From the IMG/VR virus record IMGVR_UViG_3300029798_000001: a DNA stretch of 64,000 bases. The stretch is one strand, 5' to 3'. Source of the stretch: a virus. Taxonomy: Duplodnaviria > Caudoviricetes. Shown here in pieces: positions 1-64,000 of this stretch. The notes under the pieces are model-generated. The model ran no database searches, was not told the origin of the DNA, and saw only the letters and a list, made by a program, of their open reading frames with translations. The position numbers were made by a program, and so were the translations under genes. Numbering within the stretch: the first letter of the stretch is position 1; the number at the start of each line of letters is the position of its first letter.

Positions 1-1
1 A

Positions 2-577
2 TTTAATAGCCCCGGTGTTCCAGACGAAGACTACGGTCTTGAGCGTGAAAGCGTTATGCACGGTGACTATGCTGAAGAAGCTCGCGATCCACATAGTGTA
101 GACGGCGGAATGAAAAATCCGTTAATCCAGGACGAAGATGAGGTCGACGAAGAAATATCAGATGAAATTAAAGCAATGGGCCGCAATATCATGGCAGGTC
201 CTGGTCCTGGCACGATCGAACTCACGGGAGCTTATGGATCTCCTGCAGCTATAGAAATGGGTAAAAATATTTTAGGTTGGCCAGGCGAAGTTAGCACAAC
301 CCCGGTGCCTGGTGCAAAACCTGGTGCTCCTGCTATGAAAGATATGGGCTCAGTAGTTCCGGCTAATCCTACAGCATTACCTAAACCAACAGGTAGTAGT
401 GGCGGCACCGGTGCAGATTTACCTAAAGGTATGTTAGGCGGTCCTACAACACCGGTGAATGAAAAAGAAAGTCCACTTGCCGGACAGTATGGACACAGTG
501 GTAAAATGAAAGAGGTTGGAAAAGAAACCTCATTCCTAGATCGCCTAAAAGAACTTTCTGGAATGGTCCGCCACTAA
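2..577 (+). CDS. 3' part of an acidic, Pro/Gly-rich hypothetical protein, truncated by the window start
   Basis: The frame is open from base 2 (FNSPGVPDEDYGLERESVM...) into track ORF 56..577. No recognisable motif. Confidence 0.6.
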   Translation, partial: FNSPGVPDEDYGLERESVMHGDYAEEARDPHSVDGGMKNPLIQDEDEVDEEISDEIKAMGRNIMAGPGPGTIELTGAYGSPAAIEMGKNILGWPGEVSTTPVPGAKPGAPAMKDMGSVVPANPTALPKPTGSSGGTGADLPKGMLGGPTTPVNEKESPLAGQYGHSGKMKEVGKETSFLDRLKELSGMVRH

Positions 578-611
578 TTCAACAATTAGAACAACCGCGA
601 GATAAATATAC

Positions 612-640
612 TTGACGCTGACAAATAAAGCGTGTACACT
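612..640 (+). promoter_or_regulatory. Sigma70-type promoter for gp32
   Basis: TTGACG(612-617)-17 nt-TACACT(635-640), preceded by a late-type ATAAATA at 602-608. Confidence 0.6.
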
Positions 641-662
641 ACACAAGTGAATACGCTTTTTT
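627..662 (+). terminator. Probable intrinsic terminator of the upstream gene, overlapping the gp32 promoter
   Basis: AAAGCGT(627-633)/ACGCTTT(653-659) stem with an inner CAC/GTG pair, followed by a T-run. Confidence 0.45.
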
Positions 663-700
663 CTTTTGTATCACAGGCAACTTAACCTTATTGGTAGTAA

Positions 701-730
701 ACACTGACAGCAGAGTGTATAATCAGCTGT
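701..730 (+). promoter_or_regulatory. Putative H-type RNA pseudoknot in the gp32 leader (autogenous operator)
   Basis: S1 ACACT(701-705)/AGTGT(714-718); 1-nt L1; S2 ACAGC(707-711)/GCTGT(726-730); followed by AU-rich repeats up to the RBS. Confidence 0.6.
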
Positions 731-794
731 AAGGCAACTATTTAAATCATGTATTTAAATCAACATTTTAATCAACTTAGAAAGGCAACATAAA

Positions 795-1778
795 ATGGCT
801 AGTCTCTCAGAAATTCGTGCTCGTTTAGCACAATCAGAAAACAAACAAGGTGGACAATCACAATTCAGCGGTGATAATGCAATTTACCCACATTGGTCCA
901 TGGATGAAGGTTCTTCAGCAACATTACGATTCCTCCCAGACGGTAATACAAAAAATACATTCTTTTGGCAAGAGCGAGCTCAAATTCGACTCCCGTTCAA
1001 CGGAATCAAAGGCGAGATGGAATCTAAACAAGTCATCGTGCCTGTTCCTTGCGTAGAAATGTATGGCGAAGTTTGCCCAGTTCTTACAGAAGTTCGCACT
1101 TGGTTCAAAGACAAGAGTCTTGAAGAAATGGGTCGTAAGTATTGGAAAAAACGTTCATACATTTTCCAAGGCTTTGTTCGTGAAAACCCAATTGGTGACG
1201 ACAAGGCTCCAGCAAATCCCATCAGAAGATTTATTATCGGACCACAAATCTTTACCTTGATCAAAGGTGCATTGATGGATCCAGAATTGGAAGAATTGCC
1301 AACAGATTTACTGCGTGGCCTAGACTTCCGTATTAGCAAGACTGCCAAAGGTGGCTTTGCTGACTACTCTAGTTCTAAGTGGGCTCGCAAAGAATCAGCA
1401 CTTACAGAAGCTGAACAAGCGGCAATCGCCGAACACGGGTTGTTTGATCTTTCAACATTCTTGCCTAAGAAACCAGGCGAAGTTGAGCTCAAGGTTATTA
1501 AAGAAATGTTTGAAGCGTCAGTTGATGGTCAGAGTTACGACACAGAGCGTTGGGGTCAGTATTTCCGCCCAGCAGGTGTTAATGCTCCGGCAGGTGCGGC
1601 TACACCAGCACCAGCAGTAACCGATGTTGATGATGTTCCTGCAGCTAAACCGGCTCCGGTAGCTTCAAGTTTTGATGATGAGGAACCAGCAGTTGCGGCA
1701 GCACCTGTTACGGCTAAACCATCGTCAGATAAAGCTCAAGATATTTTAGCAATGATCAGGGCCCGTCAAAAAGCCTAA
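795..1778 (+). CDS. gp32: T4 gp32-like single-stranded DNA-binding protein
   Basis: LRFLPDG, CVEM...CPV, YWKKRSY, G.DFRI.K and GGFADYSSSKW motifs; acidic/Ala-Pro C-terminal tail. Confidence 0.9.
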   Translation: MASLSEIRARLAQSENKQGGQSQFSGDNAIYPHWSMDEGSSATLRFLPDGNTKNTFFWQERAQIRLPFNGIKGEMESKQVIVPVPCVEMYGEVCPVLTEVRTWFKDKSLEEMGRKYWKKRSYIFQGFVRENPIGDDKAPANPIRRFIIGPQIFTLIKGALMDPELEELPTDLLRGLDFRISKTAKGGFADYSSSKWARKESALTEAEQAAIAEHGLFDLSTFLPKKPGEVELKVIKEMFEASVDGQSYDTERWGQYFRPAGVNAPAGAATPAPAVTDVDDVPAAKPAPVASSFDDEEPAVAAAPVTAKPSSDKAQDILAMIRARQKA

Positions 1779-1781
1779 GTA

Positions 1782-2438
1782 ATGTTATCGCATTTAGATC
1801 GCATTATATTTCCAGACCGCTGTGAGGTAATAGAAGTTATACCGTCACAGCGGTATGTCTATCCTATTTTTAAAAATGGTAGATCAAGTTTATCTGAGGC
1901 TGCCGACAAGAATAATTGGCGGATTAGAATAAATAATCAAATTAAAAAAATTGATAGTATCGATGTAATTTTAAGAGATCCGCAAGACCGGTTAATTTCT
2001 GGAATCAATACCTTTATTCAAATGATCATTAGAGATAATCCGAGTCTCGATAAAAATACCGTGCAATGGTTCGCTCAAAATTATTTATATTTAAATCGGC
2101 ACTACTGTTCACAGTTTGTTTGGTTGGTAAATTTAGCAAGATATTTAAATATTGATGCAAAATTAAATTTCCTATCAATGGCTGATATTAATACAATTAC
2201 TATACTTAATAAACAACCGGTAGCTATATCTGCTACTAATGAGTTAGTTGCACAAATTAATCAAATACAAAATAATGAAATGTATCAACGAATCGACACA
2301 GTTATATTTAATTCTATTGGTCAATCAATGACCTTTAGAGAATTAATACAACATATTAAAAATACCGATCTAGCAGCTCACGAATATGTGATTGGGTATG
2401 CACAACAAATTTTAAAGCCAATTAATGCATTGTCCTAG
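1782..2438 (+). CDS. Sulfotransferase family 2-like protein
   Basis: YPIFKNGRSSL resembles the 5'-PSB loop; LRDPQDRLISG resembles the 3'-PB motif. Confidence 0.55.
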   Translation: MLSHLDRIIFPDRCEVIEVIPSQRYVYPIFKNGRSSLSEAADKNNWRIRINNQIKKIDSIDVILRDPQDRLISGINTFIQMIIRDNPSLDKNTVQWFAQNYLYLNRHYCSQFVWLVNLARYLNIDAKLNFLSMADINTITILNKQPVAISATNELVAQINQIQNNEMYQRIDTVIFNSIGQSMTFRELIQHIKNTDLAAHEYVIGYAQQILKPINALS

Positions 2439-3300
2439 ACTAGATCACTTTGTTCGCTTTAATCACAACGGTACAGTTAGTCGGTGTGGACACATGGTCA
2501 ATCCACCTGAGTTTGACTCATTGTTGGACATGGAATCGAGTATATGGTTGGCAAAAACCAAAGAAAAGATGTCAAACAATCACTGGCCCACGGAATGTGT
2601 CAGATGTCACCAAACCGAACCCGATAGCATAAGAGAGTATGCTATAAAATTAAATAATCAAACAGCACAGCAAGATTATCTACAAGTAGGGGGTGTATTA
2701 GATAATTTATGTAATGCCGCTTGTCAAACTTGTAATGAAAATTTAAGTAGTAGAATAGGTAGTCTAAATGGTCCTGGATTTCCAATAATTAATAATCTCG
2801 GTCAATTTTATAATTTGCCACAAGAGCGAATTGTCCACTTAGATGTCAACGGCGGCGAACCTAGTTATAGTAAAAACTATAAGAAAATTTTATCTAACTT
2901 ACCACCCAATTTAAAAACACTTAGACTGAATACAAATTGTAGCACAGTATTAACTGAGTTAGTTAATATAGCCAATCAAGGCATTGAAGTTACCGTTACA
3001 GTTAGTTGTGACGGAATAGGATCAGTTCATGATTTTGTGCGTTGGCCAATACCATGGCAAGACTTTTATAATAATTTAATGACTTATAAAACAATGCCAG
3101 TAAACTTAAATTTATGGACAACAGTTAGTATTTTAAATGTCGACGATTTACCTAATATTCAAAAGTTTGCCCAAGAGCATAATATTGATCACAGTTACGC
3201 CTATTTAAAATCGCCATTTGAGTTGAGTGTCGATAATACTGATGCTGGTGCCAGAGAAGCATACATACAAAAACAAAAACAACTTAGGGGTATATTATGA
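2425..3300 (+). CDS. Radical SAM protein with N-terminal twitch/SPASM-like Cys cluster
   Basis: CNAACQTC (CxxxCxxC), NGGEP; N-terminal C...SRCGH...CVRC. Confidence 0.85.
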   Translation: MHCPRLDHFVRFNHNGTVSRCGHMVNPPEFDSLLDMESSIWLAKTKEKMSNNHWPTECVRCHQTEPDSIREYAIKLNNQTAQQDYLQVGGVLDNLCNAACQTCNENLSSRIGSLNGPGFPIINNLGQFYNLPQERIVHLDVNGGEPSYSKNYKKILSNLPPNLKTLRLNTNCSTVLTELVNIANQGIEVTVTVSCDGIGSVHDFVRWPIPWQDFYNNLMTYKTMPVNLNLWTTVSILNVDDLPNIQKFAQEHNIDHSYAYLKSPFELSVDNTDAGAREAYIQKQKQLRGIL

Positions 3301-3872
3301 ATACAAATATATTTAAACCGTATCTAGAATTGAAATGCGATAATCTAGAAGTAATATCGGCTAACATTTACAAATTTTTACAAACCGAAACAGAATTAAC
3401 AACCAACGGTGCACTTGGTTGGCAATTTATTGACTGTAAAAAATTATTAAAAATGAATACAGAATTATTAAAATTTTTTATAGGGCATAAACTAGCACCA
3501 AAAGATGCAGCAGTTGTAATTTTAACAGAAACAGGACAACTTCCGTTACATATGGATGAATTACCAGTGACAGCAAAAATTAATATGCCGGTAATTAATA
3601 CTAGCGGCTGGGTAAACCAATGGTATTCGATCAGCGAGGATGATTTAATAGATTGCCCAACGGTAATTAATCGATTCGGTAACAGTGTTGAGGATTTAAC
3701 AAATTTGCCAGCAGAAGCATTTACTCTGATAGCTGAAATACATAATTTAGATAAAGTAATAGCATTTAATTCAAGGATTCCTCATGTTGTAAACAAAACT
3801 ACAGCCACTATAACTCCTCGGATTATAGCTACTTTTACATTTCATAATGAACCACTGGAGTTATTAAAATAA
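3297..3872 (+). CDS. Putative cupin/2OG-Fe(II) oxygenase-fold protein
   Basis: LPLHMD (HxD), KINMPV and a distal RIPHVVN histidine. Confidence 0.45.
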   Translation: MNTNIFKPYLELKCDNLEVISANIYKFLQTETELTTNGALGWQFIDCKKLLKMNTELLKFFIGHKLAPKDAAVVILTETGQLPLHMDELPVTAKINMPVINTSGWVNQWYSISEDDLIDCPTVINRFGNSVEDLTNLPAEAFTLIAEIHNLDKVIAFNSRIPHVVNKTTATITPRIIATFTFHNEPLELLK

Positions 3873-4408
3873 AAATTGCAATCACCGGGCATACTGCTGG
3901 TATTGGGGAAGCTCTTGCCCGGGCATATAGTATTGATGGTCACGAAATTGTTGGATTGAGCAACCGCGAAGGCAATAATATTCGTAACACACTTAAAATT
4001 TGTAACCAAATTGAACCATGCGATGTTTTTGTTAATAACGCACAAGCTGGATATGCACAAACAGAATTATTATTCGAAATGGTCACTCGCTGGCAAGGAA
4101 CAAAAAAACATATTATTGTAATTAGCACTATGATGACACAAGAACCAGTATCATCAATTTCCGAATTAGTTACGGATCATTATCGTGTGCAAAAAGTTGC
4201 CTTAGAAGAAGCAGTGCATCAAATACGACATCGCCGACTTGGAGTAACAATTACTATAGTTCGTCCTGGTAATATAGCTACTAGTCTAGATAAAACTGTA
4301 CCACCAGCCGCGGATGTTAACAATTGGGCAAGAACATTATTGGATTTAGTTGATATGGCCAATAACAATAATTTAGTAATACCAGATATATCATTAGGAG
4401 CACTATGA
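3869..4408 (+). CDS. Short-chain dehydrogenase/reductase-like protein, apparent ATA start
   Basis: The in-frame extension upstream of track start 3956 reads (I)KIAITGHTAGIGEALA, a Rossmann Gly motif; GGAG at 3857-3860; YxxxK as YRVQK; NNAQ. Confidence 0.75.
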   Translation: MKIAITGHTAGIGEALARAYSIDGHEIVGLSNREGNNIRNTLKICNQIEPCDVFVNNAQAGYAQTELLFEMVTRWQGTKKHIIVISTMMTQEPVSSISELVTDHYRVQKVALEEAVHQIRHRRLGVTITIVRPGNIATSLDKTVPPAADVNNWARTLLDLVDMANNNNLVIPDISLGAL

Positions 4409-4953
4409 AAATAGCAATTACAGGACATACTCGCGGACTTGGAGCAGAATTTAAAAAAACATACGAAGCCGATGGCCACACAGTATTAGGATTTAGTCGT
4501 GGTAATGGATACGATCTAAGAGATTGGAGCATGATGCAAAAAATGTTGTCGCAAATCAACGACTGCGATATGTTTATTAGCTGTGCTAAACCTGATTTTG
4601 TACAAACAACTATTTTATATGAGTTATGGAAACAGTGGAACGGACAAAATAAAGTTATTATAAATATTAGTTCTATTTTAACATATTTGCCAACTTGTAC
4701 GCCTGATTTATTTAATGACCCGATGATGGATTTATATCGCACATCAAAATTATCGTTAAACGAAGCTAGTACGCAACTGGCGTTTAAAAGCCACCTGCCT
4801 AAAATTATGTTAATAAAACCCGGGCATTTATACAATCGGCCTATAACAACAGAGCAACAATTAAAACTATCTACATGGGTTAGTACTTTTAAATCTATAG
4901 TAGAATTAGCACAACAAAACAAGTTAATCATAAAAGAACTTACACTAGCATAA
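4405..4953 (+). CDS. SDR-like protein, tandem paralog of the previous gene
   Basis: MKIAITGHTRGLG, IINISS, YRTSK. Confidence 0.8.
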   Translation: MKIAITGHTRGLGAEFKKTYEADGHTVLGFSRGNGYDLRDWSMMQKMLSQINDCDMFISCAKPDFVQTTILYELWKQWNGQNKVIINISSILTYLPTCTPDLFNDPMMDLYRTSKLSLNEASTQLAFKSHLPKIMLIKPGHLYNRPITTEQQLKLSTWVSTFKSIVELAQQNKLIIKELTLA

Positions 4954-6113
4954 TGACACCAAAAGAATATTTAACTAAAAAAAGTTTTTGTACTTTGCCA
5001 TGGTTGGGAGTTTATATACAGCCCGATGGAGGTGTACGAAATTGTGCTATTACAAAAACAACTATAGGTAATATAAACACACAACCATTGATTGATATAT
5101 TACACAATGATGTTAATCAAAATATTAAAAAAGATATGTTAGAGGATGTATTACATGAAAGATGTAGTCACTGCCATGGATTGGAAAAAAATCAAAAATT
5201 TAGTGTAAACTCGATTAGTAATCGAGTTTGGTATTTAAAAACATTAACTATTAAAGATTTGGATTTTTTTGACAAAACTGAAAACTATCGATTAAAAATG
5301 TTAGATCTTCGTTGGAAAAATACCTGTAACTTTGCTTGTATATATTGTGGTCCTGATTTAAGTAGCTCGTGGGCAAACGAATTAAATCTGCCACAACATA
5401 TAAACGATACTGCATTACAACAATCGTTGGATTACATTTACGATAATCTTAGCACAGTGGATCACATTTATTTGGCTGGCGGAGAGCCATTGATGATTAA
5501 AGAAAATTTAGTATTATTAACTCGAATTAAAAAAATTAATCCCGAAGTAGAAATACGAATTAACACTAATTTAAGTTTAATTAATAATGAAATTTATAAT
5601 TTGCTTAAGACATTTAAAAATGTACATTGGACAGTTAGTGTTGATGGCATTGGATCAGAATTTGAATATGTTCGATACGGCGGAGTCTGGAGTCAGTTTG
5701 TTACAAATTTACAACAATTGCAACAGGATTTTGAAAAAATTAATTTTAATTCTACTTGGTGTATTTTAACAGCCCACGGTGTTTTAGATTGTATAGATTT
5801 TTTACAAAATTTAGGATTCCATGAAAATTGTTTTATTGTAAATCCGTTGGATGATCCTAAGGTATGGCATGTAGGACATTTGCCCAATTTAGCATTATCA
5901 AAACTTAGTGATAGAATTAAGAGCAAATTGACCGGGGCTAACACTAACTATTCTCTTTACAATTCGTTGACTTTAATGTTAAACTATATATCAACGCCGA
6001 TTGAAAAAAATATTAAAGCAACATTTAATGAATTAACCAAAATTGATTTAAGAAGAAAATTAGACAGCAGTAAGATTTTTACAGAATTATATAAACTTAA
6101 AGAAGGAAAATAA
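4953..6113 (+). CDS. Radical SAM protein with N-terminal twitch domain
   Basis: FCTLPW...DGGVRNC...CSHC, then CNFACIYC, LAGGEP, INTN, SVDG. Confidence 0.9.
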   Translation: MTPKEYLTKKSFCTLPWLGVYIQPDGGVRNCAITKTTIGNINTQPLIDILHNDVNQNIKKDMLEDVLHERCSHCHGLEKNQKFSVNSISNRVWYLKTLTIKDLDFFDKTENYRLKMLDLRWKNTCNFACIYCGPDLSSSWANELNLPQHINDTALQQSLDYIYDNLSTVDHIYLAGGEPLMIKENLVLLTRIKKINPEVEIRINTNLSLINNEIYNLLKTFKNVHWTVSVDGIGSEFEYVRYGGVWSQFVTNLQQLQQDFEKINFNSTWCILTAHGVLDCIDFLQNLGFHENCFIVNPLDDPKVWHVGHLPNLALSKLSDRIKSKLTGANTNYSLYNSLTLMLNYISTPIEKNIKATFNELTKIDLRRKLDSSKIFTELYKLKEGK

Positions 6114-6115
6114 CC

Positions 6116-7174
6116 GTGGCAAAACCATTTGACATATCAAAGTTCCGCAAGGACATTACAAAAAGTATCGAAGGCCTAAGCATTGGATTCAATGATCCAA
6201 CCGATTGGATCTCAACAGGCAACTTTGCCTTGAATTATCTTATTAGTGGAGATTTTAATCGAGGTATTCCGTTGGGCAAGATTACAGTGTTTGCTGGTGA
6301 GTCTGGTGCAGGTAAATCCTACATCTGTTCCGGTAATATTGTTAAGAATGCACAAGAGCAAGGCATCTTTGTTATCCTAGTCGACACAGAAAATGCACTT
6401 GACGAAACATGGCTCCATGCCCTGGGAGTAGACACAAGTGCAGAAAAATTACTTAAACTAAACATGAGCATGATTGATGATGTGGCCAAGGCTATTTCAA
6501 CTTTTATGATTGACTATAAAGCATTACCCGACGGCGAACGCATGAAAGTGTTGTGGGTTATTGACTCCTTGGGTATGTTATTAACTCCAACCGATGTTAA
6601 TCAATTCGAAGCAGGTGATATGAAGGGTGATATGGGCCGTAAACCTAAAGCACTTACAAGTCTTGTTCGTAATTCCGTTAACATGTTCGGTGGCTACAAT
6701 GTAGGCATGGTATGTACCAATCACACATACGCTTCACAAGACATGTTCGATCCAGATGACAAGATTAGTGGTGGACAAGGTTTTATCTATGCTAGTAGTA
6801 TTGTGGTTGCAATGAAGAAGATGAAACTTAAAGAAGACGAAGATGGAAACAAGATTTCTGAAGTTATGGGTATCCGTGCTGGTTGTAAGGTAATGAAAAC
6901 CCGTTACGCAAAACCGTTTGAAGGTATGCAGGTTAAAATTCCTTATGAAACAGGTATGAATCCCTACAGTGGACTAACTGATCTTGCAGAGAAAAAAGGT
7001 ATTCTTAAGAAAGATGGCAATCGTTTGATGTTTGTTACCAGCGACGGTGAAATTATTAAACAATTCCGCAAGGCTTGGGAAGCAAACGACGACGGTTGTC
7101 TAGACAAAGTGATGTTAGATTTTAAAAATCAACGCGAAACGGTAAGTACTGAAGACACAGCATCGGAGGAATAA
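6116..7174 (+). CDS. uvsX: UvsX/RecA-family recombinase
   Basis: ISTGNFALN, Walker A GESGAGKS, DTENA, VIDSLG, SGGQGFIYASS. GTG start. Confidence 0.92.
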   Translation: MAKPFDISKFRKDITKSIEGLSIGFNDPTDWISTGNFALNYLISGDFNRGIPLGKITVFAGESGAGKSYICSGNIVKNAQEQGIFVILVDTENALDETWLHALGVDTSAEKLLKLNMSMIDDVAKAISTFMIDYKALPDGERMKVLWVIDSLGMLLTPTDVNQFEAGDMKGDMGRKPKALTSLVRNSVNMFGGYNVGMVCTNHTYASQDMFDPDDKISGGQGFIYASSIVVAMKKMKLKEDEDGNKISEVMGIRAGCKVMKTRYAKPFEGMQVKIPYETGMNPYSGLTDLAEKKGILKKDGNRLMFVTSDGEIIKQFRKAWEANDDGCLDKVMLDFKNQRETVSTEDTASEE

Positions 7175-7176
7175 TA

Positions 7177-7431
7177 ATGTCAGTAGAATTAGCAAACGAA
7201 ATTTGGTCGGAACTTAAACGATATGTTAACACAGTAGATCGTGCCGACGCGGCAGAGACAGTGGTTAGTGTATTAATTGATAATGATGTTAGTGCAGATG
7301 ATATTAAGTTAGCCTTTAAAAGCGACAGCGATATTAAAAAAGCACTAACAAGTTATCTTAAAGATCACGAAGACGAACACGATGATGACGATTTGCACGA
7401 CGACGATGACGAGGACGAGGAGTATTACTAG
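7177..7431 (+). CDS. Small hypothetical protein with a very acidic C-terminus
   Basis: ORF track; GGAGG RBS; Asp/Glu tail. Confidence 0.7.
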   Translation: MSVELANEIWSELKRYVNTVDRADAAETVVSVLIDNDVSADDIKLAFKSDSDIKKALTSYLKDHEDEHDDDDLHDDDDEDEEYY

Positions 7432-7433
7432 GC

Positions 7434-8591
7434 ATGAGTTTTCCATCTGATGACTTTTACTGTAATCAAAAATTTAATTGGTTGTCAGTTGATCTTGAAA
7501 AAAGATTAACATATTCTTGTTGTGCTGCCGTTCCTGCTAAAATTGATGTATTGTGGCTTAACAAAAACCCTGGAAAACTTTTTAATACGCCTCAGCTAAT
7601 ACACGAGCGGCAGTTGATGCTTAATAATATTCCCGTCGCCAGTTGTAAAACTGCTTGTTGGGATCCGGAGCAACAGGGTCTAGTAAGTCGCCGTGCCCTA
7701 TGGAAAAGCAATATTAAAACACACAGTAATTTAGAGTCGCACCCGACAACATTAAACATTATTTTAGGATCTAACTGTAATTTAACTTGTTCGTATTGCG
7801 ATAAACAATATAGCACCTCGTGGTTGCAGGATATTAATAATGTCGGGCCATATCTCGATATTCCTAAATTTAAATTAACGCCAGTGGATCAGCTAATATT
7901 AAATATTAGTCAAAAAGAACATCAAGACTCACCCGGGTTTAACACATTAATTAATGAAATTGAATCATTTGATAATATAGATCAAATAATTATTACTGGC
8001 GGCGAGCCATTTTTATTTAATAATCTGCCCTCATTATTAAATAAGTTGCACACCGCCGCAAAGATTAGGGTATATACAGGTCTGGGCGTTAATACTACAC
8101 GGCTAAAAACCCAGCTTGACAAAATTAATAAAGTTGAAAATTTAACTATAGTTGTTAGTGCAGAGAATATTGGTAAATTTTATGAATTCAACAGATATGG
8201 AAATAGTTACGATAATTTTTGTAAAAATCTTAACTTGCTACGAGAGTACAAAGTTAATCTTAAGTTTAGCGCAGTAGTAAGTAATTTAACTATTTTTGGA
8301 TTAGTTGATTTTGTAGAGCAGTACGGTGACGAAAATATAATTTATCAGTTATGCAACGATCCAACATATCTAAAAGTTAATGTCCTAGATTTAACAAGTG
8401 TGGATAAGTTAATTCCTGCAATCAAATCAAGCAACATTTTAATTAAAGATGCGATTATACAAAATTTAAAAATCTCAAGCACAAAAGAACAACAGCAACA
8501 CTGTTCAATTTTTCTGAAAGAATTTGCTCGTAGGCGTAATTTAAATCTTGACATTTTCCCTCACAGTATGTTACAATGGTTAAATCTATAA
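7434..8591 (+). CDS. Radical SAM protein with N-terminal twitch domain
   Basis: YCNQKF...YSCC...CKTAC; CNLTCSYC; ITGGEP. Confidence 0.88.
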   Translation: MSFPSDDFYCNQKFNWLSVDLEKRLTYSCCAAVPAKIDVLWLNKNPGKLFNTPQLIHERQLMLNNIPVASCKTACWDPEQQGLVSRRALWKSNIKTHSNLESHPTTLNIILGSNCNLTCSYCDKQYSTSWLQDINNVGPYLDIPKFKLTPVDQLILNISQKEHQDSPGFNTLINEIESFDNIDQIIITGGEPFLFNNLPSLLNKLHTAAKIRVYTGLGVNTTRLKTQLDKINKVENLTIVVSAENIGKFYEFNRYGNSYDNFCKNLNLLREYKVNLKFSAVVSNLTIFGLVDFVEQYGDENIIYQLCNDPTYLKVNVLDLTSVDKLIPAIKSSNILIKDAIIQNLKISSTKEQQQHCSIFLKEFARRRNLNLDIFPHSMLQWLNL

Positions 8592-8600
8592 AGGATTAGA

Positions 8601-9056
8601 GTGATGTGGTATAGTAAAGTTGTAGCCGACCTAGGCAACATTCCTGATTTTATTTCTCATTACGAGATTGAACTCGATGAAGCTAAACGCGACTGTCGAG
8701 TCGGTGGGTTAATTGAAAAAAATATTACGGCCTTGCCTGGAATAACCGAGCATAGGTTTAATCAGCTACAAGAGATCGAAGCGGTATTAAATTATCTTAA
8801 TATTCAACTACGAAAAATTCGCCGTAAGCATTTTCAAAAGTATTTAGAAGGCTATGCTCGTGCTCTAACCAGTCGTGATGCTGAAAAGTATGTAGATGGT
8901 GAAGATGAAGTAATTGATTTTGAAACATTAATTAATGAAGTGGCGCTGTTGCGTAACCGGTTTTTAGGCATTCTCAAAGGTATGGAAAGTAAAAACTTTA
9001 TGCTCGGGCATATTGTAAGATTACGAGCCGCTGGTATGGAAGATGTCCAGGTATGA
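8601..9056 (+). CDS. uvsY: UvsY-like recombination mediator
   Basis: Helical 151-aa protein with RALTSRDAEKYVDGEDEV; position near uvsX and uvsW. Confidence 0.65.
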   Translation: MMWYSKVVADLGNIPDFISHYEIELDEAKRDCRVGGLIEKNITALPGITEHRFNQLQEIEAVLNYLNIQLRKIRRKHFQKYLEGYARALTSRDAEKYVDGEDEVIDFETLINEVALLRNRFLGILKGMESKNFMLGHIVRLRAAGMEDVQV

Positions 9057-9811
9057 TATTTACTAATCTAGAACAAAGTCATAATCATAGTTTAAACACA
9101 CTGAATGCACTACAAGAGTATGACGAATTTATGGAAAGTATTGCTACTCTAGCAGATCTCGGATGCGGCGCAGGATTGGATACAGAATGGTGGGCAACCA
9201 GAACCACTCGGGCAGATAATCCTAAACCACTTAATATCCAATGTACCGGAATTGATATTATTGAACAGTCGTTTGCCCCTAACAAATATACGAATGTTTC
9301 GTATCAAAGCACTAATTTTGAAAAAACAATAGCATTATCGGGGGATAAAAAATACGATGTATTATGGTGTCACGACGCATTTCAATATTGTATAGATCCA
9401 ATTGGAACCCTGAGTAACTGGTATAATATTGCTAACGACAACGGCATGTTGGTATTGATAGTACCAGAGACTATGGACATTCATCATAAACAGTTGGCAT
9501 TTATGCAACCGTCAGGGTGTTACTATCATCATACTATGGTTAGTCTTATACATATGTTGTCTGTGTCCGGGTGGGATTGCGGTGGCGGGTTTTTTCTAAA
9601 ACAACCGACTAATCCATGGTTGCATGCCGTAGTTTATAAATCAGAACATAAACCAATGGATCCTCGCGTAACTGGTTGGCATCAATTAAGCGAAATGAAT
9701 CTATTGCCAGAAACCGCTAAACAAAGCATCCAGGCACATAATTATATACGCCAACAAGATTTAGTGTTGCCTTGGTTAGATAAGAGCTTAATTTGGCTTG
9801 GTAATTATTAA
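9053..9811 (+). CDS. Class I SAM-dependent methyltransferase
   Basis: Motif I LADLGCGAG, GIDI, YDVLWCHD, GMLVLIVP. Confidence 0.8.
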   Translation: MIFTNLEQSHNHSLNTLNALQEYDEFMESIATLADLGCGAGLDTEWWATRTTRADNPKPLNIQCTGIDIIEQSFAPNKYTNVSYQSTNFEKTIALSGDKKYDVLWCHDAFQYCIDPIGTLSNWYNIANDNGMLVLIVPETMDIHHKQLAFMQPSGCYYHHTMVSLIHMLSVSGWDCGGGFFLKQPTNPWLHAVVYKSEHKPMDPRVTGWHQLSEMNLLPETAKQSIQAHNYIRQQDLVLPWLDKSLIWLGNY

Positions 9812-9854
9812 AAACTGACAGATCAGCTAAATACTGTTATAGGAGATTTCAATA

Positions 9855-10340
9855 ATGGCACAAAACCGCACTTTACAATTTATAGGCCTTGCATACGGAG
9901 ATACACCGGTCTCTGTAACTGCCGAAATTAACGGAACTACAGTATTTTCGGGTGAAATATCTACTGTAAATTCTCCATTTCCACTTTCATCTGAAATAAA
10001 TTTATCAACCAATCCAGTCTTGTTCACAGTTAACGATTCTCCCTTGTTCCCAACAAATTTTTCTGGATCTTACCCAATGACAATATCAGCCACTGGCGGA
10101 TATGGACTAGTAGTAGGTGTTGTAACCTGCAATTATATGCTTCCTTCAGGTAATGCAAATAGTTTTGCATCTTGCTATTATAATGCCATTTCAAACGTTG
10201 GTGATCCTAGATCTAATGTGATTATAAATGGTAATCCGATTAAGTCGACACCTCCGCCGAATGGTGCTTGGTACTGGGAAGCAACTTCTCCAGGAAATAT
10301 TGTGTGCGATTTGAGTGTTGATTTAGGTAATGTTGCCTAA
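9855..10340 (+). CDS. Late hypothetical protein, probably virion-associated
   Basis: Late-type CTAAATA at 9827-9833, AGGAG RBS, beta-rich S/T/N/G composition, followed by a terminator. Confidence 0.55.
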   Translation: MAQNRTLQFIGLAYGDTPVSVTAEINGTTVFSGEISTVNSPFPLSSEINLSTNPVLFTVNDSPLFPTNFSGSYPMTISATGGYGLVVGVVTCNYMLPSGNANSFASCYYNAISNVGDPRSNVIINGNPIKSTPPPNGAWYWEATSPGNIVCDLSVDLGNVA

Positions 10341-10359
10341 GTTAGTAGCTACTAACTTA
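10338..10359. repeat. Perfect 22-bp palindrome TAAGTTAGTAGCTACTAACTTA
   Basis: The sequence equals its own reverse complement (checked by hand). Confidence 0.9.
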
Positions 10360-10361
10360 AT

Positions 10362-10389
10362 AAAAGCCCTACCTTGCTAGGGTTTTTTT
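10362..10389 (+). terminator. Intrinsic terminator
   Basis: AAAAGCCCTA-CCTTGC-TAGGGTTTTTTT. Confidence 0.75.
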
Positions 10390-10393
10390 ATGG

Positions 10394-10422
10394 TTGACTA
10401 TTAAAGACCTTTTTGCTATAAT
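10394..10422 (+). promoter_or_regulatory. Early sigma70-type promoter
   Basis: TTGACT-17-TATAAT with extended -10 TG. Confidence 0.75.
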
Positions 10423-10452
10423 ATTAATATAATAACAAATAAGGAGTTTTAA

Positions 10453-10584
10453 ATGGACTCAAACACAATCTTAATCGTAATGGCACTAGCATACGGCTCA
10501 TTCTTGGGCTATTGTTTAGGCCGTGCTCACGGCTATAGTCAAGGTGCCGAAATGGCCCGTGCAATTTACGGTATCCGTAAATAA
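10453..10584 (+). CDS. 43-aa single-TM protein, absent from the ORF track
   Basis: AAGGAG RBS; MDSNTILIVMALAYGSFLGYCLGRAHGYSQGAEMARAIYGIRK. Confidence 0.7.
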   Translation: MDSNTILIVMALAYGSFLGYCLGRAHGYSQGAEMARAIYGIRK

Positions 10585-10588
10585 GCGG

Positions 10589-10617
10589 TTGACCAGAAAT
10601 TGCCAATATAGTATAAT
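10589..10617 (+). promoter_or_regulatory. Early promoter of the repeated GGTTGACC class
   Basis: TTGACC-17-TATAAT, with TATAGT 5 nt downstream. Confidence 0.8.
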
Positions 10618-10647
10618 AGTTGTATAGTTAATAAAAAGGAGCTAACC

Positions 10648-11694
10648 TTGAGTACAGTAATTATTAAAAACGGAACATACCGTAATCAACCCGTAAACAA
10701 TATAACCTTTAATCTAGTTAAAGGTTATCAAACAGGAGCCAAGGGAGGCTATGTGACTGTAAAATCAGATGGCTTTTTTGGCCCAGACTTACCAGAAATA
10801 GTTCGTGTTAATGTCACTGGCATTGAAGATGTAGAATTTACTGCCGAATCTACACCAGTTGGCGAGTTTATAACACCAATTGCTCATCCTCGTGTTCATG
10901 TTCATACCGCGCCGGTGGAAACTGATGAAGAAGTTATTGCCCGTATTGGCGAACGCTTTGACATTCTTGACCAAATGACTAAGGCCACGATTGCAGGAGA
11001 TGTCCGTGCTATGATTGTAGTTGGCCCTCCTGGTGTGGGCAAGAGTTATGGTGTGGAAAAACAGTTAGAACATTCTGGCTTGTTTGATCAGTTGAGTGGT
11101 CGTCGTGTCAAGTATGAAGTTATCAAAGGTGCTATGACTCCGATTGGATTATACTGCACCTTGTATAAACATTCTGACAAGAACAATGTCATAGTTTTTG
11201 ATGACTGTGACTCGGTATTCCAAGACGACTTGAGCTTGAACATTCTTAAAGCCGCCCTGGACTCTGGTAAGAAGCGTCGTATCTACTGGAATAGTGATTC
11301 ATCCATGTTGCGTCGTGAAGGCGTTCCTGATATGTTTGACTTTAAAGGTTCCTGTATTTTTATTACCAATTTACAGTTCCAAAACCTTAAATCTAAGAAG
11401 TTGCAAGACCACTTAGAAGCATTACAAAGTCGTTGTCACTTTATAGACTTAACCCTTAACACCATGCGTGATCGTTTCTTGCGTATTAAGCAGATTTACC
11501 TAAAGGGCGAGTTGTTTGCAGACTACAATTTTAGCTCAGAACAAGGTGACGAGATCATTGGGTTTATGGAAACTAATCAAAGTCGACTGCGTGAAATGAG
11601 CCTGCGTATGGCACTTAAGATTGCAGATTTAACCAATGTATCCAGTGATAACTGGAAGGCACTAGCCGCTAGCACTTGTATGAAAAATTCTTAA
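10648..11694 (+). CDS. AAA+ family ATPase with uncharacterised N-terminal domain
   Basis: Walker A GPPGVGKS, Walker B IVFDDCD, IFITN sensor, ALQSRC Arg finger; AAGGAG RBS with TTG start. Confidence 0.8.
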   Translation: MSTVIIKNGTYRNQPVNNITFNLVKGYQTGAKGGYVTVKSDGFFGPDLPEIVRVNVTGIEDVEFTAESTPVGEFITPIAHPRVHVHTAPVETDEEVIARIGERFDILDQMTKATIAGDVRAMIVVGPPGVGKSYGVEKQLEHSGLFDQLSGRRVKYEVIKGAMTPIGLYCTLYKHSDKNNVIVFDDCDSVFQDDLSLNILKAALDSGKKRRIYWNSDSSMLRREGVPDMFDFKGSCIFITNLQFQNLKSKKLQDHLEALQSRCHFIDLTLNTMRDRFLRIKQIYLKGELFADYNFSSEQGDEIIGFMETNQSRLREMSLRMALKIADLTNVSSDNWKALAASTCMKNS

Positions 11695-11749
11695 TCGGGT
11701 AAACGACCCGGTAAGTAAACGGTAGCTCCTGGGTAGTGCAAACTACCCA
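11694..11749 (+). other. Two stem-loops after the ATPase stop codon
   Basis: CGGGT-AAACG-ACCCG (11696-11710) and TGGGTAGT-GCAA-ACTACCCA (11730-11749, GNRA loop). Confidence 0.6.
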
Positions 11750-11755
11750 CTTTCG

Positions 11756-11781
11756 ACAGGCCTTTAGGGGCCTGTTTTTTT
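11756..11781 (+). terminator. Intrinsic terminator
   Basis: ACAGGCCT-TTAG-GGGCCTGT followed by T6. Confidence 0.8.
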
Positions 11782-11809
11782 GACTTTAGTTTGCTAAGTA
11801 TGTTATACT
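11780..11809 (+). promoter_or_regulatory. Sigma70-type promoter; uvsW probably leaderless
   Basis: TTGACT-18-TATACT with TG extension; ATG 6 nt after the -10. Confidence 0.65.
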
Positions 11810-11815
11810 ATCACA

Positions 11816-13789
11816 ATGCGAACAGCCACAATTATAATCAAAGATGAAGTTAATATTAAAATAGAAGGCCTAGAGCTCGATGTTCGCCGTGCATTGGTAA
11901 ATGCGTTTAAGTATGATGTTCCGGGTGCTCGTTACTTACCTGCGGTTCGTCTTGGCCGATGGGATGGTAAAATTAGTTACTTTCAGCTCGGCGGTAGCAC
12001 CTATGTAAATTTACTACCAGAGATTATTCCTATACTTGAAAAGTTTAACTATGATATTGAGCTAGATGATCAACGGGACTATTCTACTACATTTGCGTTT
12101 GAGCAGGTAACAGAACAAACCTTTGGGCATATTATGTGGGGTAAAGGACATCCAATGGAAGGTAAACCAATGGAGTTGCGTGACTATCAAGTAGAGATCA
12201 TTAACAACTTCCTTGAGAATCCACAATGTATCCAGGAGATTGCCACTGGCGCTGGTAAATGTTTGGCTGGCGATACTAAACTGCGGTTATCAATTGATGA
12301 AAATACTGCTTTTGGAAAATTTATGCTAAATAAATTGCAACAGGAGCTGGATAATGATGTTACAAGAAATAATAAAGAATTATCCATCGGAAAGTTGGCA
12401 GAATATATTGAGGAGTTTTATGCAACAACTCTTATTGACAATATAGAAATAGATGTAGGTAATTTAGGCATAGTCGTTCCTGCTGTAGATAACACAGTTC
12501 AAGTAAATTGTTTTATCAAAAAATATAATCTTCCCATGGTTGAGTTGTCGTTTGATAATGGATATACAATCAAGGTTGCCAAAAATCACATACTACAATC
12601 CAGCGGCAGTGACATATATGCAAAAAATGTAGCAATTGGTGATAAATTAGATCATTTGGCAGGGTCTGTTGCAATTACTTCGATACGCTATATTGACAAT
12701 GAAGATTGTTATGATATATCAATCCCAGCACCACATTTATATTGTGATGCAAATGGATTAATACACCATAACACTGTGATCACAGCCGCACTGAGTAACG
12801 CCGTGACACCATATGGTCGCACTATTATTATTGTTCCTAATAAGAGTCTAGTAACACAAACAGAAAAAGACTACATCAACATGGAACAGGATGTGGGTGT
12901 GTTCTTTGGCGACCGTAAGGAATTTGGTCGACAGCATACTATCTGCACTTGGCAAAGTTTAAATGTCTTACTAAAGAATACAAAGAACTCTGTAGGCGAC
13001 ATTACCATACAAGATTTCCTAGAAGATGTTGTATGCGTTATTGTTGACGAAGTCCATATGGCCAAAGCCGACGCACTAAAGACTTTGCTCACAGGTGTAA
13101 TGAGCCGTATACCATTACGCTGGGGACTAACAGGAACTATACCCAAGGAACCATTTGAATTCCAAGCACTGAAGTGTAGTCTTGGCCCGGTTATTAATCA
13201 ACTTAGTGCTAGCGAGTTACAAGATCGAGGAGTCTTGGCACAATGCCATGTGAACGTGGTGCAGTTAGTTGATCATGCAGATTTTACCAATTATCAAAGC
13301 GAATTAAAGTTCCTATTGGAAGACCCCGATAGGCTTAAAACAATTGCACAACTAATCGCACAAGTTAACGCCACAGGTAATACACTGGTGCTAGTAGATC
13401 GTGTAGCTGCCGGGCATGCATTAGTGGACTTGTTAGGTGACCGGGCGGTGTTTGTTAGTGGTGCAACCAAAGCAAAGGCGAGGCAAGATGAATATGACGA
13501 AGTGGCAACTAGCACTGGGAAGATTATTATTGCTACCTACGGTATTGCTGCTGTTGGTATTAATTTGCCTAGGATTTTCAACCTGGTTCTCGTGGAGCCT
13601 GGAAAATCTTTTGTACGTGTTATCCAGTCCATCGGACGTGGTATTCGTAAAGCCGAAGACAAAGACCATGTACAAATATGGGATGTAACCAGCACCTGCA
13701 AGTTTGCCAAACGCCATTTAACTAAGCGCAAGCAGTTTTATAAGGATGCCGCATACCCCTTTACACAAGAGAAACTAGAATGGAAATAA
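11816..13789 (+). CDS. uvsW: UvsW-like superfamily 2 helicase containing an intein
   Basis: LRDYQ, ATGAGK|T (split), VDEVH, GLTGT, IATYGIAAVGIN, QSIGRGIR. Confidence 0.9.
   Translation: MRTATIIIKDEVNIKIEGLELDVRRALVNAFKYDVPGARYLPAVRLGRWDGKISYFQLGGSTYVNLLPEIIPILEKFNYDIELDDQRDYSTTFAFEQVTEQTFGHIMWGKGHPMEGKPMELRDYQVEIINNFLENPQCIQEIATGAGKCLAGDTKLRLSIDENTAFGKFMLNKLQQELDNDVTRNNKELSIGKLAEYIEEFYATTLIDNIEIDVGNLGIVVPAVDNTVQVNCFIKKYNLPMVELSFDNGYTIKVAKNHILQSSGSDIYAKNVAIGDKLDHLAGSVAITSIRYIDNEDCYDISIPAPHLYCDANGLIHHNTVITAALSNAVTPYGRTIIIVPNKSLVTQTEKDYINMEQDVGVFFGDRKEFGRQHTICTWQSLNVLLKNTKNSVGDITIQDFLEDVVCVIVDEVHMAKADALKTLLTGVMSRIPLRWGLTGTIPKEPFEFQALKCSLGPVINQLSASELQDRGVLAQCHVNVVQLVDHADFTNYQSELKFLLEDPDRLKTIAQLIAQVNATGNTLVLVDRVAAGHALVDLLGDRAVFVSGATKAKARQDEYDEVATSTGKIIIATYGIAAVGINLPRIFNLVLVEPGKSFVRVIQSIGRGIRKAEDKDHVQIWDVTSTCKFAKRHLTKRKQFYKDAAYPFTQEKLEWK
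12260..12772 (+). mobile_element. Mini-intein (171 aa, no homing endonuclease) in the Walker A motif
   Basis: Starts CLAGDTKL and ends CYDISI...LIHHN, followed by Thr; removal restores GAGKT. Confidence 0.9.
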
Positions 13790-13792
13790 AGG

Positions 13793-13820
13793 TTGCAATG
13801 ACCAAAAAATATGTTATAAT
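13793..13820 (+). promoter_or_regulatory. Sigma70-type promoter, leaderless configuration
   Basis: TTGCAA-16-TATAAT with TG extension; ATG 6 nt downstream. Confidence 0.6.
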
Positions 13821-13826
13821 AAACTT

Positions 13827-14327
13827 ATGAAGATATTGACCTTAGACAACACCCCCTTTGATCTTGATCATTTACCAGAAGAAGTAGATGATATGCGGTT
13901 TGCTATTTTTGACAATAGCGATCCTAAGGACCCAGACTATCATTATATTCCATTAATCTTTTTAGAAAGTTTTACAGCACCTGCTTTGGTACTACGCATT
14001 GGTGAACACCGAATTAAGATGCCAGTGGACTGGCAAATCTTAATTGGAGAACCAGACTTAGGCGACTTAGAAGTATTACCATTAACCAGTATCAACGATC
14101 GCGGGTTTAAAGCATTTCAATTTAATCCGTTAAGCAGTTTTCGTCCTAGTTTCCTTGACGTAGAAATTATTGACGTGTATCAAGAAGTAACATGGTATGC
14201 TCCTAAACTTAAAAACGGACAGATGTTATGTGTACCTGTAAGCGAAGGTGAAAAACCCGACTGTGTTTATTTTGTTAAAGACATTAGTCGCAACTGCGAA
14301 GTGGTAAATTACAATCAGGCCTGGTAG
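13827..14327 (+). CDS. Hypothetical protein, possibly a degenerate Hint-like fold
   Basis: The beta-strand pattern resembles Hint blocks by eye, but there is no N-terminal Cys, TxxH or terminal HN. Confidence 0.6.
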   Translation: MKILTLDNTPFDLDHLPEEVDDMRFAIFDNSDPKDPDYHYIPLIFLESFTAPALVLRIGEHRIKMPVDWQILIGEPDLGDLEVLPLTSINDRGFKAFQFNPLSSFRPSFLDVEIIDVYQEVTWYAPKLKNGQMLCVPVSEGEKPDCVYFVKDISRNCEVVNYNQAW

Positions 14328-14773
14328 TGGAAAAACTTAGTATAGCTAATGAGATGATGTGTTTTGATCGTAAAGATCGTAAATTTTACGATAGTCTAAC
14401 TGAGGAAGAACGCAAAAAATTTAGTAATTTTCTAATGATTCGCTATGGTTCTACGGTACAAGGTAGTCGCGATCTCCAAGAGTTTTATTTGATTAGTTGT
14501 AATGAACGATTGAATAAACATTTTTTTGTTATTAACAAACATCCTAAATTACAATGGCTATGTGCCACCGCAGTTAGTCCCGGACTAGGTACACACCGGC
14601 ATCAGTGGATTGCTCCCAAGAAAAAAGAAGCCGGGGCAAGTGGCATCCGAAAGCAAATTGCAGAACTATTTCCACACTTAAAAGATGATGAAGTAGAACT
14701 AATGGCCAAAATTAACACTAAAAAAGACATAGACGCATATCTTAAAGAGCTAGGACAAGAAGTTAAAAAATGA
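14327..14773 (+). CDS. Putative gp62-like clamp-loader small subunit
   Basis: FSNFLMIRY, an N-x-H-F segment and QWIAPKKK followed by a short helical C-terminus, resembling the T4 gp62 pattern. Confidence 0.5.
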   Translation: MEKLSIANEMMCFDRKDRKFYDSLTEEERKKFSNFLMIRYGSTVQGSRDLQEFYLISCNERLNKHFFVINKHPKLQWLCATAVSPGLGTHRHQWIAPKKKEAGASGIRKQIAELFPHLKDDEVELMAKINTKKDIDAYLKELGQEVKK

Positions 14774-15444
14774 AATATACCTGTCAGTATTGTAAAAAGG
14801 ACTTTATGAAGGAGTCCAGCCTTGCGGTTCATTCATGCGAACCTCGACGCCGTCGCATGGAAAAAGACGAAGCCGGTGTACGCTTAGGCTTTCATTCGTA
14901 TATTAAATTTTATGAATTAACACAGGGATCTGCTAAGTTAAAAACATATGACGACTTTTGTGACAGTCCTTATTACAAAGCCTTTGTAAAGTTTGGTCGT
15001 TATTGTGTAGATGTTAAGGCAATTAACCCAGCCAGGTTTACTGAGTGGGTATTAAAACAAAATAAAAAAATTGATCATTGGTGTAAAGATACAGTGTACA
15101 CAGAATATTTAACAGACTACCTGCGGGTAGAAAACATCAATGATTCATTAGCTCGTGCTATGGAGTTTGGTATAGACTGGTCAGAAAAGTCTGGGAATCC
15201 TGCAGAAGATTGTTTGCGTTACGGCAACACCAATGCTATGGTCTATGCTGTAACCGCAGGCAGAATTAGTCCTTGGATTATTTACAATAGTGAATCTGGC
15301 CAAAAATTTCTAAGCGAGCTCGATCCAACACAAATTGCTATGGTGTGGCCCTACATTGACGCAGATTTTTGGATGAAAAAGTTTAAAGACTATCCAGCAG
15401 ATCAACAGTACGCCAGAGATATTTTGGAGAAAGCAGGATGGTGA
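14770..15444 (+). CDS. Protein with N-terminal C2H2-like zinc finger
   Basis: YTCQYCKKDF...LAVHSC. Confidence 0.65.
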   Translation: MKYTCQYCKKDFMKESSLAVHSCEPRRRRMEKDEAGVRLGFHSYIKFYELTQGSAKLKTYDDFCDSPYYKAFVKFGRYCVDVKAINPARFTEWVLKQNKKIDHWCKDTVYTEYLTDYLRVENINDSLARAMEFGIDWSEKSGNPAEDCLRYGNTNAMVYAVTAGRISPWIIYNSESGQKFLSELDPTQIAMVWPYIDADFWMKKFKDYPADQQYARDILEKAGW

Positions 15445-15887
15445 CATACCCGGGTTCTTTTGCTGGATATTTAATATGCAGCCCCGATCCAGAGATAGAC
15501 TATATAGCATCTCAGACGGTAGTAGTATCGGTGCAACAACATAATCGAGTGTTGGCCACTAAACTAATTGAAAAAATCGATGTAATCGGCCAATTCTTTG
15601 AATTAGCTTTTAATTATGTCGAGTTAACTGGAAATATTCAATTGATAATCGAGACACATTCTGTTGGCAATCAATTTAATAAAGATAATCCGATTACGAT
15701 AGACCAGTTAATACTTGATGATTTATTTACAATTCCTCATTTACTAATGTCGGGCAAGTTATTGAATAGTAATCAACAAGAGTTAGATACTGGTAATGTG
15801 TTATGGCAATCCGGACAATTAATATATACCTTTAATTTGCCAATTGTTAGTAACGTCGGTATTACGAATACTGGTATTAGTACATGA
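15438..15887 (+). CDS. Hypothetical protein
   Basis: ORF track; overlaps both neighbouring genes. Confidence 0.55.
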   Translation: MVTYPGSFAGYLICSPDPEIDYIASQTVVVSVQQHNRVLATKLIEKIDVIGQFFELAFNYVELTGNIQLIIETHSVGNQFNKDNPITIDQLILDDLFTIPHLLMSGKLLNSNQQELDTGNVLWQSGQLIYTFNLPIVSNVGITNTGIST

Positions 15888-16543
15888 GAATAAATCATAT
15901 TTTAAATATAGGGTATCCAAAATGCGGAACTACTTGGTGCTGGACCTTACTTACACAACAGACTTGGTTTACTAATCCTGGAGATAAAGAAAATAATGAT
16001 TTGATTGAACGAGTTACAGTAGCAGACTACACAAAAATATATATTGATAGTAATATCACCGCAAACTTTAGCACCGCAAATTTTACATTAGATCGATATA
16101 TTATAAAACAGCTTAGTGAACTGCCAACAACAACAGCTAGCATTATTCTTAGAAATCCATTTGATCTTTACTGGAGTCTTTATAATTTTATGCCAAATCC
16201 TCTTAATACGCCTTATAATACTTTTGTTAATAATTTGATTAAGCAATCTTGGTTTCATAGGCCTGCGCACATCATTAACCGATGGCAACAATTTTTTGAA
16301 AAAGACAGATTTTGCATATTTTTTTATGATGACCTTCAAAAAAACAGTTCTGATTTTTTTAATAACTACTGCAAACAAATGCGGCTTCCAACACCGACTA
16401 TTTTAGATACTAGCCTAGTGAATGTAACTGAATATAAAAATACTAGTAAGGAATTGCACCCCGATTTAGTGACATTAATAAATCAAGAAATTGATAATTT
16501 ACAAGTATATGTAGATTATGATGTATTAAAATGGAAACGTTGA
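15884..16543 (+). CDS. Sulfotransferase (P-loop type)
   Basis: IGYPKCGTTW 5'-PSB and LRNPFDLYWSLY 3'-PB motifs; IFFYDDL. Confidence 0.75.
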   Translation: MRINHILNIGYPKCGTTWCWTLLTQQTWFTNPGDKENNDLIERVTVADYTKIYIDSNITANFSTANFTLDRYIIKQLSELPTTTASIILRNPFDLYWSLYNFMPNPLNTPYNTFVNNLIKQSWFHRPAHIINRWQQFFEKDRFCIFFYDDLQKNSSDFFNNYCKQMRLPTPTILDTSLVNVTEYKNTSKELHPDLVTLINQEIDNLQVYVDYDVLKWKR

Positions 16544-17118
16544 TGAGCGCAGATATTGATATTGATTTAGCAGATAGAGATCAACTATTACGGTTAATTA
16601 CTGCCACCCCAGCACGGCAATTCCACCAAGCGCAAGTTAGACGCCACAACTCGGGTGTGTATGTTACTGATATTCCGTATGACCCTGTTAATGCTTGCGC
16701 CGCAATAGATTATGAAACAGCCGAGCAACACGGATATTTTAAAATAGATTTATTAAACATGAGTGTGTATCAACTAATTAAAAGTCCTGACCATTATGAA
16801 CAAATGTTAATAAAAGAGCCAACCTGGGGTCGATTATGTACCGACTCAGAGTGGACAAAACAAGTAGCACATATTGGAAATTATACAGATTTGTTGCAAT
16901 CAATGAAACCCGACAGTATTCCTAGACTTGCTGCGTTTATTAGTATTATTCGCCCTGGCAAAGTACATCTACAAAACAAGCCCTGGGCAGAAGTATTCGA
17001 GTCAGTATGGGACGGTGATGAATCTAACGGCTACACATTCAAAAAAAGTCATGCCCTTAGCTACAGCGTATTAGTTACCCTTCATATGAATTTATTGTCA
17101 GAAAATAATAGTATGTGA
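16543..17118 (+). CDS. Miniature DNA polymerase III alpha (family C) catalytic core, 191 aa
   Basis: ADIDIDL, HNSGVYV, GYFKIDLL, IIRPG and GYTFKKSHALSY are collinear with DnaE motifs. Start taken at the TGATG overlap. Confidence 0.75.
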   Translation: MSADIDIDLADRDQLLRLITATPARQFHQAQVRRHNSGVYVTDIPYDPVNACAAIDYETAEQHGYFKIDLLNMSVYQLIKSPDHYEQMLIKEPTWGRLCTDSEWTKQVAHIGNYTDLLQSMKPDSIPRLAAFISIIRPGKVHLQNKPWAEVFESVWDGDESNGYTFKKSHALSYSVLVTLHMNLLSENNSM

Positions 17119-17804
17119 AAGTTTTAATAAATACTTTTATGGGAAGAACTAAAGGTAGTTTAAGTAAAATACCAAAAATACAATATCCACGCAAATGCGA
17201 TCACTGCGATTATGTTTCAAATAATCCGCAGATGTATTCCTATCATAAACAAACTCACCAATCCATTCCTTACGGAACATTGTGTAATCAAGGATGCGGA
17301 CAACTGGCAAAATACACTAATACCAAAGGTAATCATACCTGTGAAAAAATAGCTCAGCATTGTCCTCAATACGTTAAAGAACACTCAGCAAGAGTAGAAT
17401 CACAGTGGAAAAATGATGATGCCCGTAAAGAAAAAACTAAAGAATTGTTTATAAAACATTGCAATACTCTGGCAGTTAGAAAACGACACAAAGAAATATG
17501 GCAAGAAAAATCTCAAATATACACTCCTGAACAGGCAAAGGAATATAGACATTATGCCCGTAGAATTAGACAAAAGGCACAAAAATGGGCCCGCGAGCAG
17601 GGTTATATATTAGGTCAGCAAACCTATCATGTAGATCATAAGTTTAGTATTATAGATGCATGGAATGCTGGGCTCAGTATTGAGATTGTAAATCATCCTG
17701 CTAACCTACAGATATTAGAAGCTAAGAAGAATAGTAGTAAAGGCCCTAACAGTAGTATCACGTTAACAGAATTAATGGAGGTTGTAAATAATGGCAATAC
17801 CTAA
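17115..17804 (+). mobile_element. Free-standing HNH-type homing endonuclease-like gene
   Basis: C-terminal YHVDHKFS...NHPANLQIL...NSSKG; N-terminal Cys/His clusters and basic helical repeats. Confidence 0.7.
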
Positions 17805-17958
17805 AAAAGTATTAGAATGGCGCAAAGCACATCCGCGCACTTTAGAAGAGCAAGCTCAAGCACCAAAAACCTTGGAAGAATTGAAAGATCAATGGTTGCA
17901 ATGCCGAGCGAATCTTACTAACTTACTAGAGAGTTTAAGATCTCGTGAAAATAAATGA
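17791..17958 (+). CDS. 55-aa hypothetical protein, absent from the ORF track
   Basis: GGAGG RBS; MAIPKKVLEWRKAHPRTLEEQ... Confidence 0.5.
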   Translation: MAIPKKVLEWRKAHPRTLEEQAQAPKTLEELKDQWLQCRANLTNLLESLRSRENK

Positions 17959-18274
17959 TATTTTAACCGAGGCGCACGACGAAGACATTCATAGTTGGGT
18001 CGCAATGATCACCGGAGTTGATGTTGGGCAAATGAGCACTGACGTTGACGAAGTATTTAATAAACACAAACTTAATCCTACTACTTCTATTAAACAACTA
18101 GAGGAAATTTTAAAAACAGTTCATGCTACGTTTGATGATGATAGATATTGGCACGAAGCCGCCAAATTTGGTGAAGTGAAACAACAGCAACTAGCAGATG
18201 AATTAATAGCTTTAGAAACCAAAATAGAAGGCTATCTAAAGCAAATATCTACTCCATCCGTCGAACTAAAGTAA
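17945..18274 (+). CDS. Hypothetical protein with an MKINDILTEA N-terminus
   Basis: ORF track; GTG start. Confidence 0.55.
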   Translation: MKINDILTEAHDEDIHSWVAMITGVDVGQMSTDVDEVFNKHKLNPTTSIKQLEEILKTVHATFDDDRYWHEAAKFGEVKQQQLADELIALETKIEGYLKQISTPSVELK

Positions 18275-18626
18275 TCGACTTTCGCTTGGATTTCTTGCGG
18301 GCTATTTCGCTTAAACTACACACAGGCCCGTGTAATATTTCCAGATCTTTGTTAACAAAAGTTCTAGTATATGCTTTAAACGGATCCCATTCGGTCTTAA
18401 GGAATATGTTAATAGGGACACTACGGTTGCTTTCCCACCACCAAATGTTGGCTAATTCTAAAAACTTCTTTTTAGTGTCCAAGTCCTGTATACTACCAAA
18501 GTCGTAGATTGTGGTAATTGTTTCGTCTTGATTTTGTATAATTCCCAGATATTCTGAGGCAGCGTAAACACACAGCGTTATAAACGGGTATTTTTCGGCT
18601 AATTGGGTAAAAACATCATTATTCAT
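18249..18626 (-). CDS. Hypothetical protein
   Basis: 125-aa minus-strand ORF with a late-type ATAAATA 9 nt upstream; the + strand has no long ORF here. Confidence 0.7.
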   Translation of the reverse strand: MNNDVFTQLAEKYPFITLCVYAASEYLGIIQNQDETITTIYDFGSIQDLDTKKKFLELANIWWWESNRSVPINIFLKTEWDPFKAYTRTFVNKDLEILHGPVCSLSEIARKKSKRKSITLVRRME

Positions 18627-18665
18627 ATTATGGGATATTTATGGTTCGGGTTAGGCCTTTAAAAC

Positions 18666-18673
18666 TATAAATA
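18666..18673 (+). promoter_or_regulatory. T4-type late promoter TATAAATA
   Basis: Exact T4 late consensus, 5 nt before the ATG at 18679. Confidence 0.75.
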
Positions 18674-18678
18674 CAAAT

Positions 18679-19830
18679 ATGTATTCTACCCAAGCCTATA
18701 TATACCAACAGATCACATCAGTATTATTGATAGACACTGGCGACGGAGAAACTTTCACTTATAGGTATAATCCTGTGTACGCCAAAAAACTAACTATTAA
18801 CAAGGGAATTGACAATGTTTTATTATTTCAATTCATCAACCAAGAAGAAAAACCTGTAGATATTACAGGTAGTTCATTTATGTTCCGGGTAATTAACACC
18901 GCTGGTACTGAGATACTAATTGATCAACCGATGATAACACTAAATGCTCCGCTAGGCCGTGCAAAAGTAACTTTGCTGGGCTCGGATCTACTGGATGTAC
19001 TGGCGCAACCTGCAAATTACAGCATAACCCGTGCCAGTGGAAACCTTAACGAAGCGGTGTTTACCAATGCACAATCGGGTGCCCGTGCTCCTTTGGATAT
19101 TGTTGACAGCTCATTTCCACGCTATGTTCCGAGCGCACCGTTGACTATTCCTACTACCAAACTATCAGCACAAGGCAGTTACGATGGTGCTAGTTTTGCT
19201 GATTATGCAACCCAAAATAATTATTGGTCTGGCAATCCTAATGGTGCTAACTACTGGAATAGTTTTTTAAACACAGAATTCTTCAGTAGTTTTGTAGTAC
19301 CTAAACAATCAATAACCACAGTTCAAATGGACTTGGTTGGATACACAGGAACAATCAAAGCTCAGGCCGCAGAAAATTATGAAAGTATTCCGTATAATGT
19401 AACTGAGAGTACTACTTACTACAATGAAACCCGCACCATCTATATGAACATTGTTGGGTGGTATCCATTGGTTAGATTATGTTTTAACAACAGTATTTTT
19501 GCCACGCCGAACCAACCTGGCATCCCAGCCCAGGCCTATGCTGTTTGTGTAGAAGGGGTCGTTACTAGTATTGTAGTTATCAATGCCGGATCCGGGTATT
19601 TGGCGCCACCGCAGATTGATATTGTTGGCGATGGATCGGGTGCTACTGCAAGAGCCATCCTTAGTGATACTGGATCAGTTGAAAGTATTGAAGTTACTAA
19701 TGGTGGATCTGGATATTGGGTAGTACCCAATGCCGGGGTTGTTGCTTCGTATTATCCGGTGCCCCCAAACAATCAAGGTGCATTGGTATTAATCGGCACT
19801 GGCTTTGTTCAAAATCTATACTACCGATAA
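18679..19830 (+). CDS. Late virion structural protein (baseplate/tail-associated candidate)
   Basis: Late promoter; beta-rich; C-terminal V.NAGSGY..PP.I.I.G.G.GATA repeat typical of virion proteins. Confidence 0.55.
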   Translation: MYSTQAYIYQQITSVLLIDTGDGETFTYRYNPVYAKKLTINKGIDNVLLFQFINQEEKPVDITGSSFMFRVINTAGTEILIDQPMITLNAPLGRAKVTLLGSDLLDVLAQPANYSITRASGNLNEAVFTNAQSGARAPLDIVDSSFPRYVPSAPLTIPTTKLSAQGSYDGASFADYATQNNYWSGNPNGANYWNSFLNTEFFSSFVVPKQSITTVQMDLVGYTGTIKAQAAENYESIPYNVTESTTYYNETRTIYMNIVGWYPLVRLCFNNSIFATPNQPGIPAQAYAVCVEGVVTSIVVINAGSGYLAPPQIDIVGDGSGATARAILSDTGSVESIEVTNGGSGYWVVPNAGVVASYYPVPPNNQGALVLIGTGFVQNLYYR

Positions 19831-19832
19831 AC

Positions 19833-19861
19833 TTGCATCTTCCTAAACAATCTGCTATAAT
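19833..19861 (+). promoter_or_regulatory. Sigma70-type promoter; primase probably leaderless
   Basis: TTGCAT-17-TATAAT with TG extension; ATG 5 nt downstream. Confidence 0.7.
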
Positions 19862-19866
19862 GTAGT

Positions 19867-20829
19867 ATGATTGATGTGGTTTCCTTTTTACCAGGCAAGA
19901 GAAAACAGACCAGTTCGGGCTGGGTTTCAGTAAATGCACCGTGTTGTGTACATCGTGGTGAATCCGCTGATCGTCGTATGCGTGGGGGTATAAAATCCTC
20001 CCCCGACGGTAGTTTCAGTTGGCATTGTTTCAATTGTGGTTATACTGCTAGTTTTGTTCTTGGGCGGAACCTAACATTCAAGGCTCGTAAACTATTAGAG
20101 TGGATAAATGTACCACAAGAAGAAATTGAGCGTATAAATCTTGAAAGTTTAAAACACAAATCAATTGAAGGATTAATTCAAGAGCGTCAAGTAGTAGCTG
20201 ATCGAATACAAGGTATAGAATTTGAAGAAAGAGATTTGCCAGCAGATACGCACCCACTTAATGAAGCAGGAACAAACTATCTTCAAAAGCGTTGCATACC
20301 GTTGGACTATCCGTTCTTGTTTAAGACTATGCCACGCAATGGTATTGTAATTCCGTTTACATATGATAATCAAATTGTTGGACATACTACTAGATTCTTA
20401 GATGATCGCACACCTAGATATATTCAAGACATACAACCGGGTTATGTATTTGGCACCGACCTACAAAAATTAAATTGGCAATATGTAGTAGTTATGGAAG
20501 GTGTATTTGATGCACTTAGCATTAACGGGTTGGCAGTGTTACACGCAGAGATCAATGATGCACAAGTTAAATTAATACGCAGTCTAGGAAAAGAAATTAT
20601 TGTAGTCCCAGATCAAGACGAAGCTGGTATGAAACTAGTAGACCGGGCGGTGGAACTAGGGTGGGCGGTAAGTATGCCCGAGTGGCCCGCAGAGGTCAAA
20701 GATGTAAACGATGCGGTAATTCGTTGGGGTAGACTAGCAACTTTGCTAACTATAATGCAGGCTCGAGAAACTAGTAAAATTAAAATAGAACTAAGGAAGA
20801 AACAACTTGTTAAAAGATTACGGACTTGA
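19867..20829 (+). CDS. gp61: DNA primase (zinc ribbon + TOPRIM)
   Basis: NAPCC...WHCFNCG; MEGVFDAL; VPDQDEAG. Confidence 0.85.
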   Translation: MIDVVSFLPGKRKQTSSGWVSVNAPCCVHRGESADRRMRGGIKSSPDGSFSWHCFNCGYTASFVLGRNLTFKARKLLEWINVPQEEIERINLESLKHKSIEGLIQERQVVADRIQGIEFEERDLPADTHPLNEAGTNYLQKRCIPLDYPFLFKTMPRNGIVIPFTYDNQIVGHTTRFLDDRTPRYIQDIQPGYVFGTDLQKLNWQYVVVMEGVFDALSINGLAVLHAEINDAQVKLIRSLGKEIIVVPDQDEAGMKLVDRAVELGWAVSMPEWPAEVKDVNDAVIRWGRLATLLTIMQARETSKIKIELRKKQLVKRLRT

Positions 20830-22213
20830 TGTCCAACGCTTATTCTTAGAAATGATGTTGCAGGACGCAGAAAGTTATGTTCGCGTTCAAAACATTTACA
20901 ATCCAGAAAACTTTGACCGCAGTCTTAGACCCGCTGCTGAGTTTATTGCCAAGCATAGCGATGAACATAAAACATTACCCGCACCAGAACAGATTACAGC
21001 CGCAACTGGCATTAAACTTAATCATATTCCAGATTTAAATGAAGGACACTTTGAGTGGTTCATGGACGAGTTTGAGGCATTTACAAAAAAACAAGAACTA
21101 GAGCGAGCAATTTTGAAAAGTGCAGATCTACTCGAGACTGGTAACGAATTTGGGCAGATTGAAAAACTAATCAAAGATGCTGTTCAAATTAGTTTGACCA
21201 AGGACATGGGCACAGACTATTTTGCCGATCCGCGGTTTCGTATTGACAAATATTTTAATTCAGGTGGCCAGGTAAGCACAGGATGGCCACAAATGGATAA
21301 GATCTTGTATGGCGGATTTAGTCGAGGTGAGCTTAACATTTTTGCTGGCGGATCTGGGTCGGGTAAGAGTCTTGTTATGATGAACATTGCATTGGGTTGG
21401 TTGCAAGCCGGGCTAAGTGGTGTGTATATCAGTTTAGAACTTAGTGAAGAACTATGTGCGTTAAGAACCGATGCAATGTTATCTGGTATGAGCACAAAAG
21501 AAATTCGTCGAGATATTGATCAAACTGAACTTAAAGTTAAGTTGGTATCTAAGAAAGCTGGACAATATCGTATTAAGGCATTACCGGCACAGAGTAACAT
21601 TAACGATATCCGCAGTTACATCAAAGAAGTACAAGTGCAGACAGGATTGAAAGTGGATTTTGTCATGTGTGATTACTTGGATTTGTTAATGCCAGTTAGT
21701 GCTAAAGTCAGCCCAAATGATTTATTTGTTAAAGACAAGTATGTGTCGGAAGAACTGCGTAACTTGGCCAAAGAACTTAATGTATTGTTTGTGACAGCAA
21801 GTCAGTTAAATCGTAGTGCGGTAGAAGAAATTGAGTTTGATCATAGCCATATTAGTGGTGGTATCAGTAAGATTAATACAGCGGATAATGTGTTTGGCAT
21901 CTTTACAAGTCGTGCTATGCGTGAGCGTGGAAAATATCAAATTCAATGTATGAAAAGTCGAAGTAGTACAGGTGTTGGTATGAAGATCGATTTGGACTAT
22001 AATGTTGAAACTATGCGTATTACAGATCCAGGAGAAGACGAGCAATCTAATTTTAAACGCCCAGGCGGAAATTTGTTAGATTCAATTAAGGCAAAAAGCA
22101 CAATGATTAATGGAACCGAACCGGCCGCAGAACACGAAGAATCAGGAAAAATTACTGCCGATGTGCAAAGCGCCAAACTAAAACAGCTATTAGGGCAAAT
22201 TAAAGCCAACTAA
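20807..22213 (+). CDS. gp41: DnaB-like replicative helicase
   Basis: GGSGSGKS, YISLELSEE, CDYLDLL, TASQLNR, KSR. Confidence 0.9.
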   Translation: MLKDYGLDVQRLFLEMMLQDAESYVRVQNIYNPENFDRSLRPAAEFIAKHSDEHKTLPAPEQITAATGIKLNHIPDLNEGHFEWFMDEFEAFTKKQELERAILKSADLLETGNEFGQIEKLIKDAVQISLTKDMGTDYFADPRFRIDKYFNSGGQVSTGWPQMDKILYGGFSRGELNIFAGGSGSGKSLVMMNIALGWLQAGLSGVYISLELSEELCALRTDAMLSGMSTKEIRRDIDQTELKVKLVSKKAGQYRIKALPAQSNINDIRSYIKEVQVQTGLKVDFVMCDYLDLLMPVSAKVSPNDLFVKDKYVSEELRNLAKELNVLFVTASQLNRSAVEEIEFDHSHISGGISKINTADNVFGIFTSRAMRERGKYQIQCMKSRSSTGVGMKIDLDYNVETMRITDPGEDEQSNFKRPGGNLLDSIKAKSTMINGTEPAAEHEESGKITADVQSAKLKQLLGQIKAN

Positions 22214-22267
22214 TATTATAACATTTTAGTGCCTAATCGCACTAAATAATAAAAAGGTTCTGGCCCA

Positions 22268-22516
22268 ATGCAAAAGAAAACTCGTAGTTTATTAGAAGAA
22301 TTAGACTCAATGTATATTGAGCGCGATCAGCGCCATATTATTGAAAACCGCGCCGCCAATATTATAGCCAGTGCTATACGCTTGCTAGAGCAGATCGACG
22401 AAAATTACAGCACCGACGATGCCCAGAATTTACAGCGTAAATTACTAAACGCCATTAATCATCGCGATCCCGGTAAGTTTACACGCACGGTAAGGAAAAC
22501 TGATGCAAATTCATGA
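22268..22516 (+). CDS. Late hypothetical protein
   Basis: ORF track; upstream CTAAATA inside a TTTAGTGC/GCACTAAA hairpin. Confidence 0.65.
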   Translation: MQKKTRSLLEELDSMYIERDQRHIIENRAANIIASAIRLLEQIDENYSTDDAQNLQRKLLNAINHRDPGKFTRTVRKTDANS

Positions 22517-23321
22517 AATAACTCTCAGAGAAGCAGAGTGGGAGCCGCTTGATCCTAAAAAGATTATGGCCACAGCTAGACCAACAAAATTTAACTATGG
22601 GACACCACCTATAGCACCGAGAGTTGGTACCGAACTACCAACTGATCCCGCTACATCTAAAGAAAAACAAGATGACCTAGCAACCAAACAAGCTCAATAC
22701 CAGCAACAATCGGCAGATGCGGTAAACGCTATGAAAACAAAATCAACACCACAAGTAGGCCAATCTCTCCCACAAGTAAAACAACCCACCCCGTCTAACG
22801 GAGCAGGCGCATTTGGGCAAATGGCTCAGCAGTTGCAGAAACCTGCTACTCCTTCGGGACCAACACAGTCTAGCACTCAAGGAACAATTACCCCAACTGC
22901 AACAGGAGTAGTACATACTGCTAGTGAACGAAATCCTAATCCACGCACAGAACCCATAGGTGCTCAGCAAAAGTGGGACATTGAATTTAGAAAATTACAA
23001 AACCAATATCCAGGCCGTACCCCTCAACAATATCAACAAGCAATGTTACAAAGAGTAGGAACAGCTCGTCCTAATGGCACACCTGCATCACAAGCTGCAC
23101 CCGCACCGCAGGTCGTTGCAACAGCACAGCCCGGGACTACTATAAAATCTGCTCCTCGTCCAGTGCAACCAGCACCTGCCGCAACAACACAATTCCCACC
23201 GATTACACTGGGTACTGGGTCCAAAGCACAAGTATATGTTAATAAAGGTAGAGGCTATATTGATAGCAAAACAGGCAAACCGATGCCCCCGAGTATTATT
23301 CAGGCCATGGGTATAAAATGA
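22503..23321 (+). CDS. Gln/Pro/Thr-rich hypothetical protein (MQIHEI N-terminus)
   Basis: ORF track; low-complexity composition. Confidence 0.65.
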   Translation: MQIHEITLREAEWEPLDPKKIMATARPTKFNYGTPPIAPRVGTELPTDPATSKEKQDDLATKQAQYQQQSADAVNAMKTKSTPQVGQSLPQVKQPTPSNGAGAFGQMAQQLQKPATPSGPTQSSTQGTITPTATGVVHTASERNPNPRTEPIGAQQKWDIEFRKLQNQYPGRTPQQYQQAMLQRVGTARPNGTPASQAAPAPQVVATAQPGTTIKSAPRPVQPAPAATTQFPPITLGTGSKAQVYVNKGRGYIDSKTGKPMPPSIIQAMGIK

Positions 23322-25243
23322 AAATCTTTGAAGGCGGTAATGTATTTAAGAACAGCGACGGCCAAGCCTTAACACAGCGCATTAATCAAATTGATGTCAA
23401 ACCCACTCTCGCCTGGCTTGAAGAAATGCTTCCTGGGTTAGATTTACAGAACAACACACTTGGATCAACTGGAATTAAAGATACCAGCGGTGATTTAGAT
23501 ATTGCGGTAGATGCTAATCGAGTTAGTAAAGAACAATTAGAATATAGACTTAAATCCTGGGCAGTTGCTAACAAATTTAAACCCGAAGACTATGTTCGTA
23601 AGTCCGGCAGTGCCGTACATTTTAAAACTCCTATAGACGGCCGCCCAGATCGTGGCTATGTGCAAACAGATTTTATGTTTATGAAAGATGTTCCGTGGTC
23701 AAAGTTTGTACTAGGTGCAATGCCAGTGGACAGCAAATATAAAGGTCGCGAGCGCAATGTATTAATGAATAGTATCGCTAAAAGTTTAGGATACAAACTA
23801 AATCAAAATGCTGGTATTGCCGATCGTGCCAAAGACACATTAATTTCCAATGATCCAGATGCAGTGGCTAAACTGTTATTGAACAAAACGGCCACAAGAC
23901 AAGACTTAGCAAGTGTAGAATCGATATTACAGGCACTTAGCACCGATCCTAAGCGCGATGCAAAATTAGCCGACTTTAAACAACACATGGAACGCGAAGG
24001 CCTACCGTTTATGGAAAGCACAGATTCCGATACTTATATAGAATATAGTGATGTAAACTTCCTTGCCCGTCTCCGCGATCGCATTGTCAATCAAGGCATG
24101 CAGGTTATTGTAGAAGCCGAAGTACAAGGCGGACGAGCCAAAGGCATTGAACACTTAGAAGATTATGTATTCCGTAATGGTAGTGCCGGTATCAAGAAGG
24201 CATTAGATATTGTAAAACATACTTCCGCTGATACAGGAAAAACCACTACAGTTAAATGGGATGGTAAGCCAGCATTAGTCTTTGGCCGAGATGCCAATGG
24301 TACATTTATATTAACTGATGTATCTGGGTTTACTGCCAAAGGTTACAATGGATTGTTTACCAGCCCTAACCAAGTTACACGACATTTAGCCGCAAGAGAT
24401 GCCGATGCAGCGGCACAAGGTAAGGCTGCCACCCGGGTTCAAGATCTTTCTCCTATATATAATAAGTTATGGGATATGTTAGATGCTGCTGTTCCTCCTA
24501 ACTACCGTGGGTTTGTTCAAGGCGATCTATTATACATGAATACACCGCCGCTGGAATCTGGAAATTATGTGTTTACACCCAATGCTATAGAATATAAAAT
24601 CCCAGCTAATAGCGATATAGGACAGCGTATAGGTGCTAGTGAGGTTGGCATTGCTATGCACACAAAATATGCAGAACCAGGAGCACCAAAAGAACCACTT
24701 GGCAATGTTCAGTTTAAACGGGTACCTGGATTACTATTATTAGAACCTGTGTATGCTAAAGAAAATGTTAAACCAGAAACACAGCTGGTTAAGCAACTAC
24801 AAGGTCTTTATAGATCTCAAGGTGCAGCTATTGATCAACTATTCAATCCCAACGATCTTCGTGCATTACAAATTACTGATTTACCTAAATTATGTGTGGA
24901 TTATATTAATAGTCGAGTAGGCACCGGATTTGATAATTTGTTAGCACAATTTGGGCCGTGGTTACAACAACGAGTTACTCCTAAGAAATTTAAAAATATT
25001 GTAGAATATCTACAAAGTCCCCGTAGTAATTTAGCAGGAATGGCCGCAGCATTTACTGCTTGGGAGCTGTTACATGATATTAAAATGGATATTTTAGGAC
25101 AATTAGACCTACAACATCCAGGGCAAGAAGGCTGGGTAATGGCCACTCCTGGCGGTATGGCCAAGGCTGTTAACCGGTTAGCTGGCGGATTTACTGCAGC
25201 AAATCGTCAAATAAACAACCCAGAACCGGTAGCTAACTCCTAA
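23318..25243 (+). CDS. Fusion of a Pol-beta-superfamily nucleotidyltransferase and a ligase-like (KxDG) domain
   Basis: N-terminal LGSTG...SGDLD...VQTDF; C-terminal KWDG, VQGDLLY, EGWV, AKAV. Confidence 0.6.
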   Translation: MKIFEGGNVFKNSDGQALTQRINQIDVKPTLAWLEEMLPGLDLQNNTLGSTGIKDTSGDLDIAVDANRVSKEQLEYRLKSWAVANKFKPEDYVRKSGSAVHFKTPIDGRPDRGYVQTDFMFMKDVPWSKFVLGAMPVDSKYKGRERNVLMNSIAKSLGYKLNQNAGIADRAKDTLISNDPDAVAKLLLNKTATRQDLASVESILQALSTDPKRDAKLADFKQHMEREGLPFMESTDSDTYIEYSDVNFLARLRDRIVNQGMQVIVEAEVQGGRAKGIEHLEDYVFRNGSAGIKKALDIVKHTSADTGKTTTVKWDGKPALVFGRDANGTFILTDVSGFTAKGYNGLFTSPNQVTRHLAARDADAAAQGKAATRVQDLSPIYNKLWDMLDAAVPPNYRGFVQGDLLYMNTPPLESGNYVFTPNAIEYKIPANSDIGQRIGASEVGIAMHTKYAEPGAPKEPLGNVQFKRVPGLLLLEPVYAKENVKPETQLVKQLQGLYRSQGAAIDQLFNPNDLRALQITDLPKLCVDYINSRVGTGFDNLLAQFGPWLQQRVTPKKFKNIVEYLQSPRSNLAGMAAAFTAWELLHDIKMDILGQLDLQHPGQEGWVMATPGGMAKAVNRLAGGFTAANRQINNPEPVANS

Positions 25244-25257
25244 TTTTTACCAAACGG

Positions 25258-25265
25258 TATAAATA
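25258..25265 (+). promoter_or_regulatory. Late promoter TATAAATA
   Basis: Exact consensus upstream of 25306. Confidence 0.75.
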
Positions 25266-25305
25266 AAAGCAGGACCTCTGTGTCCATATATTAAGGAGAT
25301 TTAAA

Positions 25306-25725
25306 ATGGCTTATATTACCGTAGTTTCTGGTGGCGCACAACCAGTATTCGCAACTGATGTATTAAATGGTTCAGTTGCTCAGTCCGCAAACATCGCAGC
25401 TCAAGGTCCTGTAAATTTTCAAGGTCCAAAACTTGACTTTTTCTCAATCGTATCTAACAACTCTATGGTTACTTCTGGTGCTGCAAATGCTGCTGGTTTT
25501 ATTAGTAATACTTTAACAGGTATTCAACAAACCACAACAGTTGCAATGTATCAAGTTGATCCATTGACACCAACAATTTTGCAATTGGCATTGTACCCAA
25601 CAGGTGCTGCTAATACAGCAACATTATTGGCTTCAGCTCAAGGTGCTAACGCATCTGGCGGCTTGAACTATGGTTGGACAGCTGCTTATGGCAACGCAAC
25701 TTTTGTTTCGTCACCATTGGTTTAA
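25306..25725 (+). CDS. Probable abundant virion protein
   Basis: Own late promoter, TAAGGAG RBS, Ala/Gly/Thr-rich, own terminator. Confidence 0.6.
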   Translation: MAYITVVSGGAQPVFATDVLNGSVAQSANIAAQGPVNFQGPKLDFFSIVSNNSMVTSGAANAAGFISNTLTGIQQTTTVAMYQVDPLTPTILQLALYPTGAANTATLLASAQGANASGGLNYGWTAAYGNATFVSSPLV

Positions 25726-25748
25726 TTAATTTAATTAATTAGTAATGC

Positions 25749-25781
25749 AAAAACCCTAGAATTAAAACTCTAGGGTTTTTT
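25749..25781 (+). terminator. Intrinsic terminator
   Basis: AAAAACCCTAGA-ATTAAAAC-TCTAGGGTTTTTT. Confidence 0.85.
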
Positions 25782-25799
25782 GTTGGCTAAGTATTTTAT

Positions 25800-26048
25800 A
25801 TGATGGTTAGCAAAATTACAGAATTAACAGTGTTTGAAAGTCCCGACGGTGGTCGTACAGTGTATGCTCGCCGCCCCGGAAGCACAGTAAGAGAATTACA
25901 TAGACAGGATCCAGAACTTCAACGAGAACTCGAAGAGCTTGAACAACAAAAACGCTGGGTTGATATATTTTCTGCTCGCAGAGACAATCCAGAATTAAAT
26001 AATCTATGTGAAAAAATAGAAATATTTTACGAGCTGAGTAAAAAATGA
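25800..26048 (+). CDS. Small phage hypothetical protein (ESPDGG motif)
   Basis: ORF track; CTAAGTA 6 nt upstream of the ATG. Confidence 0.65.
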   Translation: MMVSKITELTVFESPDGGRTVYARRPGSTVRELHRQDPELQRELEELEQQKRWVDIFSARRDNPELNNLCEKIEIFYELSKK

Positions 26049-26467
26049 GATTTGTCTGCCAAACTCAATTTGATATTACTGCAACTAGGGTAACTGGACA
26101 TTTTAAATCAACAAAAATTCCATTTTATGATCGCGCAGGGCAAGAAATTACCGATATACAATCTTGGAATCGCGCCAGGAATCAACAAAGAAATTGGGAA
26201 ACACTGACACAATTAATATCTATGCGAGCTCAGATTTTTGATTTGTTAGAACCAACGGAGTACCACGGATCTTGGAGTTTTGAATTTGAAGTCGAAACAC
26301 CCGATGTGTTTGGTACTAAAGAAGATCCGGTAGCAGTTTTAAGAGAAGATGCCGACGGCATTCCTATGATTACTAATTTAAATAATACACTAGAATTAGG
26401 ATCAGTTTTAATTAGTCATGGTACTAATAAGAACATCTGGTTTATGCCTATCTCCATAAATAGTTAA
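26045..26467 (+). CDS. Hypothetical protein
   Basis: ORF track; ATGA coupling. Confidence 0.65.
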   Translation: MRFVCQTQFDITATRVTGHFKSTKIPFYDRAGQEITDIQSWNRARNQQRNWETLTQLISMRAQIFDLLEPTEYHGSWSFEFEVETPDVFGTKEDPVAVLREDADGIPMITNLNNTLELGSVLISHGTNKNIWFMPISINS

Positions 26468-26504
26468 TAGGAATTAGTAATTCCACTAAACTAGAGAAAA
26501 TAAC

Positions 26505-26768
26505 ATGGTCGAACCAACGGAAATAGAAAAGCATAGCCTCGAAGCGCATGTAGAATTATGTGCCGAGAGATACAATGGTCTTATTGCACAATTAACCAAT
26601 TTAGATACCAAGATTAATAGTGTGTCTGCTATGGTTAAAGAAGTTAAAGATTGTGTAAGTAAATTAACCGAAAAAAATACTGATAGGTTAATTAATTGGG
26701 GAGTGGGAATCATTGGATTCTTAGGAGCATCAGTACTTTATCTAACAGCACACTACGTCTTTAAATGA
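26505..26768 (+). CDS. Coiled-coil protein with C-terminal TM helix
   Basis: Heptad segment, then LINWGVGIIGFLGASVLYL. Confidence 0.6.
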   Translation: MVEPTEIEKHSLEAHVELCAERYNGLIAQLTNLDTKINSVSAMVKEVKDCVSKLTEKNTDRLINWGVGIIGFLGASVLYLTAHYVFK

Positions 26769-27271
26769 AATCAGACCAAGAATTCGACCGTATGTTTCGC
26801 CAGGAATTTAAGGATATAACTCCTAATTTACTCTGGCAAAATGATGCAGGCGAATACGAAGTATTTGGAAAATATCGCATTATTCCTCAACGCCCCGGAT
26901 ATCAAGTATTTTGTTCAGCTACAGAAGTTGGGAATTTTCATAGTACCAAATCAGCACTAAGTTGGTGTATAGCTGATAAGTTTAACGCATATAATACAGC
27001 TCGTGATATACTAGTATTAGACAATAAATTAGGTGCAATTACCTCCGATATTGTTGTTAGAACAGCGATCGCCGAGCGTAGTACAAAATGGGAATTTAGA
27101 GACAGTATCGGAACCAAGTTAGAAACTAAAATTATCCGTAAAAAACAAGTGGAAAACGAATTGACCAAATGTGTAAACTGGGCTAAATATATTCAATACA
27201 AAGGATTCAATAATGAAACTGCTAGAACTAGCCGCAATACACCCAACAAAGCAGGCCGCCAAGGTCTTTGA
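26765..27271 (+). CDS. Hypothetical protein
   Basis: ORF track; ATGA coupling. Confidence 0.6.
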   Translation: MKSDQEFDRMFRQEFKDITPNLLWQNDAGEYEVFGKYRIIPQRPGYQVFCSATEVGNFHSTKSALSWCIADKFNAYNTARDILVLDNKLGAITSDIVVRTAIAERSTKWEFRDSIGTKLETKIIRKKQVENELTKCVNWAKYIQYKGFNNETARTSRNTPNKAGRQGL

Positions 27272-28127
27272 AAGTTATTTTGGTGGTCGTGTCAAACTTG
27301 ACACTATTACTTCTAAACAAGCTCGCGGCCTATTAAATCGTGTACGCACATTAGTCAAAGAACATCGTCGCACTCCAGAATTTCACCACAGCGAACAAAA
27401 CGCCTCGTATCTTAAATTGATCATGATGGAACAAGTTTTAGCCGCCAAGATCAGAGAAGATGCAACTGTAGCAATTGGGCAACCTGCCGGCGCCACAGCT
27501 AACCAGACAACTTCTACTACACCAGTAGATCCAGTAAAGCAAAAACAAGAAATGCAACAAAAAATTAATTCTACTCAAGATCCGGCACTCAAAGCAGCAT
27601 TAACTAAGAGTGCAGCCGGGCAGTCGCTTAGTCCCGCAGAACAACTATTGGTAACCGGCGCTGCTGTAGCTACCCAAAATGAAAGTCGTAGAAGCCGCCA
27701 ACGCAGATTGCGTGAAGCAAGCGAAGTTCAACAAGCTCAAGTAGTATTAGCCAGTCAAGACATGGTTGATCAAGTTCAAAAAATGAGCGAGCAAGTTAGT
27801 GCTATGCAGTTTAAAGATTTGCCAGCCTTGGTAGATCAAATTAAAAACGAAGTCGGCGGTGAACAAGCTACTCAGTTCAATGGCGATGCAAGTGCTGCAT
27901 TAAGTGGTCTCCTACAAAACTTACAAGGCGCTAAACAGCAATTAGAAGCCGCACTTGGTGTAGTTACTGGACAAGCACCACAAGTTCCAGGCGAAGACAT
28001 GGGCGGAGAATTACCACCAGCCGAAGAAATGCCAGCTGAATTACCAGCACCAGAAGGTGATATCGATGCTGAAATGGATGCTAACCTTGGCGTACCGAAA
28101 GCCTCGTTAGGTCGTGGCCGCAGATAA
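27213..28127 (+). CDS. Helical, acidic-tailed late protein (head internal/scaffold-like candidate)
   Basis: MKLLEL N-terminus; Gln/Ala-rich coiled coil; E/P-rich tail. Confidence 0.6.
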   Translation: MKLLELAAIHPTKQAAKVFESYFGGRVKLDTITSKQARGLLNRVRTLVKEHRRTPEFHHSEQNASYLKLIMMEQVLAAKIREDATVAIGQPAGATANQTTSTTPVDPVKQKQEMQQKINSTQDPALKAALTKSAAGQSLSPAEQLLVTGAAVATQNESRRSRQRRLREASEVQQAQVVLASQDMVDQVQKMSEQVSAMQFKDLPALVDQIKNEVGGEQATQFNGDASAALSGLLQNLQGAKQQLEAALGVVTGQAPQVPGEDMGGELPPAEEMPAELPAPEGDIDAEMDANLGVPKASLGRGRR

Positions 28128-28462
28128 TGCGACTTTTTGAATTTGCAGATTCGAACTCACAGAAATTAATGGCTCTTAGCCAGTTTCTGTCTGGTCGTAG
28201 TGATGATGAATCCGCTAAAAAACAAATTAGTCAACAGGCATTTATTGATTTAGCAAAGAGTCTAGAAGTCAATGTTACCTTAGAGAACCTGGGCGAATTA
28301 ATTGGCCAACCTCCATTGAGCAATGTGTTAGACCCCCTAGACCCACAGTCCGGTGTAGTTAGTTTTAAAGGTGACACAGAAGCCACAACCGGCATGTCAG
28401 TTGACCAAGCCCGTGCTGTGGTAGACTCAAATGCCAAGGCAGCCTTAAAGCGGCGTAGTTAA
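28127..28462 (+). CDS. Hypothetical protein (MRLFEF N-terminus)
   Basis: ORF track; TAATG coupling. Confidence 0.65.
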   Translation: MRLFEFADSNSQKLMALSQFLSGRSDDESAKKQISQQAFIDLAKSLEVNVTLENLGELIGQPPLSNVLDPLDPQSGVVSFKGDTEATTGMSVDQARAVVDSNAKAALKRRS

Positions 28463-28496
28463 AATCCCCAAAACAATTTAGTAGTAAATACAATCT

Positions 28497-29375
28497 ATGG
28501 ACGACCGCATCACAATCAACAAACTTGAATTTTATATTACTAATGTATGTAATTTAACCTGCTCTAACTGTAACAGATATAATAACTATAAATTTGCTGG
28601 TTGGCAAAATTATGATGATTATGCTGAAATTATTCAACGGTGGTCTAAAAAAATCAATGTAGTTAAAGCAATGATCCTAGGCGGCGAGCCGCTGCTTAAT
28701 CCCAGTATTAACAAATGGATCGAGGGTATTCGCACCACATGGCCCGATGGATACTCGCCAGAAATTATTACCAATGGTACTCGTCTTGATTTAGTTGACG
28801 GACTATACGATACTTGCCGTAAACATGGTTCCTGGGTAGCAGTAAGCGTACATCGAGACGCTGATATTGCACCTCTTACTGCTCGAATTAGAAATTTTTT
28901 AACACCACCAATACAAGAAGGTCCAGCCCTGCTGTCAAACACAAATTCAGATTATCAATTCATCGATTCCAACTTTGTTCAGGTTCATATATGGAAAAAT
29001 TTTGATTTTCTACAAAATAATATCATTGAGCGACCAGATGGTACTCGCACACTATGGAAAAGTGATCCGGCGGTAGCACATGCTATTTGCCCCCAAGTTC
29101 TGCATAAAAATTATCATTTTATCAATGGTAAAATTTATAAATGCGGACCGGCACCATTGATGGCCGAATTCGATCAACAATATCCGTTCGATATTTCAGA
29201 CGAAGATCGAGACATAATCCATACAGATCCCGGATTGAGTATTGACGAGTTTGATGAGCATGGCGAAGAATTTTTCAAAAACATCGATAATCCAATTGCG
29301 CATTGTAAATTTTGCCCAGACACATTTGGATGGCATCCAATTGAATTTAGCAATATTAAGCCAAATAAAATTTGA
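28497..29375 (+). CDS. Radical SAM protein with C-terminal Cys cluster
   Basis: CNLTCSNC, LGGEPLL, IITNG; C-terminal CP...KIYKC...CKFC. Confidence 0.88.
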   Translation: MDDRITINKLEFYITNVCNLTCSNCNRYNNYKFAGWQNYDDYAEIIQRWSKKINVVKAMILGGEPLLNPSINKWIEGIRTTWPDGYSPEIITNGTRLDLVDGLYDTCRKHGSWVAVSVHRDADIAPLTARIRNFLTPPIQEGPALLSNTNSDYQFIDSNFVQVHIWKNFDFLQNNIIERPDGTRTLWKSDPAVAHAICPQVLHKNYHFINGKIYKCGPAPLMAEFDQQYPFDISDEDRDIIHTDPGLSIDEFDEHGEEFFKNIDNPIAHCKFCPDTFGWHPIEFSNIKPNKI

Positions 29376-29400
29376 CTTTTAGTGTTAAATACACTATACT
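29372..29400 (+). promoter_or_regulatory. Sigma70-type promoter upstream of the iscU/iscA gene run
   Basis: TTGACT-17-TATACT. Confidence 0.65.
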
Positions 29401-29425
29401 AATACTGTAGTAAAGGAACTATACT

Positions 29426-29752
29426 ATGAAAAAAATTCTATTTGTTTTTCTATTAAGCATTGCTTCTTTGGCTCATGCTGATCGTTGGCGCCACGGTAGT
29501 GGACAATACTACTACCATCCCAGCTACGGTTGGGTAGCCCCTGCAATTATCGGAGGAGCAATTGGGTACAGCATGGCACGCCCGTATTATTATCCCCCAG
29601 CACCATATTACTATATACCTCAACCGATTGTAATTCAACAACAGCCAACTTATATGCAACAACCTTATCCGGCTGTTACAGGATATTATCAGGAAACTAT
29701 TACAGATGCTAACTGCAATTGTTTAAGAACAGTATTGGTTCCTAACCAATGA
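29426..29752 (+). CDS. Secreted Tyr/Pro/Gln-rich protein
   Basis: Signal peptide MKKILFVFLLSIASLAHA; GGAIG segment; C-terminal CNC. Confidence 0.65.
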   Translation: MKKILFVFLLSIASLAHADRWRHGSGQYYYHPSYGWVAPAIIGGAIGYSMARPYYYPPAPYYYIPQPIVIQQQPTYMQQPYPAVTGYYQETITDANCNCLRTVLVPNQ

Positions 29753-29904
29753 AACATATCTGTTTTATCCTTATGATGTTAATTGCTGTAACTGGTACAG
29801 CGGCCGGTCTGCAAGAGCTGGTTAATAGTTTGAAAAAACCTCCTGTGACTGCGCCCCCTGCACCACAGGCACCACACCCACCTAAACCACCGGTAAAGAA
29901 ATAA
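29749..29904 (+). CDS. 51-aa signal-peptide/TM protein with a Pro-rich tail, absent from the ORF track
   Basis: MKHICFILMMLIAVTGTAAG...PPVTAPPAPQAPHPPKPPVKK; ATGA coupling. Confidence 0.55.
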   Translation: MKHICFILMMLIAVTGTAAGLQELVNSLKKPPVTAPPAPQAPHPPKPPVKK

Positions 29905-29905
29905 T

Positions 29906-31300
29906 ATGGCATATTCAGATGCGGTGCTGAAACATTATGAAAATCCGTCTAATGTAGGCAGAATGGACCCGGCTGACGCTGATGTAGGCACAGGACTTGT
30001 GGGAGCTCCGGCATGCGGAGATGTTTTGCGGTTACAAATCAAAGTTGAAGATGGAATTATCACAGATGCAAAATTTAAGACATACGGCTGTTTGACCAGT
30101 AATGCTCCTGTTAATACTCCGACCTGTATTAAAAAAATAAAAGATTTAAAAATTGGTGATACGGTGCTGGCATGGAATGGTGAACTTATTGTCAATCAAA
30201 AAATTCGTGATATAATTAAACATTCAGTTGATATAAAAGATTTGTTGATAATTACTTTTCAGAGAGAAACAAGTAGAAACAATATTAACCCAGGTACTTT
30301 TTCTATTATTTGTACCAAAGAACATATATTCTGGAACGCTGATAATAAACCAATAGAAGCACAGCAATTACAGGCAGGCCAAGAATTGTACGAGATAACT
30401 GAGAATGAATTACGGATCCTTACCAATAATCGTCACCGAACAGAACTTAAACAAAAAAATAGTATAAGAATGAAAAAGTGGAATAAAGAATTTGATCACT
30501 CTTTATTACCTCAAAATCAACCTGGGTATGTGTGTAAAGATTTAAAAACTAAAAAGCAACGAGCAAGTACCGCTTCGATTAAAAACTGGCAAGATCCTGA
30601 TTATATTAAAAAATGGCAACAAGGAATGTCGCAACGAGACTGGTCTAAACCCACCAGCATTGAAAAAAAATATATTGATTTATTTGAAAAAAATAATGTA
30701 GCGGCAAGATGGAGTGCTGGCAAAATATGGATCCAGACAGACGTAGGACCAGCAAGTCCAGATTTTATTGTTCCTGGTAAGAAAAAATGTATAGAAGTTT
30801 ATACAAAGAAAATGCCAAAATTTATGCAAGATAGATCTGAAGAATCTAATTATGTACAAACTCGTAAAGAACAACTTGCAACAGCAGGATATGATTCATT
30901 ATTTTTGGCAATAGAAGATATTGCACACTCATTGCCAGAAGTACAAAATTTTATACATAATGGCATGAAAATTGTTGATATCTCGCCGATCTCTCATCTT
31001 AACCAGTTGCGTGGATGTGAGCGTGATGGTAATTTGGTTGTGGTATACGATTTAAAATTAGATGAAGGTGCTCATGTATATTTTACAAACAGAGTCGGCT
31101 CGCATAATTGTGGGTCGGCGATCGCAAGTAGTTCGCTCGTCACGGAGTGGGTCAAGGGTAAAACGCTGGAGCAAGCTGGCGCAATTAAGAATGCTGAAAT
31201 TGCAGAGGAACTCGCGCTCCCGCCGGTTAAGATTCATTGTAGTATCCTTGCGGAAGACGCTATTAAGGCCGCGATAGCGGACTACCAAAGTAAACACTAA
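29906..31300 (+). CDS. iscU: IscU Fe-S scaffold precursor interrupted by an intein (124 aa after splicing)
   Basis: HYENP.NVG, GAPACGDV, FKTYG|CGSAIASSS, LPPVKIHCSILAEDA. Confidence 0.92.
   Translation: MAYSDAVLKHYENPSNVGRMDPADADVGTGLVGAPACGDVLRLQIKVEDGIITDAKFKTYGCLTSNAPVNTPTCIKKIKDLKIGDTVLAWNGELIVNQKIRDIIKHSVDIKDLLIITFQRETSRNNINPGTFSIICTKEHIFWNADNKPIEAQQLQAGQELYEITENELRILTNNRHRTELKQKNSIRMKKWNKEFDHSLLPQNQPGYVCKDLKTKKQRASTASIKNWQDPDYIKKWQQGMSQRDWSKPTSIEKKYIDLFEKNNVAARWSAGKIWIQTDVGPASPDFIVPGKKKCIEVYTKKMPKFMQDRSEESNYVQTRKEQLATAGYDSLFLAIEDIAHSLPEVQNFIHNGMKIVDISPISHLNQLRGCERDGNLVVVYDLKLDEGAHVYFTNRVGSHNCGSAIASSSLVTEWVKGKTLEQAGAIKNAEIAEELALPPVKIHCSILAEDAIKAAIADYQSKH
30089..31108 (+). mobile_element. 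340-aa intein with an embedded Vsr/DUF559-like endonuclease
   Basis: N-terminal CLTSNAPV, block B CTKEH, block F VYDLKL, terminal SHN followed by Cys; central PTSIEK...SPDF...CIEV...AGY. Confidence 0.88.
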
Positions 31301-31312
31301 AGAGAGTAAAGT

Positions 31313-31507
31313 ATGCCACAAACTAATTTTGATGTAAAAGTGCAACCGTGGTGCCCTATAGAGAATACGCCATACGAAGGCTATTGTATTGGAGAATTTC
31401 CTACCGTAGAAAAACGACCAATTGGCCCGTGCGACCATTTTGAAACTTGTTTAAAGTTTAAAAATACAATGACTAGTTACGAGCAAGAAAATACAACCCA
31501 TCACTAA
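31313..31507 (+). CDS. Small Cys-containing hypothetical protein
   Basis: ORF track; four Cys residues. Confidence 0.45.
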   Translation: MPQTNFDVKVQPWCPIENTPYEGYCIGEFPTVEKRPIGPCDHFETCLKFKNTMTSYEQENTTHH

Positions 31508-31827
31508 TGATTACCGTAACTGATACAGCCGCTAAGAAAATTAAATCTAATTTAGATAAACGCGGGTCCGGTATAGGCATTCGCATTGGTGTAAGAACCA
31601 CCGGGTGTTCGGGACTTGCTTATGTGTTAGAATATGTAGACAGGGTTAATGGTGATGACACAGTATTTGACAGCAACGATGTGCAAGTAATTGTTGATGG
31701 TAAAAGTTTACCCATATTAGGTAATCTTGAGGTAGCCTATGTCCGTCAAGGACTCAACGAAGGCTTTGAGTTTAACAATCCCCAGGCCAAGGATCATTGT
31801 GGTTGCGGGGAAAGTTTTAGAATATAA
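31507..31827 (+). CDS. iscA: IscA/HesB A-type Fe-S carrier
   Basis: ITVTDTAA, TTGCSGLAY, CGCGESF. Confidence 0.92.
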   Translation: MITVTDTAAKKIKSNLDKRGSGIGIRIGVRTTGCSGLAYVLEYVDRVNGDDTVFDSNDVQVIVDGKSLPILGNLEVAYVRQGLNEGFEFNNPQAKDHCGCGESFRI

Positions 31828-31833
31828 TAGAGG

Positions 31834-31862
31834 TTGCTCAACCACTGTAACTCTGTTATAAT
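31834..31862 (+). promoter_or_regulatory. Sigma70-type promoter, leaderless configuration
   Basis: TTGCTC-17-TATAAT with TG extension; ATG 31869 is 6 nt downstream. Confidence 0.6.
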
Positions 31863-31868
31863 TACTTG

Positions 31869-32582
31869 ATGTATAATCCAAAATTTAACTACCACGAACT
31901 ATCACGCACGACTGAAGAAGGCCGTCGCCTATATTCTACACCAGACGGCAACAGAGTTCCTAGTGTAACAACTATCCTGGACAAAACCAAACCAGCAGAA
32001 TCAAAAGCCGCACTAGAGCAATGGCGTAAAAATGTAGGACATGCCAAAGCACAACAAATTACCACAGAAGCCGCAAATCGCGGAACTAGGATGCACACCT
32101 ACTTAGAACACTATGTAAAGAATAATGAACTAAAGGATCGCGGCTCAAACCCGTTTGGTTGGGCAAGTCACGCAATGGCCCAGACTGTTATTGAAGATGG
32201 GCTCATTAATGTGGATGAGTTTTGGGGTGTAGAAATCCCCTTATACTTTCCTAAGTTATATGCTGGAACCACAGATTGCGTGGGCATACATCAAAAAGAT
32301 GAAAGTATCCTAGACTTTAAACAAACTAACAAACCTAAACAAGAAGCTTGGATTACTGATTACAAACTGCAACTTGTAGCATATGCCCTAGCACATAACG
32401 AAGTCCATGGAACTAACATACGCAAAGGTGTAGTTTTAATGTGTGTTAAACCACCCGTGGATGATATGGGTCGTCCGTTAGCCCGCCCTGTTTACCAGGA
32501 ATTTATACTAAAACCTGAGGACTTTGACTACTGGGCAGACCAATGGTGGCGCAGATTAGAGCAATATTACCTACAAGCCTAA
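31869..32582 (+). CDS. PD-(D/E)xK (RecB/Cas4-like) exonuclease
   Basis: PSVTTIL, RGTRMH, YAGTTD, ILDFKQT, QLVAYA. Confidence 0.8.
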   Translation: MYNPKFNYHELSRTTEEGRRLYSTPDGNRVPSVTTILDKTKPAESKAALEQWRKNVGHAKAQQITTEAANRGTRMHTYLEHYVKNNELKDRGSNPFGWASHAMAQTVIEDGLINVDEFWGVEIPLYFPKLYAGTTDCVGIHQKDESILDFKQTNKPKQEAWITDYKLQLVAYALAHNEVHGTNIRKGVVLMCVKPPVDDMGRPLARPVYQEFILKPEDFDYWADQWWRRLEQYYLQA

Positions 32583-32619
32583 CCAGCTAAATACTGGATA
32601 GAATTCAAGGAAGACTAAA

Positions 32620-34203
32620 TTGGCCATTGTTCAAATATCCCAAATTACAAACCGTAAAGGTTTACAAATTGACTTACCACAATTAGCTGGTGCTGAGCTT
32701 GGCTGGAGCACAGATACTCGCCAACTGTACATCGGTAATGGCACAATAGCCGACGGTGCACCTGTTATTGGTAATACTGAAATTTTAACAGAATTTAGTG
32801 ATATCTTAGCATTTACTACAACATATACCTACAAAGGTCAAGCAGCTGGGTATACTGTACAAACAGGACCTACAGCTGGCACTCCGATCACTAATAGTTT
32901 ACAATCGTGGCTAGATCAATTTGCCAGTGTATTAGATTTTGGTGCCGTCGGCGATGGCATTACAGATAACACCGCCGCCATCAACCGTGCATTATATCAA
33001 TTATATTGCCGAGAAATAAATCCACAAATTCGTCGTAGTTTATTCTTTCCAGCCGGTGTTTATCTAGTTAGCGGAACTATTAATATTCCTCCATATGCTA
33101 CATTATATGGTGAAGGATTAGATAATTCAATAATTTCTTTAGTTGATGCCAGTGGCGCTGTACCTTATGCAGCACAGACTGCAGATAGTCTACAACAAAC
33201 CGGAGTTAATATTGGAACTAATAGTGCTATACCTCCACAGTATATTACTATTAATAATCTTGGATTCCAAAGTGTTGATCCACAATCTAATCCGTTCCTA
33301 GTTGGCCAAGCAACTAATTGCCGTTTTCAAAATGTAGGTTTTTACGGACCGTTGACTGTAGCCGAGTTGATTACAAACACAAATGCGACGGTTGGTGTAG
33401 ATTTTATTAGCACACCTAGTTTAATTTGTAGTCAACTTGTATTTGATGCGTGTGCGTTTAATGGAACAGTATATGGAGTTAATACTGATCAGGAATTACA
33501 AGGTATAACCTTTACAAATTCTGAATTCAACACTTTACATCAAGGTATTTTATTAGGAACCGGAACGCCTGTTAATGGTGGTGCAACCGGAGTTCGTATT
33601 ACCGGTAATTTATTTGACAACATTTATCTTGAAGGCATCATATTTGGTGACATCAGTTTAAATGCATCAGGTCATAATATTTTTTACGATGTTGGCAATC
33701 AGTTCACTGGATCCACAGGAACCCCTGCATCGTCGATTATTAATATACAGAATAATAATAATTTAAGTATTAGTGATCTTTTCCAACGCACTCCAACATA
33801 TGCTATAACTTGGCCTTGTGTACAATTAAATGATACCGCTAGTATAGCTACTACTAACGGTGAACAATTGGCCATGGGCTCCTACATTAGACAAAGTGGT
33901 AGTACAGTTAACATAGTAAACAATAGTACGGCAACACTTTTTACAATAAATGCATTACAAATACAAGCATTCAGTATTGATTATACAATTACCCGAGCTA
34001 CTGCTTATCAAACAGGAACAATACTTGTATCAGTTAACGGTAGTACTACTGATTTAACCTTTTCTCAAGATTATGTAGAAAATGAAACAACTGGAGTAAC
34101 AGTATCCGTTACTCAAGCTAGTAATACAGTTTCTATAGCATACACATCGTCTAACACCGGCACTCCGGGAACATTTAAATATTCTATTAACTATCTAGCT
34201 TAA
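32620..34203 (+). CDS. Virion tail/baseplate-associated protein with pectate-lyase-like beta-helix entry motif
   Basis: ELGWSTDTRQLYIGNG head; SVLDFGAVGDG..DNTAAI...FPAGVY; late CTAAATA at 32587-32593; TTG start. Confidence 0.65.
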   Translation: MAIVQISQITNRKGLQIDLPQLAGAELGWSTDTRQLYIGNGTIADGAPVIGNTEILTEFSDILAFTTTYTYKGQAAGYTVQTGPTAGTPITNSLQSWLDQFASVLDFGAVGDGITDNTAAINRALYQLYCREINPQIRRSLFFPAGVYLVSGTINIPPYATLYGEGLDNSIISLVDASGAVPYAAQTADSLQQTGVNIGTNSAIPPQYITINNLGFQSVDPQSNPFLVGQATNCRFQNVGFYGPLTVAELITNTNATVGVDFISTPSLICSQLVFDACAFNGTVYGVNTDQELQGITFTNSEFNTLHQGILLGTGTPVNGGATGVRITGNLFDNIYLEGIIFGDISLNASGHNIFYDVGNQFTGSTGTPASSIINIQNNNNLSISDLFQRTPTYAITWPCVQLNDTASIATTNGEQLAMGSYIRQSGSTVNIVNNSTATLFTINALQIQAFSIDYTITRATAYQTGTILVSVNGSTTDLTFSQDYVENETTGVTVSVTQASNTVSIAYTSSNTGTPGTFKYSINYLA

Positions 34204-34616
34204 TGTGGCCTGTAAACTTTGCCGATAGGCTCTCTGCCTGGGCCGATCTTCGTAGTCGATGTCAGTCTCTTGATTTAGAACCCGCCTTAACCGCCGTTAA
34301 TCAATGGTGGTTTAATTCTCCTTGGCAACCTTACTACCTACACTGGGATGACCAGCCCAACTGGCCAGACCCTTGGCAACTTTTGAGTGATAATGTCTAT
34401 TGTGATCTTGCAAAAGCTCTCGGAATCCTGTATACTATAAGTCTAATGGACCGTGCGGATATGGCGGATGCAGAGCTGGTTTCTACCGAAGATGGCAGTA
34501 ATTTAGTCCTAGTGGCAAAAGAAAAATATATACTTAATTGGAACAAAGATTCAATCGTAAATAACAAACAAAAAGTTAAACCGGTCCGGCAGTTGCAACA
34601 ACACCAAATAAAATAG
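34203..34616 (+). CDS. Hypothetical protein, weakly transglutaminase-like
   Basis: DNVYCDLAKALG resembles the transglutaminase-like catalytic Cys helix. Confidence 0.45.
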   Translation: MWPVNFADRLSAWADLRSRCQSLDLEPALTAVNQWWFNSPWQPYYLHWDDQPNWPDPWQLLSDNVYCDLAKALGILYTISLMDRADMADAELVSTEDGSNLVLVAKEKYILNWNKDSIVNNKQKVKPVRQLQQHQIK

Positions 34617-34643
34617 TAGTATATTAAAACGAACGAGAGTAGA

Positions 34644-36962
34644 ATGACGCAGATTACAGTTGTAAAAAGAAGCGGTGTAAAAGAGCCACTACAGATTGAT
34701 AAGTGGCAAGCCCAAGTTGCTAAGATATGTCAAGGTATTGCCGATGTAAGTCAGTCAATGATTGAGATCAAAGCTCAGTTACATTTTTATAATGGCATCA
34801 CCACAGAAGAGATCGATGGGATTACTCTTCGAGCCATTGTAGATTTAATTGACATCGAAAGCAACCCTGATATTGGTCACACCAATTATCAGTATGTAGC
34901 AGGTAAGCAACGATTGTCCATGCTCCGGAAATCAGTTTATAAAACATACACCCCTCCACATCTTTATGAAATTGTAAAGAAAAATGTAGCCACAGGTCTT
35001 TATACAGATGAACTATTAACATGGTACACCGAAGACGACTGGAATAAAATGAATGACATGCTGGATCACGATAAGGATGAATTATATTCCTATGCTGCGA
35101 TTGAACAGCTGATTGAAAAATATCTTGTCAAGAATCGTGCCACAAAGGAAATATATGAAACCCCACAAATTCGTTACATCATTGCAGCCGCAACTGTGTT
35201 CCATCGAGAAGAACCTAACTCGTCTCGGATGCGCTATATTAAAGAATATTATAATGCCGCATCAGATGGCCTCTTTACTCTTGCTACCCCTGTGCTTGCT
35301 GGTCTGGGGACTCCTACAAAACAGTTTAGTAGTTGTGTGCTTATCCGTAGCGATGACAACCTTGATAGTATTTTCGCATCTGGAGAAATGATGGCCAAGT
35401 ATGCCGCTAAACGAGCCGGCATAGGTCTTGAAATTGGTCGCTTACGTCCATTGGGTGCTCCTATCCGTGGTGGTGAAGTTATGCACACAGGGATGATTCC
35501 ATTCCTTAAAAAGTGGTTTGGTGATTTACGTTCATGTTCACAAGGAGGTATCCGCAATGCAAGTGCTACCGTTTTTTATCCTATTTGGCACTATCAGTTT
35601 GACGATCTTATTGTTCTTAAGAATAATCAAGGAACTGAAGAAACACGAGTAAGATTTATGGACTATGGTGTAGTCCTTAACGCAATGTTCTGGCGTCGCT
35701 TTAAGAACAAAGAACAAATTACATTCTTTGATCCTAATGAAGTGCCGGATCTGTATGAAGCATTTTATACGAACACAGAAAAGTTTGAACAGCTTTATGT
35801 CAAGTATGAAAAGCGCAAAGACCTACGCACCAAGACCATGGCCGCTGAAGATGTGTTCAAAGGTGGCATTCTTAAAGAACGCACAGACACAGGACGTATC
35901 TATCTTGTGTTTGTTGACAATGTCATGAACCAAGGGCCGTTTGATCCTGAATTCCATACCATTTACCAAAGCAATCTCTGCATGGAGATTTTGTTACCTA
36001 CTAAATCGTTTAAGCGATTAGACGATGATGAGGGCAGAATCGCGTTATGCACCTTGGGGTCGCTAAACTGGGGAGCATTTAGAAATCCAGAAGATATGCG
36101 TAGAGCAAATAGAATCTTATTAAGATCACTTAATAACATTCTCGATTATCAAGACTTCCTGTCTATTCAGAGTAAGTTAAGTAATGACGAAATTCGCCCT
36201 ATTGGTATTGGTATTACAAACTTAGCCTATTGGCACGCTAAACGCGGATTAAAATACGGAAGCCCAGAAGCATTAGCTGAAGTTAAAACTTGGACAGAAC
36301 ACCAGGCGTATTACCTGACAGAAGCTACTGTAGAACTTGCTAAAGAGCGTGGTGCTTGCTTACATTCAGAAAAAACACGATATGGGCAAGGAACATTCCC
36401 GTGGGAACTAAGAGCCGCAGGAGTAAACGAACTTACAAACTTTGCCCCTGAGCTTGATTGGGAATCCGTGCGTGAGCAAATGAAACAATATGGAGTTCGT
36501 AATGCTACTGTTATGGCCGTAGCACCTGTAGAATCAAGTAGCGTAGTAATCAACTCAACTAACGGCATTGAGATGCCTATGAGCCTTATTACTGTTAAAG
36601 AGTCAAAAGCAGGATCGCTTATTCAGGTAGCTCCGGAATACAATAAGTTAAAATCAAAATATCAACTTATGTGGGATCAAAAGGACTGTATTGATTATCT
36701 TAAAACCGCGGCTGTTATTGCGGCGTACACCGATCAGAGCCTAAGTACAAATTCGTTCTATAACCCCGCACATTTTTCTGATAGAAAGGTTCCAACCACA
36801 TTGATTGCTAAGAATTTAATGTTAGCTCATAAGTTTGGTTTGAAAACCATGTACTACTCATTAATAAACAAACAGGGTAGTAAAGGCTCTGAGAGCGATG
36901 CTGCAATACACACAGTAGTCAATGATGCCGACGATGAAGAATGTATTGCCTGTAAATTATAG
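34644..36962 (+). CDS. nrdA: Class Ia ribonucleotide reductase alpha subunit with ATP cone
   Basis: VVKRSG ATP cone, SSCVL, QSNLCME, LCTLG, APVESSS, KTMYY, C-terminal CIACKL. Confidence 0.96.
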   Translation: MTQITVVKRSGVKEPLQIDKWQAQVAKICQGIADVSQSMIEIKAQLHFYNGITTEEIDGITLRAIVDLIDIESNPDIGHTNYQYVAGKQRLSMLRKSVYKTYTPPHLYEIVKKNVATGLYTDELLTWYTEDDWNKMNDMLDHDKDELYSYAAIEQLIEKYLVKNRATKEIYETPQIRYIIAAATVFHREEPNSSRMRYIKEYYNAASDGLFTLATPVLAGLGTPTKQFSSCVLIRSDDNLDSIFASGEMMAKYAAKRAGIGLEIGRLRPLGAPIRGGEVMHTGMIPFLKKWFGDLRSCSQGGIRNASATVFYPIWHYQFDDLIVLKNNQGTEETRVRFMDYGVVLNAMFWRRFKNKEQITFFDPNEVPDLYEAFYTNTEKFEQLYVKYEKRKDLRTKTMAAEDVFKGGILKERTDTGRIYLVFVDNVMNQGPFDPEFHTIYQSNLCMEILLPTKSFKRLDDDEGRIALCTLGSLNWGAFRNPEDMRRANRILLRSLNNILDYQDFLSIQSKLSNDEIRPIGIGITNLAYWHAKRGLKYGSPEALAEVKTWTEHQAYYLTEATVELAKERGACLHSEKTRYGQGTFPWELRAAGVNELTNFAPELDWESVREQMKQYGVRNATVMAVAPVESSSVVINSTNGIEMPMSLITVKESKAGSLIQVAPEYNKLKSKYQLMWDQKDCIDYLKTAAVIAAYTDQSLSTNSFYNPAHFSDRKVPTTLIAKNLMLAHKFGLKTMYYSLINKQGSKGSESDAAIHTVVNDADDEECIACKL

Positions 36963-36974
36963 AGAGAGAACACA

Positions 36975-38075
36975 ATGTCATTAGCACAATTTGATTTAAC
37001 CACAAAAACAGATTATCTTAATCGGTCGATGTTTCTGGACCCTGCCGGTCCAGTTACAATTCAACGCTTTGAAGAATTTCATTATCCTAAGATTGCTCGT
37101 TTTGAAGAAATGGCCCGTGGGTTCTTTTGGGTCCCAGAAGAGATATCACTGACCAAGGATGCCGGAGATTTTAAAGATGCAAGTGACACTGTGCGACATA
37201 TCTTTACTAGCAACCTACTTAGACAAACAGCATTGGATAGTATTCAAGGTCGGTGTCCCACACAAATATTTTTGCCAGTGGTATCGATTCCGGAACTTGA
37301 GGCCCTATGTTTGATGTGGGGCTTCTTCGAAACAAACTTACATTCAAAGAGTTACAGTCACATTATCCGTAATATCTATAATACTCCTAAGGATGAATTT
37401 AATAAGATTCATAATACTCAACCAATTATTGACATGGCAAGTACTATTGGAAAATATTATGATGCATTATATGTGCTTAACTGTAAAAAAGAAGTAGGTA
37501 TAGCAGTTACAGAACGAGAACATATTAAAGCCATCTGGTTGTCGTTGCATGCCAGTTACGCTCTTGAGGCACTACGCTTTATGGTTAGTTTTGCTACTAG
37601 TCTGGCCATGGTTGAGAATCGTATTTTCATCGGCAACGGTAATATTATTAGTTTAATTCTGCAAGATGAAATCTTACATAGAGATTGGACCGCTTACATT
37701 ATTAATCAGGTAGTCAAAGACGATAAGCGGTTTGCAGATATCAAAGCAGAGTGCGCCGACGAAGTCTATGCTATGTACGCAGATGTTATCCGTGAAGAAA
37801 AAGACTGGGCAGACTATTTGTTCAACAAAGGCCCGGTTATTGGTCTTAATGCCAACATCCTTAAAGACTTTATGGATTATACTGCTGCAGGTGCTCTTAA
37901 AGAAATTGGAATAAAATACCAATCGCCGGCACCAAAAACAACGCCAATTCCTTGGTTTAACAAACACACAAATTCGTCTAACAAGCAGTCAGCACTCCAA
38001 GAAACCGAAAGCACTAACTATATAATTGGAGTAATGTCAGCTGAATTAGACTACAATGAATTACCAGAACTATAA
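36975..38075 (+). CDS. nrdB: Ribonucleotide reductase beta subunit
   Basis: FFWVPEE, LDSIQGR, ETNLHSKSY, DEILH, QETESTNY. Confidence 0.95.
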   Translation: MSLAQFDLTTKTDYLNRSMFLDPAGPVTIQRFEEFHYPKIARFEEMARGFFWVPEEISLTKDAGDFKDASDTVRHIFTSNLLRQTALDSIQGRCPTQIFLPVVSIPELEALCLMWGFFETNLHSKSYSHIIRNIYNTPKDEFNKIHNTQPIIDMASTIGKYYDALYVLNCKKEVGIAVTEREHIKAIWLSLHASYALEALRFMVSFATSLAMVENRIFIGNGNIISLILQDEILHRDWTAYIINQVVKDDKRFADIKAECADEVYAMYADVIREEKDWADYLFNKGPVIGLNANILKDFMDYTAAGALKEIGIKYQSPAPKTTPIPWFNKHTNSSNKQSALQETESTNYIIGVMSAELDYNELPEL

Positions 38076-38085
38076 GGGACCAACC

Positions 38086-38295
38086 GTGAATCAACCATTA
38101 CTTTGCCCCCTAGATGGGTCCTGGTCTCAAAGTTTTTGTTCGTTGTACAACGAAGTAAAAAAGAATTGTACATATAGCACATGTATTCATCAATTCGAAT
38201 GCGCACGACTTAGAGAAGTATTAGAAAATGATGTAAACCTTTCTACTGTCATGACCAAACGAATTCTATTCTTGGGTATTCCCCAGGCATTATAA
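38086..38295 (+). CDS. Small Cys-rich hypothetical protein
   Basis: GTG start with AAGGGA upstream; fills the gap between nrdB and the glutaredoxin. Confidence 0.4.
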   Translation: MNQPLLCPLDGSWSQSFCSLYNEVKKNCTYSTCIHQFECARLREVLENDVNLSTVMTKRILFLGIPQAL

Positions 38296-38313
38296 TAAAA
38301 TAAGGAGCATAAC

Positions 38314-38541
38314 ATGCCAACAGCAATAGTATGGAGTAAAGATTCGTGCCCGTTTTGTGTACAGGCAAAAGCACTATTGGAATCAAAAGGTATCAATTTT
38401 GAAGAGCGTAATGTTAGCAAAGACTGGACTCGAGAGCAGTTATTAGCGGCGGTCCCAAATGCAAGAACATTGCCGCAGATCTTTTTAAATGATAAATTAA
38501 TAGGCGGGTTCACGGAATTACGAAAACACTTACAAGGATAA
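38314..38541 (+). CDS. grx: Glutaredoxin
   Basis: CPFC active site; TLPQIF; IGGF. Confidence 0.92.
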   Translation: MPTAIVWSKDSCPFCVQAKALLESKGINFEERNVSKDWTREQLLAAVPNARTLPQIFLNDKLIGGFTELRKHLQG

Positions 38542-38542
38542 C

Positions 38543-38845
38543 ATGATAGTAGAAAAAGATAAAGTTTACACATTTAAATTAACCAATGCAGATGAAATTG
38601 TTGGTAAAATTGTTGATATTACTAACGAGTCCTACATTGTTGCACAGCCACTTAGTGCTGTACCCACTGAAAAAGGCATACAATTAATCTTTACAGTGTT
38701 TACCGGAAATCCTAAAGAAAATGCGACTATAAATAAAACAGCGATAGCAATGATTTGCCAAACTCGAGAAGAAGTAGGCGATCATTATTTGGAAGCAACT
38801 ACTGGTATTAAACCAGTACGCAATAGTAAAATTTTAATGGGGTAA
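38543..38845 (+). CDS. Hypothetical protein (possible Sm-like beta-barrel)
   Basis: FKLTNADEIVGKI pattern. Confidence 0.55.
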   Translation: MIVEKDKVYTFKLTNADEIVGKIVDITNESYIVAQPLSAVPTEKGIQLIFTVFTGNPKENATINKTAIAMICQTREEVGDHYLEATTGIKPVRNSKILMG

Positions 38846-38846
38846 T

Positions 38847-39131
38847 ATGCCAGCAGTACAGAGAGTTGGAGATAAAGACAGCGCCGGTGGAGTGATCCAG
38901 GCCGGCGATTCTTCAGTACTGGTCAACGGTCAAGAAATTGCTATTCCAAATGCCTCTGTAACCACTCATCCTCCATACGGTCGGGGAACGGATCCACACC
39001 ATCATGCAAAAACAAAATCATCACAAAACTCAACAGTTTTTGTTAATGGAAAACTAGTCTTGGTAACCGGCGATACTGATACTTGTGGACATCCTCGAGT
39101 TGGCGGCAGCCCCAATGTTACAATAGGATAA
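38847..39131 (+). CDS. PAAR spike-tip protein (gp5.4-like)
   Basis: AVQRVGD, VLVNG, VFVNG...GD..TCGH, GSPNV. Confidence 0.85.
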   Translation: MPAVQRVGDKDSAGGVIQAGDSSVLVNGQEIAIPNASVTTHPPYGRGTDPHHHAKTKSSQNSTVFVNGKLVLVTGDTDTCGHPRVGGSPNVTIG

Positions 39132-39133
39132 TC

Positions 39134-40096
39134 ATGTCATTAACGCCGTTACAACTCGACTCGACAGCTGGGTTACTTCAAAATCAAGGACTGGCCCCCA
39201 ACGCTGAATTTACCACGGCCGTTACCACATATAATAGCACAGCTCTTATAAGTCCATTTTTAACAACTATAGAAGTAGGTAGCACAGGAAATATATTATC
39301 TAATACAATTATCTCAACACTTGAAACACTTGCGGCTAACACCTGCGCCTCATTGAGTGACTCGGTGCCAAGTGGATACGCAACATTAACGGTATCAACA
39401 AATCCTGCAGGATTTACTGGACTATTAACAACCACAGCCAACACCTACATGGGCAACGGTGACCTTGGTAAATTTTGTCAAGCACTTTCGATAGCACAAG
39501 GGTATGCTGATCAAACTAATTTATTTGTAAATAGTGCAGTAAATAGTCAGACATATCTTGGTAATACATTTACTACAATGAATAACATGATCACCGGTAG
39601 TGTTACTTCAATAAATTTATCAACCACATCATTTGGATTGGATCTAACTAATCTTGGACAATTAATTAATTTAAAAACCCTAAATGAGTTTGGTAGTCCA
39701 CTAGCATTGATACAACAAATCTATTTAATCACCGGCACGATTCCGGTGGTGTCACTAGCATTTGTTGCCGCTGGGGTACCACAAGATGTAGTAATAAATT
39801 TAACCAACCCAACAGTAACCGTGGCCGATTCAGCACAGGCATTAATGTATCAAGCCATGACACAGATTACCGGAGATAATCTTACTCAAATTTTAACGGT
39901 ATTAGGAGTTACCACTGTGGGAATAAACACCATGGCCGATTTATTAAATCCTGTAAAGTTATTTCCAAATAGTTTTCAAAGTTTAACAGCACCTACAAAA
40001 TATGGACCACAGGCCATTTATATTAACAGTGCCGGCTCGGTTAATACTAATTTAAAAACTGAGTTACCACCGTATGTAATGAGCAGCCTAGTATGA
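39134..40096 (+). CDS. Thr/Asn-rich virion-like protein
   Basis: Start moved to the AGGA-led ATG at 39134; lies in the operon after PAAR. Confidence 0.6.
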   Translation: MSLTPLQLDSTAGLLQNQGLAPNAEFTTAVTTYNSTALISPFLTTIEVGSTGNILSNTIISTLETLAANTCASLSDSVPSGYATLTVSTNPAGFTGLLTTTANTYMGNGDLGKFCQALSIAQGYADQTNLFVNSAVNSQTYLGNTFTTMNNMITGSVTSINLSTTSFGLDLTNLGQLINLKTLNEFGSPLALIQQIYLITGTIPVVSLAFVAAGVPQDVVINLTNPTVTVADSAQALMYQAMTQITGDNLTQILTVLGVTTVGINTMADLLNPVKLFPNSFQSLTAPTKYGPQAIYINSAGSVNTNLKTELPPYVMSSLV

Positions 40097-41025
40097 TAGC
40101 CTATGATAGACTTAGTCAAATTATTCCGGCCGACCAGGCATTGGCCGCAAAAGCTCTGGCTACAAGCCTACAACAAATAGCCGGCATTACAAATATGTCA
40201 TTGCCAGTGTTGGCCAACACAGTATCACAATTACAAACTACTAATAATCTTCCACTAGTTAGTGCATTAACACAGGCAGTACCTGCTAATGTGGCCAATG
40301 TTTTTATTAATTCAGCCGGTGGCACTGGTACTAATAATACCGTATTGATTATAGATATATTAGGAACAGCCGCCGGAACCGTGCATACTCAAGCATTGAC
40401 CAATACAGTGGCACAGTTTAATACTATGAACTTAATCTCGTTAACTTCGACCTACACAACTATGGCTAATGTAGTTAATGGTGATTACGGTGATCCGATT
40501 ACCGGTCCGGTGGTTATTCTAACCGGCCCGTATGCTAACACCTATACTAATGCCGATGATGCATTTGGCAATGCCTTAATCCCAGGAGCACAGTCTGAAA
40601 TATCAAACACTGTCGCCGCCTATCCTACTCAAGTGACCACTTTAAATCAAGATTGGGGTAACATGGCCAACCAACTGGTCCTAGAACAAAATCAACAGGC
40701 CAATGCCAATTTAAATTTTTCTGAATTACAGGCCAATTCTACTAGCTCCATTTATGGGTTTATTCAAAGTTTGCCATCATATGGTGCTGATACTACCGAA
40801 GGTGGTACCACACAGTTTCTTGAATCTGTGGCCAATTTGACAGATTTTACCGGGCAGTCAATTGTAGCGAGTCTACGACAAACTATAAATCAAACAGTAT
40901 TAAATGCCGCCGGTATACAGACTAATTCCAATATTCCGTCTGATCCAAATCCACCTCTCCCGCAGGCTAATCTAATACCTGCAACCTATACTAGTCAACA
41001 AGCGGCTAATATAGTAGTAATCTAA
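40093..41025 (+). CDS. Thr/Asn/Ala-rich virion-like protein
   Basis: ORF track; ATGA coupling. Confidence 0.6.
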   Translation: MIAYDRLSQIIPADQALAAKALATSLQQIAGITNMSLPVLANTVSQLQTTNNLPLVSALTQAVPANVANVFINSAGGTGTNNTVLIIDILGTAAGTVHTQALTNTVAQFNTMNLISLTSTYTTMANVVNGDYGDPITGPVVILTGPYANTYTNADDAFGNALIPGAQSEISNTVAAYPTQVTTLNQDWGNMANQLVLEQNQQANANLNFSELQANSTSSIYGFIQSLPSYGADTTEGGTTQFLESVANLTDFTGQSIVASLRQTINQTVLNAAGIQTNSNIPSDPNPPLPQANLIPATYTSQQAANIVVI

Positions 41026-41089
41026 CCAAATCTTGTAAACTTAAACACCCTCTTAAGCGTTATTATAGTATGCGTAGGAGGCATTATGT

Positions 41090-41497
41090 ATGAACAAACT
41101 GTTACCAGCACTAATACTCGCAGTCTTGATCTCAGGAGTAAGTCGAGCGGAGTCGGATCCCTTTTGGAACACCAATCCTTACGCATGGTCTGCCCAAACT
41201 GTGACACAAAGCGGTCGGGTCCGTGTCACCATCACAAAAACCAAACCAAAATTATTTCTCGCTAGAACCCACCGCCCGGTAGTTCGTGCATTACTTGACG
41301 ATCGAGACGATGACTATTATGACGAAACACTAGAGTTCCACGTTGGGTACCGCCGACCAGAGTTGATTAACTATGCAGCCGACGTACATGATGAACTCTC
41401 GGACGAAGTAAAACTTAGACTTATTTTGGCCCGCAAGAAGGCCCTTGTAAAATATAGTGAAACATGGGCACATATACAAGATCCCAAAATAGGGTAA
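41090..41497 (+). CDS. Secreted hypothetical protein
   Basis: Signal peptide MNKLLPALILAVLISGVSRA; GGAGG RBS. Confidence 0.6.
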   Translation: MNKLLPALILAVLISGVSRAESDPFWNTNPYAWSAQTVTQSGRVRVTITKTKPKLFLARTHRPVVRALLDDRDDDYYDETLEFHVGYRRPELINYAADVHDELSDEVKLRLILARKKALVKYSETWAHIQDPKIG

Positions 41498-41499
41498 TT

Positions 41500-41518
41500 T
41501 GTAGTCTAAAAACACCAC
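41500..41518. repeat. Direct repeat, copy 1 (TGTAGTCTAAAAACACCAC)
   Basis: 18/19 identical to 41734-41752. Confidence 0.8.
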
Positions 41519-41588
41519 CTAACAGCTCATTATGTCAAGGGTGTCCATAAATAGAATAGCAATACTATTTTTAAAAAGGAGCAATATC

Positions 41589-41723
41589 ATGAAAAAAACA
41601 TTATTAGCAGTTTTGGCGGTAGCATTTGCATTATCTTTAGTAGCATGTGGCGCAAAGAGTACATCTGACAAAGGCCCAAATTGCGGCCCTAATGCCACAG
41701 CAGAGCAATGTAAGGGTGGTTAA
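41589..41723 (+). CDS. 44-aa lipoprotein
   Basis: AAGGAG RBS; lipobox LVAC; mature part CGAKSTSDKGPNCGPNATAEQCKGG. Confidence 0.75.
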   Translation: MKKTLLAVLAVAFALSLVACGAKSTSDKGPNCGPNATAEQCKGG

Positions 41724-41733
41724 ATAACAACTC

Positions 41734-41752
41734 TGTAGTCTAAAAACAACAC
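41734..41752. repeat. Direct repeat, copy 2 (TGTAGTCTAAAAACAACAC)
   Basis: Matches 41500-41518. Confidence 0.8.
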
Positions 41753-41757
41753 TTTTT

Positions 41758-41781
41758 AACCCCCTTAAATGGGGGTTTTTT
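41758..41781 (+). terminator. Intrinsic terminator
   Basis: AACCCCC-TTAAAT-GGGGGTTTTTT. Confidence 0.8.
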
Positions 41782-41798
41782 ACGGGGTTACCAAAAGG

Positions 41799-41827
41799 TT
41801 GACCATAAATGTCCGATTTGCTATAAT
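41799..41827 (+). promoter_or_regulatory. Early promoter, GGTTGACC class
   Basis: TTGACC-17-TATAAT with TG extension, then TATAGT. Confidence 0.8.
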
Positions 41828-41856
41828 ATATGTATAGTGAAAATAAAGGAGCAGAT

Positions 41857-42126
41857 ATGTTTGAAACCCTTGTAGTTCAATTAGCTAAGGTTACTCTTAC
41901 TCCAGAACCAGTTAAGACTGAGTTCTATAACGGCACTCTCTTTGTTAGTAAAATTACCGAGCGCCAAGCTCGTAGCATTTTCCATGTATTAAGCCAAACA
42001 TTAGGTACGGGCACAGTGCAAGTGAGCCCAATTGGCGATTCCGGCGAATATGCTTTTGACTTTGTTGCGGAAAAACAACACCAAAATACTGAAGATTTTA
42101 GCCCGTTTGCCACAGTAAACAGCTAG
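41857..42126 (+). CDS. Early hypothetical protein
   Basis: AAGGAG-led ATG at 41857 (track start 41830 lies within the promoter). Confidence 0.7.
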   Translation: MFETLVVQLAKVTLTPEPVKTEFYNGTLFVSKITERQARSIFHVLSQTLGTGTVQVSPIGDSGEYAFDFVAEKQHQNTEDFSPFATVNS

Positions 42127-42127
42127 G

Positions 42128-42156
42128 TTGACCAGAAATTACCGATTTGTTATAAT
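42128..42156 (+). promoter_or_regulatory. Early promoter, GGTTGACC class
   Basis: TTGACC-17-TATAAT with TG extension, then TATAGT. Confidence 0.8.
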
Positions 42157-42187
42157 AGTATTATAGTAAATTAAAGGAGCAAGACAA

Positions 42188-42505
42188 ATGGCATACGATC
42201 ACTTAGCAAAATTAGATGTGGAAGGTTTGCAAGGTTACTTCTCCGATTTCCATAAAGACTTTTACGGCAGTCGCCCACGTTGGGGTACTCCTGAGCAGTG
42301 GATTGACCGTGCGTGGTTAGAGTCAAACATTATTAATATCCATACAGCCATGGATCGTATGAAACTAACCGTCGAAGGCCGCGAAGAACTTCGTGCGAAC
42401 GGTTGGGTCATTGATGAAGCAGACTACAATGATGTTATTGATCCTAAAGAATACGCAGAGTGGTCAGCTGATGCAGATGCTCAGGCCTATGGAGAGATGC
42501 TATAA
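42188..42505 (+). CDS. Early hypothetical protein
   Basis: AAGGAG RBS; FSDFHKDFYGSRPR. Confidence 0.7.
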   Translation: MAYDHLAKLDVEGLQGYFSDFHKDFYGSRPRWGTPEQWIDRAWLESNIINIHTAMDRMKLTVEGREELRANGWVIDEADYNDVIDPKEYAEWSADADAQAYGEML

Positions 42506-42645
42506 TGGGATCGTTCAAACACATCGAAATTGAAATCATGCACTGGCAGGCATGTGGCCGCACTGTAGAAGAAACTTATATCTATTGGAAAGACTATGTG
42601 ACCTACGAAGATGTGATTCGTATTTTTAGCCAGGAAACAGTATAA
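42505..42645 (+). CDS. 46-aa hypothetical protein, absent from the ORF track
   Basis: TAATG coupling at both ends; MGSFKHIEIEIMHWQACG... Confidence 0.55.
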   Translation: MGSFKHIEIEIMHWQACGRTVEETYIYWKDYVTYEDVIRIFSQETV

Positions 42646-42884
42646 TGGAAAAGAAAAAACCTAAGTTTATTTGGTATGATGCTCTGAAAAAAGAAGTCGA
42701 AAAGGCACAAGAAACTAAAGAATATAAACTGTCTTACACAATGAAACCTAAAGACATACTGACTTTTGTTGCTGGGCTGCATCAAGTTCAAGCAGACATG
42801 ATCGAAACCACCGTTGCTATGAAAGAAAAACAAGGTTTTCCAGAAGCCAATGCAGTAATCAACCATATCATGGAGATGAAATAA
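42645..42884 (+). CDS. Hypothetical protein
   Basis: ORF track. Confidence 0.6.
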   Translation: MEKKKPKFIWYDALKKEVEKAQETKEYKLSYTMKPKDILTFVAGLHQVQADMIETTVAMKEKQGFPEANAVINHIMEMK

Positions 42885-42960
42885 TGATTACTTTAATTAC
42901 ATTCGCATTACTGATATATCTATTTGTAGATATCCCGGCATATGATCCCTGGGGTGACAA

Positions 42961-43122
42961 ATGAAACCGCACTCTTTCCGTATGTGGTGCCAGGAAAAAT
43001 GGTTTGAACATAAAGACGAATTGGAATCTTATGGCCAACCGTTGCTTTATACAGCCGATCAATATTTTGCCCGATATAAGTTCTGGCTCAAGCGTGAGTA
43101 TCGTCATCAACAAAATGGTTAA
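42961..43122 (+). CDS. 53-aa aromatic-rich hypothetical protein, absent from the ORF track
   Basis: MKPHSFRMWCQEKWFEHKDE...YKFWLKREY. Confidence 0.55.
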   Translation: MKPHSFRMWCQEKWFEHKDELESYGQPLLYTADQYFARYKFWLKREYRHQQNG

Positions 43123-43402
43123 GTATTTGCTCTCTGCTGTAGCAATCGCTCTTGTTGGGTGTGCAAGCCAACCAGAACAACCATATCAACCAGCAGACCT
43201 AACTAACTTTGTAGCGGCTTGCCAGTACTCTAATGGGAAGCCAGCCGCACATGACAAAATTAATTATTTAAATCGGTTAGTTAATGAATATCTTGAGTAC
43301 CACAAAACCCATCCTATTACCATAGAAGATCGTAGATACTACGGTCGATTGAAAAACTATATTTGGTCTATGAGATCAACATGCGCCGCACAGTACCTTT
43401 AA
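43115..43402 (+). CDS. Lipoprotein
   Basis: MVKYLLSAVAIALVG-C lipobox. Confidence 0.65.
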   Translation: MVKYLLSAVAIALVGCASQPEQPYQPADLTNFVAACQYSNGKPAAHDKINYLNRLVNEYLEYHKTHPITIEDRRYYGRLKNYIWSMRSTCAAQYL

Positions 43403-43944
43403 TTCTAGTTCTTATGGCGTCAACGGCACATGGTGAATGCTATGTGAGATCCGCAACGACTAATCGAACCTCTATAAACATTACCGCTGTGGCCGATGTT
43501 GAGTCCTTGGTAGTTCCTATTTCGCCAACACAGAACAAGTGTATAGTGAGTTTTCGGGCGCAGGTAAACGGACGCTGGATTACAGCCGAAGGTGAAAAGG
43601 TAGGGCCAAAATCCATATCCGAAAAAGATTTATGTGCCAGTGCAATAGACGACGGTCGTGTACAAATACTAAGTCGTGCAGACAGCGGACGAATGGATGT
43701 AGAACAGAATATGGTTTGTAATGATCAACCTGAAATAAAGGTTAGGGCAGTTAGACTTGGTGAACGGGTGCGTGAAAGCGAAGTGCTACCCCATCCGAAC
43801 TTTCCACGACAGTTTGTCTATCGTACTGCCGCCTGTAGATGGTTTATCGAACCCGAAGTACATCCTGGTCGTGATTTACTACAACGCCAGGGTATTATTT
43901 GTCAAGTAAACGGTAACGAGTGGCAAGTGGTTGACAAATGGTAA
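43381..43944 (+). CDS. Secreted Cys-containing protein
   Basis: Signal peptide MRRTVPLILVLMASTAHG. Confidence 0.6.
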   Translation: MRRTVPLILVLMASTAHGECYVRSATTNRTSINITAVADVESLVVPISPTQNKCIVSFRAQVNGRWITAEGEKVGPKSISEKDLCASAIDDGRVQILSRADSGRMDVEQNMVCNDQPEIKVRAVRLGERVRESEVLPHPNFPRQFVYRTAACRWFIEPEVHPGRDLLQRQGIICQVNGNEWQVVDKW

Positions 43945-43959
43945 GGATTGTAGTAATAT
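43931..43959 (+). promoter_or_regulatory. Early-type promoter
   Basis: GGTTGACA-17-TAATAT, then TATAGT. Confidence 0.5.
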
Positions 43960-43993
43960 ATTGTTATAGTAACCAAACCCTAGAGGTGATAGA

Positions 43994-44737
43994 ATGAAGA
44001 AATTAGCAATTGCAGTAGCAGTAGCAGGTGTATTGAGTGCCTGTGGTACAAGTGGTACTAATTATAGTGCCCAGTATAACCAACAATCCACTCAAACTTC
44101 AGCGCAGATGAGTAATGCTATTAGTCAGGCACCGGAATGGATGAGCAAGTTACCAAAGGCCGCAGGGTATGTGTTTGAAAACGGCACAGCAACCAGTTCC
44201 GACTTTGGATTTGCCGATATCAAGGCCAAGACCATTGCCTACAGCAAAATCTGTACAGCCGCAGGCGGTAAAGTGCGTAGTCAGGTTAAAATGTATAAGG
44301 CCGATAATGGCGACACCGGCACCGAGCAAAGTGAAATGGCTGTTCGGAGTATGTGCCCAGATGTGGATATCAGTGGTGTAGAAACTGTTGAGATGAAACA
44401 CGTAGCTGATGGCAATCGCATTCGTACCTATGTGTTGGTAGCACTACCACTTAATGGTCATATGAATAAAGATATTAAGCGTAGTGCCAAAGAGGCCTTT
44501 AAGGAACTTGACGAAATCACAGGCAATAAGCCACTTAGTAGTGATGTTGAAGTTGCGCCAGTAACTGTTACACCAGTTGCACCACAGAAGAGTGAAGAAG
44601 TTAAAGTATCTCAACCAGACGGTGCAACCTCAACACTCAACTTGATGCCAGTGGAGAATGCCGAGTACAAGGCTCGTCGAGAAGAAGCACTTAAGAAACC
44701 CGGGGCTGTAATAGGACAAGTTTCAATTGCCAACTAA
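43994..44737 (+). CDS. LPP20-like lipoprotein
   Basis: Lipobox VLSAC; APEWM...NGTATS...A..KA..IA...TYVLV pattern. Confidence 0.6.
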   Translation: MKKLAIAVAVAGVLSACGTSGTNYSAQYNQQSTQTSAQMSNAISQAPEWMSKLPKAAGYVFENGTATSSDFGFADIKAKTIAYSKICTAAGGKVRSQVKMYKADNGDTGTEQSEMAVRSMCPDVDISGVETVEMKHVADGNRIRTYVLVALPLNGHMNKDIKRSAKEAFKELDEITGNKPLSSDVEVAPVTVTPVAPQKSEEVKVSQPDGATSTLNLMPVENAEYKARREEALKKPGAVIGQVSIAN

Positions 44738-44749
44738 TCGAGTAAATAA

Positions 44750-46129
44750 ATGAACACCATAGACTTTACCGGTGAACAATTTGATGAGATAAAAGTGGCC
44801 GCCGATTGGATACGAGACTTAGAGAGTAGTGATAGTCGGTTACACAAGGAATCAGTGATTGAGAAGGCCTTACTGGCCAGTAAGCTAGGTTCCTCAAACG
44901 CTCAGTGTTTCTTGTTTAACTGCTACCAAGCCTACAACCCCTATTATGTCTTTGGTGTTAAAAAAGTTCCAGAGACTGATGGTCTAATAGATAAACCCAA
45001 TCCATGGCCAAAGTTCTGGGCCATGCTCGAAGGTCTCCGTACTCGTGGTCTCACCGGTCACAATGCCAAGACCGCAATTGAGTTTATGTCAGAGCAGTTT
45101 GATTCGGTGGAGTGGAACAACCTATGCCGTAGAGTTATTATTAAAGATCTACGCTGTGGCATCAGTGAAAAAACTTTAAACAAGGTTCTTGGCAACACTG
45201 AATGGCGGATTCCTGTGTTTACTTGTCAGTTGGCTACAGACTCAGAAAAGCATGTGGCTAAAATGACCGGAATCAAACGCCTAGAACAGAAGTTAGATGG
45301 TGTGCGTGTGCTGGCGGTAGTAACCAAGACCGCAGTGAATCTATACAGTCGCAATGGTAAGCCGTTTGATAACTTTCCGCAGATTGTAGAATCACTCGAA
45401 GATATTAAAAATAAGTTTGCTAAACTATTTCAAAGAAATCCAATGGGATTTGTGTTAGATGGCGAAATCATTGGTGAAAGTTTTCAAGCCTTAATGAAAC
45501 AGGCCCAACGTAAGACGGATGTGCAAACAGATGGTATGACTTATAGCGTGTTTGATGTTATTCCATTGGCAGACTTTGAACGTGGATTTTGGAATGCCCA
45601 ACAATATAAACGCCTGGCTATCCTAGAAGAATATCGTGCGGTGTTTGAAATGACCAACTCGGTTCGTATCATGGACGGTATTGAAGTTGATTTAGACACA
45701 GCTGAAGGACACGATATACTTAAACGCTACTCTGCAGATGCAGTAGCAGACGGTTTTGAGGGAATCATGATAAAATCACTCGACGCACCGTATGAATGCC
45801 GTCGTAGCACATTCTGGATGAAGCTCAAGCCAACCATCACTGTAGACTTAAATATTGTTGGTTTTGAAGAAGGCACTGGTCGCAATGTAGGCCGCTTGGG
45901 TGCTATAATTTGTGAAGGAGATGACAATGGTCGTCGTATTAATGTTAATGTGGGTAGTGGCCTTTCCGATGCTAATCGTGATGAATATTGGAGTGCCCGA
46001 GATCAGTTACTTGGCGATGTTATTGAAGTCGAAGCAGACGCAGTGACACAAAATCAAGATGGAACTTACAGTTTGAGATTCCCTCGCTTTGTTCGTTTTC
46101 GTGGATTTGAACCTGGAGAGAAATTATGA
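44750..46129 (+). CDS. gp30: ATP-dependent DNA ligase
   Basis: EQKLDGVR, YSRNGK, LDGEI, VFDVI, EGIMIK, WMKLKP, LRFPRF. Confidence 0.92.
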   Translation: MNTIDFTGEQFDEIKVAADWIRDLESSDSRLHKESVIEKALLASKLGSSNAQCFLFNCYQAYNPYYVFGVKKVPETDGLIDKPNPWPKFWAMLEGLRTRGLTGHNAKTAIEFMSEQFDSVEWNNLCRRVIIKDLRCGISEKTLNKVLGNTEWRIPVFTCQLATDSEKHVAKMTGIKRLEQKLDGVRVLAVVTKTAVNLYSRNGKPFDNFPQIVESLEDIKNKFAKLFQRNPMGFVLDGEIIGESFQALMKQAQRKTDVQTDGMTYSVFDVIPLADFERGFWNAQQYKRLAILEEYRAVFEMTNSVRIMDGIEVDLDTAEGHDILKRYSADAVADGFEGIMIKSLDAPYECRRSTFWMKLKPTITVDLNIVGFEEGTGRNVGRLGAIICEGDDNGRRINVNVGSGLSDANRDEYWSARDQLLGDVIEVEADAVTQNQDGTYSLRFPRFVRFRGFEPGEKL

Positions 46130-46242
46130 TTGAATGGTTTATGGCGCAGACTTGGCTAATCGAAGGTCTAGTCACAATGGTTGCGGCCCTAATGGTAGCG
46201 ACCATTGTTTATTTTTGGATAGAACATTTTAGAGGTGAATAA
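46126..46242 (+). CDS. 38-aa TM protein, absent from the ORF track
   Basis: GGAG RBS; hydrophobic core; coupled at both ends. Confidence 0.5.
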   Translation: MIEWFMAQTWLIEGLVTMVAALMVATIVYFWIEHFRGE

Positions 46243-46550
46243 TGGGAATCAGTGATCCTGCTTTTGGCGCAGTTCCGGATATTGATATGACCTACCCTAA
46301 CGGAACAGTGGGCTCATTCAAAATTCAGTCGCCAAATTTAGTGGCAGACAAAACAGGCCTTTATCAAATTCTCAACACGGATGAATACCAAAATTCAGTG
46401 GCCTTTCATGCAGGTGGCGCAGAAATGCTACGCTTGAGCCCAGATGGGTTTTATGTTCGCGGGCAACTAGTCGATCAGGATGACAAAGAAGCACAAACAG
46501 TATATAATAGTTTTACACAATGGTTAGCTTGGCAACAACTTAGCAGATAG
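46242..46550 (+). CDS. Hypothetical protein
   Basis: ORF track; GAGG RBS. Confidence 0.6.
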   Translation: MGISDPAFGAVPDIDMTYPNGTVGSFKIQSPNLVADKTGLYQILNTDEYQNSVAFHAGGAEMLRLSPDGFYVRGQLVDQDDKEAQTVYNSFTQWLAWQQLSR

Positions 46551-46558
46551 AGGATCAA

Positions 46559-47680
46559 ATGGCAACACAAGAAGAACAGCAATTACTAATTGATACACTA
46601 AAGTTTACTCCACGCACCTACAAGATCAGTATGTGGGGTTATGGTGGCGAAAAGGTCATGGGCACAGTAAGTCGTGAAGCCTACGACTATTGTTTGGAAA
46701 ACCAAGTTGACCTTACAGACATTTCGTGGAATTCAGATTCCGCAGAAGAAATGGAACTCGACGAAGATAAACTACCATTTCCTCCTGGTTCATGGTATGA
46801 GTGTGACAATATGGCTCACGCTAGTGGTGTTAGCCGTAATGCCGGCACTATTCAGATCGAGGATGAAAATGGCGAAGTGGTATTTGAAAAGTCTCTTGAA
46901 GACTGCGACGGTTGTGAAGATAGCCCAGAGTGGTCGTGTTTTGATGAAGCGTACATTGGTAGCCAACCTGCTGGCACTGTAGTATTTGTTGGCTCCAGCA
47001 ACGAAAAGGGCACATTCTTCGAAGGCGAGATCGAACTTACTGCGCCGTTTGATATTACCAAACTTACTTTGTCCTGCGAGGATATCGATGGAGAAGAACT
47101 TATTAGCAGTGTAACTTACGATGGCGAAGATATCGACAACTTTGGTGGTAGCACCGATGGTAAGAGTTCGGACTTTGGTATGTATGTTGTTATTGACAGC
47201 AACACATGGGAAACTTATAGCCCAGAAGAAAAAGATTGGGGCCACCCTGAATACGGCACAAGTCCAAGCACCTGGGAGAAGTCTCCGGACTTTAAGTTTA
47301 AGAAAGACAAGCCAACGATTCCAGGTTACTATAGCGTAAACTGGTGCTATGGTTCTACATATGGTAGCTTGTATTGGGATGGTAAAGAGTTTGGAGATTG
47401 GGAATACGGCAAATTTAATCCAGTAGCACAAGAAGGGGTGAAGTCTTGGTCTGGTTATAACTGGGACACTAGCAACTGGGATAACCAGCCGATAGAGCCA
47501 TTTGATATTATTTGCTCCAACGAAAAATGTGGGTGGGTGGGTAAAAGTGACGAGCGACGTACAGACGATAACTATGATGATCACTGCCCTAATTGTGATG
47601 GTACCGAGTTTAGCTGGATTGACTATGATCCAGACAGTAAACAAGGCCGTGCCAATCGTAAGAAGTATTGTAAAGAATAG
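46559..47680 (+). CDS. Acidic hypothetical protein with C-terminal zinc ribbon
   Basis: CSNEKC...HCPNC. Confidence 0.7.
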   Translation: MATQEEQQLLIDTLKFTPRTYKISMWGYGGEKVMGTVSREAYDYCLENQVDLTDISWNSDSAEEMELDEDKLPFPPGSWYECDNMAHASGVSRNAGTIQIEDENGEVVFEKSLEDCDGCEDSPEWSCFDEAYIGSQPAGTVVFVGSSNEKGTFFEGEIELTAPFDITKLTLSCEDIDGEELISSVTYDGEDIDNFGGSTDGKSSDFGMYVVIDSNTWETYSPEEKDWGHPEYGTSPSTWEKSPDFKFKKDKPTIPGYYSVNWCYGSTYGSLYWDGKEFGDWEYGKFNPVAQEGVKSWSGYNWDTSNWDNQPIEPFDIICSNEKCGWVGKSDERRTDDNYDDHCPNCDGTEFSWIDYDPDSKQGRANRKKYCKE

Positions 47681-47756
47681 GATCCAGTGGCTTCTTTAGA
47701 AAAAATTATTAAAGAGATCCCTGTTACAGAATAAATTTTAAATTAAGGAGATGTAA

Positions 47757-48293
47757 ATGACTTGGACAATTCCAAATGTAACTTTCGCCTTGCGCGAAGG
47801 AGATGAACCACCAGTAGAAGGCGGCAGCTGCCCAATTGGTGGTGAATTTGTATTTAAAACCACAGCAGACTTGTTTGCCAACAAGCGTGTAATCGTATTC
47901 AGCTTGCCAGGAGCATTTACGCCCACTTGCTCAACATATCAACTACCCGGTTTTGAAGAGCAGTTTGCTGATTTCCAAGCCGAAGGTATTGATGAGATTT
48001 ACTGTATCTCAGTCAACGATGCCTTTGTCATGAACGAATGGGCTCGCGGCCTTGGCATTAAGAATGTTAAAGTTATTCCTGATGGAAACGGCGACTTTAC
48101 TCGCTTAATGGGTATGTTGGTCAATAAAACTGTTATCGGCTTTGGCCCACGCAGTCATCGCTATGCCGCTATCATCAATGATGGCACTGTAGAAAAACTG
48201 TTTGAAGAACCCGGCCGTGAAGATAATCACAACGGTGATCCATACGGCGAAAGTAGTCCTGAAAATGTAATGAAATACCTTACCGGAGAGTAG
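47757..48293 (+). CDS. Peroxiredoxin (Prx5-type)
   Basis: LPGAFTPTCS, SVNDAFVM, PDGNG, RSHRYA. Confidence 0.9.
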   Translation: MTWTIPNVTFALREGDEPPVEGGSCPIGGEFVFKTTADLFANKRVIVFSLPGAFTPTCSTYQLPGFEEQFADFQAEGIDEIYCISVNDAFVMNEWARGLGIKNVKVIPDGNGDFTRLMGMLVNKTVIGFGPRSHRYAAIINDGTVEKLFEEPGREDNHNGDPYGESSPENVMKYLTGE

Positions 48294-48295
48294 TT

Positions 48296-48493
48296 ATGAT
48301 TTGGTTATTTCTAGGTCTTCTGTTAGGATACGGCATAGGAGCCAACCGCCAGGCGCAGCGACTTCCGGACGACTTAGAAAAATGTAATGTTGAACGAAGT
48401 CAACAAGAGAAAGATATCGCATACTATAAAAAATTAACCAAAGATTTAGTTGACGATAATACAGAACTCAGGAGAAAAATTAATGATGCCTAG
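48296..48493 (+). CDS. TM + coiled-coil small protein
   Basis: MIWLFLGLLLGYGIG followed by heptads. Confidence 0.55.
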   Translation: MIWLFLGLLLGYGIGANRQAQRLPDDLEKCNVERSQQEKDIAYYKKLTKDLVDDNTELRRKINDA

Positions 48494-48677
48494 AGCGGAA
48501 GTAGCAGGATTATGTGGATGCGGTCGTAGCCCAATAGGCAAGTGTTGTGGCTGGCATGCCCTTACCGAAGATCAATATCGTGCTAAAAAAGACGAATATG
48601 ACTTGGCACAATACCGCGAGCAAGCCGAAGAACTTTGGTTCAATGGTGGTTCTTGTACTGGTGGTAAGCCTGAGTGA
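48486..48677 (+). CDS. CDGSH-like (NEET-type) Fe-S/zinc motif protein
   Basis: CGCGRSPIGKCCGWH approximates C-x-C-x2-S-x5-C-D-G-S-H. Confidence 0.55.
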   Translation: MPRAEVAGLCGCGRSPIGKCCGWHALTEDQYRAKKDEYDLAQYREQAEELWFNGGSCTGGKPE

Positions 48678-48776
48678 CCTTGATATCCAGATTGCTTTTG
48701 TATTGGGCGTTTACTTTGTTATAATGTTAGTAATTGCCCTTTTAGCACATCTACTTACTAAAAAATATAACGACAA

Positions 48777-49001
48777 ATGAATCCTGTTAAACTACTAGCC
48801 GATGGTATTGACCATCTTTGGTATTGGACCTATGGTATTATTGCTGGCTGGGGGCTGACATTCACTGTGGTTATTGTAGCAATTGTATTATTGTTTATTC
48901 GCACCATTAACCTGCAACGCAGAGTCGATCGATTAGAAAATCGTCTTATCACAGCCGAACGCGACTATAATCTTACGGTGAATAATTGGAAGAACAAATA
49001 A
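48777..49001 (+). CDS. TM + coiled-coil small protein
   Basis: Hydrophobic segment followed by LQRRVDRLENRL. Confidence 0.55.
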   Translation: MNPVKLLADGIDHLWYWTYGIIAGWGLTFTVVIVAIVLLFIRTINLQRRVDRLENRLITAERDYNLTVNNWKNK

Positions 49002-49546
49002 ATCATACCTGTTCAGTTTGTCAGTGTGAGTTTACCGACGATGACAGTGGCATAGATGGGTACTTTGGCATCCTTCCTGTGCGGTTTTGCCCTACTTGTT
49101 TTAGCTGTATGTGTGATATGACCAGTCAGTACATCGATCAAAAAGAGGAAGAAACAAATCCTGAACATGATCGATTAATAGAACACCTGCGTGGGTTACG
49201 CAGGATTGTAGTTAATACTCAACATGGCGGGTTTGGCCTAAGTCACGAAGGACAGATAGAATATTTAGAACGGTCAAACATTGCTTACACTTTAGAAGAC
49301 CGTGAAAGCCGAGATGCTACTCTGAGATTAGGCCAGTGTATTAAAGTTAATGGCAATCATTGGGCAGATTATAATGTTGCCAGAGATAATCCAGTATTAA
49401 TTAGTGTAGTGGAAGATTTAAAAGATCGTGCTAATGGGACTCACGCGAATTTAAGAATAGTGCAGGTTCCGGCCGATGTACGCTGGGTAATTGAAGAATA
49501 TGATGGAAAAGAGTGGGTCGCTGAGCAACACAGGACCTGGGATTAA
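48986..49546 (+). CDS. Cys-cluster protein with a C-terminal EYDG.E motif
   Basis: CSVCQC...CPTC; WVIEEYDGKEW. Confidence 0.55.
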   Translation: MEEQINHTCSVCQCEFTDDDSGIDGYFGILPVRFCPTCFSCMCDMTSQYIDQKEEETNPEHDRLIEHLRGLRRIVVNTQHGGFGLSHEGQIEYLERSNIAYTLEDRESRDATLRLGQCIKVNGNHWADYNVARDNPVLISVVEDLKDRANGTHANLRIVQVPADVRWVIEEYDGKEWVAEQHRTWD

Positions 49547-49566
49547 TTTACAATAAATATAAAACT

Positions 49567-51489
49567 ATGCTACTTGGCTACATGACCTTATTCACTGCGT
49601 TGATACTTTCGTTATCAGCAGCAGTATACTCAATACTAGGATTGACTGCCATCTTTGCATCGGCTTTTTGGCCTATTGTTATTCTTGGAGGCAGCCTTGA
49701 GATTGGTAAAATTGTCACGGTATTATGGTTACACAAATATTGGACCAAGGCAGAAATACAATATAAACTATATCTATGTAGTGCCGTACTTATATTAATG
49801 GTGCTAACCAGTATGGGGGTGTTTGGCTTCTTATCAAAGGCACACCTAGATCAAGCAGTACCGAGCGGCGATATACAAGCTCAAGTACAAATATTTGATG
49901 ATAAAATTCAAACACAAAAAGACAACATTAAAACAGCCCGAGCGGCACTAACACAAATGGATAGCGCCGTAGATCAGGTTATGGGCCGTAGCCAGGATGA
50001 AAAGGGCGCAGATAAAGCAGTTGCTATTCGTAGAAGTCAGGCCCGTGAGCGCACAGCATTACAAAATGAGATCTCAAAAGCTCAAACAGAAATTACCAAG
50101 TTACAAGAAGGCCGTGCCCCTATTGCTAGCCAAGCTCGTAAAGTAGAAGCAGAAGTAGGACCAATCAAATATATTGCCGCATTAATCTATAGCGACAATC
50201 CAGATCAAAATATTTTAGAAAAAGCAGTCCGTTGGGTTATTATTCTTATTGTTATTGTATTTGATCCATTGGCTCTTACATTGTTATTGGCCGCAACCAA
50301 AGCTATTGAATGGGAGCACGGCATTGATTTATTCAATTTGCAAAAGAAAAAAGATGAAGAACCAGTAGAGGAAGAATCGGCGGAATCTTGGTTTGACCGT
50401 GCAAAGAAACGAGCCCGCTTTTGGGACAAACATCGAGTAGAGCAAGAAAAAAATGAAGTTGAGTTTGAGGGAGTTCGGATCAATAGTAGAAAATGGATAC
50501 AAACAGGGCCAGAAATTCCTGTGCCTACCCATGTAAAGACCGTATACGATATTGATAATCTTGAGCCAGTGTTTGATCGTCAAGAAGATATTCCTGCAGA
50601 AGAGTATTCTCAGGCAGATGTAATATTGCGTCAAGGTGTCGCTGGGATTGATTCCTCCACTGCCATTCCTCTTAACGAACTGGCCAAAGATCCAAGCTCG
50701 CCCGGGTGGATGTTTACAAATATACCAAATACAAATGACCCTGTCGAAGTTGTTGACCCCCTTGCACATATAATTGTGCCACCCATAGACAAAGACCAAG
50801 ACCCACTACATCATTTAGTTAAAATGATGTGGTTACACGGTCATCCAAATCCGTTAGATGAACGAGCGTATCATGCACAATATCAGTCTGGCGATATCGA
50901 TCGATTACCCTGGCACGATGCCGAGCATATTAATAATCTTCCGATTAGTGATGGTGAGAAAAAACAATTAATATCTCGGTTTGTTGATATTCCACAATTA
51001 CCACCTACAAGATTTGTTGAAATAACCCCAATAACAGTCGATACCGATTCGGTATCAACACCGAGTGTTGAAGAGCCTAGCATATCTGAAAACACTCCCC
51101 CGGGTGGTGACGGGAATCTTTGGATACCACAAAACGGCCAATGGATTAATGCTGGCCCAATGGAACAATTTGATTTATCTAAGTTAGAAATAACAGCCGA
51201 TAATGTACCAACTGGAATTGCAGGCGAGGTTAAAGGCTTCGGAACACAATTTCCGATAGATGTTAATAAAGGTGACATGTTTTTACGAGTTGATTACTTA
51301 CCTAGCGTATTATATAAATTTAATGGAACCAACTGGATCGAAGTTGACAAAGCACTAACTGATAGCCATGCATATGATCAAGCATACATTGATCACTTAA
51401 TTTCTAAAATTGATTCGGGTGAGTATGACCCTGATTTGTTAAGTGATGCCGAACGAGACAGTATTGAAAAACGATTAAAACAACCATGA
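49567..51489 (+). CDS. Multi-TM coiled-coil membrane protein
   Basis: Several N-terminal TM helices, coiled coil, a further TM (IVFDPLAL) and an acidic tail; ATAAATA 7 nt upstream. Confidence 0.75.
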   Translation: MLLGYMTLFTALILSLSAAVYSILGLTAIFASAFWPIVILGGSLEIGKIVTVLWLHKYWTKAEIQYKLYLCSAVLILMVLTSMGVFGFLSKAHLDQAVPSGDIQAQVQIFDDKIQTQKDNIKTARAALTQMDSAVDQVMGRSQDEKGADKAVAIRRSQARERTALQNEISKAQTEITKLQEGRAPIASQARKVEAEVGPIKYIAALIYSDNPDQNILEKAVRWVIILIVIVFDPLALTLLLAATKAIEWEHGIDLFNLQKKKDEEPVEEESAESWFDRAKKRARFWDKHRVEQEKNEVEFEGVRINSRKWIQTGPEIPVPTHVKTVYDIDNLEPVFDRQEDIPAEEYSQADVILRQGVAGIDSSTAIPLNELAKDPSSPGWMFTNIPNTNDPVEVVDPLAHIIVPPIDKDQDPLHHLVKMMWLHGHPNPLDERAYHAQYQSGDIDRLPWHDAEHINNLPISDGEKKQLISRFVDIPQLPPTRFVEITPITVDTDSVSTPSVEEPSISENTPPGGDGNLWIPQNGQWINAGPMEQFDLSKLEITADNVPTGIAGEVKGFGTQFPIDVNKGDMFLRVDYLPSVLYKFNGTNWIEVDKALTDSHAYDQAYIDHLISKIDSGEYDPDLLSDAERDSIEKRLKQP

Positions 51490-52685
51490 CCAATACATTA
51501 GCCCATTGTAGTTTTTGTGATAAACATAAAGATCAAGTCGGAAAATTGATTGTAAGTCATAATGTTGCTATTTGTAGTGACTGTATAGAATTTTGTAATA
51601 ATCTACTTAAAGATACTAAAAAAACAAACATTAAACAAAAACCTACCATTGATGTTCCGGATCCGTTGGACATAAAAAACTATCTTGATCAACATGTAGT
51701 AGGTCAAGACCAGTCCAAAATTGTTCTTAGTGTAGCCGTCGCTAATCATTTTAAACGAATTAGCCACGGTGGAACTGATTTACAAAAATCTAATATTCTA
51801 ATGATAGGACCTACCGGAACCGGCAAGACACTTATGGCTAAAACTGTGGCACGATATTTAAATGTACCATTTGTAATAGCCGATGCAACTACTTTAACTG
51901 AAGCCGGGTATGTTGGTGAAGATGTTGAAAGTTTAATTGCCGGGTTATACACAGCCGCCGACGGTAATATTGAACAATGTCAACGCGGTATTATATTCCT
52001 TGATGAAATTGACAAAATTGCTAGAAAAAGCGAAAGCTCAACGGTAACAAAAGATGTTAGCGGCGAAGGAGTACAACAGGCCTTGTTAAAATTAGTCGAA
52101 GGCACTCGATGCAGGATACCTGCACACGGTACTAAAAAAACTAGTCAGTCTGACACTGTAGAAATTGATACTACTAATATTTTGTTTATTGCTAGTGGTG
52201 CCTTTGTTGGGCTTGACAATATTTTAAAAAGTCGAATACAAGGGACTAGCATGGGGTTTGGAGCTCAAATTACTTCGGAAACAATACAAGAGTTAGAGCC
52301 AGTTACACCCGATGATTTAGTTCGGTATGGAATGATTCCAGAATTTGTAGGAAGATTTAGTAGTTATGTTAATTTACACGGGTTAACTAAGACTCAATTG
52401 ATTAGTATATTAACCGATGTTAAACATAATTTTATAGAACAATATCAATGGTTGTTTGATCAAGACGGAGTAAACTTAACTTTTGACACAGAAAGTCTTA
52501 ATCTTATAGCAGAACGCACATTAAAGACAAAAACTGGTGCTAGAGGATTACATAGCGAGCTAGAACGCATACTGTTACCACATATGTTTGATTTACCTAG
52601 ATATAACAAACAGAACATCTCTCGGGTCGTAATCAATAAAACCCAGGTAAATACTCCAATGACACTATTACAAGGAAACGCATGA
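51486..52685 (+). CDS. clpX: ClpX AAA+ unfoldase
   Basis: Zinc-binding domain CSFC...[34 protein letters not shown] loop, TGARGL. Confidence 0.93.
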
Positions 52686-52903
52686 AAGAGTATCTAAGAG
52701 GAGTAAGGATCTCTGATGGAAATGTAGAAAAGGCCTTAAGAAAATTTAAGAAAAAAATACAAGAATCTGGATTATTAGACGAACTACGCAGTCGCGAAAC
52801 ATACGAAAAGCCTACTACAGAACGCAAACGCAAAAAGGGAGCAGCACGAGCCCGGTTGCGTAAGCAACTTAGAGACCAATCTTTACCAACAAAACTTTTT
52901 TAA
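52682..52903 (+). CDS. rpsU: Ribosomal protein bS21
   Basis: [11 protein letters not shown]...[25 protein letters not shown]. Confidence 0.9.
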
Positions 52904-52904
52904 A

Positions 52905-53903
52905 ATGAGTTACATTAGAAATATCGCTCCTGGCGTAATACGCTATACCTGCGGACTTTATAGCCGAAAAGATTTACAAAATGTTCAAAATACAGTAGTA
53001 AGAGATCTTGCTACTAATAATTTATCTATCGATGATTTAAAAAATAATATATTACTACTTGATTTTTTGGCAGAAGGCCATGACGATAAGTTAATACAAC
53101 CGTTGATTGATTATCTTGCCACTATAGCCGGCATCGACAACATTCGTGTATTATTTAATGCCGCAATAGATGTATCTAAATTACCCTATCGAGCTAGGTC
53201 GTTTGTTACACATTTTACTACCTGGGATGGTCGATTTGTCAATGATGGCAACCAAGAAACTGTGCAATTAGAAACTAAATTTTTATGTTTGGCACGAAGA
53301 CCGAGCACTGCTCGTGCCAAACTTCTTAGTCAGTTGTTAAATGAGGTGCCTGATATTCGAGCTAGTTTCGGTAGTGGGTTTTACGATCCAAGTATGATTG
53401 ATCAATATAAATCCTATTTTCCTAATCATTCATTGCCGATAATGTTATCTGATGGTGATGCTCGCTCTCATAATTATTTTCTTGCTAGTGATATTTTTCA
53501 AACTTGTTTGTTTAATATTATAGTAGAAACTAGCAATCAAAATGACACATCTGGGTGGAATTCCATCTTCTTAACAGAAAAAACATTTAAATGTTTTGAT
53601 TTGTATCAAATACCTATTTGGTTTGCTGTACCTGGGATCGTAGCACAAGTACGAAAGTTAGGCTTTGATTTATTTGATGATATTATCGATCATGGGTATG
53701 ATGATATTATTGATGAAGCAGAACGAATAAATTCTATTATTGCTCAGGCAAAAAATCTAGATAATAAGTTTTCTTTAGCGGACTGCCAAAATTTAAGAAA
53801 TACTATGTATCCTCGACTTAAGGCTAATCTTGCCGTGCTCGACGGATTAACCGCCAGTTATACCCAAACAAATGATCAATTGATTAACGAATTATTAACA
53901 TAA
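52905..53903 (+). CDS. Glycosyltransferase-like protein, paralog of 58143..59438
   Basis: Both share IVET/VLET...L.TEK...P...G...LR..GF..F.....YD.I. Confidence 0.45.
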   Translation: MSYIRNIAPGVIRYTCGLYSRKDLQNVQNTVVRDLATNNLSIDDLKNNILLLDFLAEGHDDKLIQPLIDYLATIAGIDNIRVLFNAAIDVSKLPYRARSFVTHFTTWDGRFVNDGNQETVQLETKFLCLARRPSTARAKLLSQLLNEVPDIRASFGSGFYDPSMIDQYKSYFPNHSLPIMLSDGDARSHNYFLASDIFQTCLFNIIVETSNQNDTSGWNSIFLTEKTFKCFDLYQIPIWFAVPGIVAQVRKLGFDLFDDIIDHGYDDIIDEAERINSIIAQAKNLDNKFSLADCQNLRNTMYPRLKANLAVLDGLTASYTQTNDQLINELLT

Positions 53904-53917
53904 CTTAAAAAATCTGT

Positions 53918-53985
53918 TATAAATATATTATGTAGATGCCCAATTAGGGTCTACTTTATTACTTGCTTATTTTTAAGGAGAATTT
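53918..53985 (+). promoter_or_regulatory. Late promoter + hairpin + ROSE-like RBS hairpin with no following start codon (orphan leader)
   Basis: TATAAATA(53918-25); GTAGATGCC/GGGTCTAC; CTTGCTT(53962-68)...AAGGAG(53975-80); no ATG/GTG/TTG at SD distance. Confidence 0.65.
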
Positions 53986-54056
53986 ATATATCAACGCAAC
54001 CCTTTCTGGCCCAGTGTCAACCCCTTACAATTTAAACATTTAACTATCAATAGTTA

Positions 54057-54085
54057 TTGACACTTATTCCTATTTGTGTTATAAT
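54057..54085 (+). promoter_or_regulatory. Consensus sigma70 promoter for groES-groEL
   Basis: TTGACA-17-TATAAT with TG extension. Confidence 0.85.
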
Positions 54086-54127
54086 CTATTATTGTGGTAA
54101 TATCATTTACATTTAAAAGGAGTCAAA

Positions 54128-54415
54128 ATGAATTTAAAACCTATTCACGATCGTATTGTTATTCGATTAGTAGAAGCGGAAACTCAAACTAAATCTGGAA
54201 TCTTTATTCCAGATGCCGCAGTAGAAAAACCTAGCCAAGGTGACGTTGTTGCCGCAGGCCCTGGTCGCACTACAGAAGATGGACAACTAGTTCCAAACGC
54301 AGTAAACATAGGCGACCGTGTGTTGTTTGGCAAGCATGCCGCAACACCAATTAAAGTTGACGGCGAAGAACTTCACATCCTCCGTGAGGACGATGTAATG
54401 GCAATTGTAGAATAA
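54128..54415 (+). CDS. groS: Co-chaperonin GroES
   Basis: LKPIHDRIV, TKSGIFIP, GDRVLFGK, ILREDD. Confidence 0.95.
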   Translation: MNLKPIHDRIVIRLVEAETQTKSGIFIPDAAVEKPSQGDVVAAGPGRTTEDGQLVPNAVNIGDRVLFGKHAATPIKVDGEELHILREDDVMAIVE

Positions 54416-56044
<1,629 letters not shown>

Positions 56045-56063
56045 TTTGACAGATTTAATCTGT

Positions 56064-56140
56064 TATAAATAGTACTGTGGATGCCGATGGTCGGGTCCAC
56101 AGTATTATGTCACTTGCTTATTTAAAAGGAGAAAACAATG
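56064..56140 (+). promoter_or_regulatory. hsp20 leader: late promoter, 5' hairpin and ROSE-like RNA thermometer
   Basis: TATAAATA(56064-71); long stem 56071-56106; CTTGCTT(56113-19) pairs with AAGGAG(56126-31) leaving a bulged G. Confidence 0.7.
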
Positions 56141-56584
56141 ACAAGACTCACAACTCTGGACCTCAGTCCATTCTATCGTAATTCAATTGGTATCGATCAT
56201 TTATTTGATCGTATGATTCATCAAATTGATACCGCGGCCGCATCAACAACTAACTATCCACCTTACAACATTGTAAAAACTGGCGAAAACACCTACGAAA
56301 TTCAAGTAGCTGTTGCTGGCTTCACTCAGGGCGAAGTTACAGTTAATGTTAATGAAGGCCAATTAATCATCACTGGCGAAAAAGGTGATACCGATCTACC
56401 CGAAGGACATGTATATGAGCACCAAGGAATTAGTTCCCGTCGTTTTATACGCACATTTACTTTAGCTGATTATGTTGAAGTAGTTACTGCTACTAGTCAA
56501 GATGGTATTCTTACTGTTAGTTTAGAGCGGCAGATTCCTGACGCGATGAAGCCAAAGACCGTTGCTATTACCTACAAAAAATAG
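56138..56584 (+). CDS. hsp20: Small heat-shock protein (IbpA/Hsp20 family)
   Basis: SIGIDHLF, NYPPYNI, AVAGF, HQGISSRRF.RTFTL, DGILTV. Confidence 0.93.
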   Translation: MTRLTTLDLSPFYRNSIGIDHLFDRMIHQIDTAAASTTNYPPYNIVKTGENTYEIQVAVAGFTQGEVTVNVNEGQLIITGEKGDTDLPEGHVYEHQGISSRRFIRTFTLADYVEVVTATSQDGILTVSLERQIPDAMKPKTVAITYKK

Positions 56585-56593
56585 TACAATAGT

Positions 56594-56626
56594 GTAAATA
56601 CAGTGGAGGGCATATTGCTCTCCACT
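56594..56626 (+). promoter_or_regulatory. Late-type GTAAATA followed by a 10-bp leader hairpin upstream of clpS
   Basis: AGTGGAGGGC-ATATT-GCTCTCCACT (56602-56626). Confidence 0.55.
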
Positions 56627-56644
56627 ATAACAAAGGATCATATA

Positions 56645-56953
56645 ATGTCGCAACCTGGATCGATTACACAAGTAAAAATCAACGAAGCTCTTAAAGAGCC
56701 TCCGATGTTTAAGGTGATTTATCTCAATGATAATCAAACTACTGTAGAATTTGTAATTGAAACTCTGTTGAGCTTTTTTAATTATACAGAAGATACTGCC
56801 ATAAAAATTACACAAGATATACACGAAGCAGGATCTGCAATAGTTGCGATATTGCCCTACGAAGTAGCAGAACAGAAAGGCATTGAAGTTACAGTACATG
56901 CTCGGTCAAATAACTACCCGTTACAAGTTAAATTAGAGCCAGAAGTAGTTTAA
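56645..56953 (+). CDS. clpS: ClpS N-degron adaptor
   Basis: PPMFKVIYLNDNQTTVEFV, IHEAGSA, YEVAEQK, YPL; AAGGA-led ATG at 56645. Confidence 0.9.
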   Translation: MSQPGSITQVKINEALKEPPMFKVIYLNDNQTTVEFVIETLLSFFNYTEDTAIKITQDIHEAGSAIVAILPYEVAEQKGIEVTVHARSNNYPLQVKLEPEVV

Positions 56954-57741
56954 AATTTAACTTCTATTCGTTTAGGGTAGTATGCCGACTGTGAAAAATC
57001 AGTATCGCCTCGCCCACGACAATTGTTAACATATCGTATTCCTCCAAAGTCACGGTCGACAGATTTATGATAATGCCCAAAACACCAGGTTGTAATTTTA
57101 TTTTCTGTATCTTCTTCGACGGCTTGTTGTAAGTGCCGATTACCCATGCAGTTAAATCTCCAAGTATCCACTAGGTCTATATCATGATCAATAATCCATG
57201 GAGCCGGCACAGTATGACTAATCAATACAATGGCCTTTACTTCTTGATGCGTTTGTAATTTACTTACACTATTAATTAGATAAGCAGCATCATGATATGC
57301 AACACCGTTTATGGCCAAGGCAGCACCCTGGCTAATGTTGTTATGATTTTGATACCAATTAACACTTTGATCAAGATCTATATTAGAATCAAAATCATAA
57401 CACCACCAGCCATTGGTTGCTAAAAATGCTACGCCGTTGACTATGATTACATGATCTTGCATGTACACTACATTCTTAATATTTTTAATTTCTTGACTTA
57501 ATTCAAGATAACTGGCGCCTAAATCATCAAGTGAATACCTATGTTCGTCGTTACCGTCAATATAAAATACACCACCCGGGTAACATTCGCCTAAATGAGT
57601 TAAAGTATCTACTAAAATTTTACGATCTCTAGAGACATCCCCTGCAACAACACAATACGGGCTGGTAGCCTGACCAGACCAATCAAAATTAGTCCAGGTC
57701 TCTATATGTAAGTCGGAAATTAAATCAAAGGCAAAAGTCAT
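56950..57741 (-). CDS. Calcineurin-like metallophosphoesterase
   Basis: ISDLH, AGD, GNDEH, SHTVP, FGHYH. Confidence 0.85.
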   Translation of the reverse strand: MTFAFDLISDLHIETWTNFDWSGQATSPYCVVAGDVSRDRKILVDTLTHLGECYPGGVFYIDGNDEHRYSLDDLGASYLELSQEIKNIKNVVYMQDHVIIVNGVAFLATNGWWCYDFDSNIDLDQSVNWYQNHNNISQGAALAINGVAYHDAAYLINSVSKLQTHQEVKAIVLISHTVPAPWIIDHDIDLVDTWRFNCMGNRHLQQAVEEDTENKITTWCFGHYHKSVDRDFGGIRYVNNCRGRGDTDFSQSAYYPKRIEVKF

Positions 57742-57795
57742 TATAAATTTTTTTAGTTGAGTGTAGCATTATAAGTATTTACAAGAGGAATCAAT

Positions 57796-58146
57796 ATGCA
57801 TATTATTTTTGATAATGACCAAGGACTAGACGAAAAATACACGGTTTTAGAATTAGATACTTTTCGATTTAGCAATCTCCAAGCGGAACGCACAGCGTAC
57901 TGTATAATCGAAAATATACCATTTGAAGAAATGCCAGCGGTACAAACTTTTAAAGAATTACATGCTACATTAATGACAGAATATCGTAATCGTCGTTGGG
58001 GAGAATGCGACAAAATTATTGCACAACTTATAGGTAAATGGGGTGGCGAGTTAGATACCTTTTATGCAGAATTACGGTCACGGATCGATTTGCTTAAAAC
58101 TATGACATTAGATGATTTATGGAACGGGATTATTGATAGGTCTTAA
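57796..58146 (+). CDS. Hypothetical helical protein
   Basis: GAGG RBS; upstream ATAAGTA. Confidence 0.6.
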   Translation: MHIIFDNDQGLDEKYTVLELDTFRFSNLQAERTAYCIIENIPFEEMPAVQTFKELHATLMTEYRNRRWGECDKIIAQLIGKWGGELDTFYAELRSRIDLLKTMTLDDLWNGIIDRS

Positions 58147-59438
58147 TTTGTACGATTTGTTTGTAAACGTTTGGCTATTTGCAACACAGCAGTAACTTGA
58201 CTTAATGTGGGATTTCTTAAATCGGATTCTGATTCTAAACAACTGTTTATTTCTTTATAAGTGAGTAATTTTTCCCATCGTTCCACAAATGGTTTAACAT
58301 CGAACTCGTTAATTATTTGATTTAATCCGCTAGTTAAATTTGTTTTTAATTCTGCCATTATTTGATTAACAAACTCTTTATTAAAAAAATGCCGACGATT
58401 ATAGTCACTAATTTCTTGTGCATTTATTAGTTTAGTAATCTTTTCTTTGGGCGTCCATTGAGATATTGTTTTCATAAGATTTGTTATGGCAAATAATCTT
58501 TCTTCTGAATTTTCTATAGTATCGTAACTTTCGTCCCAGATGTTGCCAAAAGTTTTAAACCCATAACTGCGTAAATATTCTAAACTGCCGTACGTGCCTG
58601 CAATAATAAATGGTTGCCCACACGCAATCGGTCTTAGACTTTTTTCAGTTAAGTGCAATCTTGAATCATCAAACAAAGTTTCTAATACTACTTCAATATC
58701 CGTAGATTCGTAATCGTTGAGGTCAAAGTCGGCACTATAATGACTCTGTGCTGTGCTAATTGGAAAAAAGTTTTCTAATGAGGAAATTGGGCACCACCTA
58801 GGATTTTTAAATTTATGTATTTTGTAGTGTATGCCCAAGTCGGGCTCAACAGGGTTAACGCTGGTTTGACAATAATTTTCCAAACCCAGTTCCACTAGTA
58901 GATCTAAAAACTTTAAACGATATTCTCTAGTGCCACACCAGGCACGATTATAAATTAAAAATAATTTATCTACTTGTTTTTTTTGTGTAGTATGTTCGGC
59001 AAAACGGAACCAATCTAGGGCCATTAATGCATGACTCCAGTAATATACATCAACACATTCATTAGTTTGATATGTAGTTAAATTAGTAGATCTTTTTTCA
59101 CTGTGCAGTAAACATGTTTTATTATAAATAGTTGGCTGATGCATTAAGTTACGGTCACTATACATTGATAATTCCATTGATAATGATTTTAATATGTTAC
59201 GGAGCTTATAATTTTTTGTAATATTTTGATATAATTCATAATCTAATGGTTCTTGATCGTGGCAGTACACAGGAATACTTAACGCCCGCTCCTTCCATAA
59301 TATTGGTCCATTCAATTCTTGCAAATTATCTCTATTCTTTTCCCCATGGGGATAAAAACGATAAATTATTATATTATCATTAATTTCTTTGGCAATATCT
59401 TCAATAAAGTGATATAATCGATCCAACGGAATGCTCAT
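58143..59438 (-). CDS. Glycosyltransferase-like protein
   Basis: VLETLF...LTEKSLRPI..GQPF...G..EYLRSYGFKTF...DESYD; GTAAATA 7 nt upstream on the - strand. Confidence 0.5.
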   Translation of the reverse strand: MSIPLDRLYHFIEDIAKEINDNIIIYRFYPHGEKNRDNLQELNGPILWKERALSIPVYCHDQEPLDYELYQNITKNYKLRNILKSLSMELSMYSDRNLMHQPTIYNKTCLLHSEKRSTNLTTYQTNECVDVYYWSHALMALDWFRFAEHTTQKKQVDKLFLIYNRAWCGTREYRLKFLDLLVELGLENYCQTSVNPVEPDLGIHYKIHKFKNPRWCPISSLENFFPISTAQSHYSADFDLNDYESTDIEVVLETLFDDSRLHLTEKSLRPIACGQPFIIAGTYGSLEYLRSYGFKTFGNIWDESYDTIENSEERLFAITNLMKTISQWTPKEKITKLINAQEISDYNRRHFFNKEFVNQIMAELKTNLTSGLNQIINEFDVKPFVERWEKLLTYKEINSCLESESDLRNPTLSQVTAVLQIAKRLQTNRTN

Positions 59439-59466
59439 AGGAAGTTATTTACTCATAAAATTATCA

Positions 59467-60477
59467 ATGAAATATAAATCTGTTTTACTAATTGGCGGCG
59501 CCGGTTATGTCGGGTCAGTAATCACCGATTCGTTGTTAGCATCTGGATGTAGAGTTACCTGCCTGGATTTATTACTTTATCAGAATAATCAGTGTGTTGT
59601 TCCGTATCTGTTAAATCCCAATTACAAATTTGTATACGGCGACATGTGCGATCAAGCCGCACTGACTCGGGCATTGGACGGAATAACAGATGTTATTTTA
59701 TTAGCCGGCTTAGTAAGTGATTCTGTTACTAAACAATATCCAATAGAATCTGAAGCAATTAATACAATCGGAACACTATACTGTATTGATCAATTAAATC
59801 ACCGGGGACTTGATCATGTCATATTCATGTCGTCTTGTTCTAATTATGGAATTCTAAAGGAAGATCAGATTGCCGATGAAGGGTTTATTTTAAGCCCAAC
59901 ATCGTCGTATGCACAATCTAAAATTACAGTGGAAGAATATCTATTGGCAAAAAAAGGAAAAGTGGATTATATGCCAACAGTTCTGAGATTTGCCACAGCG
60001 TTTGGCTTATCGCCAAGATTGCGGTTGGATTTAACTATTAATGAGTTTGCTTACGCTGCAGAGCTGGGTAACGAGATTGTGGTTTTTAATCCACATGCGT
60101 GGAGGCCATATTGTCATGTTAAAGATTTTGCCAGACTCATTGAATTAGTACTTGATGCCCCACACTACAAGGTAGCATTTGAAGTATTTAATGCTGGTGG
60201 AGATGTAAATAATTATACTAAACAATCGATTATTGATGCGGTTGTTGCTGAAGTACCGACAGCAAATATTCGGTATCAGACTCAAATAACTGACCCTCGT
60301 AATTATAGAATTGACTTTACTAAAGTTAAAACAGTACTCGGGTTTGAACCCAGGTTTACAGTAGAAGAGGGCATTCGAGAAGTTATTAACGCAATACGCA
60401 ATCATGTCTATGATAATATAGATCCAACATCTAACCTTTACGGAAATTACAAAATAAAATATGATATCAAGCCTTAA
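59467..60477 (+). CDS. NAD-dependent epimerase/dehydratase (extended SDR)
   Basis: GGAGYVGS, SSCSNYG, YAQSK, LRFATAFG, RPYCHVKD. Confidence 0.88.
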   Translation: MKYKSVLLIGGAGYVGSVITDSLLASGCRVTCLDLLLYQNNQCVVPYLLNPNYKFVYGDMCDQAALTRALDGITDVILLAGLVSDSVTKQYPIESEAINTIGTLYCIDQLNHRGLDHVIFMSSCSNYGILKEDQIADEGFILSPTSSYAQSKITVEEYLLAKKGKVDYMPTVLRFATAFGLSPRLRLDLTINEFAYAAELGNEIVVFNPHAWRPYCHVKDFARLIELVLDAPHYKVAFEVFNAGGDVNNYTKQSIIDAVVAEVPTANIRYQTQITDPRNYRIDFTKVKTVLGFEPRFTVEEGIREVINAIRNHVYDNIDPTSNLYGNYKIKYDIKP

Positions 60478-61384
60478 TGAGTGGGACCCATTAGAAGCTA
60501 TTATAGTAGGAACGGCTACTAATGCTAATTGGCCCATGACAGATCCTGTGTTTGCTGAAGAAGCTCGTGCAAGTTTATGGACAAAAACTCCTGCACCGAG
60601 TGGCCCAGTTCCGCAGTTTATAATCGATGAGGCCAACCGAGAATTAGATATTTTATCCGAAACCATAGTCCGTTATGGTGCTACAGTATATCGTCCACGA
60701 CCAATGGACTTTGTTGAACGCAAAGGAATGTATAATTATTGCCCTAGAGACCGATTGTTGATTGCTGGTGATACTGTATTAGATTGTAACATGATGTATC
60801 CTTGCCGTAATCAAGAAATTAAAAATTATTATAGATTAATTGCAGATGCTCGCAACATATTCACTATGCCTAGAGATCAAGGAATGATCCTTGATGCCGC
60901 CAATATTTGTCGTTTAGGTGATACTTGGTTATTCTTAGAAAGTGCCAGCGGAAACAGAGCCGCATATGATTGGCTCTGTCGTAAGTTTCGTAACATTACA
61001 ATTGAACTTGTTAATTTTTATTCAGGTGTACATATTGATTCTACTATTACTCCCTTGCGCGAAGGATTAGTGTTATTAAATGCTAACCGTGTTAGCGAGC
61101 AAAATTGTCCAACGGCATTCAAGGACTGGGAAAAGATTTATGTCACAGAAGATCAAATTATTGCCCAAGACTTTTACCAATATCCCTATGCTAGTAAATG
61201 GATAGCTATGAATATGCTGGCGCTTGATCCTGAAACAGTTATTATAGATGCTGCACAAACTCAGCTAATTACTATATTAAAGTCCAAAGGAATCGACAGT
61301 ATTCCACTAACTCTAAGTCATAGTAGGACATTAGGGGGTGGATTTCATTGTGTTACTTTAGACACACGGAGAAAGCATGGCTAA
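60461..61384 (+). CDS. Amidinotransferase (pentein fold, AGAT/StrB1-like)
   Basis: NEWDPL, YCPRD, DAAN, HID, GGGFHCVTLD with the catalytic Cys. Confidence 0.85.
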   Translation: MISSLNEWDPLEAIIVGTATNANWPMTDPVFAEEARASLWTKTPAPSGPVPQFIIDEANRELDILSETIVRYGATVYRPRPMDFVERKGMYNYCPRDRLLIAGDTVLDCNMMYPCRNQEIKNYYRLIADARNIFTMPRDQGMILDAANICRLGDTWLFLESASGNRAAYDWLCRKFRNITIELVNFYSGVHIDSTITPLREGLVLLNANRVSEQNCPTAFKDWEKIYVTEDQIIAQDFYQYPYASKWIAMNMLALDPETVIIDAAQTQLITILKSKGIDSIPLTLSHSRTLGGGFHCVTLDTRRKHG

Positions 61385-62423
61385 TGCAGGAGTAGTAGTT
61401 GACCCAATTTTAGTTCAACGATTAGTAGAACAGGCGGTGCAGGATAATATTTTAAATGCGGTGGAAAATCTCACCTCAGATCCTGCATGGTTGGCAAAAA
61501 TTGAAAGAATGGTTAACCAAACAGTTCTGCAAGAAACAATAACTAGATTAAGTGCTGTTGATATCAACCCGGCAATCAAACAGCGGATTGACGAAAGTAT
61601 GAAGGTATTCCAGCAGGATATTTTAAAGAAATTTGTTAGCACCGGCATTACAGATCAGGCCACCGTTACCCAGATCACAGTAACAGACAATACCACAGTT
61701 GTCGGCAATTGTTTAGTTGCACCAAGTATAGAAGTTGCAGAAACCGTCACAGTTCAAAATTTAATAGTTAAGGGAGTAATTAACACCGATAATCATTCCT
61801 GGACAAATTTAACCACACAGATTAGTCAAAAAACATTAGATCTAATGACGGCAGAGTGGACTGACGGGCTAGTACAACAAACAGCCGAGCGGATACAAGA
61901 GCAGGGAATTGACTTTGATCAAATAACTGTCGGCGGAGAAAAATTAATCAACGGCAATCAGTTAGCCAGAAGTATAACCGAAACTAATATACAAACAGTC
62001 GGCTCTTTGCGACAGTTAACAGTAACCGGCGAAGCCCATCTTAATAATACTATTAGTATACTTAATAAAAGAATAGGAATTAACACCCAAGAACCAGAAA
62101 TGGCATTAAGTGTGTGGGATGAAGAAGTATCAATCGTTGTGGGCAAATACAAGGCCAAACAGGCATATATCGGAACTAATCGCGATCAAGGCATAGTTAT
62201 CGGAGTAAATCGATTGCCACAGATTGAAATCAGTAGCGAGGGGTTAACTACTGTGAAAAAATTACAAGTTGGTCTACATAAGATTAGTCACGATAACAAA
62301 GTTCCTGGATGGACTGGAACTCGAGGTGATATTGTGTTTAATTCTAATCCAATAGCCGACCGTGTGTTTGCCTGGGTATGCCTGGGCGGGTTTAACTGGC
62401 AAACTTTAAAGAGTGCTGAATGA
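61377..62423 (+). CDS. Hypothetical protein, virion/fiber-like C-terminal half
   Basis: ITETNIQTVGSL..L.V, RIGINTQEP, GDIVFN.NP..WVC motifs. Confidence 0.55.
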   Translation: MANAGVVVDPILVQRLVEQAVQDNILNAVENLTSDPAWLAKIERMVNQTVLQETITRLSAVDINPAIKQRIDESMKVFQQDILKKFVSTGITDQATVTQITVTDNTTVVGNCLVAPSIEVAETVTVQNLIVKGVINTDNHSWTNLTTQISQKTLDLMTAEWTDGLVQQTAERIQEQGIDFDQITVGGEKLINGNQLARSITETNIQTVGSLRQLTVTGEAHLNNTISILNKRIGINTQEPEMALSVWDEEVSIVVGKYKAKQAYIGTNRDQGIVIGVNRLPQIEISSEGLTTVKKLQVGLHKISHDNKVPGWTGTRGDIVFNSNPIADRVFAWVCLGGFNWQTLKSAE

Positions 62424-62977
62424 ATATTAACTGGGTTCTTGCTGATCCTACAACCTTAGGGCCCGAAGTAGATATCAAACAACTTAAAAATATTGGAGGT
62501 TTGTGGGGTGGTTGGCGCACATGGAGAGGTTGCCAAACCGATAATGTTATATGTAATGATATGGCAAAAGCCGCTGAACTTTTAAAAAGACGCTTTCAGG
62601 ATTTGTGTAATTTTTACATACCAAATTCCATTTATCAAACTTTAAATCGTCCTAATAATGTTAAATTATATGAAGGTGCATTTGTACACGATGTTGACCA
62701 TCAAGAAGAAATAGTATCAATGCACTTGGCCGCAGGTTCTAGTGACATTGTATTATTGTTAGGTTTTGATTGGTCTGAACCAGATATGAACCCAGATAAA
62801 TTGTTAGAACATCGTGCCCGTAATTACCGTGGAATGATACACCAAGCAATAGCGGACAACAGGCATGTACAATGGGTATTGGTTGATCATCTAAGTCCGA
62901 TCATGAAAGATTTGGCAAGTTTGGAAAATCTTAGTACCGATATTATGGAAAATGTCCTAACCTTTGCAGGTAGTTGA
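62420..62977 (+). CDS. Hypothetical protein, weakly DUF115/Maf-like
   Basis: SMHLAAGSSDIVLLLGFD resembles the A..lA..lG..I.L.G.D motif. Confidence 0.45.
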   Translation: MNINWVLADPTTLGPEVDIKQLKNIGGLWGGWRTWRGCQTDNVICNDMAKAAELLKRRFQDLCNFYIPNSIYQTLNRPNNVKLYEGAFVHDVDHQEEIVSMHLAAGSSDIVLLLGFDWSEPDMNPDKLLEHRARNYRGMIHQAIADNRHVQWVLVDHLSPIMKDLASLENLSTDIMENVLTFAGS

Positions 62978-63002
62978 CACATAAGTCTTTTTGTTATACA
63001 AT
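62974..63002 (+). promoter_or_regulatory. Sigma70 promoter; uvdE probably leaderless
   Basis: TTGACA-17-TACAAT; ATG 6 nt downstream. Confidence 0.75.
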
Positions 63003-63008
63003 AGCAGT

Positions 63009-64000
63009 ATGACTACAACTATTATTCCTCGCCTGGGATTTGCGTGTAAATGGATTGATAATTCCGCTCAGGTTAATGGCATTAAACCCAAAGACGATGC
63101 TAAACGATACAACACCGGCACAACTACAGTATCTTGGTTAAATAGACAGTCGAGAGAAATAGCGGAGCAGAAGTTATGGGATTTAATGGTACAAAATATA
63201 GAGTCAACAAGACTCTTGGTGGAGCGGGTCAGTGAACTCGACCCACATCTTCGCATGGTCCGTCTTAGCAGTGACATTCTTCCTTGCTATACCCACCCTG
63301 ATTACTCTGGCTACTGGATGGATGCTGGTGTTGTTTCATACGCGGCCAAGGCGTTTGAACGAGTTGGTGCTCATGCTCGTTTACACGGTGTTAGGTTGTC
63401 TTTTCATCCTGGTCAGTTTACTGTGCTTGCGAGCAGTAATCCTGGAATAGTAGATCGATCAATAGAGGAGTTTGAATATCATGCGAATATGGCGGAGTGG
63501 ATGGGTTACGGACAAACCTTTCAGGACCTCAAAATTAATGTCCACATCGCAGGTAGAGAAGGTCCAGCCGGTATCCGCAGTGCGTACGGAAGATTATCCC
63601 CCGTCGCCCGCAGTTGTCTTACAATTGAAAACGAAGAAAACGCTTGGGGGTTAAATGATTGTCTTACCATTTCTGATATTGTTCCTATTGTGCTCGATAT
63701 CCACCATAATTGGATCCGCGAAGGAGAATATATCCAACCCGGGGATGACCGTGTTAGAAGAGTTATTGATAGTTGGCGGGGTGTTCGTCCTACTATGCAT
63801 TATAGTGTCAGCAGGGAAGATATACTTGTCGGACATGATCCCTCTGTCGCACCTGCACATGCGGCACTTTTGGTAGAAGGTTACAAGAAACAGAAACTAA
63901 GAGCACATTCCGACTTCTATTGGAATTGTGCAACCAACGAGTGGGCATTGACATTCTTGGATGACTTTGACATTATGGCAGAGAGTAAGGGCAAGAACCT
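63009..64000 (+). CDS. uvsE: UV-damage endonuclease UvdE/UvsE; runs off the window end and is absent from the ORF track
   Basis: Hand translation gives RLGFACK..., MVRLSSDILP, RLSFHPGQFTVLAS, INVHIAG, LTIENEE, VLDIHHNW and AESKGKN. Confidence 0.92.
   Translation, partial: MTTTIIPRLGFACKWIDNSAQVNGIKPKDDAKRYNTGTTTVSWLNRQSREIAEQKLWDLMVQNIESTRLLVERVSELDPHLRMVRLSSDILPCYTHPDYSGYWMDAGVVSYAAKAFERVGAHARLHGVRLSFHPGQFTVLASSNPGIVDRSIEEFEYHANMAEWMGYGQTFQDLKINVHIAGREGPAGIRSAYGRLSPVARSCLTIENEENAWGLNDCLTISDIVPIVLDIHHNWIREGEYIQPGDDRVRRVIDSWRGVRPTMHYSVSREDILVGHDPSVAPAHAALLVEGYKKQKLRAHSDFYWNCATNEWALTFLDDFDIMAESKGKN

Follow-up and report, generated by a model that had tools for sequence, protein, structure and literature searches.

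A phage gene that couples a predicted minimal family-X polymerase to a DUF6267 ligase-type domain and probably encodes a gap-filling and sealing enzyme

The window, the whole 64-kb stretch of DNA that we analysed from a giant, uncultured phage, contains an open reading frame of 641 amino acids (P0001; 23318..25243, ATG to TAA, on the plus strand like all features described below) whose product joins, to judge from structure models of its two halves, a minimal family-X polymerase (PolX) and an uncharacterised DUF6267 ligase-type enzyme in one polypeptide. We consider it probable that this protein is a self-contained gap-filling and nick-sealing repair enzyme, with DNA favoured over RNA as substrate. 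Its start codon overlaps the stop codon of the upstream gene (ATGA). An N-domain (residues 1-230; 23318..24007) is followed by a little-conserved linker (residues 231-275; 24008..24142), which has low pLDDT and falls in gappy alignment columns, and by a C-domain (residues 276-636; 24143..25225). A sequence-only reading had proposed that two unrelated nucleotidyltransferase folds are fused here, one from the Pol-beta superfamily and the other from the covalent-lysine ligase/capping superfamily, and both folds are now backed by models and structural matches. All of the motif strings that it named are present in P0001, namely GSTG...SGDLD (residues 49-61), VQTDF (D118), KWDG (313-316), QGDLLY (D403), EGWV (604-607) and AKAV (K616), and both motif sets are kept across diverse homologs (41 N-domain and 42 C-domain sequences). 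The models of the separate domains are of high confidence (pLDDT 92.1 for the N-domain and 90.5 for the C-domain) and place the motifs on the expected strands, in the order I-III-IIIa-IV-V for the ligase-type fold.

Architecture of the two domains

The N-domain consists of a palm (residues ~1-131), a thumb (~132-201) and two extra helices. The 41 aligned homologs (29-73% identity) show no variation at G52 and D61, and conservation reaches at least 90% at G49, S57, G58, D59 and D118. This conservation defines a Pol-beta-type G-S...S-G-D-L-D motif (residues 49-61; 23462..23500) with the metal-binding aspartates D59 and D61, and a third catalytic aspartate, D118 (23669..23671), on a model strand spanning residues 114-122. 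The palm features of the Pol-beta type (G49-S50, D59-x-D61 and the third carboxylate D118) are present and conserved and lie on the expected elements of the model. Directly after the palm comes the PolX-specific thumb, the nascent base-pair binding subdomain. It opens with a consensus S-x-Y-K-G-x-x-R-N segment (residues 139-147; 23732..23758), in which R146 is at least 90% conserved, at the start of a helix spanning residues 143-156; we take this segment to resemble the 'YFTGS...N' segment of PolX. Neither the 8-kDa (dRP-lyase) subdomain nor the helix-hairpin-helix fingers subdomain is found in the N-domain, the palm of which begins at residue 1, and most structural alignments begin at Pol beta residue 139.

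Structural matches of the N-domain are to PolX enzymes over both palm and thumb; RNA-specific nucleotidyltransferases (TUTases, PAP and CCA-adding enzymes) score below PolX and nearly all of them match the palm only. At the sequence level, residues 1-260 gave no family match in Pfam and NCBIfam at E <= 10 except one chance hit, with no PolX model among the results, and a profile search of the PDB with the N-domain did not return PolX. On the strength of the model, the N-domain is a minimal family-X DNA polymerase of palm and thumb with predicted polymerase activity, and not a generic tailing or signalling nucleotidyltransferase. The earlier assignment to the Pol-beta superfamily stands, while its generic tailing or signalling role gives way to a minimal PolX of palm and thumb, and with this narrowing the favoured substrate moves from RNA to DNA.

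The C-domain adopts a covalent-lysine ligase-type nucleotidyltransferase fold. Its alignment comprises 42 homologs with 30-58% identity, which all share K313, D315, G316, D403, E604, G605, V607, V618 and R620; K616 is conserved in at least 90%. The predicted adenylylated lysine, K313, belongs to motif I, K-W-D-G (residues 313-316; 24254..24265), located where strand 56-59 of the domain model ends. Upstream of it is a family-specific H-x-E-D (residues 279-282; 24152..24163), with E281 and D282 invariant and H279 present in 41 of the 42 sequences. Motif III, G-D-L-L-Y (residues 402-406; 24521..24535), occupies model strand 144-152, the invariant H448 (24659..24661) lies on strand 187-197 at the position of motif IIIa, and motifs IV (E-G-W-V, 604-607) and V (K-A-V-N-R, 616-620), together at 25127..25177, fall on strands 351-356 and 359-363; D403, H448, E604-G605 and K616 were assigned to the canonical motifs by order and spacing. 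Between motifs IIIa and IV is an all-helical insert of about 110 residues (488-599; 24779..25114; model helices 234-345), which is skipped by the structural alignments. Such an insert is unusual for the covalent-lysine superfamily and may be a nucleic-acid-binding module. It is the sole added module: a C-terminal OB-fold domain is absent, and the C-domain model stops about 25 residues past motif V.

When the C-domain model was compared with 48,161 PDB representatives using a structural aligner, the best 31 all belonged to the covalent-lysine ligase superfamily. The nearest solved structures are the RNA ligases Rnl5, REL1, Trl1, Rnl2 and Rnl1, with DNA ligases less than 1 Z unit behind; LigA was not among the structural neighbours. 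Foldseek gave no match of the C-domain to the PDB at E <= 1e-3, and the fold call is based on the structural aligner together with the conservation of the motifs. DUF6267 (PF19782) is the only curated sequence model that matches; PF01068, PF09414 and other models of ATP-dependent DNA ligases and RNA ligases do not match the C-domain, hhalign found no relation between its profile and the window's own DNA ligase (E 0.41), and searches of solved structures with the single protein and with the profiles of both domains returned chance matches only. We found no paper that names the DUF6267 family and no measured activity for any of its proteins. Taken with the model, the intact catalytic motifs indicate that the C-domain is a covalent-lysine nucleotidyltransferase fold, predicted to form lysyl-NMP.

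Domain coupling and genomic setting

The PolX-like and DUF6267 domains are evolutionarily coupled. In a set made up of the query and 150 representatives, 59 proteins are N-C fusions and 7 are C-N fusions, with 44 C-only and 41 N-only proteins; since each half occurs alone and the two are fused in either order elsewhere, they are separable units. Two sampled 'solo' genes proved to belong to split pairs lying side by side. The PolX-like gene of Atu_ph07 and of Phosso stands beside a different, KLDG-type ligase-like gene. Five isolated phages, and also several metagenomic proteins, have DUF6267 adjoining or fused to a CTP_transf_like domain, and other relatives carry fused HIGH-type nucleotidyltransferase, HAD phosphatase, ART-PolyVal and Tad3 modules, which a simple DNA-repair role leaves unexplained. 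The S-CAM4 507-aa gene upstream of DUF6267 is not a homolog of the N-domain, and the L008 187-aa gene downstream of DUF6267 has no similarity to the S-CAM4 'cytidylyltransferase'.

In the window, the fusion gene is located just downstream of primase and DnaB helicase genes, as is the module in Atu_ph07, Phosso and PA5oct, and in four cyanomyoviruses the DUF6267 gene lies downstream of gp41. A small conserved upstream gene (82 aa, phrog_11854; 22268..22516) accompanies the module in other phages: its product is 43% identical (E 3e-21) to the product encoded upstream of a split N gene, and homologs occupy the same position in PA5oct and Phosso. The window also encodes UvdE, a nick-making repair endonuclease, and a separate canonical ATP-dependent DNA ligase. 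No tRNA genes were found in the 64 kb, nor was a HIGH-type nucleotidyltransferase partner by tblastn, and neither a polynucleotide kinase nor RtcB was seen beside the fusion gene.

Proposed function and alternatives

In the mechanism that we propose, the N-terminal mini-PolX, through D59, D61 and D118, would add one or a few nucleotides to the 3'-OH at a gap or break. The DUF6267 domain, acting as a divergent ATP-type polynucleotide ligase, would self-adenylylate on K313, move the AMP to a 5'-phosphate and then seal the resulting nick. The favoured substrate would be the phage's own DNA, in the form of excision-repair intermediates or strand breaks, with gaps possibly filled with ribonucleotides, and replication would be handled by the phage's canonical ligase. 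We infer the two activities, the preference for DNA over RNA, the cofactor and the sequence of the steps. Of the earlier proposals, end healing and sealing is carried forward: repair in which nucleotides are added and the end is then sealed is the best reading of the two folds, their conserved catalytic residues and the coupling of the domains. The position near replication genes, the presence of UvdE and a separate DNA ligase in the window, the lack of tRNA genes and the PgVPolX precedent described below favour fill-and-seal repair of DNA. Against it stand the RNA ligases nearest to the C-domain, the missing OB domain of DNA ligases, the weak match of the Atu_ph07 partner ligase to Pfam RNA_ligase, the lack of 8-kDa and fingers DNA-binding subdomains and of a Pfam PolX match in the N-domain, and the DNA ligase that the phage already encodes.

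The main suggestion of the sequence-only reading was RNA repair against host anticodon nucleases. Here the Pol-beta-type domain would restore 1-2 nucleotides at a cut RNA 3' end in the manner of RlaP and the ligase-like domain would reseal the RNA, for example a tRNA cut by those nucleases. Its logic of restoring and then sealing is retained, but the PolX-like N-domain shifts the preference to DNA, and we regard repair of RNA as rather unlikely. RlaP extends damaged RNA by 1-2 NMPs (PMC7824862; PMC12776372), and pairs of RlaP (PF10127) with Rnl-type ligases, an established theme in jumbo phages, resemble P0001 in coupling a Pol-beta-superfamily nucleotidyltransferase to a covalent-lysine ligase. 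The structures that match the C-domain best belong to RNA ligases lacking OB domains, the gene adjoining the N-domain homolog of Atu_ph07 and Phosso has a weak Pfam RNA_ligase match and the UniProt name 'RNA ligase', and HAD-type phosphatase domains (NT5C, DUF2608) in some relatives could heal 3'-phosphate ends. RlaP systems act on RNA, whereas the N-domain has no match to PF10127 even at E <= 10 and is PolX-like in structure, thumb included, with the RNA-specific enzymes scoring lower; moreover, no kinase or RtcB adjoins the gene, the window is devoid of tRNA genes, and the gene is placed with replication genes in all lineages examined. A very improbable alternative is that both domains, with the often-linked HIGH-type (NMNAT-like) nucleotidyltransferase, produce or modify a small nucleotide for anti-defence, as an NAD-related or signal-nucleotide countermeasure. 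The CTP_transf_like linkage fits this, as do fusions of N-domain relatives to the Thoeris inhibitor Tad3, ART-PolyVal, NT5C and amidoligase domains, but the characterised full-domain matches of both fold families all act on polynucleotide ends and the 64 kb contain no detectable HIGH-type partner.

Compatible with either substrate is the idea that the protein is virion cargo, packaged, perhaps cut by the head protease at h-x-E, and injected with the DNA to act immediately on damaged ends or against host defence. We judge this improbable. The h-x-E tripeptide stands immediately before the domain in almost all homologs and the PA5oct syntenic block is interleaved with virion proteins detected by mass spectrometry. 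In addition, N-domain relatives occur inside polyvalent-protein-like giants with ART-PolyVal, Tad3 and DUF5661, and polyvalent proteins are predicted to be injected (PMC5512222). However, h-x-E belongs to a longer domain-edge motif in which the residues that follow the tripeptide are just as well conserved, E-G-G-N-V-F-K in P0001 (residues 5-11, after a hydrophobic and any residue; 23330..23350), and h-x-E-G-G-N-h-F-K is kept even where the domain is internal (29/29 internal and 55/59 N-terminal copies), a pattern expected of a structural or functional element more than of a cleavage site. With 5 residues, the commonest leader before the motif is shorter than a T4-type targeting peptide would need to be, at about 10 residues. 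Sites of the form [LI]xE are not enriched in P0001 (5 observed against 3.9 +/- 1.8 in shuffles). The PA5oct DUF6267 homolog EST35_0228 and the PA5oct homolog of the small upstream gene carry no virion mass-spectrometry flag, although six neighbouring genes do, and no such flag lies behind the phrog_11854 label 'virion structural protein' in the authors' PA5oct record. The earlier idea of packaging through an MKIFE N-terminus finds no support here, these residues being the initiator Met and the start of the conserved domain-edge motif. The mass-spectrometry-detected structural proteins gp257 and gp258, in the syntenic position of PA5oct, have no detectable homology to either domain or to the window's 272-aa protein, and gp255 was ruled out as an N-domain homolog.

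Precedents and the cyanophage ligase gap

The principle of joining a polymerase to a ligase is already known from PgVPolX and LigD. PgVPolX of Phaeocystis globosa virus 16T, a PolX-ligase fusion, carries out gap filling and ligation in vitro and was shown to close a gap in this way in base-excision repair (PMC5537341). In PgVPolX as in P0001, a Pol-beta-type polymerase domain forms the N-terminal part of one chain and a ligase domain the C-terminal part. PgVPolX retains a full Pol-beta-like core with dRP/AP-lyase activity, and its ligase domain is a homolog of the NAD+-dependent DNA ligases (PMC5537341), whereas P0001, from a bacteriophage rather than a giant eukaryotic virus, has palm and thumb only and an OB-less DUF6267 ligase fold unrelated in sequence. 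The N-domain is as small as the PolX of African swine fever virus (ASFV) and shares its reduced architecture, but in ASFV the PolX and ligase are separate proteins, the ligase is a canonical ATP-dependent enzyme with an OB domain, and sequence similarity to the phage domain is undetectable. Rnl5, the group of nick-sealing RNA ligases that includes Naegleria NgrRnl and Deinococcus DraRnl, has an N-terminal OB-like domain, in contrast to DUF6267 with its 110-residue helical insert and H-x-E-D, and the two have no similarity at the sequence level. LigD favours ribonucleotides for addition and 3'-ribonucleotide nicks for sealing, a possible functional analogy to P0001. Bacterial LigD, the polymerase-ligase of NHEJ, with or without a phosphoesterase, also unites a polymerase with an ATP-dependent ligase in a single protein that repairs breaks and gaps (PMC3656841; PMC4770248).

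The fusion would be a compact enzyme with two predicted repair activities, and an OB-less ligase with a helical insert joined to an ASFV-sized PolX could interest enzymologists and tool developers. More than 4,000 metagenome clusters at 90% identity match P0001, and in marine cyanomyoviruses DUF6267 corresponds to a conserved gene, T4-GC 71, next to that of the replicative helicase. T4-like marine cyanophages were reported to lack a DNA ligase homolog (PMC2984593). In the four that we checked, no PF01068, PF01653 or PF09414 genes were found and DUF6267 is the only ligase-like gene. We tentatively suggest, as a possibility short of an even chance, that DUF6267 represents a very abundant but unrecognised family of polynucleotide ligases in phages, the long-missing DNA-sealing enzyme of T4-like cyanophages without gp30 and part of a modular repair toolkit. 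The partners in this toolkit would be the mini-PolX in P0001 and the HIGH-type NMNAT-like nucleotidyltransferase in cyanophages, and it may draw on an unusual supply of cofactor or on ribonucleotide patches. Since DUF6267 has a ligase fold with intact catalytic motifs, this old gap in cyanophage replication and repair becomes directly testable.

The fusion gene and its genomic setting

The region 23318-25243 (+) of the window is one unbroken ORF of 641 aa, within which minus-strand ORFs are short. The start codon shares bases with the stop of the preceding 272-aa gene (ATGA), which suggests translational coupling of the two. All the motif strings quoted in the sequence-only reading were found at the expected residues of the protein. 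Pfam recognises only DUF6267 (PF19782), in the C-terminal half (E 2e-29), PHROGs matches only an unnamed family and a literature search for DUF6267 found no paper mentioning the family name. More than 4,000 clusters at 90% identity match the fusion protein, as do 1,426 representatives at 50% identity in an exhaustive search.

In tblastn searches against isolated phages the matches divide the protein into two parts: residues ~275-629 have a counterpart, annotated as a 'hypothetical protein', in T4-like cyanophages and Stenotrophomonas phage DLP6, and residues 6-185 have theirs in the jumbo Agrobacterium phage Atu_ph07, in a protein of 277 aa. Scanning one HMM per half over the query and 150 representatives revealed 59 N-then-C fusions, seven C-then-N fusions, 44 C-only and 41 N-only proteins. 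Two of these 'solo' genes, for which contigs were read, belong to adjacent, overlapping split pairs, in which a 253-aa N gene precedes a 532-aa DUF6267 gene and a 248-aa N homolog (hhalign E 1e-83) precedes a 376-aa C gene. Since the domains are fused in both orders and are adjacent in the split cases read, gene architecture provides strong evidence that the two predicted activities work together.

The fusion gene lies downstream of a primase (from 19867), a DnaB-type helicase (from 20807), an 82-aa gene encoding a helical protein (22268-22516 (+), phrog_11854) and, directly upstream, the low-complexity, Q/P/T/A-rich 272-aa gene, for which searches returned no match to anything. This order recurs in the jumbo phages Atu_ph07, Phosso and PA5oct. 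Atu_ph07 and Phosso have another protein in the ligase slot, which is of KLDG type and weakly matches Pfam RNA_ligase, and a PolX-like gene comes after it (hhalign E 6e-30). In PA5oct, the corresponding place after the primase and helicase genes is taken by the 446-aa 'hypothetical protein' gp256 (EST35_0228, L011:7119-8459), which is a divergent DUF6267 (hhalign E 8e-6 over motifs IV-V); its neighbouring genes yielded no PolX-like partner. The 82-aa gene travels with the module, being present in the window, the TARA contigs L004-L007 and all three jumbo phages, and shares 43% identity (E 3e-21) with the gene that precedes one of the split pairs. A 239-aa gene of Atu_ph07 (L001:2228-2947), flanked by the small gene and the ligase-like one and so in the position of the 272-aa gene, has a weak, sub-threshold Pfam match (E 0.004) to LPD3, 'large polyvalent protein-associated domain 3'. 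The window also encodes a ribonucleotide reductase, a UvsW-type helicase, a radical-SAM protein near the PolX/ligase module (28497-29375 (+)) and a GroEL-type chaperonin (54425-56044 (+), phrog_5725, E 2e-175); no tRNA genes were found in the 64 kb.

A minimal PolX joined to a ligase-type fold

The sequence-only reading proposed two unrelated nucleotidyltransferase folds in one protein, and structural scans bear this out, with a Pol-beta-type N-domain and a C-domain of the covalent nucleotidyltransferase superfamily. AlphaFold models of the two domains (pLDDT 92.1 and 90.5, respectively) have PolX and ligase neighbours, and the motif residues are conserved in both homolog sets. Across 41 N-domain homologs (29-73% identity), G52 and D61 are invariant and G49, S57, G58, D59, D118 and R146 are at least 90% conserved. 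The cleanest test of the N-domain fold was a Foldseek-independent scan of 48,161 PDB representatives, in which ranks 1-9 and 12 are all PolX enzymes (Pol beta, Leishmania Pol beta, TdT, Pol lambda, Thermus PolX, ASFV PolX, Pol mu and Deinococcus PolX), aligned over 149-175 residues. The remaining Pol-beta-superfamily enzymes, namely TUTases, Trf4, GLD-2, MenT, CD-NTases, OAS, PAP, CCA-adding enzymes and aminoglycoside nucleotidyltransferases, score lower and nearly all match in the palm only. On the model, therefore, the N-domain is a minimal PolX without the 8-kDa and fingers subdomains rather than a generic tailing or signalling nucleotidyltransferase. No sequence match was obtained to RlaP (PF10127) or to the Pfam PolX models. 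The conserved residues 139-147 (S-x-Y-K-G-x-x-R-N) probably correspond, without gaps, to the 'YFTGS...N' segment through which PolX enzymes contact the nascent base pair. The mini-PolX is also found at the end of, or inside, 860-1160-aa multidomain metagenomic proteins (P0245, P0250 and P0220), whose partner sets are Tad3, a Thoeris inhibitor, with DUF5661, ART-PolyVal with CTP_transf_like, and NT5C with Amidoligase_2; these architectures resemble 'polyvalent' conflict proteins.

Among 42 C-domain homologs (30-58% identity), E281, D282, K313, D315, G316, G323, D334, R360, D403, H448, K589, E604, G605, V607, V618 and R620 are invariant, and H279, R324 and K616 nearly so. The conserved residues sit on successive strands of the model in the ligase motif order I, III, IIIa, IV, V. 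Foldseek against the PDB gave nothing at E <= 1e-3, and its weak list consists of ligases almost throughout. A structural aligner scored the Naegleria Rnl5 nucleotidyltransferase domain at 8.1, REL1 at 7.4, Trl1 at 7.3, T4 Rnl1 at 7.0, human Lig1 at 6.8 and T4 Rnl2 at 6.7. In an unbiased scan, the top 31 of 48,161 PDB representatives are without exception members of the covalent nucleotidyltransferase superfamily, with RNA ligases ranking above DNA ligases and these above capping enzymes. Unlike known ligases, the DUF6267 domain has no OB domain, carries a ~110-residue helical module (488-599) between motifs IIIa and IV, has a family-specific H-x-E-D motif and reads K-x-V-x-R at motif V. The principle of PolX and ligase in one chain is known from PgVPolX (PMC5537341), but both parts differ: here the PolX is cut down to an ASFV-like minimum, and the ligase is of a family without a characterised member and with unusual topology.

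DUF6267 in T4-like cyanophages

DUF6267 (T4-GC 71) occurs in S-CAM4 (L002:4028-5185), P-TIM40 (L013:2983-4173), S-PM2 (L014:3019-4798) and S-SZBM1 (L015:2983-4176), downstream of gp41 (after uvsX where annotated) and MazG, from which one or two small genes separate it. A CTP_transf_like nucleotidyltransferase (HIGH-type, NMNAT-like) follows it, or is fused to it in S-PM2, where one annotated gene holds the DUF6267 C-terminal half and the CTP_transf_like domain; the pairing was recorded at L013:4174-5247, L014:3626-4798, L015:4176-5264 and L016:4673-6498 and in proteins P0138, P0141, P0150 and P0161. A 'cytidylyltransferase' lies two genes after DUF6267 in DLP6, where the other neighbours differ from those in cyanophages, and several metagenomic proteins carry the CTP_transf_like domain after an N-C fusion. 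In a viral structure library, which includes the 591-aa S-PM2 fusion, the C-domain has matches among cyanophage and 'uncultured Caudovirales' proteins (best E 1e-24), several of them named after the attached cytidylyltransferase-like domain, as well as the 446-aa PA5oct protein (E 2e-6).

No gene of the four cyanophages matched PF01068, PF01653 or PF09414 in a Pfam test that detected ATP-dependent ligases in the controls DLP6 and PA5oct, leaving DUF6267 as the only ligase-superfamily gene detected in them. Homologs of gp30 'are not found in cyanomyoviruses', distant homologs being left possible (Clokie et al., PMC2984593). The conventional explanation is that a host ligase substitutes for gp30; DUF6267 is proposed as a candidate for this 'missing' ligase.

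Site of action, substrate and role

It was also proposed that the protein is packaged in the virion through its MKIFE N-terminus, which we consider improbable. MKIFE proves to be Met-Lys plus the start of a domain-edge motif, h-x-E-G-G-N-h-F-K, present in 29/29 internal and 55/59 N-terminal domain copies. Residues following the Glu are conserved at least as well as those preceding it, the commonest leader is five residues and [LI]xE sites show no enrichment (5 in the protein, 3.9 +/- 1.8 in shuffled sequences). This pattern suits a structural or functional motif better than a targeting peptide, although cleavage at h-x-E is conceivable. The phrog_11854 label 'virion structural protein' has no mass-spectrometry flag in the authors' PA5oct record, which flags six neighbours, neither the small upstream gene's homolog nor the DUF6267 homolog among them. 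Packaging would be consistent with the occurrence of N-domain relatives as parts of polyvalent-protein-like giants that also contain ART-PolyVal, Tad3, DUF5661, NT5C and amidoligase domains, since injection of polyvalent proteins is predicted (PMC5512222).

The best-supported reading is a fill-and-seal enzyme, in which the PolX module would extend 3'-OH ends at gaps or breaks, and nick sealing via a K313-AMP intermediate would fall to the DUF6267 module. RNA repair is a less likely alternative, for which three points speak: the C-domain most resembles OB-less RNA ligases in structure, its counterpart in Atu_ph07 is RNA_ligase-like, and RlaP-plus-ligase systems occur in jumbo phages. DNA is the favoured, moderately probable substrate of the fill-and-seal enzyme because the resemblance of the polymerase half to PolX extends through the thumb, all lineages examined have the gene within the replication module, a repair endonuclease that makes nicks is encoded by the phage, and PolX-ligase (PgVPolX, PMC5537341) and polymerase-ligase (LigD) fusions are established DNA-repair devices. 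As pure conjecture, ribonucleotide patches in DNA, sealed by a ligase preferring a 3'-ribonucleotide as in LigD or Rnl5, would reconcile the DNA and RNA hints. The window encodes a canonical ATP-dependent DNA ligase (44750-46129 (+), phrog_114, E 2e-88) in addition to the DUF6267 fusion, so the two ligase-type enzymes are unlikely to be redundant; the canonical one would serve replication. Nicks made by the UV-damage endonuclease UvdE (62991-63998 (+), continuing past the window end; Pfam E 2e-37) would supply substrates for the fill-and-seal enzyme.

Follow-up and report, generated by a model that had tools for sequence, protein, structure and literature searches.

The phage gene described here encodes a precursor of the Fe-S scaffold protein IscU that is interrupted by a putative self-splicing class-1 intein, and this intein is most probably (at about 0.82 by our estimate) a selfish, currently mobile passenger, a reading in which protein splicing and DNA cleavage are deduced from the sequence. 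The analysed DNA, referred to below as the window, is a stretch of 64,000 nucleotides of the IMG/VR virus record IMGVR_UViG_3300029798_000001. The precursor gene and its parts, with the observations by which each part was delimited, are the following.

29906..31300, + strand: reading frame of the IscU precursor (464 residues, one open frame)
29906..30088, + strand: N-extein, residues 1-61, ending in ..FKTYG (N-terminal stretch of the NifU_N and TIGR01999 matches; colinear with bacterial IscU)
30089..30400, + strand: predicted N-terminal Hint lobe, intein residues 1-104 (invariant residues, fold match, pN/pS 0.22)
30401..30988, + strand: central domain of the intein, intein residues 105-300 (fold model, structure matches, weak profile matches, pN/pS 0.31)
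30989..31108, + strand: predicted C-terminal Hint lobe, intein residues 301-340 (invariant residues, weak TIGR01443 match, junction read in the DNA)
31109..31300, + strand: C-extein, 63 residues and the stop codon (C-terminal stretch of the NifU_N and TIGR01999 matches; alignment; pN/pS 0.20)

The Pfam family NifU_N matches the 464-residue reading frame in two separated stretches (E 8e-47), and the TIGR01999 model of IscU reaches 198 bits against a cutoff of 192.4, notwithstanding the insert, which comprises residues 62-401 (340 residues, nucleotides 30089-31108). At the 5' junction, marked here by a slash, the DNA reads ..TAC GGC/TGT TTG ACC.. (with the TGT at 30089-30091) and the protein reads FKTYG/CLTSN, and at the 3' junction the DNA reads ..CAT AAT/TGT GGG TCG.. 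(with the AAT at 31106-31108 and the TGT at 31109-31111) and the protein reads VGSHN/CGSAIASSS. A sequence-only reading of this DNA had proposed an insertion of the form FKTYG/[C...SHN]/CGSAIASSS in a phage IscU, and both junctions of this insertion are indeed found in the DNA; the range of 29906-31300 given in that reading is correct for the IscU reading frame on the + strand, but the intein proper is confined to 30089-31108.

Once the insert is taken out, the two exteins (61 + 63 residues) give an IscU of 124 residues, which is colinear with bacterial IscU and shares 83% identity with the protein of Robbsia and 77% with that of V. cholerae. When aligned to bacterial IscUs, the spliced sequence keeps Cys37 (codon TGC, 30014-30016) and Asp39, both from the N-extein, as well as the junction cysteine, LPPVK and His-Cys from the C-extein, the stop codon of which is at 31298-31300. 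The features that define the IscU family (three cysteine ligands, Asp39, His105 and the LPPVK chaperone motif) are all present in the spliced sequence, and this alignment of the intein-removed protein also confirms the earlier expectation of a 124-residue IscU with all three cysteine ligands. The junction cysteine, which is the +1 residue of the intein, is residue 62 of the spliced protein and shares its alignment column with the cysteine of the bacterial YG-C-GSAIASSS sequence, which we take to be Cys63 in the E. coli numbering; it is residue 62 here because one loop is one residue shorter. A blastn search with the C-extein against E. coli genomes gave no match, so that the E. coli numbering rests on the colinearity with the Vibrio and Robbsia IscUs and on what is known of the E. 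coli IscU. The position of this cysteine in the Cys63 column is in agreement with the proposal that the +1 nucleophile is an Fe-S ligand; it corresponds to the second cluster ligand, and the cysteine of His-Cys is the third.

By its sequence and by its predicted fold, the insert is a class-1 intein with a Hint fold. Cys1 of block A is encoded by the TGT at 30089-30091, block B reads T76-K-E-H79 (30314-30325), block F reads VVVYDLKL (with D321) and block G reads ..VGSH339-N340 (Asn codon AAT, 31106-31108). The residues C1, T76, H79, D321, H329, H339 and N340 are invariant among 21 non-identical alleles, with identities down to 61%, and the length of the intein is exactly 340 residues in 27 of 31 alleles. 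The same insert junction and the same +1 cysteine are found in all 30 full-length intein-plus alleles of IMG/VR, from which it is clear that the insert is not a chance pattern. The AlphaFold model of the intein has a mean pLDDT of 80.6, being about 90 in the Hint strands, and in a Foldseek search the Hint part is matched with a probability of 1.00 to structures of BIL, gp41-1, DnaB, RecA, VMA and PI-PfuI; structurally, the modelled Hint domain is closest to small phage or metagenomic inteins, being gp41-1 (6QAZ/6RIZ) and NrdJ-1 (8UBS). The TIGR01443 model of intein C-termini gives a weak match on the C-terminal Hint lobe.

The pN/pS of the intein-bearing alleles is about 0.2 for the C-extein and for each of the Hint lobes, and 0.31 for the central domain, and synonymous sites are near saturation (pS about 0.75); for the N-extein, an indel in the loop that precedes the junction makes the value too high, and it is to be disregarded. 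The IscU exteins are under purifying selection in genes that bear the insert, which would be hard to understand unless the insert were taken out of the protein, and it is from this selection that we infer protein splicing. This selection, acting on the exteins, the Hint lobes and the nuclease (pN/pS 0.2-0.3), also indicates that IscU is still needed and must be restored. Splicing would start with an N-S acyl shift at Cys1, which is residue 62 of the precursor. The N-extein would then be passed to the thiol of Cys+1 (residue 402), and once Asn340 had cyclised, an S-N shift would complete the joining of Gly61 to the ligand cysteine, generating the 124-residue IscU and the free intein. IscU would tolerate the passenger since the exact protein would be restored by splicing.

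The central domain is, by its predicted structure, a homing endonuclease with a Vsr-like fold of the I-Bth0305I or 'EDxHD' type. Its first part is a set of helical repeats, NUMOD-like and predicted to bind DNA, and behind these comes a Vsr-like nuclease core (about 30638-30970); its model (residues 105-300) has a pLDDT of 84. The top Foldseek match is the catalytic domain of I-Bth0305I (3R3P, with a TM score of 0.69 by target), to which VIA-align gives a Z-score of 9.9 with 94 aligned residues and an rmsd of 3.0; the Z-scores are 9.0 for the DUF559 structure 3HRL and 8.6 for Vsr (1CW0). The profile of the central domain gives weak matches to Vsr and 3HRL over T-x-x-E-K ... P-D-F ... I-E-V, and the conserved nuclease motifs are T-S-x-E-K, P224-D225-F226 (30758-30766) and I-E236-V (with the E at 30794-30796); the E, PDF and IEV motifs do not vary across the alleles. 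Searches with the central domain or the intein alone against the Pfam, NCBIfam and PHROGs families gave nothing useful, and the helical repeats of the window (..KNWQDPDYIKKWQQG..) have no Pfam match. Homologs of the nuclease also occur as free-standing genes with NUMOD3 and DUF559/Vsr signatures, and P0154 and P0185 match Pfam NUMOD3.

The Vsr-like 'EDxHD' family of homing endonucleases was defined by Dassa 2009 (PMC2677866) and Taylor 2011 (PMC3239194), the latter also defining the composite catalytic motif E..D..x..H..D. As in I-Bth0305I (PMC3239194) and in the nucleases of the 'fractured genes' of ocean metagenomes (PMC2677866), the Vsr-like core is here at the C-terminal side, behind repeats that are putatively of the NUMOD type, and like the I-Bth0305I-type nucleases the phage IscU intein shows a link to inteins and to phages in aquatic metagenomes. 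The EDxHD relatives lie between the halves of split inteins or inside a group I intron, whereas here the nuclease is within one contiguous intein and reading frame. In contrast to the I-Bth0305I type, the phage IscU intein also shows no evident composite His/Asp of the EDxHD motif. The E (TSxEK), the D (PDF) and an extra acidic E (IEV) are conserved, and where classical members read ..DG..WH, the window reads IEVYTKKMPKF, with no evident His. The classical His general base is present, for example, in P0208 (..DYWH), and it is replaced in the window copy and in many free-standing homologs. The missing canonical His makes the chemistry of the nuclease uncertain, and the window copy could be inactive; the sharing of the His-less motif with many free-standing homologs, however, suggests a working variant of the active site.

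The phage is large, and its iscU is a host-derived auxiliary gene. Nearly all genes of the window are on one strand, and the gene content includes UvsW-type and DnaB-type helicases, NrdA/NrdB, an ATP-dependent ligase, GroEL and a tailspike-like protein. The homologous loci are on IMG/VR viral contigs, with gene-bearing contigs of up to 353 kb, and share a conserved module order, being a radical SAM gene (28497-29375 in the window), small reading frames, iscU, an iscA-like gene, a PD-(D/E)XK nuclease gene, a tailspike-like gene and nrdA. The IscA-type gene is the conserved downstream partner of iscU in related phages.

31507..31827, + strand: gene of an IscA-type Fe-S carrier, outside the intein (Pfam Fe-S_biosyn, E 8e-21; syntenic in most related loci)

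Among deposited phages that have an IscU, the Kyanoviridae (T4-like) phage C48C1 comes nearest (72% in the protein search), and there is no intein in it; the protein search of deposited phages found only intein-less IscU, and the gene as a DNA query against GenBank phages gave only two short extein matches. Among cellular IscU proteins (one genome per prokaryote species), all matches are intein-less except for two short MAG contigs. In metagenomes, more than 1000 proteins (counted as clusters at 90% identity) match at E <= 0.001, the 120 listed matches being IscU proteins of about 351-486 residues, and the exact 464-residue protein is found on 22 contigs from several samples. The search of IMG/VR for IscU insertions at YG/CG that the sequence-only reading had suggested found 38 intein-plus loci, compared with 36 intein-minus loci with shared synteny. 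Mini-inteins from which the nuclease is cleanly deleted are found at the same IscU site (P0125 and L266), and this site is also occupied by inteins of much greater divergence, with identities of 32-41%. In one protein, P0131, a further intein precedes Cys37. Relatives of the intein are located in radical SAM, NrdD, PolB and transglutaminase-like genes. Inteins typically insert before a conserved functional cysteine, owing to the targeting of the nuclease and to the requirement for a +1 nucleophile.

The intein appears to be actively mobile, as judged from comparisons of the window with related loci. The closest relative of the window by flanking genes is L042, with neighbouring proteins that are 90-98% identical. 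The iscU of L042 is uninterrupted and has an exact empty site, the alignment to the window breaking at 30089 and 31108, and since intein-minus iscU is found at the same locus in L042 and in many other phages, the intein is dispensable. In L002, a contig of a more distant phage, the flanks have diverged from those of the window (protein identities of 67% for iscA, 52% for the nuclease and 69% for the upstream protein), and the following tract is common to both.

30017..31284, + strand: tract common to the window and L002 (blastn, 98.3% DNA identity)

This tract comprises the intein with 72 nucleotides of the N-extein and about 176 nucleotides of the C-extein, and outside it the blastn identity between the window and L002 drops to 86% on the upstream side, to 70% within iscA and to 70-77% in the DNA that lies beyond iscA. 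Such a tract fits recent homing with co-conversion, of which it is the expected signature. Cleavage of DNA by the intein nuclease is suggested by these sequence comparisons: the nuclease would cut intein-less iscU alleles of related, co-infecting phages, and recombinational repair would copy the intein and some of the flanking extein into the empty site. The tree of the exteins (124 columns) implies a minimum of 6 gain or loss changes, only 1 of which is forced by well-supported branches; this tree is too poorly resolved for counting gains and losses, and the identities of the flanking genes were used instead. The near-saturation of synonymous sites indicates that most copies are old, and these could be largely vertically inherited.

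A different insert is found in the iscU genes of several related loci. In L001, L002, L041 and L034, an insert of 8 or 10 nucleotides directly follows the codons of Cys37-Gly38. It is made up of a stop codon, then a few bases, then another Gly codon, and the normal Asp-Val that comes next is in a different frame. Two scans of IMG/VR found at least 66 iscU genes with such an insert, with lengths of 6, 7, 8, 9 or 10 nucleotides, and among the matches listed the arrangement is always Gly-stop-(0-4 nt)-Gly-Asp-Val. On either side of the insert pN/pS is low (0.06/0.42 and 0.07/0.90), and in at least 10 insert-bearing alleles position 41 is Leu and not Met. Plain frameshifting was rejected, as inserts of 6, 7, 8, 9 and 10 nucleotides all occur, and so was readthrough, since the majority of the inserts shift the frame; the 7-nucleotide variants without an in-frame start and the alleles (at least 10) with Leu41 led us to reject a split gene as well as re-initiation at Met41. 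The insert is probably bypassed by a short hop of the ribosome from Gly codon to Gly codon. By its occurrence among the loci, the hop insert is linked to an upstream nuclease-like gene, a reading frame of 205 residues with a weak HNH match directly upstream of iscU, which is present in 43 of 61 hop-bearing loci versus 1 of 134 hop-less loci. Both the hop insert and the 205-residue upstream frame are absent from the window. The start of the high-identity tract between the window and L002 (30017) is the exact end of the hop cassette, so that two mobile elements abut within one small gene.

It is very improbable that the insertion in iscU is non-functional, the gene being a pseudogene or the insert a non-splicing domain of the Hint or BIL type. 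The Pfam Hint scores of the window copy are indeed under the gathering thresholds, but the frame is open across 464 codons, the class-1 catalytic residues are all invariant, the exteins of the intein-bearing alleles are under strong purifying selection and there are more than 1000 intact relatives. Somewhat easier to envisage, although still improbable, is a splicing-competent intein with a dead endonuclease, inherited vertically and kept since its imprecise loss would destroy IscU. This would agree with the canonical Vsr/EDxHD His not being evident, with the central domain having no match in Pfam, NCBIfam or PHROGs, and with the ancient divergence of most alleles (pS about 0.75). However, the central domain is under purifying selection, with a length of 340 residues for the intein in 27 of 31 alleles and with invariant E, PDF and IEV motifs, and its His-less motif is common to many free-standing homologs; also, the 98.3% tract in the diverged background of L002 argues for a very recent transfer.

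It is possible, though unlikely, that splicing is conditional and adaptive, such that oxidation, a disulfide bridge between Cys1 and Cys+1 or a bound metal would hold back the phage IscU, and the precursor would be a sensor of redox or metal state during infection. Such gating is chemically plausible, as both nucleophiles are thiols and one of them is a ligand. Both Cys1 and Cys+1 are found in the alleles without variation, the precursor also has Cys37 and Cys105 as possible metal partners of Cys1 and Cys+1, purifying selection acts on the intein, which is old, and the fold matches include an engineered redox trap of DnaE (3NZM). What is known of other inteins also points in this direction, as the SufB intein of M. 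tuberculosis is reportedly sensitive to oxidative and nitrosative stress and several inteins are inhibited by Zn or Cu. In the specific form of this proposal, which we consider equally doubtful, Cys37, Cys1, Cys+1 and Cys105 would bind metal or form a disulfide, so that mature IscU would be made only in a reduced cell free of loosely bound metal, and lineages that keep the intein would time the supply of Fe-S clusters for radical SAM and RNR enzymes. More broadly, under a single low estimate shared with conditional splicing, the ligand-cysteine codons of phage iscU would be targeted by at least three independent selfish elements (the intein at Cys63, the intein at Cys37 and the nuclease-plus-hop cassette at Gly38), the interplay of which would shape the expression of the scaffold. 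Against conditional splicing, an uninterrupted iscU is found at the same locus in many related phages, including L042, from which it follows that any gating is dispensable. The distribution of the intein, the tract of lateral transfer and the nuclease-deleted derivatives also correspond to the standard life cycle of a homing intein, which is the reading preferred here. Moreover, the idea of conditional splicing has no other source than the chemistry that Cys1/Cys+1 inteins have in common, and the sensitivity of a cysteine intein to oxidants can be a by-product and is no proof of its use.

The SufB inteins of M. tuberculosis (Pps1) and of archaea are similar to the phage IscU intein in being class-1 inteins with Cys1 and Cys+1 and with a homing-endonuclease domain, located in a core protein of Fe-S assembly, and also in that the scaffold would work only after splicing. 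SufB is of the SUF pathway, whereas IscU is of ISC, and the SufB inteins interrupt a cellular essential gene, whereas here the interrupted gene is a phage auxiliary gene. Unlike in the SufB intein, the +1 cysteine is here itself a cluster ligand, and to our knowledge the nuclease of the SufB intein is not Vsr-like, in contrast to that of the phage IscU intein. Redox sensitivity is reported for the SufB intein, whereas in the sequence of the IscU intein only its prerequisite is seen, being Cys1, Cys+1 and nearby cysteines. The phage inteins in the gp41-1 helicase, NrdJ-1, NrdA, DNA polymerase and terminase are in proteins of DNA metabolism, whereas the host protein here is a metabolic Fe-S scaffold.

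The sequence-only reading was aware of no intein in IscU. This is in agreement with a text search of the literature (a search that misses Dassa 2009 and Taylor 2011), in which no published description of an intein in IscU or NifU was found, but the element itself is very common in public metagenomes. The search for literature on inteins in Fe-S scaffolds or in auxiliary metabolic genes found nothing relevant, and IscU and NifU are not mentioned in the main text of Novikova 2016. The phage IscU intein is distinctive in its phage host, its site at the second ligand, its Vsr-like nuclease within a contiguous intein and its unusually clear homing signature.

IscU would be a further host protein for inteins, and its phage intein pairs a contiguous intein with a little-studied, predicted Vsr-like homing nuclease. 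The full intein, mini-intein and empty-site alleles, together with the +1 nucleophile that is an Fe-S ligand, form an unusually complete natural set, which is well suited to the long-standing question of whether inteins serve only themselves or at times act as environmental switches. These alleles are also a possible source of new small splicing domains and of a new nuclease specificity. In annotation, the metagenomic copies are labelled only as 'NifU-like', and their lengths are misleading.

In the iscU genes of related phages, as recorded in IMG/VR, there is an insert of 6-10 nt directly 3' of the codons for Cys37 (the first ligand cysteine of IscU) and Gly38. The insert consists of a stop codon, 0-4 further nucleotides and a second Gly codon, after which the reading continues with the usual Asp-Val of IscU. 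Such inserts are found in at least 66 loci in all when the IMG/VR scans are considered, loci L076-L258 among them, and all three frames are represented. In the window, the corresponding region of iscU (30014-30022) has no such insert. Examples from the related loci are:

L002, 3541-3563: iscU insert
L001, 4106-4128: iscU insert
L041, 4106-4128: iscU insert
L034, 4109-4133: iscU insert

Purifying selection is observed both upstream and downstream of the insert, and at least 10 insert-bearing alleles have Leu41. The insert is best read as the site of a short ribosome hop, in which the ribosome would pass from Gly to Gly across the stop. Directly upstream of iscU there is also an ORF of 205 aa, having NUMOD-like repeats, a DH...N...N motif and a weak PHROG HNH match:

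L001, 3409-4026, + strand: nuclease-like ORF, overlapping the iscU start
L041, 3409-4026, + strand: nuclease-like ORF, overlapping the iscU start

Among the loci compared, this ORF is found at 43 of the 61 with the insert, as compared with 1 of the 134 without it, and the window has no counterpart of the ORF of L001 and L041. Together, the ORF and the putative hop insert resemble the nuclease-plus-bypass cassette of T4 mobA/gene 60.

The metagenome IscU P0131 (461 aa) carries two inteins. One is a mini-intein before the first ligand cysteine (GAPA|C...HN|CGDVM); the other, lying at the second ligand cysteine, is nuclease-deleted. Inteins therefore occupy no fewer than two sites in phage-type IscU, both of them at ligand cysteines. 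Mini-inteins at the site of the window intein are seen in P0125 (294 aa) and at L266:3001-3846, where the endonuclease domain is cleanly gone (..YEIT-[gap]-ITHNG/..IISISP..), and these correspond to the degenerate stage of the homing cycle. Among nominally cellular records (one genome per prokaryote species), the IscU intein occurs only in two short MAG contigs, which we suspect to be phage contigs mis-binned into MAGs:

L265, JBDNIA010000044.1, 2.1 kb: 'Crocinitomicaceae MAG'
L266, JANZYY010000012.1, 24 kb: 'Fischerella MAG'

The same family of intein plus Vsr-like nuclease is also present in other metagenome genes, encoding radical SAM enzymes (P0140, P0143), NrdD (P0149), PolB (P0162, P0175) and a transglutaminase-like protein (P0137). 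The radical SAM gene of the window (28497-29375), just upstream of iscU, is without an intein. Several related loci share with the window a conserved small ORF located upstream of iscU (29426-29752, + strand, in the window). It has no family match, its start resembles a signal peptide, and it contains a repeat rich in Tyr and Pro (..YYYPPAPYYYIPQP..).

Follow-up and report, generated by a model that had tools for sequence, protein, structure and literature searches.

We propose that the leader of a phage hsp20 gene, at about positions 56077-56137 of the 64,000-nucleotide stretch of viral DNA analyzed here (the window), is a ROSE-type translational control element of two hairpins, which is transcribed from a NATAAATA late-type promoter and opens with warming. 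We give this reading a probability of roughly 0.6. In the proposed mechanism, transcription would proceed from the late-type promoter box at 56064-56071, and a stable hairpin I would set the fold and probably protect the 5' end. A weak hairpin II would pair an anti-Shine-Dalgarno (anti-SD) sequence, CUUGCUU with G56116 bulged, to the Shine-Dalgarno (SD) element AAGGAG, and a lower stem, UGUCA/UGACA, would hold the AUG. Because hairpin II would hold both the SD and the start codon, ribosome loading is proposed to be throttled while the hairpin is closed and to increase when warming opens it. We observe the sequence, its capacity to pair, the ROSE_3 match at the level of homology, the conservation and covariation among phages, and the position of the promoter motif at gene starts; we infer where transcription begins, that it is late and, most of all, that the leader responds to temperature. 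What appears to be new here is a ROSE-type leader on phage hsp20, with a lower stem predicted to mask the AUG, which is also found on dnaK and groES.

The hsp20 leader and its likeness to ROSE_3

The window is found in freshwater and lake metagenomes, has a G+C content of 39%, and carries nearly all of its genes on the + strand. Strong PHROG matches to ribonucleotide reductase, a DnaB-like helicase, and a ligase indicate phage-like DNA, while matches to tail and virion structural families are weak. The genes around the leader are clpX, a bS21 gene, a gene of no named family, groES, groEL, hsp20, and clpS. The hsp20 gene (56138-56584, + strand) encodes an IbpA-like small heat-shock protein (sHSP) of 148 amino acids (Pfam HSP20, E 1e-16; PHROG 432, E 1e-37). 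Upstream of it, groES (54128-54415) and groEL (54425-56044), also on the + strand, lie between two copies of the leader, and no terminator-like site was found between groEL and the hsp20 leader. Searching with the hsp20 protein led to relatives among which are G001, a 317-kb contig, and G002, a complete 344-kb contig that has terminal repeats. The relatives carry T4-like capsid, sheath, and portal genes; in G002, homologues of T4 gp23, gp18, and gp20 were searched for specifically and found. A preliminary description, made from the window's letters, had called the gene phage-borne, and the PHROG matches in the window, together with the T4-like genes and late sigma factor of the relatives, bear this out.

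The leader (+ strand throughout) folds into two hairpins. Hairpin I (56074-56103) consists of 9 bp, a bulged G56083, 4 bp, and a UGG loop, in total 13 bp with a predicted energy of -17.9 kcal/mol (RNAfold), and covaries in relatives. The preliminary description had placed a stem of 11 bp here; the stem is present, and its length is instead 9 + 4 pairs around the bulged G. In hairpin II, the anti-SD CUUGCUU (56113-56119), which contains the ROSE motif UUGCU, lies opposite the SD AAGGAG (56126-56131) across a loop of 6 nt, and the hsp20 ATG follows at 56138-56140. The pairs are C113-G131, U114-A130, U115-G129, C117-G128, U118-A127, and U119-A126 (last three digits of each position), with G56116 unpaired here and in the Rfam alignment. 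This pairing and its bulge had been described beforehand, with coordinates that are all exact. The fold of the whole leader was equaled by none of 200 shuffled sequences; the energy of the SD hairpin was indistinguishable from shuffles (z = -0.5).

Below the SD stem, UGUCA (56108-56112) pairs with UGACA (56139-56143) in the standard fold, which keeps the AUG over 90% paired at temperatures up to 37°C, so that the start codon would be masked as well. In 27 distinct leaders with GUCA ... AUGAC, we compared the base before GUCA with the wobble position of codon 2 (Thr, ACN) and found U:A in 13, A:U in eight, G:C in one, and no pair in five. In marine leaders whose coding sequence starts AUGGU, CAUAG/CUAUG replaces GUCA/UGAC. 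On this model, the AUG is sequestered in hairpin II along with the SD, as it is in classical ROSE elements.

At gathering thresholds, no ROSE family of Rfam matched the window. In a 3.2-kb search, both copies of the leader matched ROSE_3 (RF02523) along its full length (all 69 model positions). Their scores, 35.2 and 35.5 bits (E about 8e-5), lie below the gathering cut-off of 43 bits; five relatives scored 28.6-35.8 bits. The arms of hairpin I, GGAUGCCGA..GUCGGGUCC, are nearly identical to the ROSE_3 consensus, as is seen in GGAUGCCGAUGGUCGGGUCC compared with the consensus gGAUGCCGAAgUCGGGUCc, bulged G included, and hairpin II fits the ACUyGCU ... AGGAG scheme of the ROSE_3 alignment. Neither RF00435, RF01832, nor any other ROSE family matched at E up to 10 in the same 3.2-kb search. 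Two bacterial sHSP relatives (L092 and L093) carry RF00435 above its threshold, which indicates that the ROSE search works.

Measured against the definition of ROSE elements, the leader stands directly upstream of an sHSP gene (start at 56138), places UUGCU (56114-56118) opposite AAGGAG, leaves G56116 bulged opposite the SD, and has the two-hairpin architecture of ROSE_3 with its conserved hairpin I; its score falls short of the family's cut-off. Because the alignment agrees in detail in both hairpins, we consider that the phage leader probably functions like ROSE_3 and is probably derived from it, though it lies below the family threshold. That the element stands beyond chance is confirmed, at the level of sequence, by the full-length ROSE_3 matches and by the presence of the motif in all 45 distinct viral hsp20 leaders described below.

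Conservation in phages and predicted response to temperature

The leader is conserved across viral hsp20 genes. Retrieval by the hsp20 protein gave 69 IMG/VR loci (93-37% protein identity) with 45 distinct upstream sequences, and all 45 share one order: box, hairpin I, linker, C/UUUGCUU, a loop of 3-6 nt, AAGGAG, spacer, and ATG. The bulged G is present in all relatives, though moved by one base in CUUCGUUU variants, and a small group with CUUCGUUUA..UAAAGGAG keeps the bulge one base along. A covariance model (R1), built from 12 close relatives with a hand-written structure, found the two-hairpin leader before nearly every viral hsp20 examined. When 56 leaders were aligned to R1, 95.8% of the pair cells held standard pairs, compared with 85% in shuffles and 39-55% with slid partners.

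The two hairpins are supported in different ways. In three sets of 56, 84, and 96 distinct relatives, 11, 12, and 11 of the 12 hairpin I pairs showed covariation. The SD stem was 98.8-100% paired in these same sets with no double change, and in the 56 leaders (98.8% paired) its changes were one-sided and pair-preserving only (three U-G to C-G and four C-G to U-G). We attribute the lack of covariation in the SD stem to the fixed sequence of the SD, so that its support comes from conservation of an untranslated anti-SD, not from compensatory change.

A second set, which was not used to build R1, came from scanning IMG/VR with the pattern CTTGCTTA-gap-AAGGAGA-gap-ATGAC, of which hairpin I is not a part. 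The scan gave at least 120 contigs, at least 116 of which have an sHSP directly downstream (20-70% identical to that of the window); three of the four others end at the locus edge. Of the first 100 loci, 87 matched R1 at E ≤0.01, with covariation at all 12 hairpin I pairs. We note that these alignments were fitted to R1, which leans the counts toward the model; the slid-partner controls and the effect's magnitude lead us to consider the conclusion for hairpin I safe. Covariance searches upstream of phage hsp20 and against the Rfam ROSE models, suggested as a check in the preliminary description, thus gave a leader model that recurs and a ROSE_3 match that is full-length but sub-threshold. The ROSE-like design put forward there holds, given the U(U/C)GCU anti-SD, the bulged G, the stable 5' hairpin, the ROSE_3 match, and the conservation in phages.

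Hairpin I also contains an invariant internal motif (a U.G pair, the bulged G, and CC/GG). That this motif is invariant beyond the needs of stability, and that one module stands on four unrelated genes, would favor a role for hairpin I or II as an operator for an RNA-binding protein of the phage or host, such as a repressor or a GGAG endoribonuclease, or as the target of a small RNA, with the ROSE likeness secondary. We consider this very unlikely, as the hairpin I motif is also present in the bacterial ROSE_3 consensus, an element type that is active in vitro with no added factors (PMC3669281), and the analysis identified no candidate binding protein.

We also searched for a bacterial source of the leader. 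R1 had no match in ten bacterial sHSP relatives (≤46% identity) and only two spurious matches in 151 genomes of one bacterial class, and ROSE_3 had none in three of those 151 genomes. A bacterial source was therefore not found among these relatives and genomes.

Folding predictions were made for both the stems and the whole leaders. For the canonical SD stem, the predicted energy was -1.5 kcal/mol at 20°C, weakening to about 0 at 30°C; with the lower stem added, it was -4.3 at 20°C and weakened to about 0 near 40°C. Hairpin II of the ROSE_3 consensus was predicted at -7.6 at 20°C. In partition functions of 46 leaders from 10 to 45°C, SD and AUG pairing changed little, with mean SD pairing going from 0.56 to 0.50. 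For the window leader, nearest-neighbor parameters gave an SD that was only about 50% paired and almost temperature-independent between 10 and 45°C. The register predicted there is a shifted one (UUG/CAA, UU/AA, UUU/GAG) that needs an AAAACAA spacer, which is absent in more distant relatives, whereas the canonical ROSE register is possible in all. Thermodynamics was dropped as proof, since the SD hairpin equaled shuffles and showed little temperature dependence.

Lake water is rarely at 30-42°C, the range where bacterial ROSE elements open, which counts against the sensor reading, and the weaker stem of the phage leader would suit a host living at 4-25°C. ROSE sensing is underlain by non-canonical pairs, which nearest-neighbor parameters omit (PMC4166951), and for this reason we read the folding energies as uninformative about function. 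A temperature response of the leader is, in our view, plausible. The preliminary description had proposed chaperone production only in the warm, which may hold; nearest-neighbor folding predicts a marginal SD stem that changes little with temperature.

The nearly flat prediction for SD and AUG pairing from 10 to 45°C, together with the lake-water habitat, favors an alternative in which the leader is no sensor. It would then be a fixed translational throttle and mRNA stabilizer, with hairpin I protecting the 5' end and hairpin II setting the level of hsp20, dnaK, and groES. Another late-type leader of the window, at 25259, where box, hairpin, and SD are present and the anti-SD is absent, points the same way; its layout suggests that 5' hairpins may be general in the mRNAs of this phage. 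A simple throttle, however, could do without the precise ROSE motif and its bulged G. All viral hsp20 leaders examined nevertheless have this motif, as do those of dnaK and groES, and the bulge persists even where the register has shifted. In Pseudomonas, the hairpin is locked once that G is removed, and translation is locked in the off state when single bases of the anti-SD arm are deleted (P. aeruginosa, ΔG39 or ΔA35; P. putida, ΔG39 with U38C; PMC3669281). The non-canonical pairs of ROSE elements also lie outside the nearest-neighbor parameters. We regard a fixed throttle as unlikely and favor a ROSE-type element that opens with warming.

The promoter of the leader

The box at 56064-56071 (+ strand), TATAAATA, is an exact T4 late consensus and falls within the looser NATAAATA pattern, which is the late promoter of the T4-like cyanophage S-PM2 (PMC2984593). 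With the TG that precedes it, the box also reads as an extended -10 element, TGTTATAAA. The exact word TATAAATA was rejected as an enriched late motif on counts (eight in the window, with about ten expected; 14 in G002, compared with 19 of the reversed word), and the signal was taken to be the looser ATAAATA, judged by position. In G002, ATAAATA occurs 39 times forward and seven times in reverse. Excluding the three leader sites, 35 forward sites were examined, and 34 of these stand directly before genes, with no open frame running through them; the genes that follow include some with N-termini like those of tail sheath, tail tube, and fibre proteins. NATAAATA is absent at the major capsid gene of G002, which speaks against a purely late reading.

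A gp55-like match is present in both G001 and G002, which are relatives and not the window's own genome. The G002 copy (L072, 317 amino acids) matches the PHROG profile phrog_12791, 'sigma factor for late transcription', at E 7e-72; a direct query with T4 gp55 reached only E 1e-7, and confirmation came from the profile. This homologue (L072:979-1932) is longer than T4 gp55 (317 versus 185 amino acids), and the match spans only its C-terminal two thirds. With T4-type late promoters (TATAAATA in T4; NATAAATA in S-PM2, PMC2984593), the phage box shares the motif, the place immediately upstream of genes, and a gp55-like sigma factor in the lineage. It differs in that the motif overlaps a sigma-70-like promoter in relatives, and its use by a late sigma factor is putative here: the motif is present in the window, and the gp55-like sigma factor and motif-bearing tail genes are in the relatives G001 and G002, not in the window's genome.

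About a dozen of the G002 sites have an ATG only 4-8 nt past the box and no SD, and the same pattern is seen in the window. The NATAAATA boxes of this kind are at 17127, 18667, and 49553 in the window and at L338, L346-L348, L353, L355, L356, L359, L360, and L363-L365 in G002. This spacing suggests that a class of late mRNAs in this phage lineage is leaderless. Taken from the box-to-ATG distances of these SD-less genes in G002 and the window, the NATAAATA pattern would fit a start about 6 nt downstream, and the predicted transcription start of the hsp20 leader is the sixth base after the box, G56077, the first base of the conserved hairpin I core. Hairpin I stems often reach to 0-1 nt from the box, beyond what a start 6 nt downstream would include, which also speaks against a purely late reading.

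Two further sites in the window resemble the hsp20 leader in layout. At 25259-25305, a short hairpin (GGAC..GUCC), AAGGAG, and a 139-amino-acid gene of no known family come after a TATAAATA box, with no anti-SD motif; this layout is repeated in G002 (L350). At 56594-56644, GTAAATA is followed by a hairpin, AGTGGAG..CTCCACT (56602-56626), AAAGGA, and the start of clpS, with no ROSE motif and no T-run after the stem.

The box could also belong to a host sigma-70 promoter with the extended -10 TGTTATAAA, or to a dual early-plus-late promoter, in which case hsp20 would not be strictly late. In many relatives (L001, L002, L003, L008, L018-L025), exactly 17 nt separate TTGACA from the TATAAA downstream, in marine relatives the promoter reads TTGACT-17-TATAAT and ATAAATA is missing, and other sigma-70-like promoters of the window share the tgtTATAAT context. 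Against this, a usable -35 element is lost at both leaders of the window. At the hsp20 leader (copy 2), TTGACA (56046-56051, + strand) lies 12 nt from TATAAA, and comparison with the 17 nt of relatives points to a 5-nt deletion in the window; at the other leader (copy 1), there is no -35 element. The first base of the box varies (C/A/G-ATAAATA) and ATAAATA is fixed, with NATAAATA in 106 of the 120 dnaK leaders listed (out of at least 120), which suggests a late promoter rather than a -10 hexamer. ATAAATA also marks tail gene starts in G002. We find a sigma-70 or dual promoter possible but rather doubtful.

On balance, we think the late-type box is probably in use, with sigma-70 possibly acting alongside it in relatives. 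The late promoter of the preliminary description is upheld to the extent that NATAAATA marks gene starts, including those of tail genes, in a relative with a gp55-like sigma factor; it is qualified by the second reading of the box as an extended -10. No elements like CTTGAAA or CCCCATNT, as in the sigma-32 promoter of the bacterial ibpA regulon, were found upstream in the window or in the leaders of relatives.

Other genes served by the leader and comparison with known systems

The duplicate of the leader in the window is an orphan. Copy 1 (53918-53990, + strand) has its box at 53918-53925, hairpin I at 53932-53954, CUUGCUU at 53962-53968, and AAGGAG at 53975-53980, and its stem differs from that of copy 2 by a compensatory A-U to G-C change. 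Where relatives have ATG, copy 1 has ATA (53988-53990), and no ATG, GTG, or TTG lies behind its SD, so it is not an active thermometer in the window genome. The preliminary description had cited this duplicate as support for selection on the structure; the duplicate is real and carries a compensatory change, but it is an orphan without a start codon. Its value is rather in showing the leader as a module that other phages put on dnaK and groES, and in this way it appears to reveal a wider phage chaperone regulon.

R1 also detected this upstream copy in many relatives, at the corresponding position about 2.15 kb before the hsp20 leader. Eight relatives have the orphan leader followed by an 8-codon open reading frame, MSK[HQ]x[YF][LV]T and stop (L001:838-864 and the same place in L003, L006, L008, L009, L010, L015, and L016), then an inverted repeat, a perfect sigma-70 promoter, and groES. 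The corresponding site in the window (53988-54040) has ATG changed to ATA and the TAG stop to CAG; L004 has a mutated SD. The orphan leader of the window is followed by the groES-groEL sigma-70 promoter (54057-54085, + strand), a consensus TTGACA-17-TATAAT with TG. The inverted repeat TAACTA-tcaa-TAGTTA (54041-54056) abuts its -35 element and may be an operator or an RNA hairpin; relatives hold AACAAC-ata-GTTGTT at the same place, so the arms covary.

In other phages, the leader precedes complete chaperone genes. It stands before a full dnaK (Pfam HSP70, E 1e-254) in L022 (987-1049) and L043 (914-975), and directly before groES, with no separate sigma-70 promoter, in L058 (953-1010), where the order is groES-groEL-leader-hsp20. 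We scanned IMG/VR for the leader followed by ATGAGYAAR and obtained at least 120 contigs, at least 114 of which have DnaK downstream of the leader (loci L219-L335). R1 matched in 88 of 100 dnaK loci, and 30 of the 100 had two leaders about 2 kb apart, in the order leader-dnaK-leader-hsp20. A third copy, with CUCGCUU ... AAGGAG or UAGGAG, is present in G001 (196508; L078:1501-1563) and G002 (204151; L079:1501-1562). It precedes a protein of 80-82 amino acids, for which we found only a weak, below-cut-off match to Phasin_2 in the G001 copy (E 0.004).

In the likely history, a groESL cassette bringing its own promoter took the place of dnaK, and the leader was left behind. Copy 1 itself was considered as a dnaK relic, since the MSK start of the short frame resembles that of phage DnaK; alignments to phage dnaK 5' ends were non-significant (p 0.04-0.87), and this remains a guess. 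Copy 1 of the window probably survives as an upstream late-type promoter for groESL.

Together, these arrangements allow a broader and more tentative reading, to which we give slightly less than even odds: T4-related phages of lakes and oceans would carry their own RNA-thermometer heat-shock regulon, in which a portable late-promoter, ROSE-type leader gates hsp20, dnaK, groES, and a small protein, and the virus itself reads temperature and matches chaperone to assembly. If so, ROSE elements would for the first time be documented beyond cellular genomes and on non-sHSP genes. The ROSE-type device of bacteria is here encoded by viruses; strong selection maintains it in hundreds of phage contigs, where it has also been taken up on dnaK and groES. 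If the leader senses temperature, abundant aquatic phages would tune chaperone output to water temperature without a host factor, which bears on infection yield under warming. Such leaders would also be a source of naturally cold-tuned thermometers, with SD stems weaker than those of Pseudomonas. Searches of full texts gave no description of ROSE elements in phages, and a 2024 review only speculates on viral RNAs that behave like thermometers (PMC10884466).

Among known systems, the phage leader is compared first with the Pseudomonas ibpA ROSE element (RF02523; Krajewski, Nagel, Narberhaus 2013, PMC3669281), one of the short two-hairpin ROSE-like elements with a U(U/C)GCU motif in which melting of hairpin II controls ibpA translation. 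There, hairpin II opens between 25 and 42°C while hairpin I stays closed (PMC3669281). Both are 5' untranslated regions of IbpA-type sHSP genes with two hairpins, a stable hairpin I of near-identical sequence with a bulged G, and U(U/C)GCU base-paired to the SD around a bulged G. The phage leader differs in being phage-encoded, in having a NATAAATA box instead of a sigma-32 promoter, and in its SD stem, which has two G-C pairs rather than four and lacks flanking G-C clamps. The AUG is unpaired in Pseudomonas (PMC3669281), whereas in the phage an extra lower stem is predicted to mask it, and the phage leader is also found on dnaK, groES, and a small gene of no known function.

The classical rhizobial ROSE (RF00435) and the enterobacterial ibpA ROSE_2 (RF01832) likewise share an anti-SD motif with a bulged G, control of an sHSP, and a last hairpin that masks the SD and sometimes the AUG, but have three or four hairpins in 70-120 nt. 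Among phages, the alternative structures of lambda cIII and the fourU thermometer of blyA in prophage SPbeta (PMC10586365) are likewise phage-borne mRNA structures, and they tune translation by temperature. Their folds and motifs are unrelated to those of the hsp20 leader, and each is found in a single phage and serves no chaperone gene, whereas the leader described here recurs across many phages on hsp20, dnaK, and groES.
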